From positions 49,910,001 through 49,974,000 of the forward strand of contig OZ024752.1 in the NCBI GenBank assembly GCA_964016885.1: a stretch of 64,000 bases of DNA, in the 5' to 3' direction. Positions 1 through 64,000 of this stretch are shown one piece after another. The notes beneath the pieces were generated by a model, which was not told where the DNA came from, ran no database searches, and worked only from the letters and a program-made list of their open reading frames with translations. Source of the stretch: Eledone cirrhosa (lineage: Eukaryota). Numbering within the stretch: the first letter of the stretch is position 1; every line of letters starts with the position of its first letter. The translations under genes were made by a program, and so were the position numbers.

Positions 1-3000
1 TAAAGATACTGGAGATGACCTGAAGATACAGTAAAGACACTGGAGATGACCTGAAGATACAGTAAAGACACTGGAGATGACCTGAAGATACAGTAAAGAC
101 ACTAGAGATGACCTGAAGATACAGTAAAGACACTAGAGATGACCTGAAGATACAGTAAAGATACTGGAGATGACCTGAAGATACAGTAAAGACACTAGAG
201 ATGACCTGAAGATACAGTAAAGACACTAGAGATGACCTGAAGATACAGTAAAGACACTGGACATGACCTGAAGATACAGTAAAGACACTGGACATGACCT
301 GAAGATACAGTAAAGACACTGGACATGACCTGAAGATACAGTAAAGACACTGGACATGACCTGAAGATACAGTAAAGACACTGGACATGACCTGAAGATA
401 CAGTAAAGATACTGGAGATGACCTGAAGATACAGTAAAGACACTGGACATGACCTGAAGATACAGTAAAGACACTGGAGATGACCTGAAGATTCAGTAAA
501 GACACTGGACATGACCTGAAGATACAGTAAAGACACTGGACATGACCTGAAGATACAGTAAAGACACTGGAGATGACCTGAAGATACAGTAAAGACACTG
601 GACATGACCTGAAGATACAGTAAAGACACTGGACATGACCTGAAGATACAGTAAAGACACTGGACATGACCTGAAGATACAGTAAAGATACTGGAGATGA
701 CCTGAAGATACAGTAAAGACACTGGACATGACCTGAAGATACAGTAAAGACACTGGACATGACCTGAAGATACAGTAAAGACACTAGAGATGACCTGAAG
801 ATACAGTAAAGACACTAGAGATGACCTGAAGATACAGTAAAGATACTGGAGATGACCTGAAGATACAGTAAAGACACTAGAGATGACCTGAAGATACAGT
901 AAAGATACTGGACATGACCTGAAGATACAGTAAAGACACTGGAGATGACCTGAAGATACAGTAAAGACACTAGAGATGACCTGAAGATACAGTAAAGATA
1001 CTGGACATGACCTGAAGATACAGTAAAGACACTAGAGATGACCTGAAGATACAGTAAAGACACTAGAGATGACCTGAAGATACAGTAAAGATACTGGAGA
1101 TGACCTGAAGATACAGTAAAGACACTAGAGATGACCTGAAGATACAGTAAAGATACTGGACATGACCTGAAGATACAGTAAAGACACTAGAGATGACCTG
1201 AAGATACAGTAAAGACACTGGAGATGACCTGAAGATACAGTAAAGACACTGGAGATGACCTGAAGATACAGTAAAGATACTGGAGATGACCTGAAGATAC
1301 AGTAAAGACACTAGAGATGACCTGAAGATACAGTAAAGACACTAGAGATGACCTGAAGATACAGTAAAGACACTGGACATGACCTGAAGATACAGTAAAG
1401 ACACTGGAGATGACCTGAAGATACAGTAAAGACACTGGAGATGACCTGAAGATACAGTAAAGACACTAGAGATGACCTGAAGATACAGTAAAGACACTGG
1501 AGATGACCTGAAGATACAGTAAAGACACTGGAGATGACCTGAAGATACAGTAAAGACACTAGAGATGACCTGAAGATACAGTAAAGATACTGGAGATGAC
1601 CTGAAGATACAGTAAAGACACTAGAGATGACCTGAAGATACAGTAAAGATACTGGAGATGACCTGAAGATACAGTAAAGATACTGGAGATGACCTGAAGA
1701 TACAGTAAAGACACTAGAGATGACCTGAAGATACAGTAAAGACACTAGAGATGACCTGAAGATACAGTAAAGACACTGGAGATGACCTGAAGATACAGTA
1801 AAGACACTGGAGATGACCTGAAGATACAGTAAAGACACTGGAGATGACCTGAAGATACAGTAAAGACACTGGAGATGACCTGAAGATACAGTAAAGACAC
1901 TAGAGATGACCTGAAGATACAGTAAAGACACTAGAGATGACCTGAAGATACAGTAAAGATACTGGAGATGACCTGAAGATACAGTAAAGATACTGGAGAT
2001 GACCTGAAGATACAGTAAAGATACTGGAGATGACCTGAAGATACAGTAAAGACACTAGAGATGACCTGAAGATACAGTAAAGACACTAGAGATGACCTGA
2101 AGATACAGTAAAGATACTGGAGATGACCTGAAGATACAGTAAAGATACTGGAGATGACCTGAAGATACAGTAAAGATACTGGAGATGACCTGAAGATACA
2201 GTAAAGACACTAGAGATGACCTGAAGATACAGTAAAGACACTAGAGATGACCTGAAGATACAGTAAAGACACTGGACATGACCTGAAGATACAGTAAAGA
2301 CACTGGACATGACCTGAAGATACAGTAAAGACACTGGACATGACCTGAAGATACAGTAAAGACACTGGACATGACCTGAAGATACAGTAAAGACACTGGA
2401 CATGACCTGAAGATACAGTAAAGATACTGGAGATGACCTGAAGATACAGTAAAGACACTGGACATGACCTGAAGATACAGTAAAGACACTGGAGATGACC
2501 TGAAGATTCAGTAAAGACACTGGACATGACCTGAAGATACAGTAAAGACACTGGACATGACCTGAAGATACAGTAAAGACACTGGAGATGACCTGAAGAT
2601 ACAGTAAAGACACTGGACATGACCTGAAGATACAGTAAAGACACTGGACATGACCTGAAGATACAGTAAAGACACTGGACATGACCTGAAGATACAGTAA
2701 AGATACTGGAGATGACCTGAAGATACAGTAAAGACACTGGACATGACCTGAAGATACAGTAAAGACACTGGACATGACCTGAAGATACAGTAAAGACACT
2801 AGAGATGACCTGAAGATACAGTAAAGACACTAGAGATGACCTGAAGATACAGTAAAGATACTGGAGATGACCTGAAGATACAGTAAAGACACTAGAGATG
2901 ACCTGAAGATACAGTAAAGATACTGGACATGACCTGAAGATACAGTAAAGACACTGGAGATGACCTGAAGATACAGTAAAGACACTAGAGATGACCTGAA

Positions 3001-6000
3001 GATACAGTAAAGATACTGGACATGACCTGAAGATACAGTAAAGACACTAGAGATGACCTGAAGATACAGTAAAGACACTAGAGATGACCTGAAGATACAG
3101 TAAAGATACTGGAGATGACCTGAAGATACAGTAAAGACACTAGAGATGACCTGAAGATACAGTAAAGATACTGGACATGACCTGAAGATACAGTAAAGAC
3201 ACTAGAGATGACCTGAAGATACAGTAAAGACACTGGAGATGACCTGAAGATACAGTAAAGACACTAGAGATGACCTGAAGATACAGTAAAGATACTGGAG
3301 ATGACCTGAAGATACAGTAAAGACACTAGAGATGACCTGAAGATACAGTAAAGACACTAGAGATGACCTGAAGATACAGTAAAGACACTGGACATGACCT
3401 GAAGATACAGTAAAGACACTGGAGATGACCTGAAGATACAGTAAAGACACTGGAGATGACCTGAAGATACAGTAAAGACACTAGAGATGACCTGAAGATA
3501 CAGTAAAGACACTGGAGATGACCTGAAGATACAGTAAAGACACTGGAGATGACCTGAAGATACAGTAAAGACACTAGAGATGACCTGAAGATACAGTAAA
3601 GATACTGGAGATGACCTGAAGATACAGTAAAGACACTAGAGATGACCTGAAGATACAGTAAAGATACTGGAGATGACCTGAAGATACAGTAAAGATACTG
3701 GAGATGACCTGAAGATACAGTAAAGACACTAGAGATGACCTGAAGATACAGTAAAGACACTAGAGATGACCTGAAGATACAGTAAAGACACTGGAGATGA
3801 CCTGAAGATACAGTAAAGACACTGGAGATGACCTGAAGATACAGTAAAGACACTGGAGATGACCTGAAGATACAGTAAAGACACTGGAGATGACCTGAAG
3901 ATACAGTAAAGACACTAGAGATGACCTGAAGATACAGTAAAGACACTAGAGATGACCTGAAGATACAGTAAAGATACTGGAGATGACCTGAAGATACAGT
4001 AAAGATACTGGAGATGACCTGAAGATACAGTAAAGATACTGGAGATGACCTGAAGATACAGTAAAGACACTAGAGATGACCTGAAGATACAGTAAAGACA
4101 CTAGAGATGACCTGAAGATACAGTAAAGATACTGGAGATGACCTGAAGATACAGTAAAGATACTGGAGATGACCTGAAGATACAGTAAAGACACTAGAGA
4201 TGACCTGAAGATACAGTAAAGACACTAGAGATGACCTGAAGATACAGTAAAGACACTGGAGATGACCTGAAGATACAGTAAAGACACTGGAGATGACCTG
4301 AAGATACAGTAAAGACACTAGAGATGACCTGAAGATACAGAAAAGACACTGGAGATGACCTGAAGATACAGTAAAGACACTAGAGATGACCTGAAGATAC
4401 AGTAAAGATACTGGAGATGACCTGAAGATACAGTAAAGACACTAGAGATGACCTGAAGATACAGTAAAGACACTAGAGATGACCTGAAGATACAGTAAAG
4501 ACACTGGAGATGACCTGAAGATACAGTAAAGACACTAGAGATGACCTGAAGATACAGTAAAGACACTAGAGATGACCTGAAGATACAGTAAAGACACTGG
4601 AGATGACCTGAAGATACAGTAAAGACACTGGAGATGACCTGAAGATACAGTAAAGACACTAGAGATGACCTGAAGATACAGTAAAGACACTGGAGATGAC
4701 CTGAAGATACAGTAAAGACACTGGAGATGACCTGAAGATACAGTAAAGACACTAGAGATGACCTGAAGATACAGTAAAGACACTGGAGATGACCTGAAGA
4801 TACAGTAAAGACACTAGAGATGACCTGAAGATACAGTAAAGATACTGGAGATGACCTGAAGATACAGTAAAGACACTAGAGATGACCTGAAGATACAGTA
4901 AAGACACTAGAGATGACCTGAAGATACAGTAAAGATACTGGAGATGACCTGAAGATACAGTAAAGATACTGGAGATGACCTGAAGATACAGTAAAGATAC
5001 TGAGATGACCTGAAGATACAGTAAAGACACTGGACATGACCTGAAGATACAGTAAAGACACTGGAGATGACCTGAAGATACAGTAAAGACACTGGAGATG
5101 ACCTGAAGATACAGTAAAGATACTGGAGATGACCTGAAGATACAGTAAAGACACTAGAGATGACCTGAAGATACAGTAAAGACACTGAGATGACCTGAAG
5201 ATACAGTAAAGACACTGGAGATGACCTGAAGATACAGTAAAGACACTGGAGATGACCTGAAGATACAGTAAAGACACTAGAGATGACCTGAAGCATACAG
5301 TAAAGACACTAGAGATGACCTGAAGATACAGTAAAGACACTAGACATGACCTGAAGATACAGTAAAGATACTGGAGATGACCTGAAGATACAGTAAAGAC
5401 ACTAGAGATGACCTGAAGATACAGTAAAGATACTGGAGATGACCTGAAGATACAGTAAAGATACTGGAGATGACCTGAAGATACAGTAAAGACACTGGAG
5501 ATGACCTGAAGATACAGTAAAGACACTATTAGATGACCTGAAGATACAGTAAAGACACTGGAGATGACCTGAAGATACAGTAAAGACACTGGAGATGACC
5601 TGAAGATACAGTAAAGACACTGGAGATGACCTGAAGATACAGTAAAGACACTGGAGATGACCTGAAGATACAGTAAAGACACTGGAGCATGACCTGAAGA
5701 TACAGTAAAGACACTGGAGATGACCTGAAGATACAGTAAAGACACTAGAGATGACCTGAAGATACAGTAAAGACACTGGACATGACCTGAAGATACAGTA
5801 AAGACACTAGAGATGACCTGAAGATACAGTAAAGACACTGGAGAATGACCTGAAGATACAGTAAAGACACTGGACATGACCTGAAGATACAGTAAAGACA
5901 CTAGAGATGACCTGAAGATACAGTAAAGACACTAGAGATGACCTGAAGATACAGTAAAGACACTGGAGATGACCTGAAGATACAGTAAAGACACTGGAGA

Positions 6001-9000
6001 TGACCTGAAGCATACAGTAAAGACACTAGAGATGACCTGAAGATACAGTAAAGACACTGGACATGACCTGAAGATACAGTAAAGACACTAGAGATGACCT
6101 GAAGATACAGTAAAGACACTGGAGATGACCTGAAGATACAGTAAAGACACTGGACATGACCTGAAGATACAGTAAAGACACTAGAGATGACCTGAAGATA
6201 CAGTAAAGACACTAGAGATGACCTGAAGATACAGTAAAGATACTGGACATGACCTGAAGATACAGTAAAGACACTGGACATGACCTGAAGATACAGTAAA
6301 GATACTGGAGATGACCTGAAGATACAGTAAAGACATGGACATGACCTGAAGATACAGTAAAGACACTGGACATGACCTGAAGATACAGTAAAGACACTAG
6401 AGATGACCTGAAGATACAGTAAAGATACTGGACATGACCTGAAGATACAGTAAAGACACTGGACATGACCTGAAGATACAGTAAAGACACTAGAGATGAC
6501 CTGAAGATACAGTAAAGACACTGGACATGACCTGAAGATACAGTAAAGACACTAGAGATGACCTGAAGATACAGTAAAGACACTGGACGATGACCTGAAG
6601 ATACAGTAAAGACACTGGACATGACCTGAAGATACAGTAAAGACACTGGACATGACCTGAAGATACAGTAAAGACACTGGACATGACCTGAAGATACAGT
6701 AAAGACACTGGACATGACCTGAAGATACAGTAAAGACACTAGAGATGACCTGAAGATACAGTAAAGATACTGGAGATGACCTGAAGATACAGTAAAGACA
6801 CTGGACATGACCTGAAGATACAGTAAAGACACTAGAGATGACCTGAAGATACAGTAAAGACACTAGAGATGACCTGAAGATACAGTAAAGATACTGGAGA
6901 TGACCTGAAGATACAGTAAAGACACTGGAGATGACCTGAAGATACAGTAAAGACACTATAGATGACCTGAAGATACAGTAAAGACACTGGAGATGACCTG
7001 AAGATACAGTAAAGACACTGGAGATGACCTGAAGATACAGTAAAGACACTGGAGCTGACCTGAAGATACAGTAAAGACACTGGAGCTGACCTGAAGATAC
7101 AGTAAAGACACTATAGATGACCTGAAGATACAGTAAAGACACTGGAGATGACCTGAAGATACAGTAAAGACACTGGAGATGACCTGAAGATACAGTAAAG
7201 ACACTAGAGATGACCTGAAGATACAGTAAAGACACTAGAGATGACCTGAAGATACAGTAAAGATACTGGAGATGACCTGAAGTTACAGTAAAGACACTAG
7301 AGATGACCTGAAGATACAGTAAAGACACTGGAGATGACCTGAAGATACAGTAAAGACACTAGAGATGACCTGAAGATACAGTAAAGATACTGGACATGAC
7401 CTGAAGATACAGTAAAGACACTGGAGATGACCTGAAGATACAGTAAAGACACTAGAGATGACCTGAAGATACAGTAAAGACACTAGAGATGACCTGAAGA
7501 TACAGTAAAGACACTGGACATGACCTGAAGATACAGTAAAGACACTGGAGATGACCTGAAGATACAGTAAAGACACTAGAGATGACCTGAAGATACAGTA
7601 AAGACACTGGAGATGACCTGAAGATACAGTAAAGATACTGGACATGACCTGAAGATACAGTAAAGACACTGGACATGACCTGAAGATACAGTAAAGACAC
7701 TAGAGATGACCTGAAGATACAGTAAAGACACTGGAGATGACCTGAAGATACAGTAAAGACACTGGAGATGACCTGAAGATACAGTAAAGACACTAGAGAT
7801 GACCTGAAGATACAGTAAAGACACTGGAGATGACCTGAAGATACAGTAAAGACACTGGAGATGACCTGAAGATACAGTAAAGACACTGGAGATGACCTGA
7901 AGATACAGTAAAGACACTAGAGATGACCTGAAGATACAGTAAAGACACTAGAGATGACCTGAAGATACAGTAAAGACACTGGAGATGACCTGAAGATACA
8001 GTAAAGACACTGGACATGACCTGAAGATACAGTAAAGACACTAGAGATGACCTGAAGATACAGTAAAGACACTAGAGATGACCTGAAGATACAGTAAAGA
8101 CACTAGAGATGACCTGAAGATACAGTAAAGACACTAGAGATGACCTGAAGATACAGTAAAGACACTGGAGATGACCTGAAGATACAGTAAAGACACTGGA
8201 CATGACCTGAAGATACAGTAAAGACACTAGAGATGACCTGAAGATACAGTAAAGACACTGGAGATGACCTGAAGATACAGTAAAGACACTGGAGATGACC
8301 TGAAGATACAGTAAAGACACTGGACATGACCTGAAGATACAGTAAAGACACTATAGATGACCTGAAGATACAGTAAAGACACTGGAGATGACCTGAAGAT
8401 ACAGTAAAGACACTGGAGATGACCTGAAGATACAGTAAAGACACTAGAGATGACCTGAAGATACAGTAAAGACACTGGACATGACCTGAAGATACAGTAA
8501 AGACACTATAGATGACCTGAAGATACAGTAAAGACACTGGACATGACCTGAAGATACAGTAAAGACACTATAGATGACCTGAAGATACAGTAAAGACACT
8601 GGAGATGACCTGAAGATACAGTAAAGACACTAGAGATGACCTGAAGATACAGTAAAGACACTGGAGATGACCTGAAGATACAGTAAAGACACTAGAGATG
8701 ACCTGAAGATACAGTAAAGACACTGGAGATGACCTGAAGATACAGTAAAGACACTGGAGATGACCTGAAGATACAGTAAAGACACTGGACATGACCTGAA
8801 GATACAGTAAAGACACTATAGATGACCTGAAGATACAGTAAAGACACTGGAGATGACCTGAAGATACAGTAAAGACACTGGAGATGACCTGAAGATACAG
8901 TAAAGACACTAGAGATGACCTGAAGATACAGTAAAGACACTGGACATGACCTGAAGATACAGTAAAGACACTATAGATGACCTGAAGATACAGTAAAGAC

Positions 9001-11142
9001 ACTGGACATGACCTGAAGATACAGTAAAGACACTATAGATGACCTGAAGATACAGTAAAGACACTGGAGATGACCTGAAGATACAGTAAAGACACTAGAG
9101 ATGACCTGAAGATACAGTAAAGACACTGGAGATGACCTGAAGATACAGTAAAGACACTGGAGATGACCTGAAGATACAGTAAAGACACTGGAGATGACCT
9201 GAAGATACAGTAAAGACACTAGAGATGACCTGAAGATACAGTAAAGACACTGGACATGACCTGAAGATACAGTAAAGACACTATAGATGACCTGAAGATA
9301 CAGTAAAGACACTGGAGATGACCTGAAGATACAGTAAAGACACTGGACATGACCTGAAGATACAGTAAAGACACTAGAGATGACCTGAAGATACAGTAAA
9401 GACACTGGAGATGACCTGAAGATACAGTAAAGACACTGGAGATGACCTGAAGATACAGTAAAGACACTGGAGATGACCTGAAGATACAGTAAAGACACTG
9501 GAGATGACCTGAAGATACAGTAAAGACACTGGAGATGACCTGAAGATACAGTAAAGACACTGGACATGACCTGAAGATACAGTAAAGACACTGGAGATGA
9601 CCTGAAGATACAGTAAAGACACTAGAGATGACCTGAAGATACAGTAAAGACACTAGAGATGACCTGAAGATACAGTAAAGACACTGGAGATGACCTGAAG
9701 ATACAGTAAAGACACTGGACATGACCTGAAGATACAGTAAAGACACTAGAGATGACCTGAAGATACAGTAAAGACACTAGAGATGACCTGAAGATACAGT
9801 AAAGACACTGGAGATGACCTGAAGATACAGTAAAGACACTGGAGATGACCTGAAGATACAGTAAAGACACTGGAGATGACCTGAAGATACAGTAAAGACA
9901 CTAGAGATGACCTGAAGATACAGTAAAGACACTGGAGATGACCTGAAGATACAGTAAAGACACTGGACATGACCTGAAGATACAGTAAAGACACTGGAGA
10001 TGACCTGAAGATACAGTAAAGACACTGGACATGACCTGAAGATACAGTAAAGACACTAGAGATGACCTGAAGATACAGTAAAGACACTAGAGATGACCTG
10101 AAGATACAGTAAAGACACTGGAGATGACCTGAAGATACAGTAAAGACACTGGAGATGACCTGAAGATACAGTAAAGACACTGGACATGACCTGAAGATAC
10201 AGTAAAGACACTGGAGATGACCTGAAGATACAGTAAAGACACTGGAGATGACCTGAAGATACAGTAAAGACACTAGACATGACCTGAAGATACAGTAAAG
10301 ACACTGGAGATGACCTGAAGATACAGTAAAGACACTGGAGATGACCTGAAGATACAGTAAAGACACTGGACATGACCTGAAGATACAGTAAAGACACTGG
10401 AGATGACCTGAAGATACAGTAAAGACACTAGAGATGACCTGAAGATACAGTAAAGACACTAGAGATGACCTGAAGATACAGTAAAGACACTGGAGATGAC
10501 CTGAAGATACAGTAAAGACACTATAGATGACCTGAAGATACAGTAAAGACACTGGAGATGACCTGAAGATACAGTAAAGACACTGGAGATGACCTGAAGA
10601 TACAGTAAAGACACTAGAGATGACCTGAAGATTCAGTAAAGACACTGGAGATGACCTGAAGATACAGTAAAGACACTGGAGATGACCTGAAGATACAGTA
10701 AAGACACTGGAGATGACCTGAAGATACAGTAAAGACACTGGAGATGACCTGAAGATACAGTAAAGACACTGGAGATGACCTGAAGATACAGTAAAGACAC
10801 TAGAGATGACCTGAAGATTCAGTAAAGACACTGGAGATGACCTGAAGATACAGTAAAGACACTGGAGATGACCTGAAGATACAGTAAAGACACTGGAGAT
10901 GACCTGAAGATACAGTAAAGACACTATAGATGACCTGAAGATACAGTAAAGACACTGGAGATGACCTGAAGATACAGTAAAGACACTGGAGATGACCTGA
11001 AGATACAGTAAAGACACTAGAGATGACCTGAAGATACAGTAAAGACACTGGACATGACCTGAAGATACAGTAAAGACACTGGAGATGACCTGAAGATACA
11101 GTAAAGACACTGGAGATGACCTGAAGATACAGTAAAGACACT
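1..11142. repeat. 31-bp tandem satellite (GGAGATGACCTGAAGATACAGTAAAGACACT), ~360 copies, continues beyond window start
   Basis: Direct 31-nt periodicity; variation mostly at three positions (gaC/Tac, ctG/Ag, gaG/Cat); no unique spacers. Confidence 0.99.
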
Positions 11143-11230
11143 TGTACAAGACACCATACTGAAGAATCGAACCTGAAACTTCCAGATTCTGAAGTGAACT
11201 TCTTAACCATTTGACTACACATGCTTCCAC
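11111..11230 (-). mobile_element. Degenerate tRNA-derived SINE head whose body runs into the 31-bp satellite
   Basis: Minus strand reads GTGTAGTCAAATGGTTAAG (A-box-like) ... GGTTCGATTC (B box) ... GGTGTCTTGTACAAGTGTCTTTACTGTATCTTCAGG; the last part is already the satellite unit. Confidence 0.75.
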
Positions 11231-11359
11231 AAGCAGATCACCCTATTTCTTAATAATATAAATTGTCAATTTTTTAATGCCATTCTTGTACAAGTAACTT
11301 TCCTTTTTCTTGTTTAAGCTATTTATCAGATGCTTATCTGCTGTTAAGTGTCTGTTAAT

Positions 11360-11915
11360 ATATTCAATATAATATTTGTATAATATGTATATTTGTATAA
11401 TATGTATATTTGTATAATATGTATATTTGTATAAAATATATATTTACATAAAATATATATTTGTATAATATATATATTTATATAATATATATATTTATTT
11501 AATATATATATTTATATAAGATATTTATTTATTTAATATATATTTGTATAATATATATATTTATATAATATTTATATTTATTTAATATATATATTTATAT
11601 AATATATTTATTTATTTAATATATATTTGTATAATATATATATTTGTATAATATTTATATTTATTTAATATATATATTTATATAATATATTTATTTATTT
11701 AATATATATTTGTATAAAATATATATATATATATAATATATATATCTATATAATATATATATAATATATATTTAATATATATATTTGTATAATATATATA
11801 TTAATTTAATATATATTTTTTGTATAATATTTATATATATTTGTATAATATATATATTTGTATAGTATATATATTTTTATGATATATATATTTATATAAT
11901 ATCTATATTTGTATA
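11360..11915. repeat. Degenerate AT-rich simple repeat (TATAATATATATATTTG-like)
   Basis: Low-complexity A/T tandem pattern seen directly. Confidence 0.9.
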
Positions 11916-13178
11916 ATGGCTTCGGATTTGATTTAGCAACCAGTTTACACAAGTACAAGTCTATTATTGTCTGCAATTTTTTACTTTGTATTAATTTGTG
12001 TCTTTGTTTCTTTTGCTGTTATTGTTGCTGTTGTTGTTGTTGTTTTCCAGTATTTAGAGAAAGCATGGAACTTCAAATAAAAGCTACACTCAAGAGAAAT
12101 TCTTTCCTGCTGCAGTCGTAAATTGGTTTTAAAGATACAAAAGAAAACCAACCACAAACACATACAAAAACATATACACAAACACATACAAAACACACAC
12201 ACAAACACATGCACAAACATACAAACATATACACATACAAAATTAAATGTAACATTTAAAAAACATATAGAGAAATATCATGGAAATGCTAGTAACAAAT
12301 GTAATACATCTATCTACTTGAAGGAACAAATTGAAGCCAATTTGCCAAACAAACGTACCATAAATTATTAAACTTAATCTCAAATGAATGGAAAAAAAAA
12401 TTGTTGAGAAGGTTAAATTTTACATTATTGTACGCAAGGGAGCTCCATTGATCAACCAGAATATCTTAGACTAATATGTTACATAGATTTTATTAAACCC
12501 TCCTCTATTGAACACAAATAAACATTAGTTCAATTTTATTTTCTTCTTTAAGCTAAGATTGTTTATTTTTGTCGTTTTTATGATGATATATCAGCCATAA
12601 ATATCAGTTTGACCAGCCTAGAGTTTTGTTATTGTTATTATTATTTATTTATTTATCATTTATTGTTGTTGTTGTTGTTGTTAGGCTAGTTTTACTGTTT
12701 TGACAGCAGGCAACCATTCAGAACAAAAGATATGCTTGAAGTGAATGATTAGTTCTTGTCAATGTTTCTTGTTATTTTTTTTTGTTATTTTGTTCGGTTT
12801 CTTTTCTTTTCCTAAGCTAAACACTCATACAAATATAACATTTGGTCTTCAAAGTTCGACGTATTTCTCATTACAAGATATTTGACACACAATTATACAA
12901 TTAACAAAAGGAACAAACAAAAAAATAAAATAAATAAAAATAAAATAAAATATAATAAAAATAAAATAAAATAAATAAAAATAAAATAAAATAAATAAAA
13001 ATAAAATAAAATAAAATAAAAATAAAAACAAGAAACACAAATGATGAATGTGCTCCAGTTAAGTTGAGCGAATGACATCTATGATAAACTCAAGCAGTTT
13101 CGGAGAGGGGGGGGGGGGGATATATATATTGATGAAGATGAAGAGGATAGAGATAATAATAATAATAATAATAATAAT

Positions 13179-13361
13179 AATTGTTTCTACTTTTGGCACA
13201 AGGCCAGCAAATTACCCAGTGCATTACTGGTACTTTATTTTATCGACCCCGTAAGGATGAAAGGCAAAGTTAACTTCGGTGGGATTTGAACTCAGAATGG
13301 CAAGGGCCGTAACTCATGCGTCAAAGCATGGCATCTGACCCTCTACCAATACTGCCAATCC
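13179..13361 (-). mobile_element. tRNA-derived SINE family A with (ATT)n tail
   Basis: Reverse complement has TGGCAGTATTGG A box, GAGTTCAAATCC B box and body CTTTGCCTTTCATCCTTACGGGGTCGATAAAATAAAGTACCAG; about 10 copies in the window. Confidence 0.9.
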
Positions 13362-13639
13362 AAAAATGGGAGTTAAAAAGGATTTGGGACTGTCATGAGA
13401 TCAAGGTCATCCCGATTGTCATAGGAGCAGTAGGTACTATCTCAAAGGGTTTTCAAGGATGGTTAAAGAAGATTAGTCCAGCTCAGCTTTTTGGAACACT
13501 TCAAAAGGCATGCTTGCTGGGAACAGCAACAACCCTCCGAAACGTCCTGAATATCTGAGGTTGCAGGTAGCGGCATGATGTTTCATTTGAACAAACTTTC
13601 CAGTTAAATAACATCAATGACTGAGACTTAAAGAACAAC

Positions 13640-13688
<49 letters not shown>

Positions 13689-13690
13689 GT
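13362..13690 (+). mobile_element. 3' fragment of an R4/Dong-like (RLE) non-LTR retrotransposon with (TAA)n tail
   Basis: Translation WELKRIW...VIPIVIGAVGTISK...LQKACLLGTATTLRNVL* fits the typical RLE C-terminus, followed by a short UTR and (TAA)n. Confidence 0.8.
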
Positions 13691-14073
13691 AATGGTAAGA
13701 CCGATATGTAATGGCACAAAAGTAGAATTTAATATATTTCAGCAAGGAACATCAAATAATTTTTATTACTTTCTTCTAGTATTAAAGCACATTTCAGTGT
13801 CATAGAAATACTTTTGCTTCTTAAATTAATTAACAAATTAAATTACACTTGTTTATTATTGGTACATGTGTAACTATACTCAAATGACTGGTGTGTTAAC
13901 ACCATTGTCAACTAATGACAAAAACAAAAGAAAGTGAGGAACTAGACAGGACAATATTTACATTTAATTAATAATTTATGAGTAGATATATCAAAAGTAC
14001 CAAGGAAAATTAGTGTGGAATTTATATAGAAAGCATACACATTTTTCATAAAGTTACAACAAATTTCAATTAA

Positions 14074-14300
14074 TTAACATTTTAGCATTTAAACGGGCCA
14101 TATTTGGCCAGAATTCTCGCACGTCTTTCTGATCAAACCGGCCATAACAAGCTGCTCATACTAATGTTAAGGTATTGTTCTCAAAATGAATAATATCAAA
14201 TCTCATAGATTAGATATTATGTGAGATATTATGTGAAATAAAGTCTTTACAGTGAAAATATAATAGTATATATAGATTAATGTAAATGCTAGAGGGTTAA
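14074..14300 (+). mobile_element. piggyBac-type MITE family 1
   Basis: TTAA-flanked ends ..TTTAGCATTTA / TAAATGCTAGAGGG-TTAA; homologous copies at 19960-20174, 29165-29392 and 49312-49520. Confidence 0.8.
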
Positions 14301-14559
14301 TGAAGAATTTGAAAGGTTTTACTAAAATTATTAATTATTGAATTACTCAGATATAGAATGATATATGGTTCTTATACAAAATTATATTGTATATTGAAAG
14401 ATATTATAAACCCTTCAAAATAGGGGATTTGGTTTCATAGAACCACAGCCAGTTTTGGCCAGGTTGGGATCAAAATGGGTAATCTATCACCTTTGGGTGC
14501 CTTTAGTAGATCTAACTCTATTGAAAGCATTCACACCAAGACTCTAAACCCTTTGTTTA

Positions 14560-15085
14560 GCATAGTTTCGATAGTTTGATGCCCTTTCTAATGTCAACCA
14601 CTTTACAGAGCATAATTGATGCATTTTATCATTTCTCCAACATGAGGGAGATTGTTATATCTTCAACACGTCTAAAAGATCTTCTCAATCTTTTCTCTTC
14701 CATGGGTTTTATGACTGGATGCCTTTCCTAATACCGACTACTTTACAGGGTGTACTGGGAGCATTTTATTAAGGCACCAACTGTAGAAAGATTGTCATGT
14801 CCTTAATGTAACTGAAAGATCTTCTCAACCCTTTTTTTCAGCATGGTCATTATGGCTGGATACCCTTCTAAACACTTCTACTTTACAGGGTGTACTGGGT
14901 GCATTTTACTATGGCACCAACTGTAGAAAGATTGTCATGTCCTTGATGTACCTGAAAGATCTCCTCAACCCTTTTTATTGGCATGGTTACTATAGCTGGA
15001 TGCCCTTCTAAACACCATCAACTTTACATAATGTACTAATTGTATGTTATCAAGGCACTAGCACTCTAAAGTTTATCACGTCCTT
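14560..15085. repeat. Degenerate ~141-bp tandem repeat (~3.5 copies) derived from a SINE body segment
   Basis: CTGGATGCCCTTC-like motif recurs near 14715, 14856 and 14997; the same motif is present in SINE families B/C. Confidence 0.75.
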
Positions 15086-15149
15086 TGCTTGTTTACCTCT
15101 ATAGCTCCTGCTTCAGCATTTTTGTCTAAGAATATGCCCCCACACCCCC

Positions 15150-15420
15150 CACCGCAAGGTGATCGTGGAGGTGCCACAGCAAAAAAGCACCCAGCCCACA
15201 CTGTAAAGTGGACATGTAGGCGCCACGAAAAAGCACCCAGCACTCACTGTAAATGAGGTTGGTGTTAGGAAGGGCATCCAGCTGTAGAAATCAACCCAAA
15301 TCAGTTCCTGTATGAGCAAGGCATGGTCAGCCGACCAGACACTGCCCACAACAGGACAACCCGTCTAACCCATGCTAGCGTGGAAGAACGGACGTAAAAC
15401 GGTGATGATGATGATGATGA
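15150..15420 (+). mobile_element. SINE/LINE-tail element family C ending in (GAT)n
   Basis: GTTGGTGTTAGGAAGGGCATCCAGCTGTAGAAA ... AACCCATGCTAGCGTGGAAGAACGGACGTAAAAC(GAT)n; relatives at 21772-21910(-), 21920-22100, 24290-24470, 48025-48245(-), 55735-55850, 58483-58790(-). Confidence 0.8.
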
Positions 15421-16115
15421 AGATAAATCTAAGATATTTCTTCTAAACAACTTCTACATACTATTATCATGTTTGTAACATCTTCCCACCCTCTTCCATA
15501 TACATTCACCAAATTCAATCAGTGACATAGTGTGACTAAATCCTTGCCATACAACACTTCTTCTTGAGTAATATCTTAGTTCATTCTTACCATCTGCTTT
15601 TTACCATATTCCAAAATTTACTTCTTTCATCTTCCCTCCTTGACACATTTCAAGAAACTCAGACAATTTTGCTGTCTTTCTCACTGATATACGTCTTTAG
15701 TGTATAGTGTAATTTACGTTCATTTTTTTCTCTCTCTCTCTTTTTTTTTGCTGGGGGTGAGGGTAGAGAGTGGTGGGGAATTATTTAAATATTCAAACTT
15801 TTAATTAATTTGTTGTTTCTCTAATGAAAAAGCATAGAAAAGTACTTTAAATTCAGCGTAGCTTAAAAGAAGATGGAGACATGAATTATTTAGGCTTCTT
15901 AGGTAAAGATGGAAATAAGCAACATGCTTGGCTGAGTTTCTGGAATGATTTCATCATTTTAAGTAGTTTACCAAGAGTAAACCACTCAGCTGAGAAACTG
16001 CTTCAGAAGATAGTGAGTGTAGGAGGAGTAGGTGGAGGAGCAGTAGGAGAAGATGCAGGGGCAGCTCATAAAGAAAGACTAATAACTTAAAAGAAGAAAA
16101 ATGCATGATATACAT

Positions 16116-16169
<54 letters not shown>

Positions 16170-16576
16170 AGAGAGAGAGAGAGTGAGAAAAGGATGGGAG
16201 TGGGTAGTACAGAATGAAAGTATAATAAAGAAACAGTACTAATAAATGTTTAGAGAAGAAGGTGGACAGACAATATGACTGAAGATCAAGACTCAATCAG
16301 AACTGTTGCATATAAGAAATCCCTCGTTGAGGGATACTGTTTCAGCCATTAGAGATTGGACATGATGAAGTGTCACCTTCAAGAATATTTAGTCAATTGT
16401 ATCAATGCGAGTACTTGTTTCATCATGTTTAGTACTTATTTTATCAATCACGGTTTGTTAAACTACTACATTAGAGAGCATAAACAACTGTAAATGCAAA
16501 GACACACACACTCTCTCTCTCTCTCTCTCTCCCTCTCTCTCTCCTCTTTTTTTTCTTTCTTTCGATTTTTTTAAAA

Positions 16577-16612
16577 AATTCCGATGAAGGACTAGCATCC
16601 GAAACGTTAAAA
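16577..16612 (+). ncRNA. Degenerate minimal hammerhead-like motif
   Basis: CCGATGA-A-GGA ctagca TCC-GAAACGTT; one core mismatch (CCGA for CTGA) and poor stem I. Confidence 0.4.
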
Positions 16613-16698
16613 CTTTTACTACTATATTAAGTATGAAATTAATATATATCTTCACTGAACTTCATAATCTGATGTGTTTTTTTCTGTTTACTTTTCAT

Positions 16699-16785
<87 letters not shown>

Positions 16786-16908
16786 TGTATTTATTCACCA
16801 CATATCACAGAATTACTTGTCTCCTCTTGATCTTGTTACTTGGATATTTTCACCGCAATCACATTGTAGTGGCTTTCAAACCTCACAGTTTTTATATATG
16901 TATATATA

Positions 16909-17090
16909 TATTTAATTAGAAAGTGAACACAAAATATAACTACTCCATTTCCAAAGGTTTCTGGATCTTGAAACCTTTGGTAATGGATTAGTTATATTTT
17001 GTGTTGTTCACTTTCTAATTAAATAGCTCTGTTCTATACATAGAGCACTCTTTTTTCCTTTGCTTTTTCTTCAGAAATACCTAACACATA
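16909..17090 (+). mobile_element. Fold-back mini-insertion (Penelope-like pLTR remnant): ~53-bp hairpin plus 65-nt tail
   Basis: 16909-16961 is the reverse complement of 16970-17025; right arm begins GAA-ACC ttt GGT-A (hammerhead 3' half); flanked by TA repeats. Confidence 0.7.
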
Positions 17091-17094
17091 TATT

Positions 17095-17290
17095 TAGAAG
17101 TGACAGGAAATGCCAGTTGAAGGAAGACGTGGTAGAGGTAGACCACGAAAAACATGGGCGGAGGTGGTGAGAACAGACCTCAGATCGTTGAAGCTCACGG
17201 TGGAGATGACGAAGGACCGTGACGAGTGGAGAGATGCTGTGCTGAATAAGACCTGTCCCACCCTTGCGAGCAGGGAAGAGCGGACGTAAA

Positions 17291-17328
<38 letters not shown>

Positions 17329-17330
17329 AT
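17095..17330 (+). mobile_element. RTE LINE 3' fragment with (GAT)n tail
   Basis: Encodes EMPVEGRRGRGRPRKTWAEVVRTDLRSLKLTVEMTKDRDEWRDAV, the RTE C-terminal motif; homologous to 55284-55730. Confidence 0.9.
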
Positions 17331-17520
17331 ATATATATATATATATATATACATGATATTATATAATGGTTTATACATAAGCTAAATGTGATGTTGTTTG
17401 AAAATGTGACAGTATTATCTGAGGAAACTGTTCATGAAACTAGAGTAAGCTCCAAACTTTGACAGCATGTGTAATCATGGAAAAACAGATGTAAAATGAT
17501 AATTCCAACTTACTCTAAAA

Positions 17521-17785
17521 CAGGCCTGAGCAACCTCTTTTGAGAAGCAGGTGGGCCGCAAGCGCTAATTTACATTCGTGCTTACATTTAAAAAAAGGGA
17601 GGTAACTCAGGTTGTTTTGATTTGTTTCTTCAGAATTCGTAAACGTTGTTTTCCTCAGTCGTAAAAATGATAGACAGATAAATTACGACTGAAAAGTTGG
17701 TGTAAAAAAAATCAGAAAGATTTCACTTAGGTGACTTAAGCGAGCCCTTCAGAAAGTTTTGCGGGCCGCAGGTTGCCCATAACTG
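17521..17785. mobile_element. hAT-type MITE with 8-bp target site duplication CTCTAAAA
   Basis: Imperfect TIRs CAGGCCTGAGCAACCT / AGGTTGCCCATAACTG; CTCTAAAA at both 17513-17520 and 17786-17793. Confidence 0.85.
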
Positions 17786-18007
17786 CTCTAAAAGTTCGTA
17801 CATAAATACATAAAATTTTAAGGAAATAATGATATTATTTTATTGGTTATTGGATTTCATTTCTAGTCTATGTTACTGTAGCTTCTATTAGGAACTGAAA
17901 TCTATAAAATAAAACTGTTTAGTTAATCGATTAACAATAAATCGCAATTAATCTATGTGAGTCATTAGAAACATCATTATTTTGGCATTTAGTTAGCAGA
18001 ATATAGT

Positions 18008-18242
18008 TTAACACTTTTGATATGAAACCACATGAAACCAGTTTTGGTTCTTTTAAACAAAACTGTTTATTTTGAAGTGATAATATCTATCTAAAAACCT
18101 TCCATCATAATTTTATGTAAGAATCTTAAATTATGCTCCAAACAATTTATTACTAAATCCTTCCAAATTCTTGATTATTATCAAAATTATCTGAAAATCA
18201 TAGACAGTATCTTTCATTAGAAATATGCTAATGAAAGAGTTT
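18008..18242 (+). mobile_element. Older piggyBac-type MITE family 2 (degenerate)
   Basis: TTAACACTTTTGATA ... AGAAATATGCTAATGAAAGAGTT; related pieces at 26705-27063, 18860-18990, 46967-47085 and 57320-57560. Confidence 0.6.
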
Positions 18243-18650
18243 TGTTAATTGATTAACAATAAATCATAATTAATCTATATGCATCATCAAGGATATTGTC
18301 ATTTTGGTTTCAGATTATAGATAAAGAATTTAGGGAAAATGTATAAAACCACACAAACAGAATGTTTTATGAAATTGAGGTGATTTTTTTAAAACACTGG
18401 TGATTCCAAGCCATCTGAAACCACCTCTGGCTTTATGATACAAAGCCTCTCATTCTAAATTGTTCATACTTATAAACACTTTCATGATTGTATTTCAAAT
18501 GAAATTAATTAATTAATAATTTTGAGACTAAAACAATAACTTAACATAAGGTTCTTATGTAGGGGTGGTTTTGTTTCATAGAACAAGGGCTGTTTTTGCT
18601 CACGATGGTACAAAGAGAGTTAAAACCTTCCAGCATTATTAGTAAGAAAG

Positions 18651-18841
18651 GGCGGTGGATTGGCAGTATCGATAGAGGGTCGGACGCCATGCTTTGACGC
18701 ATAGAATTACGGCCCTTTCCATTCAGAGTTCAAATCCCGGCGAGGTTAGCTTTACCTTTCATCTTGATGGGTTCGCTAAAATAAAGTACCAGTAATACAC
18801 TGGGATATTTGCTGGTCTTGTGCCAAAAGTAGAAACAATTA
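18651..18841 (+). mobile_element. SINE family A
   Basis: A and B boxes plus conserved body, as in 13179-13361. Confidence 0.9.
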
Positions 18842-19309
18842 TTTGTAAGAAAGTTTTGTTAGGTAATGTTCGAAACATCAGCTTTGTAATGAAAGGTTCG
18901 TTATTTAACTAAGTCTTTTTTTATCTTCAAATGTTATTAAAACATATTTGTCATGTATTTCATTAGAAATATTGTAACAAAAGAGTTAAAGTTCCCTTAG
19001 GCATATAAATGAGGTGGCAGTGTTTATTACCAAACACAATTGTTGCTTACTTTTAGAATTTATTATATTACCATTCTCTAAAGTTTCTTTATTGCATAGG
19101 AATAATTTTAACCTTGTCAAACATGGGTCATGAAAGAAGGAATCTTAGAAAATGTATTCATTTGTAGAGAAACTCTGACATTAATCCAATTGTTACCAGG
19201 TTTCTCATGAACTATTTAGTCCATATGTTGCAATTTATTTAGGAAATAATGAAACATTTGAAGGTATTTAACAATATAATGAACTTTCTTGTTCAGGTGG
19301 TGTTTACAG

Positions 19310-19556
19310 CATAACTTAACACAGGTTCTTGCACAAATTTATGATAGGTGTTTAGATAAATATAAACACTTTAAAACAAGTGGTTTTGTTTCAAAGAACA
19401 ACAACCTGTTCTATGTGGTTTGGAACATAACTTAACACAGGTTCTTACACAAATTTATGATAGGTGTTTAGATAAATATAAACACTTTAAAACAAGTGGT
19501 TTTGTTTCAAAGAACAACAACCTGTTCTATGTGGTTTGGAACATAACTTAACACAG
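19310..19556. repeat. 116-bp tandem duplication (2.1 copies) within a MITE-2 remnant
   Basis: ATAACTTAACACAG at 19311, 19427 and 19543. Confidence 0.9.
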
Positions 19557-19708
19557 AAGAAGAAGAAGAAGAAGAAGAAGAAGAAGAAGAAGAAGAAGAA
19601 GAAGAAGAAGAAGAAGAAGAAGAAGAAGAAGAAGAAGAAAAAGAAAAAGAAGAAGAAGAAGAAGAAGAAGAAGAAGAAGAAGAAGAAGAAGAAGAAGAAG
19701 AAGAAGAA
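19555..19708. repeat. (GAA)n microsatellite
   Basis: Seen directly. Confidence 0.98.
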
Positions 19709-19959
19709 AATCGTAATTATCAAACTGACCTCTCTCAGCCTGTCATCTTCTACTTTAGATAAGTTTGAACTGCTGTAATTTGAAGGGCCATGTGGCTCCA
19801 GAAATTTCTGTCCAAGTGAATTGTTGGCTGCAAGAGTAAGTAGTTTAAGAAATGTATTTTAAACAAGTTTTTACTAAAAAAATATTTCATATTGTAATAC
19901 ATTTTCTTCTCATAGGGCCTAAAACTGAAAAAGTAGATAAACAATGTATTAATATTTCC

Positions 19960-20174
19960 TTAAACCCACCATATCTGGCCAAAATTTTCTCACCTTTTTC
20001 AGTTCAAAGCAACTGTAACCAGCCATACTTATACTGTGTTAAGGAATCGTTCTCAAAATATATTATATCAAAATCTCACAGATTAGATATTATGTGAGAT
20101 AATTATGTTAGATAAAGCCTTTATCGTGAAAATACAATAGTAAATATAGGGTAATGTAAATGCTAAAGGGTTAA
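19960..20174 (+). mobile_element. piggyBac-type MITE family 1 (5' degenerate)
   Basis: Homologous to 14074-14300; ends TAAATGCTAAAGGGTTAA. Confidence 0.75.
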
Positions 20175-20389
20175 ACATTGGTAATTCATAAACTGGTGCC
20201 TTATATCTTTGAGTCTGTAGGTTGTCTCTTCCAGATGACAAAACAATAGGAATGGTGTTATGCTACAGGCATATTTCTTTGAGTTAAGTGATCAGAAAAA
20301 TGTTATTTGAAGCAGTAGCAGATAATGAAATAATTAACTAATTAATTCAAGATTAATTTTCGAAAAAACATATAAATATTAATAATAAT

Positions 20390-20572
20390 ATAATTGTTTC
20401 TACTTTTGGCACAAGGCCAGCAATTACCCAGTACGTTACTGGTACTTTATTTTATCGACCCTGTAAGGATGAAAGGCAAAGTTAACCTCGGCGGGATTTG
20501 AACTCAGATCGTAAAGGGACGTAACTATGCTGGAAAGCATGGCATCCGACTCTCTACCTATACTGCCAATCC
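20390..20572 (-). mobile_element. SINE family A
   Basis: Homologous to the other family A copies. Confidence 0.9.
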
Positions 20573-20877
20573 AATACATTAGAATGAAGGAGTTGCTTTT
20601 ACTAAAACTTCAGGAGATCAGGAATGTTTCTTGTTATTAAAAAGAAAGAGAGGCAACTACTTTATCATTTCATATCTATTTTTCCATATTGGAATGGGTT
20701 AAACAGTTGACACAGAACAAGTCAGTCTTTTATTGGAGCTACTGTCCTCCTAGATGTCTGCAGGCAGGAGGAAAGGGGTCATCCCTTATTTGGAATGGTT
20801 TGTCTTTTGGTGTTTTCTACAGCTAGATGTCATTAGATCTCTAATGCCAACTACTTTACAAAGTGGGTGAATTTTAT

Positions 20878-21534
20878 TATGTCACCAGCGCTAAAGAGAT
20901 TGCCATCATGTCTTGGATGCAACTTATGTCACCAGCGCTAAAGAAATTGCCATCATGTCTTGGATGCAACTTATGTCACCAGCGCTAAAGAAATTGCCAT
21001 CATGTCTTGGATGCAACTTATGTCACCAGCGCTAAAGAAATTGCCATCATGTCTTGGATGCAACTTATGTCACCAGCGCTAAAGAAATTGCCATCATGTC
21101 TTGGATGCAACTTATGTCACCAGCGCTAAAGAAATTGCCATCATGTCTTGGATGCAACTTATGTCACCAGCGCTAAAGAAATTGCCATCATGTCTTGGAT
21201 GCAACTTATGTCACCAGCGCTAAAGAAATTGCCATCATGTCTTGGATGCAACTTATGTCACCAGCGCTAAAGAAATTGCCATCATGTCTTGGATGCAACT
21301 TATGTCACCAGCGCTAAAGAAATTGCCATCATGTCTTGGATGCAACTTATGTCACCAGTGCTAAAGAAATTGCCATCATGTCTTGGATGCAACTTATGTC
21401 ACCAGCGCTAAAGAAATTGCCATCATGTCTTGGATGCAACTTATGTCACCAGCGCTAAAGAAATTGCCATCATGTCTTGGATGCAACTTATGTCACCAGC
21501 GCTAAAGAGATTGCCATCATGTCTTGGATGCAAC
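20878..21534. repeat. 47-bp minisatellite, ~14 near-identical copies
   Basis: Unit TTATGTCACCAGCGCTAAAGAAATTGCCATCATGTCTTGGATGCAAC. Confidence 0.98.
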
Positions 21535-22454
21535 TGAAGAGTCCTTTCACATCTTTGACACATAGTTTCTATTGCTGGATGCCCTTCCTAATACCACCCC
21601 CTTTAGAGAGTTTCCTGGGTACATTTTATCATGGCACCAACACTCATGTTAGTAGAAACCCCAATGGTGGCACTAATAAAGTATTTATATATATTCAGGA
21701 GAACTACAAAATGTAGGGGTCAATCTATTTCTGTATCTACTCATTTATAGATGATAATTGGCAGAGTAATCATCATCATCATCGTTTAACGTCTATCTTC
21801 CATGCTAGCATGGATTAGACGGGAATTGTCCCACTTGAGGTAAGATTGGTTGGTAACCGTGTCTCGCTCATATAGGACTATGTTGCAGGTTTTCTACAGC
21901 TGGATGCCCTTACAGTAAACTCTGTAAAAAGCTTGGCCTTAAGAAGGGTATCCAGTAGTAGAAACCATACCAGAAATGAAATGTATGCAGAAGAGATAGT
22001 TTTTCAAACCTGTCTAGTTTCAAACCGTGACAACCCGGTCCAACCCATGCTGGCATGAAAAGACACATGTAAAATGCTACTATGATGATGATGATAATGA
22101 TGGATTCCTAATTTAAGAAGTATTTTTACAACAGTGTCTCTTATGATACACAATAATATTAATACTTAAAACGTAAAGTCAAAAATTCAAATCAAATCAA
22201 ATCCGTGTTTTGATTTGAAGTATTGTAACAACATAGTATGTAATTATAAAGAACTGATGGATCATATCAGAAAAAATCTTCATTTGAATAGAAGCCATGG
22301 AAACAAGGACAGATTGTCTCGTGAATCTTAAAATTAATTGTTGTGAATCAAGGTTTAAACCTTCAGCAATAATATATTTGTCATAAAAATATTTTTGTCT
22401 ATATATTTTCATATATAATTTAAAATAAAAAACAACTAAATAATTCTACATGAC

Positions 22455-22486
<32 letters not shown>

Positions 22487-22619
22487 GGGGGGGGGGGGGG
22501 GGGCGCATGTGTGTGTGTATATATATATATATGTATACATATATGTATATAAATGAAAGGATTACACAGGAGAATATAGCTTGTTAGAACATGTTTATAC
22601 AAAAGCACCTACATACTTG

Positions 22620-22645
22620 TGTGTCTATATATATATATGTATACG

Positions 22646-22711
<66 letters not shown>

Positions 22712-22716
22712 TATAT

Positions 22717-22763
<47 letters not shown>

Positions 22764-22954
22764 CTAATAATTAGAAAACAGTTTAATAAACATTTCAAAA
22801 AATATCATTAAAATAAATCCTTGCAGAAGGAATGTGAAATAAGATTTAAAATTGAAATGGCCTCCTTATATTTAAATTACTTCAGTAGGAAAAATGCTGG
22901 CAGCCTCTTATATATTGTATATTGTCTCTTATACATATATACATATATATATAT

Positions 22955-23045
<91 letters not shown>

Positions 23046-23080
23046 TATATTATTTATTTATATATATATACACATTATAT

Positions 23081-23142
<62 letters not shown>

Positions 23143-23776
23143 TATATTATATTATATATATATATATATGTGTATATATATATTGCTATATCTTTGGCAT
23201 AGTTTCTGACAACCAAATATATATAAAATATATACAATATATATACAAAATGGCAATCAGGAGTGTAATTATCTATTATAATGTATTGCGATGTTTAAAT
23301 GTTCTGTTGATAGCTATGAGCAGAGTTTTTGCCCACCTTTTCTTAGTGTATTTACAGTTTGCTTATCTTCAGCCAATTCAAACTCATTATTAGCTCTAAC
23401 TGAAAATCTCATAAGAATTTTTATTAAAACATTCTGCCAACAAAACTGCAAACAATAATCACACAAGCTGCCTAAAGTGGTCATTTACAATAACAGGAAA
23501 TGAACTTCAACTTTATGATAGATACTAAAAAAACAAAACTTAAACAAACAGAAAAACATACAAAGGGAACAACACAATATGATCTTTCTTTCAGCAATTC
23601 AGGTTTTTTTTTTTTTTTGCAGTCTTTTTTTTTTTAAAGAAATATATTTGAACAATGCTACTATACTATAATTAAAAACTTTCATTACTAATAGCTAGAG
23701 ATGTAGAGAGTTTAGATGTATATAAACATGCATATATACACACACATATATATATGTATATATATATATATATATT

Positions 23777-23827
<51 letters not shown>

Positions 23828-23842
23828 CATATATATATATAT

Positions 23843-23877
<35 letters not shown>

Positions 23878-23888
23878 AAAATAAACAT

Positions 23889-23964
<76 letters not shown>

Positions 23965-24005
23965 GTATGTATACACACATATATATATATATGTATACAC
24001 ACACC
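22620..24005. repeat. Clusters of (TA)n/(CA)n microsatellites
   Basis: Seen directly; the source of YI-repeat pseudo-ORFs. Confidence 0.9.
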
Positions 24006-24497
24006 ACACATAGTAAAATCAATAAGATTGTTCTGAAAATTTAGCTTTAAAGAAATTATTGAATTGGATGGACATTGTTTTTTTTTGGTTGACGATATTC
24101 AAAATATGGCATATAGACACTGCGGTTAATTAAGCTATATATTCAAATATAAGCCGAGGAATATGTGACAAAAACAAAATAAATGGTAAAATGGAAGGTT
24201 GGCTTATATACACCATCTGAACATTGTGTTGATTAGCAGCCACGGTTTATAAATGGGGATCGGATTCTCAGAGCAAAATCTAGGGGTGTAAATGGGGTTG
24301 GCGTTAGGAAGGGTATCCAGCCGTAGGAACCAAGTCGAAATCAGTTCTGTTTGAGAAAGACATGGTCATTTGACCTGGCATTTCTCACAACGAGACAACT
24401 CGTCTAACCCATACCAACATGGAAAAATGGATGTGAAACAGTAACGATGATGATGATGATGATGATGATGATCCATATATATAATAATAATGATAAT

Positions 24498-24605
24498 AAT
24501 GAAATTATTGTGTACAGTGCTCAGGTGCACTGCAACTCATCAAAGGTGCATGTATAGTACATAGAATAATATACAAATGTCAGGGAAGTGAACAGTGTAT
24601 GAGAC
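24498..24605 (-). repeat. Dispersed ~105-bp repeat, probably the 3' end of a non-LTR element; second copy at 28887-28993
   Basis: Two closely similar copies that share the same end next to ATAATAATG repeats. Confidence 0.6.
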
Positions 24606-24917
24606 ATATTAATACCAATTCATTTAATATTTGAACATTATCTATATACATAACAATTATTGCAATGGCAGTTGATAAAACAGTTTTAAAATTAAAATTG
24701 ATTTAGAATTTTTTTTTTAAATGACTTTATTTTATTTATTTATTTATTTTTTTTTTGTTTTTTATTATTTTATCTAAAAAAATTATTAATATTATTTTTT
24801 TTTTTGCAATGTGTTCCATTTTGTATCATATCTTAATGGATAAAATAGAATGTAATTATAGAAAAGGAAGCCAGTTTGCTAGGGCTTATGGTAAACTACC
24901 TTAATGCTGTATTACTT

Positions 24918-24953
<36 letters not shown>

Positions 24954-25030
24954 AGAATATAGGAGAGGATTATAAATATGAACTACATAAACATAATTGG
25001 GTGAAGAAGAAGAAGAAGAAGAAGAAGAAG

Positions 25031-25063
<33 letters not shown>

Positions 25064-25482
25064 AGAAGAAGAAGAAAGAAAGAAAACCGAAGAAGAAATG
25101 TGAGCCTGATAAAGAAAATGGTAAGGAAAATATATATTAAAAAAAAATAAAAGGGATGATGATAAAAAGAAGAAAATTCTTATGAATTATCTGAAAACTA
25201 TATTACATTAATAAAGGTCAGAAAAAGAGAGAAATGAGAGAGTGTAAGAAACGGAGCTGTGATAAGAAAGAGATGAGGGTTAGGTGGGATTAGAAAAAGG
25301 TGGGGAAAATATAAATATTATAAGAAGCTAGAAAAGTACAAGGCACCACTTCCTTTTAAATCTTTATTGATTTTTTTCACACCAGAGAAATTATTATTGT
25401 TTATTTACTTTTAGATTTTCTAAGTCATTTCAATTTTTATTTATTTCTTCCAATCTTATTTTCTTAGCCTTGAACAATATAA

Positions 25483-25670
25483 GGTGGATTGGCAGTATCG
25501 GTAGAGCATCAGATGCCATGCTTTGCAGCATAGGGTTATGGCCCTTTACGTTCTGAGTTCAAATCCCGCGGAGATTCACTTTGCCTTTTATCCTTACAGG
25601 GTTGATAAAATAAAGTACCAGTAATGTACTGGGGTATTTGATGGCCTTGTGCCAAAAGGAGAAACAATTA
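25483..25670 (+). mobile_element. SINE family A
   Basis: Homologous to the other family A copies. Confidence 0.9.
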
Positions 25671-25684
25671 TTATGAACAAATGT

Positions 25685-25892
25685 GGGCAGTCCCCTTGGT
25701 CCAGCCCCACCGACTCAAGCTGGGAGGGAAAGCTGCAGCATCCAAGCCACGCTTTATGATCTCATTGAGAGCAGCATGGCATGGAAGGCCGCCGACACTG
25801 TAGTGACAGGACAGCGGGTGGAGGGCAAAAGAGTCTACAGTGGATCTGCAGTGACATTTGTGTGGCTCGCAGATCTGGTCATAACTTTCCAA
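25685..25892 (-). mobile_element. Degenerate CRE-like non-LTR fragment (zinc knuckle leading into RLE)
   Basis: CHCRSTVDSFALHPLSC...HAALNEIIKRGL, then by frameshift LESVGLDQGD, matching the CxC..H..C / H..LN.IIKR.L / LEP.GL.RGDG pattern. Confidence 0.7.
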
Positions 25893-26162
25893 CCAAACTG
25901 GCTGTAAGTCTGTATGAAGACTTATACATATGATTTACTGGTCTGTGTAACTTTAAGTGACAAATTGGCGGAGTCATTTGAAGGACAGATAGAATTCTTC
26001 ACAGCATTTGTTACAGAGTTCTGTGATCTCTGAGTTCAAATTCTGCCAAGGTTAACTTTGCCTTTCATCCTTCAAAAGTTAAAAAAACATACCAGTCCAG
26101 TACTGAGATCGATTCTTCTTCTCTCTCTCTCTCTCACTCTCTTCTTCTTCTCTAAAATAAAT

Positions 26163-26668
26163 CAGCTGTATTCAAACCTGGATAGGGGACCAGCTCTATC
26201 AGGTGTAATTGCTGGTCCACAGAAGAATTTTCATGTATTTATCTGGAAGCACATGGAAGCACATGGCTTAGTGGTTAGAGCATTGGCCTTGCAATCGAAA
26301 GGTTGTGAGTTCAATTCTCAGACCGGGTGATGTGTTGTTTCCTTGAGCAAGACACTTTATTTCACATTGCTCCAGTTTACTCAGCTGTAGAAATGAGATG
26401 ATAGGGACTGGGGTCCCTATCATTCCACTGTAAAGTGGTCGTGGAGGTGCCACGGCAAAAAGCACCCAGCACTCACTGTAAATGAGGTTGGTGTTAGGAA
26501 GGGCATCCAGCTGTAGAAATCAAGCCAGCATCAGTTCCCGTCCCACCCTTGCAAGCAGGGAAAAGTGGACGTAAAAGGAAATGATGATGATGATGATTAT
26601 CTGTGGTCCACAGGATTTAAAATTATGAATTTAGTGGTCCGTGATGTCCAAAAGGTTGGCGACCACTG
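26163..26668. mobile_element. Probable hAT-type MITE interrupted by a SINE B insertion
   Basis: Ends CAGCTGTATTCAAACCT / AGGTTGGCGACCACTG followed by GTCTAGAT; TSD not well preserved. Confidence 0.5.
26252..26596 (+). mobile_element. tRNA-derived SINE family B with RTE-derived 3' tail
   Basis: TGGCTTAGTGG A box, GAGTTCAATTC B box, CCTTGAGCAAGACACTT core-like block, 3' end CCCACCCTTGCAAGCAGGGAAAAGTGGACGTAAAA(GAT)n shared with the RTE fragments. Confidence 0.9.
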
Positions 26669-27431
26669 GTCTAGATGGAATGCTATATTTTAAATCTAGG
26701 AAGTTTAACCCTTTTGATACCAACCCAGTTAAAAACCACCCCTGGATATACAAAAGATATACAAATCAAAATAAGGTTCTGGGAAGAAAGACTACATTTT
26801 AAATCTAGGAAGTTGAATCTTATTGATATCAACCCACCCAATACTGCCCCTGGTTCTACAGAATGAAATCACCCATCTTAAATAGTCCTTATTTAAATTA
26901 AAACCTTCCAACATAATTTGATGTAAGAACTTTTTGTTAAGTTATGTTATAAATATCTTGATAATGAAATAATTAATAATTTCAAGTAGATGCCAGCAAA
27001 ATTCTTCATTAATTAATTCAAATACTGTGCATTTATTAAGAAATATAGTAATGAAAGGGGCTAAAATTAATGATAGTCAAATAGAGGAGAGGAGGGAAAG
27101 AAAATGGAGGGGGTGACAGAGGATAAAGAAATAGGGATAAGGGAGAAAGACAACAGAGATAGTAAATAAAATTGAATATGAGAATAGTAGTTAGTGATTT
27201 ACAAGATAATTAGAATATTGATGCCAATTACAATAACAATGGTGATAGTAGCGCCACTACTGGCAATATCTTGAACACAAAAAAATAATAAATAAAACGG
27301 TACTAGACTTAAGCGCCAACAATGCACTAAGAACCATCAGTCGCATATGTGCACAAGCTAGCACAAGCTAGCACACGTTAGTTCTCTCCCCAAGACATAA
27401 CAACCCAGTCAGAGTTTGTTGTTTTTCTTCA

Positions 27432-27487
<56 letters not shown>

Positions 27488-27736
27488 TCATATCCTTGCA
27501 GGTGGCTATAGTTTCATTCCCAGTGTCTTTCTTCCTTTATCTCTCCGATATATTATCATCTCCTACAACCCACACCCACTCACACATAAAACTTCGCTGT
27601 CCTTTCTTCTCTCTTCTCTCTTTTCTCTTTAGTTCATCTAATTTCCTTGTCATATTTTTCTCTTTTCAGCCTTTGATTCTCCATGTATAAAATACATACA
27701 CTGTTTTATTTCATTTTTACTCTCTCTCTCTCTCTT

Positions 27737-27799
<63 letters not shown>

Positions 27800-28542
27800 G
27801 TTTATCTCTCTTTCATCACTTACCCACTTCTCTCCCATTCTCTATCTCCTTCTCACTCTCTCCCCACTCACTCTCTCTCTCTCTCTCTCTCTCCTCACAC
27901 TCTCTCCCCCACTCTCCCCCCCCCCCTCCCTCTCCCATCCATTCCTGCTGCTGTCCTTTTTTTTTTTTCCTTTCAATTTCCTTTTATTCCCCCATCTGCC
28001 TTTTTCTTCTTCCTTCCATATATTTCTCTTATCATTTTTATTTATATTTCTTCTCACCCCCACCCACCCCGCTATATTTTCTTGTATCCCCTCTCCTCCC
28101 CTCCCCTCCTCTCTCTATCTTATTTTCACCTTCTGCTCATCTTTTTTATCTCCATCTATCTCTCCCTTTATTACTTTCATAACTAAACTGTAACAAAAAA
28201 CACATCGTAGTAACAAGAGAAATAGTATATTCTATATTTTATATTACATGTACACTATGTGTTTGTCTTATTTGGGGAGTCGGGGAAGGAAGGGATTCTA
28301 CGATACAAGAAGAATTCCAAAATTTCAATAGTGATTAAGATAGAAAAACATTGTAACCAAGCTCATCATCATCACTCGTCGACTACTGTCGAGATGATGG
28401 ATCTCACTCTCATGCCCCAGAATCCCCTGTCCCCCATCGCTGCCCCCAAGCTAAAGCCAACCCCTGTGTCCTTCATTCTAGGATTTATGATAAAAAGCTG
28501 TTTATTTTAAGGACTTTAAAAATAATAATGATAATGATCATA

Positions 28543-28870
28543 ATGGTTTCTACTTTTGGCACAAGGCCAGCAATTATATCGATCCCCAGCGCATTACTGG
28601 TACTTTATTTTATCGACCCCGTAAGGATGAAAGGCAAAGTTAACCTCGGCTGGATTTGAACTCAGAATGATAATAATAATAATTGTTTCTACTTTTGGCA
28701 CAAGGCCAGCAATTGCCTAGTGCATTACTGGTACTTTATTTTATCGACCCCGTAAGGATGAAAGGCAAAGTTAACCTCGGCGGGATTTGAACTCAGAATG
28801 GCAAGGGCCGTAACTCTATGCGTCAAAGCATGGCGTCCGACCCTCTACCGGTACTGCCAATCCACCGCCC
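28543..28870 (-). mobile_element. Two tandem SINE family A copies (first 5'-truncated)
   Basis: Homologous to the other family A copies. Confidence 0.9.
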
Positions 28871-29164
28871 CATGATATTGATAATAATGAAAATTATTGT
28901 GTACTGTGCTCAGGTGCACTACAACTCATCAAAGGTGCATGTATAGTACATAGAATAATGTACAAATGTCAAGAAAGTGAACAATGTATGAGTTCCATAA
29001 TAATTTTATGTAAGAGGTTTTGTTGCAAACACCATACAAAACTGTTTATTTTAAAGACTTTCCTTCATAATTTTACATAAGAACTTTTGTTACAAAAACC
29101 GAATAATAGAGTCCCTGGTTCTATAAGAATAAGAAAATATAAAATTACTGCATATACTTATTCA

Positions 29165-29392
29165 TTAACCCTCTAGCATTGACATTACTCTATATATACT
29201 ATTGTATTTTTGTGGTAAAGGCTTTATCTTACATAATATCTGACATAATATCGAATCTATGAGATTTTCATGTTATTTATTTTGAAAACAATAACTTCAC
29301 GCTAGTATGAACAGCCAGTTATGGCCAGTTACGGCCAGTTTGTACAGAAAAAAGTGAGATAATTCTGGCCGGTTTAAATGCTAAAGGGTTAA
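29165..29392 (-). mobile_element. piggyBac-type MITE family 1
   Basis: TTAA-CCCTCTAGCATT ... AATGCTAAAGGG-TTAA. Confidence 0.85.
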
Positions 29393-30001
29393 TAGCAAGT
29401 ATATTTTAATAATCTAATATTTCAAACATCAAAAAATATATATGCATCACGTTGATTACAGCTAAATCAATGACATAGATACATTGCCAAAAGATAACAT
29501 AAATTATTGGATGCGATGATGTTCATTCTATTTTTACTATTATTATTATTTTTTTTACTTTAAAGCAGATTATCTTATTTTGTTTACACCAGAATTTTAA
29601 TTCACTAATCTTGATAAATTAAAAGAAAACTTTCTAATTTCAAACAATATTTCTTGAACAGGTTTATGTGGTCTTTGAAGAATATTTTATTATAAAGTTT
29701 TATTTCAAAATAATTAATCCCAAATGAAAGTTACTTTGAATTCAATTTAAATTTATATGAAATAATCCCCCTTTTTAAATATCTTTACATATTTTTTTGT
29801 TGTTGCTGCTATCCAAGAAGGCAAAATGTCTCAGAAAGAATGATCTCTTTAAATTGTTATTAATAGCCTCTCCACCCCTAGAATTATCTATTAATTCTCA
29901 AACTTAGACATATCAACATGGATGAGGAAAAACACCTCAGTGAAGAAGGAGGAAAAATCATCATCATCATTATTATCATCATCATCATCATCATCACCAT
30001 C

Positions 30002-30032
<31 letters not shown>

Positions 30033-30384
30033 TCATCATAGTCTTCTTCATCATCAAGATCATCCTGATAACCTCTTTAGTATTGGTGCCTCAATACTAA
30101 AGAGTACACTCAATACACTCTATAAAGTAGTTGGTGTTTGGAAGGGCATCAAGCCAGGGTTGGATCTAGATCTTGGAGGTCTCCAGGGCACTTCAGGTTT
30201 GGAGGGCTCCTCATACACAAAGAATTAGAATACACAGCAAGCCCCTCCCAATTTTACATATCAAAGTTAGCTTAGAGCAATTAATTGTAATCTAAAAGGT
30301 ATACATTTAGGTATGAAATTTAAAAATTCAAAATTTTAGTTGAACCCACAGCAAGATAGACTAATCAAATATTGGAAGGGTGTA

Positions 30385-30570
30385 AGTCAAAGCTGACCCC
30401 AATGGGGTTTGAAGACACAGCACATCTATACAGAGGGCAAAGCTGATTCCAGTGGGGTTTGTATACACAGCACAAATAGACAGAGGGAAAAGTTGACCCC
30501 CAGTGGGGTTTGAAGACACGGCACAGATAGAACAAATACTGAGGCATCTAATCTAACACTCTGTCAATTC
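30385..30570 (-). repeat. ~50-bp tandem triplication inside an old SINE A-like head
   Basis: AAAGCTGACCCCAATGGGGTTTGAAGACACAG recurs near 30388, 30438 and 30488 and resembles SINE A GGCAAAGTTAACCTCGGCGGGATTTGAACTCAG. Confidence 0.65.
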
Positions 30571-30867
30571 GCCTACTAAACTGAAAATCTCTTATTAAAC
30601 TTCGGTTAAAAAATAGAATCACTCTGTCTCTCATTCTCTATTGTTTACATTCACTCTCTTTCTTACATATACACATTCTCTCTCTCTTTCTACACTTTTT
30701 TTCTCTCTTTCCTTCCTATAAATATTTATCACTCATAAACTACATATCCTGTAAAATAAGAATTTCATCATATACAATTTAAAAAAGGAAATTTAATATT
30801 GCCTGCGGGTGCAATACATATTCTATGAGAAAACTCCAACGCAAACAACACTACAATATAACACACT

Positions 30868-31078
30868 GTGGATTGGCAGTATCGGTAGAGGGTCGGACGC
30901 CATGCTTTGCAACATAGAGTTACGGCCCTTTATGATCTGAGTTCAAATTCCACCAACGTTAAATTTGCCTTTCATCCTTACGGGGTTGATAAAATAAAGT
31001 ACCAGTCATACACTGGTTTAGATTTAATCAACTTTCCACTCCCCCAAAATTGCTGGCCTTGTGCCTATATAAGAAATC
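30868..31078 (+). mobile_element. SINE family A variant directly upstream of the 41-bp satellite
   Basis: A and B boxes plus conserved body. Confidence 0.88.
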
Positions 31079-31080
31079 AA

Positions 31081-34000
31081 TATATATTCTATAAGAAACT
31101 TCAGCCCAAACAACACTAGACTATATATTCTATAAGAAACTTCAGCCCAAACAACACTACACTATATATTCTATAAGAAACTTCAGCCCAAACAACACTA
31201 CACTATATATTCTATAAGAAACTTCAGCCCAAACAACACTAGACTATATATTCTATAAGAAACTCCAGCCCAAACAACACTACACTATATATTCTATAAG
31301 AAACTTCAGCCCAAACAACACTACACTATATATTCTATAAGAAACTTCAACCCAAACAACACTACACTATATATTCTATAAAAAAACTCCAGCCCAAACA
31401 ACACTACACTATATATTCTATAAGAAACTCCAGCCCAAACAACACTACACTATATATTCTATAAGAAACTTCAGCCCAAACAACACTACACTATATATTC
31501 TATAAGAAACTTCAACCCAAACAACACTACACTATATATTCTATAAAAAAAACTCCAGCCCAAACAACACTACACTATATATTCTATAAGAAACTCCAGC
31601 CCAAACAACACTTCACTATATATTCTATAAGAAACTTCAGCCCAAACATCACTAGACTATATATTCTATAAGAAACTCCAGCCCAAACAACACTACACGA
31701 TATATTCTATAAGAAACTTCAGCCCAAACAACACTACACTATATATTCTATAAGAAACTTCAGCCCAAACAACACTACACTATATATTCTATAAGAAACT
31801 TCAGCCCAAACAACACTAGACTATATATTCTATAAGAAACTTCAGCCCAAACAACACTAGACTATATATTCTATAAGAAACTCCAGCCCAAACAACACTA
31901 CACGATATATTCTATAAGAAACTTCAGCCCAAACAACACTAGACTATATATTCTATAAGAAACTCCAGCCCAAACAACACTAGACTATATATTCTATAAG
32001 AAACTTCAGCCCAAACAACACTACACTATATATTCTATAAGAAACTCCAGCCCAAACAACACTAGACTATATATTCTATAAGAAACTTCAGCCCAAACAA
32101 CACTACACTATATATTCTATAAGAAACTTCAGCCCAAACAACACTAGACTATATATTCTATAAGAAACTTCAGCCCAAACAACACTACACTATATATTCT
32201 ATAAGAAACTTCAGCCCAAACAACACTACACTATATATTCTATAAGAAACTTCAGCCCAAACAACACTAGACTATATATTCTATAAGAAACTTCAACCCA
32301 AACAACACTACACTATATATTCTATAAGAAACTTCAGCCCAAACAACACTAGACTATATATTCTATAAGAAACTTCAACCCAAACAACACTACACTATAT
32401 ATTCTATAAGAAACTTCAGCCCAAACAACACTAGACTATATATTCTATAAGAAACTTCAGCCCAAACAACACTAGACTATATATTCTATAAGAAACTTCA
32501 GCCCAAACAACACTAGACTATATATTCTATAAGAAACTTCAGCCCAAACAACACTAGACTATATATTCTATAAGAAACTTCAGCCCAAACAACACTAGAC
32601 TATATATTCTATAAGAAACTTCAGCCCAAACAACACTACACTATATATTCTATAAGAAACTCCAGCCCAAACAACACTACACTATATATTCTATAAGAAA
32701 CTTCAGCCCAAACAACACTACACTATATATTCTATAAGAAACTTCAGCCCAAACAACACTACACTATATATTCTATAAGAAACTTCAGCCCAAACAACAC
32801 TACACTATATATTCTATAAGAAACTTCAGCCCAAACAACACTACACTATATATTCTATAAGAAACTTCAACCCAAACAACACTACACTATATATTCTATA
32901 AAAAAAACTCCAGCCCAAACAACACTACACTATATATTCTATAAGAAACTCCAGCCCAAACAACACTTCACTATATATTCTATAAGAAACTTCAGCCCAA
33001 ACATCACTAGACTATATATTCTATAAGAAACTCCAGCCCAAACAACACTACACGATATATTCTATAAGAAACTTCAGCCCAAACAACACTACACTATATA
33101 TTCTATAAGAAACTTCAGCCCAAACAACACTACACTATATATTCTATAAGAAACTTCAGCCCAAACAACACTAGACTATATATTCTATAAGAAACTTCAG
33201 CCCAAACAACACTAGACTATATATTCTATAAGAAACTCCAGCCCAAACAACACTACACGATATATTCTATAAGAAACTTCAGCCCAAACAACACTAGACT
33301 ATATATTCTATAAGAAACTCCAGCCCAAACAACACTAGACTATATATTCTATAAGAAACTTCAGCCCAAACAACACTACACTATATATTCTATAAGAAAC
33401 TCCAGCCCAAACAACACTAGACTATATATTCTATAAGAAACTTCAGCCCAAACAACACTACACTATATATTCTATAAGAAACTTCAGCCCAAACAACACT
33501 AGACTATATATTCTATAAGAAACTTCAGCCCAAACAACACTACACTATATATTCTATAAGAAACTTCAGCCCAAACAACACTACACTATATATTCTATAA
33601 GAAACTTCAGCCCAAACAACACTAGACTATATATTCTATAAGAAACTTCAACCCAAACAACACTACACTATATATTCTATAAGAAACTTCAGCCCAAACA
33701 ACACTAGACTATATATTCTATAAGAAACTTCAACCCAAACAACACTACACTATATATTCTATAAGAAACTTCAGCCCAAACAACACTAGACTATATATTC
33801 TATAAGAAACTTCAGCCCAAACAACACTAGACTATATATTCTATAAGAAACTTCAGCCCAAACAACACTAGACTATATATTCTATAAGAAACTTCAGCCC
33901 AAACAACACTAGACTATATATTCTATAAGAAACTTCAGCCCAAACAACACTAGACTATATATTCTATAAGAAACTTCAGCCCAAACAACACTACACTATA

Positions 34001-35391
34001 TATTCTATAAGAAACTCCAGCCCAAACAACACTACACTATATATTCTATAAGAAACTTCAGCCCAAACAACACTACACTATATATTCTATAAGAAACTTC
34101 AGCCCAAACAACACTACACTATATATTCTATAAGAAACTTCAGCCCAAACAACACTACACTATATATTCTATAAGAAACTTCAGCCCAAACAACACTACA
34201 CTATATATTCTATAAGAAACTTCAGCCCAAACAACACTACACTATATATTCTATAAGAAACTCCAGCCCAAACAACACTAGACTATATATTCTATAAGAA
34301 ACTCCAGCCCAAACAACACTACACTATATATTCTATAAGAAACTCCAGCCCAAACAACACTACACTATATATTCTATAAGAAACTTCAGCCCAAACAACA
34401 CTAGACTATATATTCTATAAGAAACTTCAGCCCAAACAACACTAGACTATATATTCTATAAGAAACTTCAGCCCAACAACACTACACTATATATTCTATA
34501 AGAAACTTCAGCCCAAACAACACTACACTATATATTCTATAAGAAACTTCAGCCCAAACAACACTAGACTATATATTCTATAAGAAACTTCAGCCCAAAC
34601 AACACTACACTATATATTCTATAAGAAACTTCAGCCCAAACAACACTACACTATATATTCTATAAGAAACTTCAGCCCAAACAACACTACACTATATATT
34701 CTATAAGAAACTTCAGCCCAAACAACACTACACTATATATTCTATAAGAAACTTCAGCCCAAACAACACTACACTATATATTCTATAAGAAACTTCAGCC
34801 CAAACAACACTACACTATATATTCTATAAGAAACTCCAGCCCAAACAACACTACACTATATATTCTATAAGAAACTTCAGCCCAAACAACACTACACTAT
34901 ATATTCTATAAGAAACTTCAGCCCAAACAACACTACACTATATATTCTATAAGAAACTTCAGCCCAAACAACACTACACTATATATTCTATAAGAAACTC
35001 CAGCCCAAACAACACTACACTATATATTCTATAAGAAACTCCAGCCCAAACAACACTACACTATATATTCTATAAGAAACTTCAGCCCAAACAACACTAC
35101 ACTATATATTCTATAAGAAACTTCAGCCCAAACAACACTAGACTATATATTCTATAAGAAACTTCAGCCCAAACAACACTACACTATATATTCTATAAGA
35201 AACTTCAGCCCAAACAACACTAGACTATATATTCTATAAGAAACTTCAGCCCAAACAACACTAGACTATATATTCTATAAGAAACTTCAGCCCAAACAAC
35301 ACTACACTATATATTCTATAAGAAACTTCAGCCCAAACAACACTAGACTATATATTCTATAAGAAACTTCAGCCCAAACAACACTACACTA
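31081..35391. repeat. 41-bp tandem satellite, ~105 copies
   Basis: Unit TATATATTCTATAAGAAACTTCAGCCCAAACAACACTACAC. Confidence 0.99.
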
Positions 35392-35561
35392 GAGCAGAGC
35401 TGAGAATGTTACTAACTCAGCCGTGTGGAATTTAGAGAATTTTAAAGAGGAGAAAATATTTCAAATTCAAAAAGTTTAAAAAAAAAAAAAAATACAAACA
35501 AAGAAAAAGGCAACCCATCTCATATGCTAAATACTAAGGTAAACAAGACATTGGATAGTGG

Positions 35562-37485
35562 GAGAAGAAGAAGAAGAAGAAGAAGAAGAAGAAGAAGGAG
35601 AAGAAGGAGAAGAAGATTGAGAAGAAGAAGAAGAAGAAGAAGAAGAAGAAGAAGAAGAAGAAGAAGAAGAAGAAGAAGAAGAAGAAGAAGAAGGAGAAAG
35701 AGAACTAAAGAAGAAGAAGGAAGAAAACCGAAGAAGAAGAAGAAGAAGAAGAAGAAGAAGAAGAAGAAGAAGAAGAAGAAGAAGAAAAAGAAGAAGAAAG
35801 AGAAGAAGGAGGAGAAGGGAGAAGAAGGAGTTCTGGGGGCAAGTGTAACATAATGAAAAGCAGTTTGCAACATTCTATCTTATTTACATAACGATTTCTC
35901 TTGAGAGTGAAATCTTAATGAAATATTTAACAGTAGTAATAGAGATACTGGTGGCTGTTGTAATTACAGTAGTGGTAGTAGTAGTAGTGGTGGTGGTGGT
36001 GGTAGTGGTGGTGGTGGTGGTGATGGTGGTGGTAGTGGTAGTGTTGGTGGTGGCGGTAGTAGTAGTAGTGGTGGTGGTTGTGGTGGTGGTGGTGGTAGCA
36101 ATGGTGGTGGTGGCGGTAGTAGTAGTAGTGGTGGTGGTGGTAGTGGTGGTGGTGCCGGTGGTAGTGGTGGTGGTAGTGGTAGTGGTGGTGGTGGCGGTAG
36201 TAGTAGTAGTAGTAGTGGTGGTGGTGGTGGTGGTGGTGGTGGTAGCAGTGGTAGTGGTGGTGGTGGTGGTGGTGGTGGTAGTAGTGGTGGTAGTGGTAGT
36301 GGTGGTGGTGGTAGTAGTGGTGGTAGTGGTAGTGGTGGTGGTGGTGTTGGTGATGGCGGTAGTAGTAGTAGTGGTGGTGGTGGTGGTGGTAGTAGTGGTG
36401 GTGGTGGTAGTAGTGGTGGTGGTGGTGGTGGTGGTGGCGGTGGTGGTGGTGGTGGCGGTGGTGGTGGTGGTGGTGGTGGTGGTGGTGGTGGTGGTGGTAG
36501 TAGTAGTGGTGGTGGTAGTGGTAGTGGCGGTAGTAGTAGTACTGGTGGTGGTGGTGGTGGTGGTAGCAGTGGTAGTGGTGGTGGTGGTGGTGGTGGTGGT
36601 GGTGTTGGTGGTGGCGGTAGTAGTAATAATGGTGGGGGGGGGTTAGTAGTGGTGGTAGTGGTAGTGGTGGTGGTGGTGGTGGTGGTGGTGGTGGTGGTGG
36701 TGGTGGTGGCAGTGGGGGGTAGTTGTGTGGTGGTGGTAGTGTGTTAGTAGTTATGAACAGTAGTAGTAGTAGTAGTGGTAGTAGTAGTAGTAGTGGTATA
36801 GTAGTAGTAGTAGTAGTAGTAGTAGTGAGTGAGTGACATGGTAGTAATTAGTTGAAGGAGTAGTAGTGAGAGTGAGATGACTGCAGTGGTAGGAGGAGTT
36901 AGTGTCTTGTTAGGGTGAGTGGGAGTAGCTGGGATGGTTAGTTTGATGACATCCATGGTGACGCTGATGGTGATGATGATGATGATGATGGAAGTGGTGG
37001 TGGTGGTGGTGGTGGTGGTGGTGGTGGTGGTGGTGATAACGATGTTGATGGTGATGGAGGTGGTGGTGGTGATGGTGATGATGTTGATGGTGGTGATGAT
37101 GATGGTGGTGACAATGATGGTGGTGACGACGATGATGATGATAATGACGATGGTGATGATAATAGGGGTGATGGAGGTGGTGGTGGTGGTGGTGGTGGTG
37201 GTGGTGGTGGTGATATTGCTGCTGAGGAGGGTGATGTAGTTATAGGACATATACTATATAACAATAAAAGTATGGGAGGGTGAACATATTGAGAGAGAGA
37301 GAGAGAATAAGAGAGAGGGGGAGGGAGAGATAGAGAGAGAAAGGGGGAGGGAGAGAGAGAGAGAGAAAGGGAGAGAGAGAGAGAGAGAGAGAAAGGGGGA
37401 GAGAGTATGAGCGAGTATGAGCGAGAGAAAGAGAGAAAAAGAGATCGTAAGAGGAAGGGAGAGAGAGAAAAAGAAAGAGAGAGAC
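35562..37485. repeat. Compound microsatellite (GAA)n, (GTG/GTA)n, (GAT)n, (GA)n
   Basis: Seen directly; yields poly-R/K/V/T/P pseudo-ORFs. Confidence 0.95.
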
Positions 37486-37588
37486 TATATAACATTTTTA
37501 GTAAACAGTGCTCTTTGTGTCATGGTGAAAAGCAAACTACTAAATGTCAAATATTTCCCTATTATGAACTTCTAGAATGAACTTCTAG

Positions 37589-37965
37589 GGTGGTGGATTG
37601 GCAGTATCGGTAGAGGGTCGGACGTGCTTTCCAGCATAGTTATGTCCCTTTACGATGTGAGTTCAAATCCCGCCGAGGTTAACTTTGCCTTTCATCCTTA
37701 CGGGGTCAATAAAATAAAGTACCAGTGATACACTTGGATAATTGCAGGCCTTGTGACTAAAGTAGAAACAATTATTATTGTGGATTGGCAGTATCGGTAG
37801 AGGGTCGGACAGCATGCTTTGGCGTATAGAGTTACGGCCCTTGCCATTCTGAGTTCAAATTCCACCGAGGTTAACTTTGCCTTTCATCCTTACGGGGTCG
37901 ATAAAATAAAGTACCAGTGATACACTTGGATAATTGCAGGCCTTGTGACTATAGTAGAAACAGTT
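37589..37965 (+). mobile_element. Head-to-tail dimer of SINE family A
   Basis: Copies at 37589-37775 and 37779-37965 share the private tail variant GTGATACACTTGGATAATTGCAGGCCTTGTGACTA. Confidence 0.9.
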
Positions 37966-38614
37966 ATGTACTTCTAGAATGTTAGAGAAGATCTGATACA
38001 ATCAGGTGTGCTGGCAGTGAATTTTATTTGCTGAAGATAGATTTTTATTCAAGATATTATGTCAAATTATTGTTTCTCTGATTAAATCTCAAACTAACTA
38101 ATTAATAAATTATAACATTGATGAGTTCCTAAACCTTTAATTATTATTTTTTTAATCCAATTTCAGCTCTTCATTTTGTATTTATTATCAACACATCTTT
38201 CTCTCATAATGAAACATTTTCTATATTTTCCAATTAAACTGAGTTTTAGGCTGCCAAAGGTAGAAAAATATATGCATACCATTTAATTTCAGTTTGTTTC
38301 TCTTTTAATCAATAATGTTTTGTAAAATAACTAATAATAAATAAATAGAATTTGTATTAATTTGTTTGTCTATATTAGCTTAAGAATATTTTGAAAAACA
38401 AAAAAAATTTAGAGAAAATATATAATTAATGAAAGTTACTTATACTAAGGAAATTGATATATATATATATTGCAAGCAGGGAAAAGCGGACGTAAAAAAT
38501 GATGATGATGATGATATATATAATATATATATTATTTATATATATATATATAATATATATATAATGATGACAAAAATGAAAATGATTCTAAGACAGTGCT
38601 TTATAGGATATTTT

Positions 38615-39020
38615 ACATAATAAATATAATATATATACAATATAATATATATATAATATAATATATATATACACAATATGATATATATATAATATATATA
38701 TACAATATAATATATATATATATACAATATAATATATATACAATATAATATATATATAATATAATATATATATACAATATAATATATATACAATATAATA
38801 TATATATAATATAATATATATATACAATATGATATATATATAATATATATATACAATATATATATATATACAATATAATATGATATATATATATATATAC
38901 AATATAATATATATACAATAGGAGATATATATATATACAATATGAGATATATATACAATATAATATATATACAATATAATATATATATATACAATATGAT
39001 ATATATACAATATAATATAT
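38615..39020. repeat. Degenerate (TATACAATATAATATA)-type AT repeat
   Basis: Seen directly. Confidence 0.9.
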
Positions 39021-39287
39021 TTTACATAATAAAATTCTATATATAAAAGAAGTGAAGATTATAGAGATTAAAATGCCAACAAGATTAAAATGATGTGAAT
39101 CCCAATGACACTAATTAGAGAAAATAGTAAAATATATTTGGTATTTAATCTGAGAAAATTAATAACTTTTCTAGACTAACATATTTTTGTGGTAAATGAT
39201 AAATATTGCTTGTTAATCCTCAATTGTGACTAATCTTTGACATTATACTAATACTTTAAACTATTTATTAATATTGTCTGCATTTAA

Positions 39288-39369
<82 letters not shown>

Positions 39370-39656
39370 TATTGTATCTTTTGATTTTTATTGTAATTTT
39401 AATGTTGGTAAAGGTATATTATAGTATATTATATTGTATTATATAAAATTCCTGCTCTATATAACCACCTTTGTTTAGCTCTAGTTTTTGCTTTGGACTA
39501 TATTTGTAATATGGTTCTTAATGTTATATACATCCTTAGTAATTTTTATCATATATTTTTATTATATATTTTTGTAATACTTCAGTGTATGTACACTCCA
39601 TATTCTTCGGAGCTTCCGGCTTGTATCTGCCGATATTACTTCTTGTTGTTTTAATT

Positions 39657-39694
39657 GCCCTGATGAGTCCTTAATAGGACGAAACATTGTCGGC
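39657..39694 (+). ncRNA. Minimal type I hammerhead ribozyme
   Basis: GCC-CTGATGA-GTCC ttaata GGAC-GAA-AC att GT-C-GGC: complete core, stems I-III and a GUC cleavage site; AATAAA follows immediately. Confidence 0.85.
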
Positions 39695-39739
39695 TAATAA
39701 AGACTTTTGATGTATTGAAGGCTTCTTTGTTTTACTCTC

Positions 39740-39776
<37 letters not shown>

Positions 39777-39778
<2 letters not shown>

Positions 39779-40083
39779 CGTTTGTGAATTGGCAACATGA
39801 CCCTCCCAAAGCATAACAATATATATATATATATATATATTGTTATACTTTGGGAGGGTCATGTTGCCAATAAGAAACACACGCACCAGTTGCTTTCACT
39901 TCAATTTATTATAATAAATTTATAATAACTTTATAAATTTATAAATTTATAAATTTCTGGTTGGTTGGTTGGTTGGTGCGTGTGTTTCTTATTGGCAACA
40001 TGACCCTCCCAAAGTATAACAATATCGGTTTCAACACACGATTTCAGATAAAGAATCTTGCTAAACAAATTCAGAAACGAAAT
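39777..40083. mobile_element. Nested inverted fragments of a pLTR-like repeat (same family as 58230-58480)
   Basis: 39839-39888 is the reverse complement of ~39973-40024; 39841-39972 is the reverse complement of ~58350-58478; unique ~58-nt tail at 40026-40083. Confidence 0.75.
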
Positions 40084-40116
40084 ATATATATATAATATAT
40101 AGTTTTAATATAGAAG

Positions 40117-40167
40117 AGATTCTACAGGACTAGAACTGTTTCATTCATTAGAAATCATCAGGAATCT
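40117..40167 (-). ncRNA. Hammerhead ribozyme in the inverted pLTR copy
   Basis: Mirror image of 45245-45295. Confidence 0.72.
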
Positions 40168-40738
40168 GGGTATCAAAAAATAAATATGGTATTTATAGGT
40201 CTCTACAAGTGGTAGGAGAGGGTGGGGAGTGGGATGGGTGCAGGTCATTGGTTGATAGAGAAGGGAATTCATTAAAGGCTAATTCTACATAGCTATAGTT
40301 AATTTATATTTATTTATGTTTTTAGAGTAACAAAGGCAGACAGGAATCTATAAACAAGTTCCGGATGGCATACCATTCCTTGTCAATAAGTTTCTCTTAA
40401 GCTAGCAGATGTCTATAAAATCAGTGGGGGGTCATTCATGCTCGATAGAATTAAAGAAAAGGGAGATTCTTTAAAAGCTAAAGTCATTAAGTTCTGCTAA
40501 GTGACAAAGGTCTAGGGAATTCTGCAGACAGATTCAAAATACTGAGTGCATATCTTACTATTATCTTCGAACTTCTCTTAAACTAATCAACAATATGCCA
40601 AATCAACAGACACATTCACAAAAAACCCCCAAAAAAACCAAAAAACCAGAAAAACAAAAAAAAAAACCACACCTAAAAAAAACCCCAAAAAACACACATA
40701 CTCACTCACACGAGCGTGGAGGATAATAACTTGCTCGG

Positions 40739-42031
40739 CAAGTTATTATCCTCCACGCTCGTAAGACCTTTCTATACCACGATGGATCTTACTGGATCAA
40801 CAAGAAATCTCAGACCCCATTTGACGTTAGCATGGGGGCGAGTGACTCGGCTGAAATTAGCGACCTTGTGGGCCTGTACATCCTACATAACCTGAAGAAC
40901 CTCTTTACCGGCCTTACTGGAGGTTTATACCGAGACGACGGCCTCTTCGCCCTGCATAAGGTTAGCCCCAGAACCACCGATGGGTTTCGGAAAAACTTAA
41001 GCTCTTTCTTCTCTAATCTAGGATTTAGTATTACTATAGATTCTAATTTGACTAGGGCCAACTTCTTAGATGTCACTCTCGACCTAGATACTTCCCTCTA
41101 TTACCCGTACCACAAACCTAACGAGTCCCTTAAATATATTAATGTTAATTCAAACCACCCCCAAAACATTACTGATAACCTAGTAAAAAGCGTCTCTATT
41201 AGAATATCTGGCCTCTCCGCCAACAAAGATATTTTTAATGCATCTGCCTCCTACTACAATGACGCCCTAGCCCGTAGCGGATTTAAAGATAAGATAACTT
41301 ACCTAGAAACCACCGCAAAATTGCAGAGGAGGAATAGACATAGGCAGATTAGCTGGTACAACCCTCCCTTCAATAGAGAGGTATCTACTCCGATAGCTAG
41401 GATTTTCTTCACTTTACTGAAATTACACTTCCCCATACAACATAGGTACTACACCATCTTTAATAAGAACACTATAAGACTGTCTTACTCCACCACACCT
41501 AACCTAGCTAGGAATATAGCCAACCACAACTCTAAACTAAATAAGCCAACCACCTCCGAAACCAATCCCCGGACTGGGGCTCTATGTAATTGCCTAAATA
41601 AGGAAACATGCCCACTAGAAAACAAATGCCTCACAAACGACATCGTATACAAATGCGATGTCATCTCGGGCACCGAGGATTGCAAAAAAACTTACATCGG
41701 CATGACATCCAACACCTTTAAGACCCGCTGGTATGCCCATACCCACTCCTTCAGAAGACCGGATAAATCAAACCAAACAACACTCGCCTCCTACGTTTGG
41801 GACCTCAAAAGGAACTCCACCCCCTTCACGCTTAATTGGAAAATACTCCAGAAAGCGCGCTCTTACGACGGAGGACACAAGGGCTGCGACCTTTGTATTT
41901 CAGAGAGTTACGAAATTTTATTCGCCAAGGGCCCGCTACTGAACAAACTCTCTGAACACTGCCCGAACTGCATGCACAAGAACTTTGCAACATTCAAACA
42001 CTTTAAGCCAGTGTTAAAGCCCGATGGCTAA
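40739..42031 (+). CDS. Penelope-like polyprotein, C-terminal part: RT palm/thumb + Cys linker + GIY-YIG endonuclease (5'-truncated, Naiad-like)
   Basis: Frame is open from ~40739 (QVIILHARKTFLY..W..K..FDVSMG); GLYRDDGL catalytic motif, NFLDVTLDL, YINVNSNHP, CNC..CPL..C, IVYKC...YIGMT..FK.R..H, CDLC..E, LLN. Confidence 0.93.
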   Translation, partial: QVIILHARKTFLYHDGSYWINKKSQTPFDVSMGASDSAEISDLVGLYILHNLKNLFTGLTGGLYRDDGLFALHKVSPRTTDGFRKNLSSFFSNLGFSITIDSNLTRANFLDVTLDLDTSLYYPYHKPNESLKYINVNSNHPQNITDNLVKSVSIRISGLSANKDIFNASASYYNDALARSGFKDKITYLETTAKLQRRNRHRQISWYNPPFNREVSTPIARIFFTLLKLHFPIQHRYYTIFNKNTIRLSYSTTPNLARNIANHNSKLNKPTTSETNPRTGALCNCLNKETCPLENKCLTNDIVYKCDVISGTEDCKKTYIGMTSNTFKTRWYAHTHSFRRPDKSNQTTLASYVWDLKRNSTPFTLNWKILQKARSYDGGHKGCDLCISESYEILFAKGPLLNKLSEHCPNCMHKNFATFKHFKPVLKPDG

Positions 42032-42169
42032 AAACGACCTCCCCCTATTGGCCCCTATACCTCCTCCCCACCCTACCCCCACCCCTCCTCAACCTGAAAT
42101 ACGGCCACTATGGTCATGTGAGTACCTCTTTTGTATCTACTTTTTCTGCCTGTAGAGGTGTCTTTATGT

Positions 42170-44700
<2,531 letters not shown>

Positions 44701-45244
44701 GTGTGAGTGAGTATGTGTGTTTTTTGGGGTTTTTTTTAGGTGTGGTTTTTTTTTTTGTTTTTCTGGTTTTTTGGTTTTTTTGGGGGTTTTTTGTGAATGT
44801 GTCTGTTGATTTGGCATATTGTTGATTAGTTTAAGAGAAGTTCGAAGATAATAGTAAGATATGCACTCAGTATTTTGAATCTGTCTGCAGAATTCCCTAG
44901 ACCTTTGTCACTTAGCAGAACTTAATGACTTTAGCTTTTAAAGAATCTCCCTTTTCTTTAATTCTATCGAGCATGAATGACCCCCCACTGATTTTATAGA
45001 CATCTGCTAGCTTAAGAGAAACTTATTGACAAGGAATGGTATGCCATCCGGAACTTGTTTATAGATTCCTGTCTGCCTTTGTTACTCTAAAAACATAAAT
45101 AAATATAAATTAACTATAGCTATGTAGAATTAGCCTTTAATGAATTCCCTTCTCTATCAACCAATGACCTGCACCCATCCCACTCCCCACCCTCTCCTAC
45201 CACTTGTAGAGACCTATAAATACCATATTTATTTTTTGATACCC

Positions 45245-45295
45245 AGATTCCTGATGATTTCTAATGAATGAAACAGTTCTAGTCCTGTAGAATCT
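45245..45295 (+). ncRNA. Type I hammerhead ribozyme in the PLE 3' pLTR
   Basis: AGATTC-CTGATGA-t TTC taat GAA t-GAA-ACAG ttctagtc CTGT-A-GAATCT: 6-bp stem I, 4-bp stem III, GUA site; U-U mismatch at the base of stem II. Confidence 0.75.
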
Positions 45296-45416
45296 CTTCT
45301 ATATTAAAACTATTATACTCTGCTATGTATTGAGTACCTTACTTACTGTGGTTACCTCCGATTCAACCCGGAATAACGTATATATAATATATATATATAA
45401 ATATGTATATATATAC

Positions 45417-45449
<33 letters not shown>

Positions 45450-45500
45450 ATAAGGAAAAGCGAAGTAGTTTCAGATGTTCAAGTCCTTTAATAATAATGG

Positions 45501-45570
45501 TGTGATATATATTTCAGTGACGACACTGGCCACACTGTTCTGTGTGCGAGTGTCGTGTCATCATCAGACA
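45501..45570 (-). ncRNA. Hammerhead-like motif with long stem II, in a separate pLTR-like fragment (~45450-45665)
   Basis: Minus strand: TGT-CTGATGA-TGACACGACACT..CACAC agaaca GTGTG..AGTGTCGTCA-CT-GAA-ATATATAT-C-ACA. Confidence 0.6.
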
Positions 45571-45663
45571 GCTTGTTACATAATAAGGTTATGTTTCCGA
45601 GGCAATCGAAATTGGATCGACAAGTACGTTCAGTGCTTGAATTGAATTGCATCAATGTTTACC

Positions 45664-45667
<4 letters not shown>

Positions 45668-45738
<71 letters not shown>

Positions 45739-45792
45739 TATATAAATATGTATATATGTACATATATAGATATATATATATATATATATATG

Positions 45793-45873
<81 letters not shown>

Positions 45874-45920
45874 TATATATAAATATGTATATTATAGATA
45901 TATATAGATAGATATATATG

Positions 45921-45967
<47 letters not shown>

Positions 45968-45996
45968 TATATAAATATGTATATATATACATATAT

Positions 45997-46056
<60 letters not shown>

Positions 46057-46087
46057 TATATAAATATGTATATATATACATATATAG

Positions 46088-46184
<97 letters not shown>

Positions 46185-46185
46185 T
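45668..46185. repeat. (TA)n compound microsatellite
   Basis: Seen directly. Confidence 0.95.
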
Positions 46186-46367
46186 GTATCATCATGATCA
46201 TCATAATCATCATCACTGTTTAACATCGACTTTTATATGCTAGCATGGGTTATATATATATATGTGTGTGTGCGTGTGTGTGTGTGTATACATACTTATC
46301 TACATACCGAATTTGCATTCGTTAGCTTGGCCGCAAACTAAAGCTTCGTTAATGCTGTACTAAAATT

Positions 46368-46427
<60 letters not shown>

Positions 46428-47077
46428 ATTATATATATATATACATATATATATATAATTCAATTTGATGTTGGTAATTATTCTTGTTCCCTTAAAAGAC
46501 CAGCATGGAAAAATCAACATTAGTAACAAAATAGACTTTGAGAATGATTGTAGTTGAAAGCTAGATTCACCAAGTGCTATCAATACTAAAGAATATAGCA
46601 CCAACACTACAAACAACAACAATAATTACAACAAATAGCGATAGCATTTTAAAAAACAAAACCAAATAAACAGAACAGAACCTTTCAATTTGAATGGAGA
46701 CATATTTTAAAGATGCCATTTCGTTTCAACTATATTTTCCTTATACATAATTAATTTTAGTCTAACTGCAGAATATTAAATAAATATGAATGATGAGCTG
46801 TGGTCCTAATTTACTGCCTCGGTTTTTAAGAAACATTTTTAGAACTGATAAGAGATTAAATTATAATTTTTAAGAATGTTCACCAAAGTATTTTTCTTTT
46901 TTTCTTTTCACTTAAAGAAATACAGGTTCATTTAGTTCAGGAAACACATAATAGGACATACCTTTCTTAACTATTTCATTATCACATTTCTAATGAATGA
47001 CACTACTTACAATTTCTAAATAATTTTGAAAATAATTGAGAATTTAGAGGTAGTCTTTCTTTAGAAATATGTTAACA

Positions 47078-47376
47078 AAAAGGTTTAAGTTAGCCCTGAC
47101 TTAACTCACTGCAGATTGTAATCTATATCAGAAATTTAATTTATTATAAAAGGTTTAAGTTAGCCCTGACTTAACCCACTGCAGATTGAAACCTATATCA
47201 GTAATTTAATTTATTATAAAAGGTTTAAGTTAGCCCTGACTTAACCCACTGCAGATTGAAACCTATATCAGTAATTTAATTTATTATAAAAGGTTTAAGT
47301 TAGCCCTGACTTAACCCACTGCAGATTGAAACCTATATCAGTAATTTAATTTATTATAAAATGTTTAAGTTAGCCT
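47078..47376. repeat. 70-bp tandem repeat, ~4.3 copies
   Basis: AGGTTTAAGTTAGCCC-like motif at 47081, 47151, 47221, 47291 and 47361. Confidence 0.95.
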
Positions 47377-48023
47377 TGAAATTGTTGTATATACATGTTT
47401 GTTATTTTAAAGTAAATCATTAAATCTAAAATTCCCCATTTACAGAAGAAGAAAAAAAAATCTTTTTACTCATTTCGCTGTGAATAGAATAATATAGACA
47501 AAAGGGTACAAGAACAAAACAGAACAAATTATTGAATTATTGCTACAGTAGATAGAAGCTTAATTACATTTAGTTTACTTCTTTGACCTTAACATATTAA
47601 GACGAGTCAAAGCAGTGAGAGAAAGACAATTTAATTAACTAATCATTAATTTAAAAGTTATTAGCAGTTTCTTAAATGTTTCCTAAATAGCTAGGTAAAT
47701 ATGGGAATGAGAAAGAAAGAGACTTGAAAATACATTCACTGGGGATATAATAGCATCAGCTTCTAACATATAACTCATGGTTACAACAAAGCTTAGAGAA
47801 TATTTTGGTTCTGCTCGCTAACTAAAGACATGAAAGAAAACAAACCAAAAAACTCTAAGACTTACACAGATTTCTTGACCTCCCTCCTCTCCATTCTAGA
47901 TTTTGTTTATTTCAGAAATTAGATATTTAATTACTTGTTTTCTTGTTTTGGTTTCCAAGAAAACAAAAGACTTATTGATTTGTCATATGAAATATTAAAC
48001 TTGACAAGTATATATATATATAT

Positions 48024-48054
<31 letters not shown>

Positions 48055-48419
48055 CCATTTAGCATCCATTTTCTCATGCTTGCATGGGTTAGATGGGTCG
48101 TCCATGTTGAGAGATAAGTCAGGCCAGAATTAGCCATGACATACCTTGCTCTAGCGAGGACTGTAAATTTGGCCAGGGATTTTACAGCTGGATGCCCTTC
48201 CTAACACCAACCATATTTACACTGTGGAACTGGATGGCACCAGTATGAGGAGGAACAGGCCAGTTGGCCATGCTGAACCTACCACTCAGTGGAACCATAG
48301 TTATTGGAGCCCGGTACAGAATGGCACCGATACGAGGAACCTAACCCATCTCACAACATAACCATAGTTATGGTGCTGTAAAACCATTCCACCCAATCGC
48401 AATGTTTCTACTTATTTAT

Positions 48420-48612
48420 AATTGTTTCTACTTTTGGCACAAGGCCAGTAATTAAATAGATCCCAGTGCATTACTGGTACTTTATTTTATCGACCCCTGT
48501 AAGGATGAAAGGCAAAGTTAACCTCGGTGGGAGTTGAACTCAGATCAAAGAGGGCCATAACTCTATGCTGCAAATCATGGTGTCTGATGCTCTACCGATT
48601 CTGCCAATCTAC
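48420..48612 (-). mobile_element. SINE family A
   Basis: Homologous to the other family A copies. Confidence 0.88.
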
Positions 48613-49311
48613 TGCATGGTAGGGACCCTTACTAAAACACACAAGAAACCTCCTATAAGATGCAACCTAATGGGTGGCCAGCTAAAACTGTTTAAGTGTG
48701 AACTGTAACAACAACAAACATATACAAACATGGATCACTTCTGGTGGAATTCGTACTAAGAAAAGGAATTTGACCTTTGCTGGCATCAAATACAATGGAT
48801 TGAACCTTTTGCACTAGTTGCTTTTATCACATAACAAAAATGGCGATAGTAATCTCATGCATAATTAAAAATGGTATTGATGTAAACCAACTGAACAATA
48901 TACACTGAACACTTAAAGAAAACAAAACCTGGGAATTCCTGATTGTTGCAAATTGTTAGGGGAAACATTGCAATAAAATCTCTTAATTGTTTTACTGAAT
49001 AACTTATTATTTTTTCATTAAAAACTATATTTTCTCCATTATTTTTTGACATTATGCTCAGCCATATTTTAGAAGAATTTTTGTCATGTCATTTTTTTTA
49101 TTCTTTTCGTTTAAATTTCTTCCATCAAATATTTGTTATGTTACATTCAATGGAATTAATGTTCCAATTATTTTACACATTGACGGATCCTTCATTGGTT
49201 TTGATGATGAGCAATCAGCTGTTTGATTGGCTGAACAACCAACTTGTGAATTAACATGTAAAGTGGTTGAGTAGTCCACAGACATGTATACCCTCAACAT
49301 AATTCTACAGG

Positions 49312-49640
49312 TTAACCTTTAAGCATTTAAACTGGCCATATCCGGCCAAATTTTTCTCATCTCTTTCTGTTCAAACCAGCTGTAACTGGCTGCTCATACT
49401 GATGTTAAGGTATTGTTCTCAAAATAAATAATACCAAAATCTCATAGATTCGATATTATAGAGATAATTATGTGAGGTAAAGCCTTTACTGTGAAAATAT
49501 AAGGGTAATAGTATATATAGTGAAGGTGTGTGACTGAGTGGTTAGAGAATTGGATTCACAATCGTGAGGTTGTGAGTTTGATTCCCAGACCAGGTGATGC
49601 ACTGTGTTCTTGAGCAAGACACTTTATTTCATGTTGCTCC
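49312..49640 (+). mobile_element. piggyBac-type MITE 1 (49312-49520) interrupted by a SINE B head (49522-49640)
   Basis: Homology to 14074-14300 and to 26252-26375. Confidence 0.8.
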
Positions 49641-51622
49641 TTCTACATGGATTTGCAACCAATAAATAGTATTAGCAATTGGAAAGACCAATGGAAACAT
49701 TATTTCCTCGGTCCGATTTGACGAAAGTTGATCAACTGTCAATATAGAGTAAGGTAAATACTAACGAGTTAAGAGAGGATTGTAATGATAATAATTGCTA
49801 TACAGACGACACAGATATACATGTTCACCCATGGATGCTGGACTTAAAAAGAAATATGATAATATGAAATATATGATGAAGATAAAGGGAGTGAGTTAAT
49901 ATGTGTGGAAGAAGCAGTATTATAGTTAATTTGATGTTAGTAACACAGTCTGTAAGATGATGTAAAGAGAAATAATTGTTTCTACTTTTGGCACAAGGCC
50001 AGCAAATACCCAGGGTATTACTGGTACTTTATTTTATCAACCCTGTAAAGAGAAATAAGAAGATGATGTAAAGAGAAATAATGGAAAGAAGTGGAAAAAT
50101 TAGTACAAATTTGGTGTTTTACAAAGAGTTTGTGTGGGTGTTAGTTTTAGTTCAGCTTGAGGAACAAGCCTTGTGTTCAGCACTGGTTATGCATGACTGC
50201 TTGTAATATAAATATATATATATATACACACACACATATATATATATATATACACACACACATATATATATACACACACATACACACACATATATATATA
50301 TATAAACGTTGTGTCAATTGATAGTTTTGAAGTGAGGACAATATATATAATCTTATTGAAAACTGAAAGTCTTTTTTTTTTTTTCAATTTTTCAATATAC
50401 CCCAATGGCTTTTTGTGAAACACACGACTTCTTTCAAATGTAATTTCAAGTAGAATAAGGATTTCTTTGAATTTAAGGAGAAACTTCAAATATAATTCTG
50501 GTATACTCTGTGTAGTAAATTGAGAAAATATTTTTGTCTATCTCCTTTTTAGATACAGCTTCTTTGTTAAAGATTAATATATATATTAAAAAAAAAAATT
50601 CTTATTGAAAAATTTCAGATATAGAACTCAATTCCTTTTGAAGTTGAATATTTCGAAGAAAAAATAATTTATTATTACAAATATGTCAGCAATTACTACA
50701 TCATCCACTTTTCTTTTCTCCTTTTTTTTTTTTTTTTTAGGAATGCTCAAGGTTGTATTGATGGCCTTTTGTCATATTTCTATAATCTGATTCCATTTGA
50801 CTGGTTTCTGCAATTATGACTTTATATGGGGACTTATCACTATCATTTCCACAACCATCTGTTCCTTAAGAATCCATCTCTAGAATCCATCTTCCCTTTT
50901 TCAGCTGCATTCTCAATCGGATTTTCATCTATATGCTTCACATGAAAGAAAAATTGAATTGAAATTCAAAATTTGAATTCAAACTGATTATGGCTGAATC
51001 AATCCAAAAATGAACTGCTTGTATATCCTAGAATTCTATTTATTTACAATGAAATCTTTTTAATTCAAATTGACAATCTAAGGAAGTTTGTACATTTTTA
51101 TATAAAACTCTTAATTCAATTTTCCATTTTAATGACTTAAACTTTAGTATTGTATTAAAAGAAACTAGAAAATAGTAAAAAAAATAAACACAAAAAACTT
51201 ACAGATAAGCAAAAAGATTTCTTTTGTTGGATATACACCATTAAACCTAAGTTATGTGGATAGGTGTATATTGGGTTTAAAAGCTTCCATAGAAAATATA
51301 AATACATTATTTAGAATATAAATTTTCAATTTTTATTGGGATATCTTCAAATTATGAATGACAAAGACTTCGTTTAAATTTGATTTTCTTTCTGAATCAC
51401 TTTGAAATAGTACGGTTATGATGAAAGCTTGTAAATAATTCTTTCTGCTAGTTTTATTCTGATAGAAATAACAGAGAAATACACAAGGTAATCAACATCA
51501 CTGTTGTTTATAAATGAATTGAATAAGAATGATGTAAGGATATTTTACTTCAATTCTATATTTAAAACAAAATTTAAAGATCCCAAAAAGTCTTTAAAAT
51601 TTTCCATTATTGTAAAAATATT

Positions 51623-51669
<47 letters not shown>

Positions 51670-52624
51670 TGTATATATATATATATGTGTGTGTATGTAT
51701 AAATATATATATATACACAGATATTAGTACATATATATATGTGTATATATATATATATATATATGCACGTATATATATATGTGTGTGTGTATATATATAC
51801 ACACAAAATCAAGATATATGTATGAACACACTGTGATTGAAATTGCTGATGTAATATACGGTAAAGTTGTTTTCAAATATTTATAGTGTCAAATTTTGGG
51901 AAATTCTATCTGATATATAATTAAATAAAAAGCTAAACCAGTCAAATTTTACTTTGATAATTCACGAAAAACCTTCAATTCACATTGATACAGATAATAA
52001 AATCACACACAAAAAAATTCATGTTTGAATTTTATAAAACTTTTCCCCCTTTTTTTCTCTTTTATAAATAAGCAAATTTTCGAGAAAAAAAAAATACATT
52101 AAGTTTGTAAATTCTTTACAACATTCAAACATAAAAACAATATGTAATTTTCATATTTCTTTCCATTTTAACAGATTTCTCTTCTGTATTGTTTCAAAGA
52201 AGGAGACCATCGTTTGAGCTAAAATTTGTAATATTTTTTTTTTTTCTTTTAAACTTTACAAAAAATGGTCAAAATGTACTGAGCTTTTTTTTAAATGGTT
52301 CCATATATTCCTCGAGTACATTTATAAATAATCTTTCCGCTCCAGTGGATTTTGAGAATGTAATAGAATTTTTTTTTTAAATCTCTATACTCATAGCATT
52401 AGAGGTGTTCAGCCATGTTATGTCCTTATTTAGTTATATTCACACACACACACATATATATACGTGTATATATATATATATATATGTATGTGTGTATATA
52501 TATATATATATATACAGAAATACGCAGTCTAAGTTTTAGTCACAAAGAATGGAGAAGACTTGTAAAGTTTTGTAATCAAAAAGATTCACATTAGTGATTT
52601 ATTTACAGCACGGATGTGTAAGTG

Positions 52625-52671
<47 letters not shown>

Positions 52672-53239
52672 ACGTGTGAGAGAGTGTGTGCATGCGAGTG
52701 TTTGTTAGTGTACAAATGTGTATGCTATGCATGCGAGTACACGTGAGTGTGCAAGTGTGTGGGCGCGTGGGTGTATACATGTGTTGTGCATGTGTGTGCG
52801 AGAGAGAGAGTGTGTTTGCGTGTGTGTGTGTGTGTGTGCATGTGTGAGTGTGTGAGAGAGAGTGCGTGTGTGTGTGCATGTGTGAGAGTGTGGGTTTGTG
52901 TGTGTGTGTGTGCATGTGTGAGTATGTGAGAGAGAGAGAGTGTGTGTTTGTGTGTGTGTGTGCATGTGTGTGTGTGTGAGAGAGAGAGCGAGAGAGAGAA
53001 TTGCAGATTCAATCACCCTGATGAGCTCTCAAACACATTCTGTCTACCCAGTTTCACTACCAAGACTATGGATCAATCTGAGGTTATGGTAAATGACTCT
53101 CCCCCATGCCCCCTCTATGTCTCCCATCAAGAGGAAGCCTGGGGCCAAATGATTGTGAAGTGAACTTCTTAACCTTCTATAAGCTGAATTCTTTTATGAA
53201 TTCCTTCCCCTGATACTGTCTGTGTCTGGGGAGGGTAAA

Positions 53240-53765
53240 ATTCCTGAGATCCATGGACGACTTCTCTCCAGCAGTCTCTGTCCCTCATCATTGCTGCCAT
53301 GTCCTGCATCTCCAAGAGGCCAGTGTCTGTCCTTAGGACATCAACATATGTTAACCTTGGACTTCCTCTTCCAGTGTGTCCATGCAGGGGCTCCCACAGG
53401 AGCACTGAGTGCAGTGTCAACTCTGGATGTCGGTGAACATGTCCAGCTAACCACAGTCTCCTCTGTGCCACTTTGGAGCTGTGTATATATATATATATAT
53501 ATATATCTCCTCGGTCTCCCTCTTCTAGTGTCTCTGTGTAGAGGGCTCCCACAGGAGCACTGAGTGCAGTGTCAACTCTGGATGTCGGTGAACATGTCTG
53601 GTTAACCTCAGTCTCCTCTGTGTTACTCTCGAGCTGACTTTTGGGAGGCTCCCGTACAGCTCTGAGTTCTTCATCCTCAGTGTATAGTGATTAATGTTCA
53701 GAGCCATCCTCAGCATTCTCGTGTAGCACCCATCCACCATCTGAGTGAGTTTCTTGGTCAGTGTA
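53240..53765 (-). mobile_element. Rearranged 3' fragment of a second RTE-like LINE family
   Basis: DGCYTRMLRMALN...ELYGSLPKVS...RRLRL..HVHRHPE...LLWEP..G...RG.P.LTYVD.L..D...M.DR..WR; a ~95-bp block is duplicated around a (TA)n. Confidence 0.8.
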
Positions 53766-54402
53766 TTATGTATTAAAGGGGAGATCACTCTTTTGGCGAC
53801 TTCAGTTGCCCACAGCACCAAGAGGGTTAATCACTGGCCATGCTACATCCACAAAATCTAATAAAACTACGACACAAAATATGATATTAGCTAAAAATAC
53901 ATAAACTTAAATAGGAGAATGTTCAGTTACTGCTAAAAGAAACAAACAAAACATAACATAACAAAACAAACAAGAATAAAAGGAAAAGGAAAGATAGGTT
54001 AACATGTCACTCATAAATCTCATCAACTGATTCAAATAACATAATATATGTAACTTAAGCACCATTAACAAATATCAATATTCTTTTGATACCTTTGATC
54101 ATTCATCCATTTGTATAGGTTTGTGGTGTTAGTGTTGGTGCAGGAGGTTTTAATAATACTATTCATTTGTACTTCTCTTTCCTGGACTAACAAATTCGAC
54201 ATTTCAAAGGGAAATGTTTTCTTTTTTCAGTATCACCTATGATATTCCGGTATTAAATTTTTAAAACGGAATTCTCAAAATTTATTTTAAACATTTTGAA
54301 ATAAAAATCTTCTTGTTTTAATGTTCTGAAATGTTTTGAATTTTGTATCCCTGTTTTATTATTAGTATCATTATTATTATTATTACTACTACTACTACCA
54401 CC

Positions 54403-54488
<86 letters not shown>

Positions 54489-54857
54489 CCTTATTATTTT
54501 AAACTCATTTTCAAAAGTGTTTTGTTCTCTTTTTTTTGTTTTTCTGCTTTTGTTTTGTTGTTTGGTTAAACTCTTTGTAAAATCGGTCAAAATGTACTGA
54601 GCTTTATAGAATAACTCCATAAATTCTTCAAGTACATTTATAAATAATCTTTCAGGTCCAGTGGATTTTGTGATAGTCAAGATGTTTTTAAAAAAACATA
54701 AATTATTTTCCCCTGGGTAAAAATTGTATCATATTTCATGATATTAATTATATTTTAAGAATGACAGCATCTAGTAAGTATGTTATGTATTGAAGCAGAA
54801 CAATTCTTTATTATAAATATAAATAAATAATAAGACATAATGATTCAGTGCAGAATA

Positions 54858-54903
<46 letters not shown>

Positions 54904-54909
<6 letters not shown>

Positions 54910-55096
54910 AAAAAGTCAGGACCCCGACGGCTGAGCTCCAGCCATTTCGACAGCTATCTCAGAAATAGCTGTCGAAACGGCTGGAGCTCAGCCGTCGGGG
55001 TCCTGACTCTTTTCCTATTACCCGCTCTACTACCCATAGTATTGAGTACTCTGGTGCGTTATGGCCCACTTGGTTCTTTACCACACTTCCTTTGTT
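54904..55096 (+). mobile_element. Fold-back mini-insertion (Penelope-like pLTR remnant): 54-bp GC-rich hairpin plus ~78-nt tail
   Basis: 54904-54957 is the reverse complement of 54965-55018; right arm has GAA-ACGGCTG gagct CAGCCGT-C (hammerhead 3' half); embedded in (TA)n. Confidence 0.75.
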
Positions 55097-55283
55097 ATAT
55101 ATATATATGAATATATATACCCACATAAATATATATAAGGTTTAAAATGACACCAGTACACTATGCAAAGTGGCTGGTATTAAGATATTAAAAAGAGCAT
55201 CCAGCTGTAGAATCCATACTAAAACTCAAATGTATGTCAGCAAGATATAGCCCTGATCAGTCTAGTAGGACAGTAGCTCTGTG

Positions 55284-55730
55284 ATCATCACCATCATCAT
55301 CATCATCATTTTATGTCTGCTTTTCCCCGCTTGCAAGGGTGGGACTGGTCCTATTCAGCACAATATCTCTCCACTTGTCGCGGTCCTTCGTACTCTCCTC
55401 AGTGAGTTTCAGCGATCTGAGGTCTGCTCTCACCACCTCCACCCATGTTTTTTGTGGTCTACCTCTACTGCGTCTTCCTTCTACTGGGATTTCTTGGCAC
55501 TTCTTTACCCAGCGGTTATCTTCCATGTGCATCACATGTCCATACCATCTCAGCCTTCTCTCCTGCACACCACAACTTATCCCTCTTATACCCAGTTTCT
55601 TTCTCAACTCATTTATGCTTGGTCATTCACACTCATTGACATTGCACATCCAACGGAGCATACTTGCTTCATTTCTCTCCAGCCGTCGCATATCTTCTGC
55701 ATTTGCTTCCCATGCCTCACTACCATGCTA
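55284..55730 (-). mobile_element. RTE LINE 3' fragment with (GAT)n tail
   Basis: HGSEAW...RRLERNEASMLRWMC...RRLRWYGHVMHM...VEGRRSRGRPQKTW; one in-frame stop. Confidence 0.92.
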
Positions 55731-56779
55731 ATATAGAAGGGCATCCAGCTGTAGAAACCATGCCCAAATCAGTTCTGTGTGAGCAAAACTCAGTCCTTTT
55801 ACCCATGCTAAGAATGGAAAATGGACGTTAAACAATGAGGATGATGATAGACCTGAAATATCCAAGATGTAAGCAAGGAGAAGTTAAGCAGTTTTGATAC
55901 ACTCTCACTTTGGCTGTCATTTAAAGCAAGAATAGCAACACTTCTAACAGGAATCTGTTGTATTGGGTTTTAAAATGGCAGCGTTTACAACAGGGATATT
56001 AGAACTTAGACCTTGTTGTATTGGGATTAAGAATGGTAACACTTTCAACAGGGATGAGAACTGAGATCTTGTTGTATTGGGTTGGTGAATGAAAGATGCC
56101 TCTTCCCTCCATAACCCCACTTGCATTAATATGATTTTAAAAAAAAAAATTAAAAATTAAAAAGATAATATATTAATAATAATCTGTGCACGTATATGTG
56201 TATGCGCACACATGTGTGTGTATATATGTATACATATTATGTGTGTGTATGTGTGTTTAGACATGTAAGAATTTTGTGGTTGATCTGATCTGCTTTATAT
56301 GCAAGTAATTAAAGCAATAACAACAACAACAACAATGACAACAACAAAACATAAATAACAACAATAACATTTTGAAAAAAAACACGACAAAACAAAAAAA
56401 ACAACAACAATAATAATAACAACAACAACAATGATAATAATGATTAAAAAAAATAATAAAGATAAAAAATGATAAGAAAGAAAAATAGGTCACACTTTTT
56501 ATACTGATTGCAAGAGGATTAGTACCAAGTAATGCATAAATTAACTGGAGGTGTGTTTTAAATCAATTGCTATTTGTCATACAACTAATATCAATCTGTT
56601 CTTGTTGTTGTCATTAAAAATTCGTTTAGCTTGCTACCAATTCCATGAATACCAAGCAATATCCTCTATGAGGTTACTTAATTTGCTAGAAATAGCAACC
56701 ACATCTACAACCACCAACACCAAATCAAAAGAGTTAAGTATTTTCCAAACTAAATCACCAGGAATTCGTCCTAGTTTAA

Positions 56780-56975
56780 ATTCCTCCTGGATGTTCTTCC
56801 AGCGCATCTCCCTCACCATCCTCTGGGGAAACGACTTCTCTATTCTGTCCACTGGGGCTGTGTAGCGGCCAGCACGTGGTCCCCCATTTGCTCACAATAG
56901 TGAGAGATGAGGAGAGTGGGAGAGATGGTGGCAGTGACAGTGGGAGTTTGGTTCCTCTGTGTTTGGACCTGGTGT
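56780..56975 (+). mobile_element. 3' terminal fragment of a CRE-like RLE non-LTR element
   Basis: FFQRISLTILWGNDFSILS resembles the conserved FQRLS.A.QRGNA..IL RLE C-terminus; followed by a UTR and (TA)n. Confidence 0.6.
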
Positions 56976-56994
56976 ATATATATATATATTTGTT

Positions 56995-57315
56995 TCATTT
57001 CATTTTACATCTGCTTTTCCCTGCTTGCAAGGGTGGGACGGGAACTGATTCTGGCTTGATTTCTACAGCTGGATGCCCTTCCTAACACCAACCTCATTTA
57101 CAGTGAGTGCTTTTTTTGCCGTGGCACCTCCACGACCACTTTGCAGTGGAATGATAGGGACCCCAGTCCCTATCATCTCATTTCTACAGCTGAGTAAACT
57201 GGAGCAATGTGAAATAAAGTGCCTTGCTCAAGGAAACAACAAACCCGGTTTGAGAATTGAACTCACAACCTTTCAATTGCAAGCCCAATGCTCTAACCAC
57301 TAAGCCATGTGCCTC
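56995..57315 (-). mobile_element. SINE family B
   Basis: Close reverse complement of 26252-26596. Confidence 0.9.
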
Positions 57316-58229
57316 AATTGTTTAAAAGATACAAAACTATTCATTTTAAAGTGTCTATCTTTATCTAACAAAAAACATCAACAACCTTCCATTGTAATTT
57401 CATATAAAAACTTTTGTTAAGTTATCTCCCAAATACCAACTTAATAATGAGAAATTTCGTTAAATTACTAAATCTTTCCAATATTTTAATTATTTTCAAA
57501 ATTATTTGAAATTCACAGTCAGTGTGTTTCATTAGAAATACGGTAATGAAAGAATTAATGATTAGAAAGTCAGTTATATTAGTAAATCTTGTCAAATTCT
57601 TATTTTCAAAGTTAGTAAACAATAAGCAGAGATTTTCCCCTAGAAATATAGTTCTAAAGGGGTTGAACAAACAACAAAAGCCACATTAAACAATACAGTC
57701 CTATTTACACTATACTGAAAGACACACAAACACAAAAACACACATACACACAAACACACAAACACACAAACACACAACAAAAAGATGGACTGATCATGGC
57801 TGGAATACTTTTGATGCATTGATTTGTCTGCTCAATCATCAATAACCTGGAAGGAGTGATGGGTGATAGTCTAGCTAACTACAGCAACAACAGCAACAAC
57901 AACAGCTATTCTACTAATAATCATTTGTTTTGGATTGCTAGTAAATCAGACAGTCAATCAAATTGTAGATTGAGGAGGACATTTTACTAATTACATTCTC
58001 TCCTTCATCACGGTTCTTCAGTTTAACTCACAAATTTAGTTAAACACTATCACATACACAGAATATTGCATGTGTCACTTGGTCACTTGATGCTTTCTAA
58101 TACCTTACGGCATTGATAAAATAAAGTACCAGTAATGTACTGGGTAATTGCTGGCCTTGTGCCAAAAGTAGAAACAATTATTACAGATTATACATGCATG
58201 CATGTGTGTATATATATATATATATATAT

Positions 58230-58480
58230 GGCGTAGGACAGAACAAAAGAGAGGCACAAAAACAAAGAAAAGATTCCCCAGTCACTGAAGAGGTCACAGA
58301 ATGTGTGACGAAAGAACTTTGACAATATATGAACAATCGTCTGGTTGTGAGACCAACCAACCAACCGGAAATTTCTAAATTCCTAAATTTATAAATTTAA
58401 TTTATAATAAATTGAAGTGAAAGCAACTGGTGCGTGTCTTTCTTATTGGCAACATGACCCTCCCAAAGTATAACAATATA
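58230..58480 (+). mobile_element. pLTR-like element with a hammerhead-like motif at 58281-58323, inserted in (TA)n
   Basis: GTCA-CTGAAGA-G-GTCACA gaatg TGTGAC-GAA-AG aa CT-T-TGAC; its 3' part is homologous to 39841-40024. Confidence 0.65.
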
Positions 58481-58847
58481 TATCATCATCATCATCATCA
58501 TCAACGTTTAACGTCCGTGTTCCACGCTTGCATGGGTTTGGATGGGGGTAGTCCCACTTGAGGCAAGAGTGATTGTCTTGCTCGCATAGGACTGTCTGGC
58601 AGGTTTTCTACAGTTGGATGCCCTTCCTAACACCAACCACATTTACAGTGTGGGTCTGGGAGGTTTTTACCGTGTTGCCTACACGGCCACATTACAGCGT
58701 GGACTGTGTGTTTTTTTGTCGTGACACCTACACGATCTCATTTGTTTCGGCCTCGATGGCGCGGCACCAACATAACTTTACATAGAACGGGGTGGTGTGG
58801 ATGGGGTGGGGGTGGGGGTGGTGGTGGTGGGACGGGGTGTATTTTGT

Positions 58848-58894
<47 letters not shown>

Positions 58895-58912
<18 letters not shown>

Positions 58913-61900
58913 GCGTATTCAAGTCCAAATAGCCATTCTATCGCTAAAACAAACTACATTTTCTGTTTCTATTAAGTGCTAAATACGTTTAGGTTTTTGG
59001 ACGTATTTAACTGAACAAATTTTGTATTTTTGTTAATCGCTTATTACCTTCTTGCTAGCTATTTTCAAACCTTAATTCCTAACGTATTTTCAAACCCCAA
59101 TCCCTAATTCTAACAAAAAAGCAAAATCCTTTCCTTCTTCCTTCTTCGAAGGCACGGGGCGGTCAAACGCCTAACACCCACAGCCATCATGTGGCCCCCT
59201 ACCCTCGCACTCTCTCTCTCTCTCTCCCTATAAATATATGATAGGAATTCACTTCGCCAAATTTCATTTCTTTGCCTGCTGTCCAAACGAAATTCATGTA
59301 AACGTAATGTACAGACTTCATCTCTCTCTCTCTCTCTCCTAGCGTATTCAAGTCCAAATAGCCATTCTATCGCTAAAACAAACTACATTTTCTGTTTCTA
59401 TTAAGTGCTAAATACGTTTAGGTTTTTGGACGTATTTAACTGAACAAATTTTGTATTTTTGTTAATCGCTTATTACCTTCTTGCTAGCTATTTTCAAACC
59501 TTAATTCCTAACGTATTTTCAAACCCCAATCCCTAATTCTAACAAAAAAGCAAAATCCTTTCCTTCTTCCTTCTTCGAAGGCACGGGGCGGTCAAACGCC
59601 TAACACCCACAGCCATCATGTGGCCCCCTACCCTCGCACTCTCTCTCTCTCTCTCCCTATAAATATATGATAGGAATTCACTTCGCCAAATTTCATTTCT
59701 TTGCCTGCTGTCCAAACGAAATTCATGTAAACGTAATGTACAGACTTCATCTCTCTCTCTCTCTCTCCTAGCGTATTCAAGTCCAAATAGCCATTCTATC
59801 GCTAAAACAAACTACATTTTCTGTTTCTATTAAGTGCTAAATACGTTTAGGTTTTTGGACGTATTTAACTGAACAAATTTTGTATTTTTGTTAATCGCTT
59901 ATTACCTTCTTGCTAGCTATTTTCAAACCTTAATTCCTAACGTATTTTCAAACCCCAATCCCTAATTCTAACAAAAAAGCAAAATCCTTTCCTTCTTCCT
60001 TCTTCGAAGGCACGGGGCGGTCAAACGCCTAACACCCACAGCCATCATGTGGCCCCCTACCCTCGCACTCTCTCTCTCTCTCTCCCTATAAATATATGAT
60101 AGGAATTCACTTCGCCAAATTTCTCCTAGCGTATTCAAGTCCAAATAGCCATTCTATCGCTAAAACAAACTACATTTTCTGTTTCTATTAAGTGCTAAAT
60201 ACGTTTAGGTTTTTGGACGTATTTAACTGAACAAATTTTGTATTTTTGTTAATCGCTTATTACCTTCTTGCTAGCTATTTTCAAACCTTAATTCCTAACG
60301 TATTTTCAAACCCCAATCCCTAATTCTAACAAAAAAGCAAAATCCTTTCCTTCTTCCTTCTTCGAAGGCACGGGGCGGTCAAACGCCTAACACCCACAGC
60401 CATCATGTGGCCCCCTACCCTCGCACTCTCTCTCTCTCTCTCCCTATAAATATATGATAGGAATTCACTTCGCCAAATTTCATTTCTTTGCCTGCTGTCC
60501 AAACGAAATTCATGTAAACGTAATGTACAGACTTCATCTCTCTCTCTCTCTCTCCTAGCGTATTCAAGTCCAAATAGCCATTCTATCGCTAAAACAAACT
60601 ACATTTTCTGTTTCTATTAAGTGCTAAATACGTTTAGGTTTTTGGACGTATTTAACTGAACAAATTTTGTATTTTTGTTAATCGCTTATTACCTTCTTGC
60701 TAGCTATTTTCAAACCTTAATTCCTAACGTATTTTCAAACCCCAATCCCTAATTCTAACAAAAAAGCAAAATCCTTTCCTTCTTCCTTCTTCGAAGGCAC
60801 GGGGCGGTCAAACGCCTAACACCCACAGCCATCATGTGGCCCCCTACCCTCGCACTCTCTCTCTCTCTCTCCCTATAAATATATGATAGGAATTCACTTC
60901 GCCAAATTTCATTTCTTTGCCTGCTGTCCAAACGAAATTCATGTAAACGTAATGTACAGACTTCATCTCTCTCTCTCTCTCTCCTAGCGTATTCAAGTCC
61001 AAATAGCCATTCTATCGCTAAAACAAACTACATTTTCTGTTTCTATTAAGTGCTAAATACGTTTAGGTTTTTGGACGTATTTAACTGAACAAATTTTGTA
61101 TTTTTGTTAATCGCTTATTACCTTCTTGCTAGCTATTTTCAAACCTTAATTCCTAACGTATTTTCAAACCCCAATCCCTAATTCTAACAAAAAAGCAAAA
61201 TCCTTTCCTTCTTCCTTCTTCGAAGGCACGGGGCGGTCAAACGCCTAACACCCACAGCCATCATGTGGCCCCCTACCCTCGCACTCTCTCTCTCTCTCTC
61301 CCTATAAATATATGATAGGAATTCACTTCGCCAAATTTCATTTCTTTGCCTGCTGTCCAAACGAAATTCATGTAAACGTAATGTACAGACTTCATCTCTC
61401 TCTCTCTCTCTCCTAGCGTATTCAAGTCCAAATAGCCATTCTATCGCTAAAACAAACTACATTTTCTGTTTCTATTAAGTGCTAAATACGTTTAGGTTTT
61501 TGGACGTATTTAACTGAACAAATTTTGTATTTTTGTTAATCGCTTATTACCTTCTTGCTAGCTATTTTCAAACCTTAATTCCTAACGTATTTTCAAACCC
61601 CAATCCCTAATTCTAACAAAAAAGCAAAATCCTTTCCTTCTTCCTTCTTCGAAGGCACGGGGCGGTCAAACGCCTAACACCCACAGCCATCATGTGGCCC
61701 CCTACCCTCGCACTCTCTCTCTCTCTCTCCCTATAAATATATGATAGGAATTCACTTCGCCAAATTTCATTTCTTTGCCTGCTGTCCAAACGAAATTCAT
61801 GTAAACGTAATGTACAGACTTCATCTCTCTCTCTCTCTCTCCTAGCGTATTCAAGTCCAAATAGCCATTCTATCGCTAAAACAAACTACATTTTCTGTTT

Positions 61901-61974
61901 CTATTAAGTGCTAAATACGTTTAGGTTTTTGGACGTATTTAACTGAACAAATTTTGTATTTTTGTTAATCGCTT
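58895..61974 (+). repeat. Tandem array of 429-bp monomers (7 units plus a partial; third unit 358 bp) at the 5' end of an RTE LINE
   Basis: TAGCGTATTCAAG at 58911, 59340, 59769, 60127, 60556, 60985, 61414 and 61843; units look identical by eye apart from the deletion. Confidence 0.97.
59156..59260 (+). promoter_or_regulatory. Putative Pol II promoter motifs in each monomer (GC box, CT tract, TATA box, Inr-like)
   Basis: GGGGCGG at 59156, (CT)n, TATAAATA at 59229 and TCACTT about 20 nt downstream; repeated in every full unit. Confidence 0.45.
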
Positions 61975-62078
61975 GTTAAATGCATAGACCCCTCTCAATC
62001 ATTACCTTCTTGCTAGCTACCCAACCTTCTTGCTAGCTACCCAACACCCCTCCCTCCCACCCCCACACACCACCATTG

Positions 62079-62156
62079 CTATTACGTGGACCAATCATAA
62101 AACAGAGCCCCCACGTATCACCAGTATTATTACGCGGACCAATCAGAAACCAGAGG
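62079..62156 (+). promoter_or_regulatory. Duplicated CCAAT-box motif in the LINE 5' UTR
   Basis: TATTACG(T/C)GGACCAATCA occurs twice, 48 bp apart (CCAAT at 62091 and 62139). Confidence 0.45.
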
Positions 62157-62209
62157 CCTATACTATCGCTTGCCTGGTTGCCTTTCGATATACGATATAT
62201 GATGGATGG

Positions 62210-64000
62210 ATGGACTGCGGAATCCTGGAGAGTGGAGGTGAGAGAGAAAAATCTGGACGCTCAGCGACAATGCCAAAGATAAAGACAAATTCACCCCTTG
62301 GACGAGAATGCGAGCACTCCTCATTGTTTCGACCGCGGACGGCTAACATAACCCCATCGCCCCCCGCCCCTCACCGCCCCCAACCCCCAAACGCAATCCA
62401 AAACTTCAGAGTTGGTACCATAAATGTAGGCACCCTAAAGGGTCGCGCTAACGAGGTTGTAGAAATGCTTGAACGTAAGGAGGTCGATGTTTGTTGTATT
62501 CAAGAGACCAGGTGGAGGGGTGGGTCTGCTAGGTTCATTGAGGGTAAAAAACGTTGTTATAAGCTTTTCTGGGTGGGAAACGACGATGGGCTGGGTGGAG
62601 TAGGAATCATGGTAGCAGAAAAGTGGGCAGATAAGATAATAGACGTAAATAGAGTGAACGACAGAATAATTAAAATACGACTTGTCCTCAATAGAACTAC
62701 GGTGACAGTAATATCTGCGTACGCACCCCAATCCGGACTGCCCGGCACTATAAAAGACAGATTCTATGAGACACTGATGCTCACTACCTCCCAAATATCT
62801 GACAGTGACTATATAATTATTGCAGGCGACCTAAATGGTCACGTTGGGCAACATTGTGACGGCTACGACGAAATCCATGGAGGCTATGGGTTTGGTACTA
62901 GAAATGAGGAAGGCTCCAGAATCCTGGAATTCTGTGATGCAAATAACCTAACTATCTGTAACACTAACTTCAAAAAACGTGACAATCACCTGATCACCTA
63001 TAGATCCGGGGAACACACAAGCCAGGTAGATTATATCCTTACCAGAAGACGTGACAGAGTGTCTGTTGTTAACACTAAATCCCTCCCCCATGAAGAATGC
63101 ACCTCCCAACATAGACTGATAATTAGCGACCTCATAGTCAGGACGAGACGTACTCGACAACAGAAGAGGACTATCCTCAGGAGGAAAATATGGAAGCTAA
63201 AGGACCCCACAGCCAGGAATAAATTTCAAAGCATATTACTTGATGCTTTCGACAGTAAGGAAGAACATTTAGAGTCGGACAATATAGAGGGAGAGTGGGA
63301 ATTTCTGAAAGCAAACCTGCTGTTGGCGACAGACGAGGTCTGTGGCTGGAGCAGGCCTGTAGGCAGGAGGAGAGTAACATGGTGGTGGAACAGTAAGGTG
63401 GAGGGGTCAATTAAGGCCAAAAAGCAGGCTTGGAAAGTATGGCGGGATGGGGGAAGTAGAGAGGACTATCAAGTGGCCAGGAGGGAAGCTAGGAGACAAG
63501 TGTACTTAGCAAGAAGGGAAGCTGAGGAAAGAAAGTTCAAGCATGTTCTACAACGCGATGACCAAAAACGTGAGGTGTTCAGGATTGCTAGGCAATGCGT
63601 CAAGGAAAACCGTGATATTGTCGGGGAGAAGTGTGTACTAAACGACGATGGCACACTTGCCATCACCGACGCTGATAAGAAGGTAGCTTGGAAGTGTCAC
63701 TATGAAAGGCTTCTAAATGAGGAGAATAATTGGGAGAAAGGCAGTCTCCCCCATATCGACCCAATAGAGGGACCAGCAGTGTTAGTCGAGGGGAGTATAA
63801 TAAGTAAGGCAATCAAGGATATGAAGACTGGTAAGGCGGCTGGGCCTTCGGAAATAGTTGCTGAGATGCTGAAGGCATCTGGCACGGTGGGACACACCAT
63901 GGTCACCCGCATAGTTAACCAAGTCGTACAGAACGGGGTTGTTCCGAAGGACTGGCATAGCAGCATCATCGTTAACTGTTATAAGGGTAAAGGAGACCCC
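62210..64000 (+). CDS. RTE-clade LINE ORF: AP-like endonuclease + linker + start of RT (open to window end)
   Basis: In-frame ATGs at 62210 and 62270; RVGTINVGTL, CCIQETRW, GVGI, SAYAPQ, GDLNGHVG, GFGTRNEEG, VDYIL, QHRLI, WWN, MKTGKAAGPSEI.AEMLK, VPKDW..SII..YKGKGD; no stop seen. Confidence 0.95.
   Translation, partial: MDCGILESGGEREKSGRSATMPKIKTNSPLGRECEHSSLFRPRTANITPSPPAPHRPQPPNAIQNFRVGTINVGTLKGRANEVVEMLERKEVDVCCIQETRWRGGSARFIEGKKRCYKLFWVGNDDGLGGVGIMVAEKWADKIIDVNRVNDRIIKIRLVLNRTTVTVISAYAPQSGLPGTIKDRFYETLMLTTSQISDSDYIIIAGDLNGHVGQHCDGYDEIHGGYGFGTRNEEGSRILEFCDANNLTICNTNFKKRDNHLITYRSGEHTSQVDYILTRRRDRVSVVNTKSLPHEECTSQHRLIISDLIVRTRRTRQQKRTILRRKIWKLKDPTARNKFQSILLDAFDSKEEHLESDNIEGEWEFLKANLLLATDEVCGWSRPVGRRRVTWWWNSKVEGSIKAKKQAWKVWRDGGSREDYQVARREARRQVYLARREAEERKFKHVLQRDDQKREVFRIARQCVKENRDIVGEKCVLNDDGTLAITDADKKVAWKCHYERLLNEENNWEKGSLPHIDPIEGPAVLVEGSIISKAIKDMKTGKAAGPSEIVAEMLKASGTVGHTMVTRIVNQVVQNGVVPKDWHSSIIVNCYKGKGDP

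Follow-up and report, generated by a model that had tools for sequence, protein, structure and literature searches.

The A-modules of the Dictyostelium element TRE5-A are arranged in tandem. TRE5-A resembles the octopus LINE described here in being a non-LTR element with a modular 200-bp 5' promoter (the A-module), and differs from it in having two ORFs, in targeting tRNA genes and in its shorter module (PMC3159450, PMC5633606). Mouse L1Md A/Gf/Tf elements are described as carrying a variable number of tandem 5' monomers, with a single-copy tether (~250 bp) between these and the ORF, an arrangement shared by the octopus element (PMC6454616; bioRxiv 10.1101/2022.08.06.500894; PMC5381506); in both systems daughters are shorter than their sources, monomer turnover is fast, there is a single ladder-like lineage and very long arrays are rare (50 monomers in mouse). 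How the units lost at each jump are regained has been stated to be unresolved for mouse L1 (PMC6454616; bioRxiv 10.1101/2022.08.06.500894). Rat L1 has monomers of similar size (600–650 bp), usually one or two per copy (PMC6454616; PMC5381506). The SolRTE elements of tobacco are likewise RTE LINEs with a conserved body and a fast-changing 5' UTR, although their UTRs are non-homologous replacements and the preprint text does not use the words 'monomer' or 'tandem' (bioRxiv 10.1101/2022.11.04.512097).

The locus studied lies at the end of the window, the 64,000-nucleotide stretch of the Eledone cirrhosa assembly that was analysed (Table 1). Its array spans positions 58875–62019 and continues directly into the UTR and ORF, as the initial annotation had proposed. 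The array itself is real, although the reported count of ~7.3 near-identical units is corrected to seven units plus a 187-bp 5' partial, and the claim of near-identity overlooked the third unit, which is only 358 bp long. The six other complete units are base-for-base identical when measured between anchors, including their CT tracts, and GGGCGG, a CT tract and TATAAA are present in each of the seven units. The reported 429-bp monomer is the period at this locus, whereas other loci have periods of 450 to 535 bp. A supposed 26-bp insertion in the last unit turned out to be normal monomer sequence that is missing from the upstream units instead: the junction containing the 26 bp had 333 exact matches genome-wide, many of them within arrays, while the junction lacking it had 18, confined to three loci. 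The last unit, previously taken as partial, is a complete 455-bp monomer in natural phase. All six upstream monomers lack this 26-bp piece, an absence common to two other loci, as well as a 25-bp piece whose absence was found only at the window locus. All unit counts were taken from one assembly. Elsewhere in the window there are several unrelated young minisatellite arrays.

Table 1. Positions of the element and its parts within the window.
Feature	Position	Strand	Remark
(TA)n run at 5' junction	58848..58874	.	
5' partial monomer, 187 bp	58875..59061	+	begins inside a TC tract expanded to (TC)18
Six upstream monomers	59062..61564	+	429, 429, 358, 429, 429 and 429 bp
71-bp deletion junction in third unit (358 bp)	60120..60125	+	deletion at about 60123
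Last monomer, complete, 455 bp	61565..62019	+	retains 26 bp at 61975–62000
Promoter-like block of last unit	61660..61775	+	copy in every unit; predicted from motifs
Single-copy tether of 5' UTR	62020..62269	+	
Single ORF, endonuclease part within window	62270..64000	+	runs past window end
Four consecutive sister-lineage alleles within ORF	62782..62848	+	conversion or template switch

The LINE looked intact on first inspection, and this was borne out by an ORF that stays open beyond the window and comprises 1150 codons from stop to stop. From its ATG at 62270 it encodes 1056 aa and holds the Pfam domains Exo_endo_phos, RVT_1 and PHD together (endonuclease-RT-PHD finger). Neither a separate ORF1 nor RNase H was found, and the interval between array and ORF holds no other plus-strand ORF of 80 aa. 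The ORF is followed by a 3' UTR of ~370 bp, and the element ends not in poly(A) but in a short tandem repeat, here (GAT)7; (GAT)n tails were present at 34 of 36 loci, the remaining two being interrupted by gaps. At least 120 homologs were 33–54% identical, none with a clade name among the matches listed, and the label RTE-type LINE rests on architecture. The family inserts into (TA)n tracts, which flank the window copy on both sides, and for this reason the target-site duplication is unreadable; at another locus (L031), the 3' tail is followed by (AT)n. The tether region contains a local 20-bp duplication (62004–62045) as well as one of 48 bp, and CCAAT occurs in it twice, at 62091 and 62139.

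The tandem monomer is a family trait, and its unit of 430–520 bp is carried by essentially all near-complete copies. A 5' UTR start was common to 331 copies, a monomer lay upstream at 60/60 loci chosen by that start alone, and all 23 of the best monomer loci terminated in the element junction. Thus, the expectation that the monomer consistently precedes this ORF in variable copy number holds for other near-full-length copies. The GC-box sequence matched 827 times genome-wide and, among the matches listed, 100/100 chained to the element body on the same strand; the monomer is therefore not an unlinked satellite, and an origin as free satellite DNA was rejected. A ribozyme or RNA-circle (retrozyme) origin was also rejected, as the monomer had no Rfam match and a weak fold (z = −1.45). 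Most copies hold fewer than 1.7 units, while a minority reach up to 22. Among 99 unbiased copies, 56 had more than 500 bp of monomer, equal to roughly a period or longer, and their flanks were unrelated, which indicates that the RNA includes monomers and, since this is over half of the copies, that sources must be multi-unit. Less than 850 bp of monomer was found in 85/99; 5' ends fell 500–850 bp upstream of the body in 42/99 and at 850–1400 bp in only 3/99, with a ceiling near 810–835 bp, and the TATA+30 position in the second-last unit is at ~810 bp. Three loci on three chromosomes (L031, L032 and L033) have an upstream-only deletion in common, and the unit types of two others (L039 and L040), both upstream and downstream, are the same and identically ordered; multi-unit structure is therefore inherited. 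A sister lineage, which differs by 4.6% at four-fold sites, has a homologous 635-bp monomer that is 63–67% identical, with 3/10 copies in arrays of five or more units, so that both lineages have retained the tandem design. The body tree forms a single ladder, with stepwise change of the monomer along it.

By themselves, the promoter motifs are weak evidence, as TATAWAW, a GC box and a TATA with an initiator 28–33 nt downstream arose in 28%, 7% and 4% of 5000 unit shuffles, respectively. In the last unit, GGGCGG at 61660 is followed by the CT tract and by TATAAA at 61732, with initiator-like words at TATA+22, +30 and +37. TATAAA was present in 41/41 of the youngest copies and in 0/12 of the oldest, which have a TA run in its place, and GGGCGG occurred in 7/12 of the oldest and was absent from the sister monomer examined. 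The initiator block had one shared variant in 24 sites, partly by construction because the block served as an anchor. The monomer has a GC content of 38% and is not a GC-rich CpG island; its CpG observed/expected ratio is 1.06, compared with 0.38 for the window. The 5' ends were scattered across the unit with no pile-up at TATA+30, and an (AT)-flanked 5' end at that position was found at three loci genome-wide versus none at one control site. By manual tally, 7 of 24 multi-unit copies began upstream of a TATA, implying that RNAs in some cases extended over more than two units. By manual tally of phase, 17/24 array 5' ends lay downstream of TATA+30, cf. ~14 expected, and phase was set aside as a test of growth in place. 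The monomer likely holds a promoter, and each unit may be a TATA-type promoter that transcribes the next. BLAST alignment ends had hinted at a start site at position 134 of the unit, which was dismissed because alignments break there at the 26-bp indel; an intron within the unit was also dismissed, since the CT-tract-AG acceptor look-alike is missing from the youngest subfamily. Contig depth of monomer versus tether was discarded as a measure of copy number.

Several lines of evidence indicate that long arrays most likely grew locally from one unit. Of 21 arrays, 14 had variants fixed in their units that none of the other 124 loci possessed, and all three array variants searched genome-wide were confined to one array each (8, 20 and 19 matches); the marked loci include the window copy, C1:194.77 Mb and C2:144.07 Mb. 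Singleton substitutions numbered 25 in 76 kb of array versus 60 private changes in 73 kb of the arrays' own bodies (P = 4e-5; P = 0.005 using all 36 distinct sites), although sampling was incomplete, which inflates the number of private changes in bodies, and the count was redone with both lineages. Three of the five apparent private body changes of the window copy are sister-lineage alleles with 153 exact matches, and dating of the window array by these five changes was abandoned. At another locus (L081), a triplicated 1547-bp unit takes in the insertion junction together with ~800 bp of host flank.

The reading that we prefer, and consider moderately probable, is of a young RTE-type LINE that is still intact. 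Its promoter likely lies in the 5' tandem monomer common to the whole family, and its long arrays, that of the window included, most likely expanded at the locus once the element had inserted, each starting from one complete unit. A possible but unlikely account accepts that the monomer belongs to the element and holds that the long arrays have no function and arise because the genome is prone to tandem duplication, the lineage being carried by short (~two-unit) sources or by host-promoter read-through while extra units add nothing. The minisatellites of the window would fit this account, as would the triplication at L081, which disregards the monomer period, the 85 of 99 copies with less than 850 bp of monomer, and the marked long arrays, for three of which no daughter bearing the marker was found in the Eledone cirrhosa assembly. 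It is harder to reconcile with the multi-unit sources needed by copies of about one period or more, with the inherited deletion and unit order, and with the tandem design retained by both lineages.

It is improbable that the arrays were made during insertion, whether through staggered second-strand priming or through a reverse transcriptase that switches template repeatedly, as has been suggested for mouse L1. With cDNA as template, such a process would likewise yield units that are identical and share a private variant; the 5' region holds many small duplications and deletions, and the sister-lineage patch in the ORF makes template switching plausible. However, arrays diverge less internally than their own bodies, the repeat at L081 includes a finished 5' junction with host flank, the blocks and interleaved unit types at L040 and L059 fit repeated later exchange, and the monomer has no Rfam match to a ribozyme that could give an RNA circle. 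The perfect identity of units might instead suggest that their number and sameness are assembly or polishing artefacts, which we regard as very improbable, as unit-specific differences such as the 71-bp deletion are resolved, each of the 21 arrays has its own periods and variants, and the head-to-tail junction occurs in 393 raw short reads from a separate study as well as in a contig under a second organism label, which attest the junction only.

Under regrowth after insertion, a source with two or more units would be transcribed from an upstream unit, and its daughters would receive ~0.1–1.7 units, as is observed. A daughter with more than one period would hold a direct repeat able to re-expand at the new locus, where local growth is seen, presumably by unequal exchange or replication slippage, and expansion would bring back a multi-promoter source. 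The very long arrays are probably overshoot and not the main sources. Of the 'self-renewing' promoter proposed in the initial annotation, the renewal of arrays at the locus is directly supported, while the promoter half is a prediction. More tentatively, we propose an RTE LINE with an independently evolved shrink-and-regrow promoter, in which every transposition strips upstream units and a multi-promoter source is regained when the terminal repeat of the daughter expands again as DNA; this cycle would drive the 4–5-fold faster evolution of part of the monomer and seed element-attached satellites. We consider this plausible but not quite probable.

Compared by description, the RTE-2_OV / O. bimaculoides RTE is likewise a single-ORF RTE LINE from octopus that encodes a zinc finger, and its 5' UTR of ~600 nt equals the typical length of a 1.x-unit copy here, although its protein has 1109 aa compared with 1056 aa (PMC9115989). 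The main text of that article does not contain 'monomer' or 'tandem', and a motif search of four of its eight supplements gave no matches. A search of the open-access literature, with Repbase reports outside its scope, found no report of an RTE element with a monomer array. Should the unit prove to be a promoter, this arrangement would have originated independently in a clade and phylum far from those of mouse L1, and consensus sequences built from short reads would have concealed it in octopus RTEs. Rat L1 copies are reported with at most two units, compared with up to 22 here, and belong to a different clade (PMC6454616; PMC5381506). Mouse type A monomers have a sharp common truncation site (PMC6454616), and none is apparent among the octopus copies. 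The octopus element also differs from mouse L1Md in being RTE-type with a single ORF, whereas the L1 clade has two, in its unit of 430–640 bp with 38% GC, with no sequence homology implied, and in its putative promoter, which is TATA-like where that of mouse is described as YY1-centred. By analogy, the octopus array likely works as mouse L1 monomers do, in an RTE-type LINE and with a predicted promoter role. The octopus family offers hundreds of young copies whose units are long and marked by locus, and these display arrays growing in place from one unit, which makes the question of how units are regained testable with population long reads. Unlike those of mouse L1Md, the octopus arrays are homogeneous per locus and carry private markers, which is evidence for growth after insertion.

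The tandem monomer array is real and is a trait of the whole LINE family. Genome-wide, we found 331 exact matches to the UTR start and 827 to a monomer word; the first 100 of the latter all chained to an element body on the same strand, and each of the 23 loci that the monomer search scored ended in the element junction or its variant, so that the monomer does not behave as an unlinked satellite. The monomer precedes the element in variable copy number, and sequence from it lay upstream at 60 of 60 chromosome-1 loci picked solely by their UTR start. In a census of 99 UTR starts (100 listed of 331; five pairs are local duplicates and thus non-independent), monomer length was <315 bp in 24 copies, 315–500 bp in 19, 500–850 bp in 42, 850–1400 bp in 3 and longer in 11 (maximum 10.3 kb). 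An open frame of at least 1050 codons was retained in 60 of 106 complete copies, and the body tree (84 of the first 96 loci) formed a ladder along which the monomer changed stepwise. The head-to-tail monomer junction was also present in 393 raw reads from another study and in a contig labelled as a second organism, although its presence is no confirmation of unit numbers.

Measured anchor to anchor, the units of the window array were 429, 429, 358, 429, 429, 429 and 429 bp long. The description of about 7.3 near-identical units thus held for the six 429-bp units, which are identical, but not for the third, which has a 71-bp deletion. In natural phase, the array comprises a 187-bp 5' partial unit, six upstream units and a 455-bp last unit, followed by a 250-bp single-copy tether and a single ORF with endonuclease, RT and PHD domains, then a 3' UTR, a (GAT)7 tail and (AT)n. 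Judged by this architecture, the element is a putative RTE.

Features of the window and their coordinates
Feature	Position	Strand	Observation
Young minisatellite arrays	1-11142 and 31081-35391		31 bp x 359 and 41 bp x 105; 96% match
Old fragment	55434-55728	-	Related RTE ORF end, 69% identical
Retroelement nest			Three retroelements at one TA site
3' end of another element	58228-58483		95% identical to end of RT + GIY-YIG-like element
5'-truncated 3' UTR fragment	58476-58849	-	Same LINE family (96-97% identity), facing the array head to head across the (TA)n run; separate, older insertion
Tandem monomer array	58875-62019
Fast-evolving monomer block	61855-61976		AAGTCC...CGCTTG
LINE ORF	ATG at 62270		Intact, 1056 aa (read on into neighbouring stretch)
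Sister-lineage alleles	62782-62848		Four consecutive, within LINE ORF

The window also contains 47, 70 and 116-bp arrays. The RT + GIY-YIG-like element, which by motif we take to be Penelope-like, sits upstream of the LINE at another family locus (L167). Two other copies, L089 and L113, begin at their 5' end immediately after the (GAT)n tail of a further family member.

A related lineage was reached via 153 matches to two alleles of the window copy, and its homologous monomer is 635 bp long. Of 19 sister copies fetched, 10 extended to the UTR start with monomer (3 of these with at least 5 units), 8 were truncated downstream and 1 was unclassified. Both monomers have GCGGTCA, a TA run and an ATTCAC...TTCGCCAAA block. 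The sister-lineage alleles within the window ORF point to recombination between the two lineages.

The 26 bp initially read as an insertion in the last unit proved to be ordinary monomer sequence. Genome-wide, the junction lacking it had 18 occurrences, all of them within upstream units at three loci, each on its own chromosome, so that these three received their two-part 5' end by inheritance through RNA; two further copies, L039 and L040, likewise have upstream and downstream unit types in common. Over half of the 99 copies carried about one period or more of monomer behind unrelated flanks, which suggests that sources are multi-unit and that the RNA that transposes is initiated within the second-last unit or upstream of it. 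The 5' ends fell off beyond ~835 bp, which would fit a start at TATA+30 of the second-last unit (~810 bp), where an initiator-like word sits. Against such a start, 5' ends were scattered throughout the unit, somewhat more densely where it is AT-rich, and (AT)-flanked ends occurred at the site in only 3 loci, compared to 0 at one control. TATAAA was found in 41/41 youngest, 3/27 middle and 0/12 oldest copies (where a TA run stands instead), speaking against a TATA promoter, and GGGCGG, present in 7/12 oldest copies and absent from the sister monomer, is hardly a conserved GC box; the motif arrangement also arose in 4% of shuffles. No daughters bearing markers of three long arrays (window array included) were found in the assembly, which likewise counts against a promoter.

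The arrays themselves appear to grow in place, judging from their sequence variants. All 8 window units lack 25 bp flanked by short direct repeats, a deletion seen nowhere else in the assembly, and two further array variants searched for across the genome (20 and 19 matches) were each confined to one array. Such fixed variants marked 14 of 21 arrays with at least 3 units and were not present at any of the other 124 loci. A private variant could stem from a source that the assembly does not contain; this may fit a single case, but hardly most arrays. In 76 kb of array sequence there were 25 singleton substitutions and 36 distinct ones, compared to 60 private changes in 73 kb of the arrays' own bodies, a lower divergence (P=4e-5 and P=0.005, respectively), although the body count is inflated by incomplete sampling, as happened for the window copy. 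At L081, a 1547-bp unit comprising ~800 bp of host flank, the insertion junction and monomer occurred three times, with its two complete periods identical; since the repeat includes host flank and junction, this duplication can only postdate insertion. Taken together, we lean towards a monomer promoter with regrowth in place as the best reading. In the last monomer of five copies (L031, L038, L065, L081 and L123), small duplications of 20, 23 and 38 bp, as well as the breakpoint of L081, map to the CTTCTTGCTAGCTA end of the unit, and this end is a possible rearrangement hotspot.

Of 125 copies, 78 lent themselves to alignment and were used to compare regional rates. Between regions, singleton changes were even (1.3–2.1 per kb per copy), and the AAGTCC...CGCTTG block, with an ordinary singleton rate, showed 4–5 times the four-fold-site rate of lineage-level substitutions. 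Variants common to at least 3 copies affected 19/121 sites of this block, a few of them adjoining indels, compared to 15/417 four-fold sites (Fisher P=1e-5) and ~0.03 per site in the tether and 3' UTR. Selection to escape repression and error-prone re-amplification could both explain this pattern.

A parallel drawn in the initial annotation is Drosophila HeT-A, which borrows a promoter from its upstream copy. In the open-access literature, we found no report of an RTE LINE with a 5' monomer array. The available text on an octopus RTE (PMC9115989) gives a 600-nt 5' UTR and no tandem units, and that on a tobacco RTE (bioRxiv preprint) describes UTR replacement. The way in which mouse L1 regains units is called unclear in the available portions of PMC5381506, PMC6454616 and bioRxiv 10.1101/2022.08.06.500894, which name unequal crossing-over, replication slippage, second-strand mispairing and template switching as candidates. 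Although the window element is no L1, its family resembles the mouse L1Md promoters, as far as these portions describe them, in its variable monomers, tether, shorter daughters and rare very long arrays.
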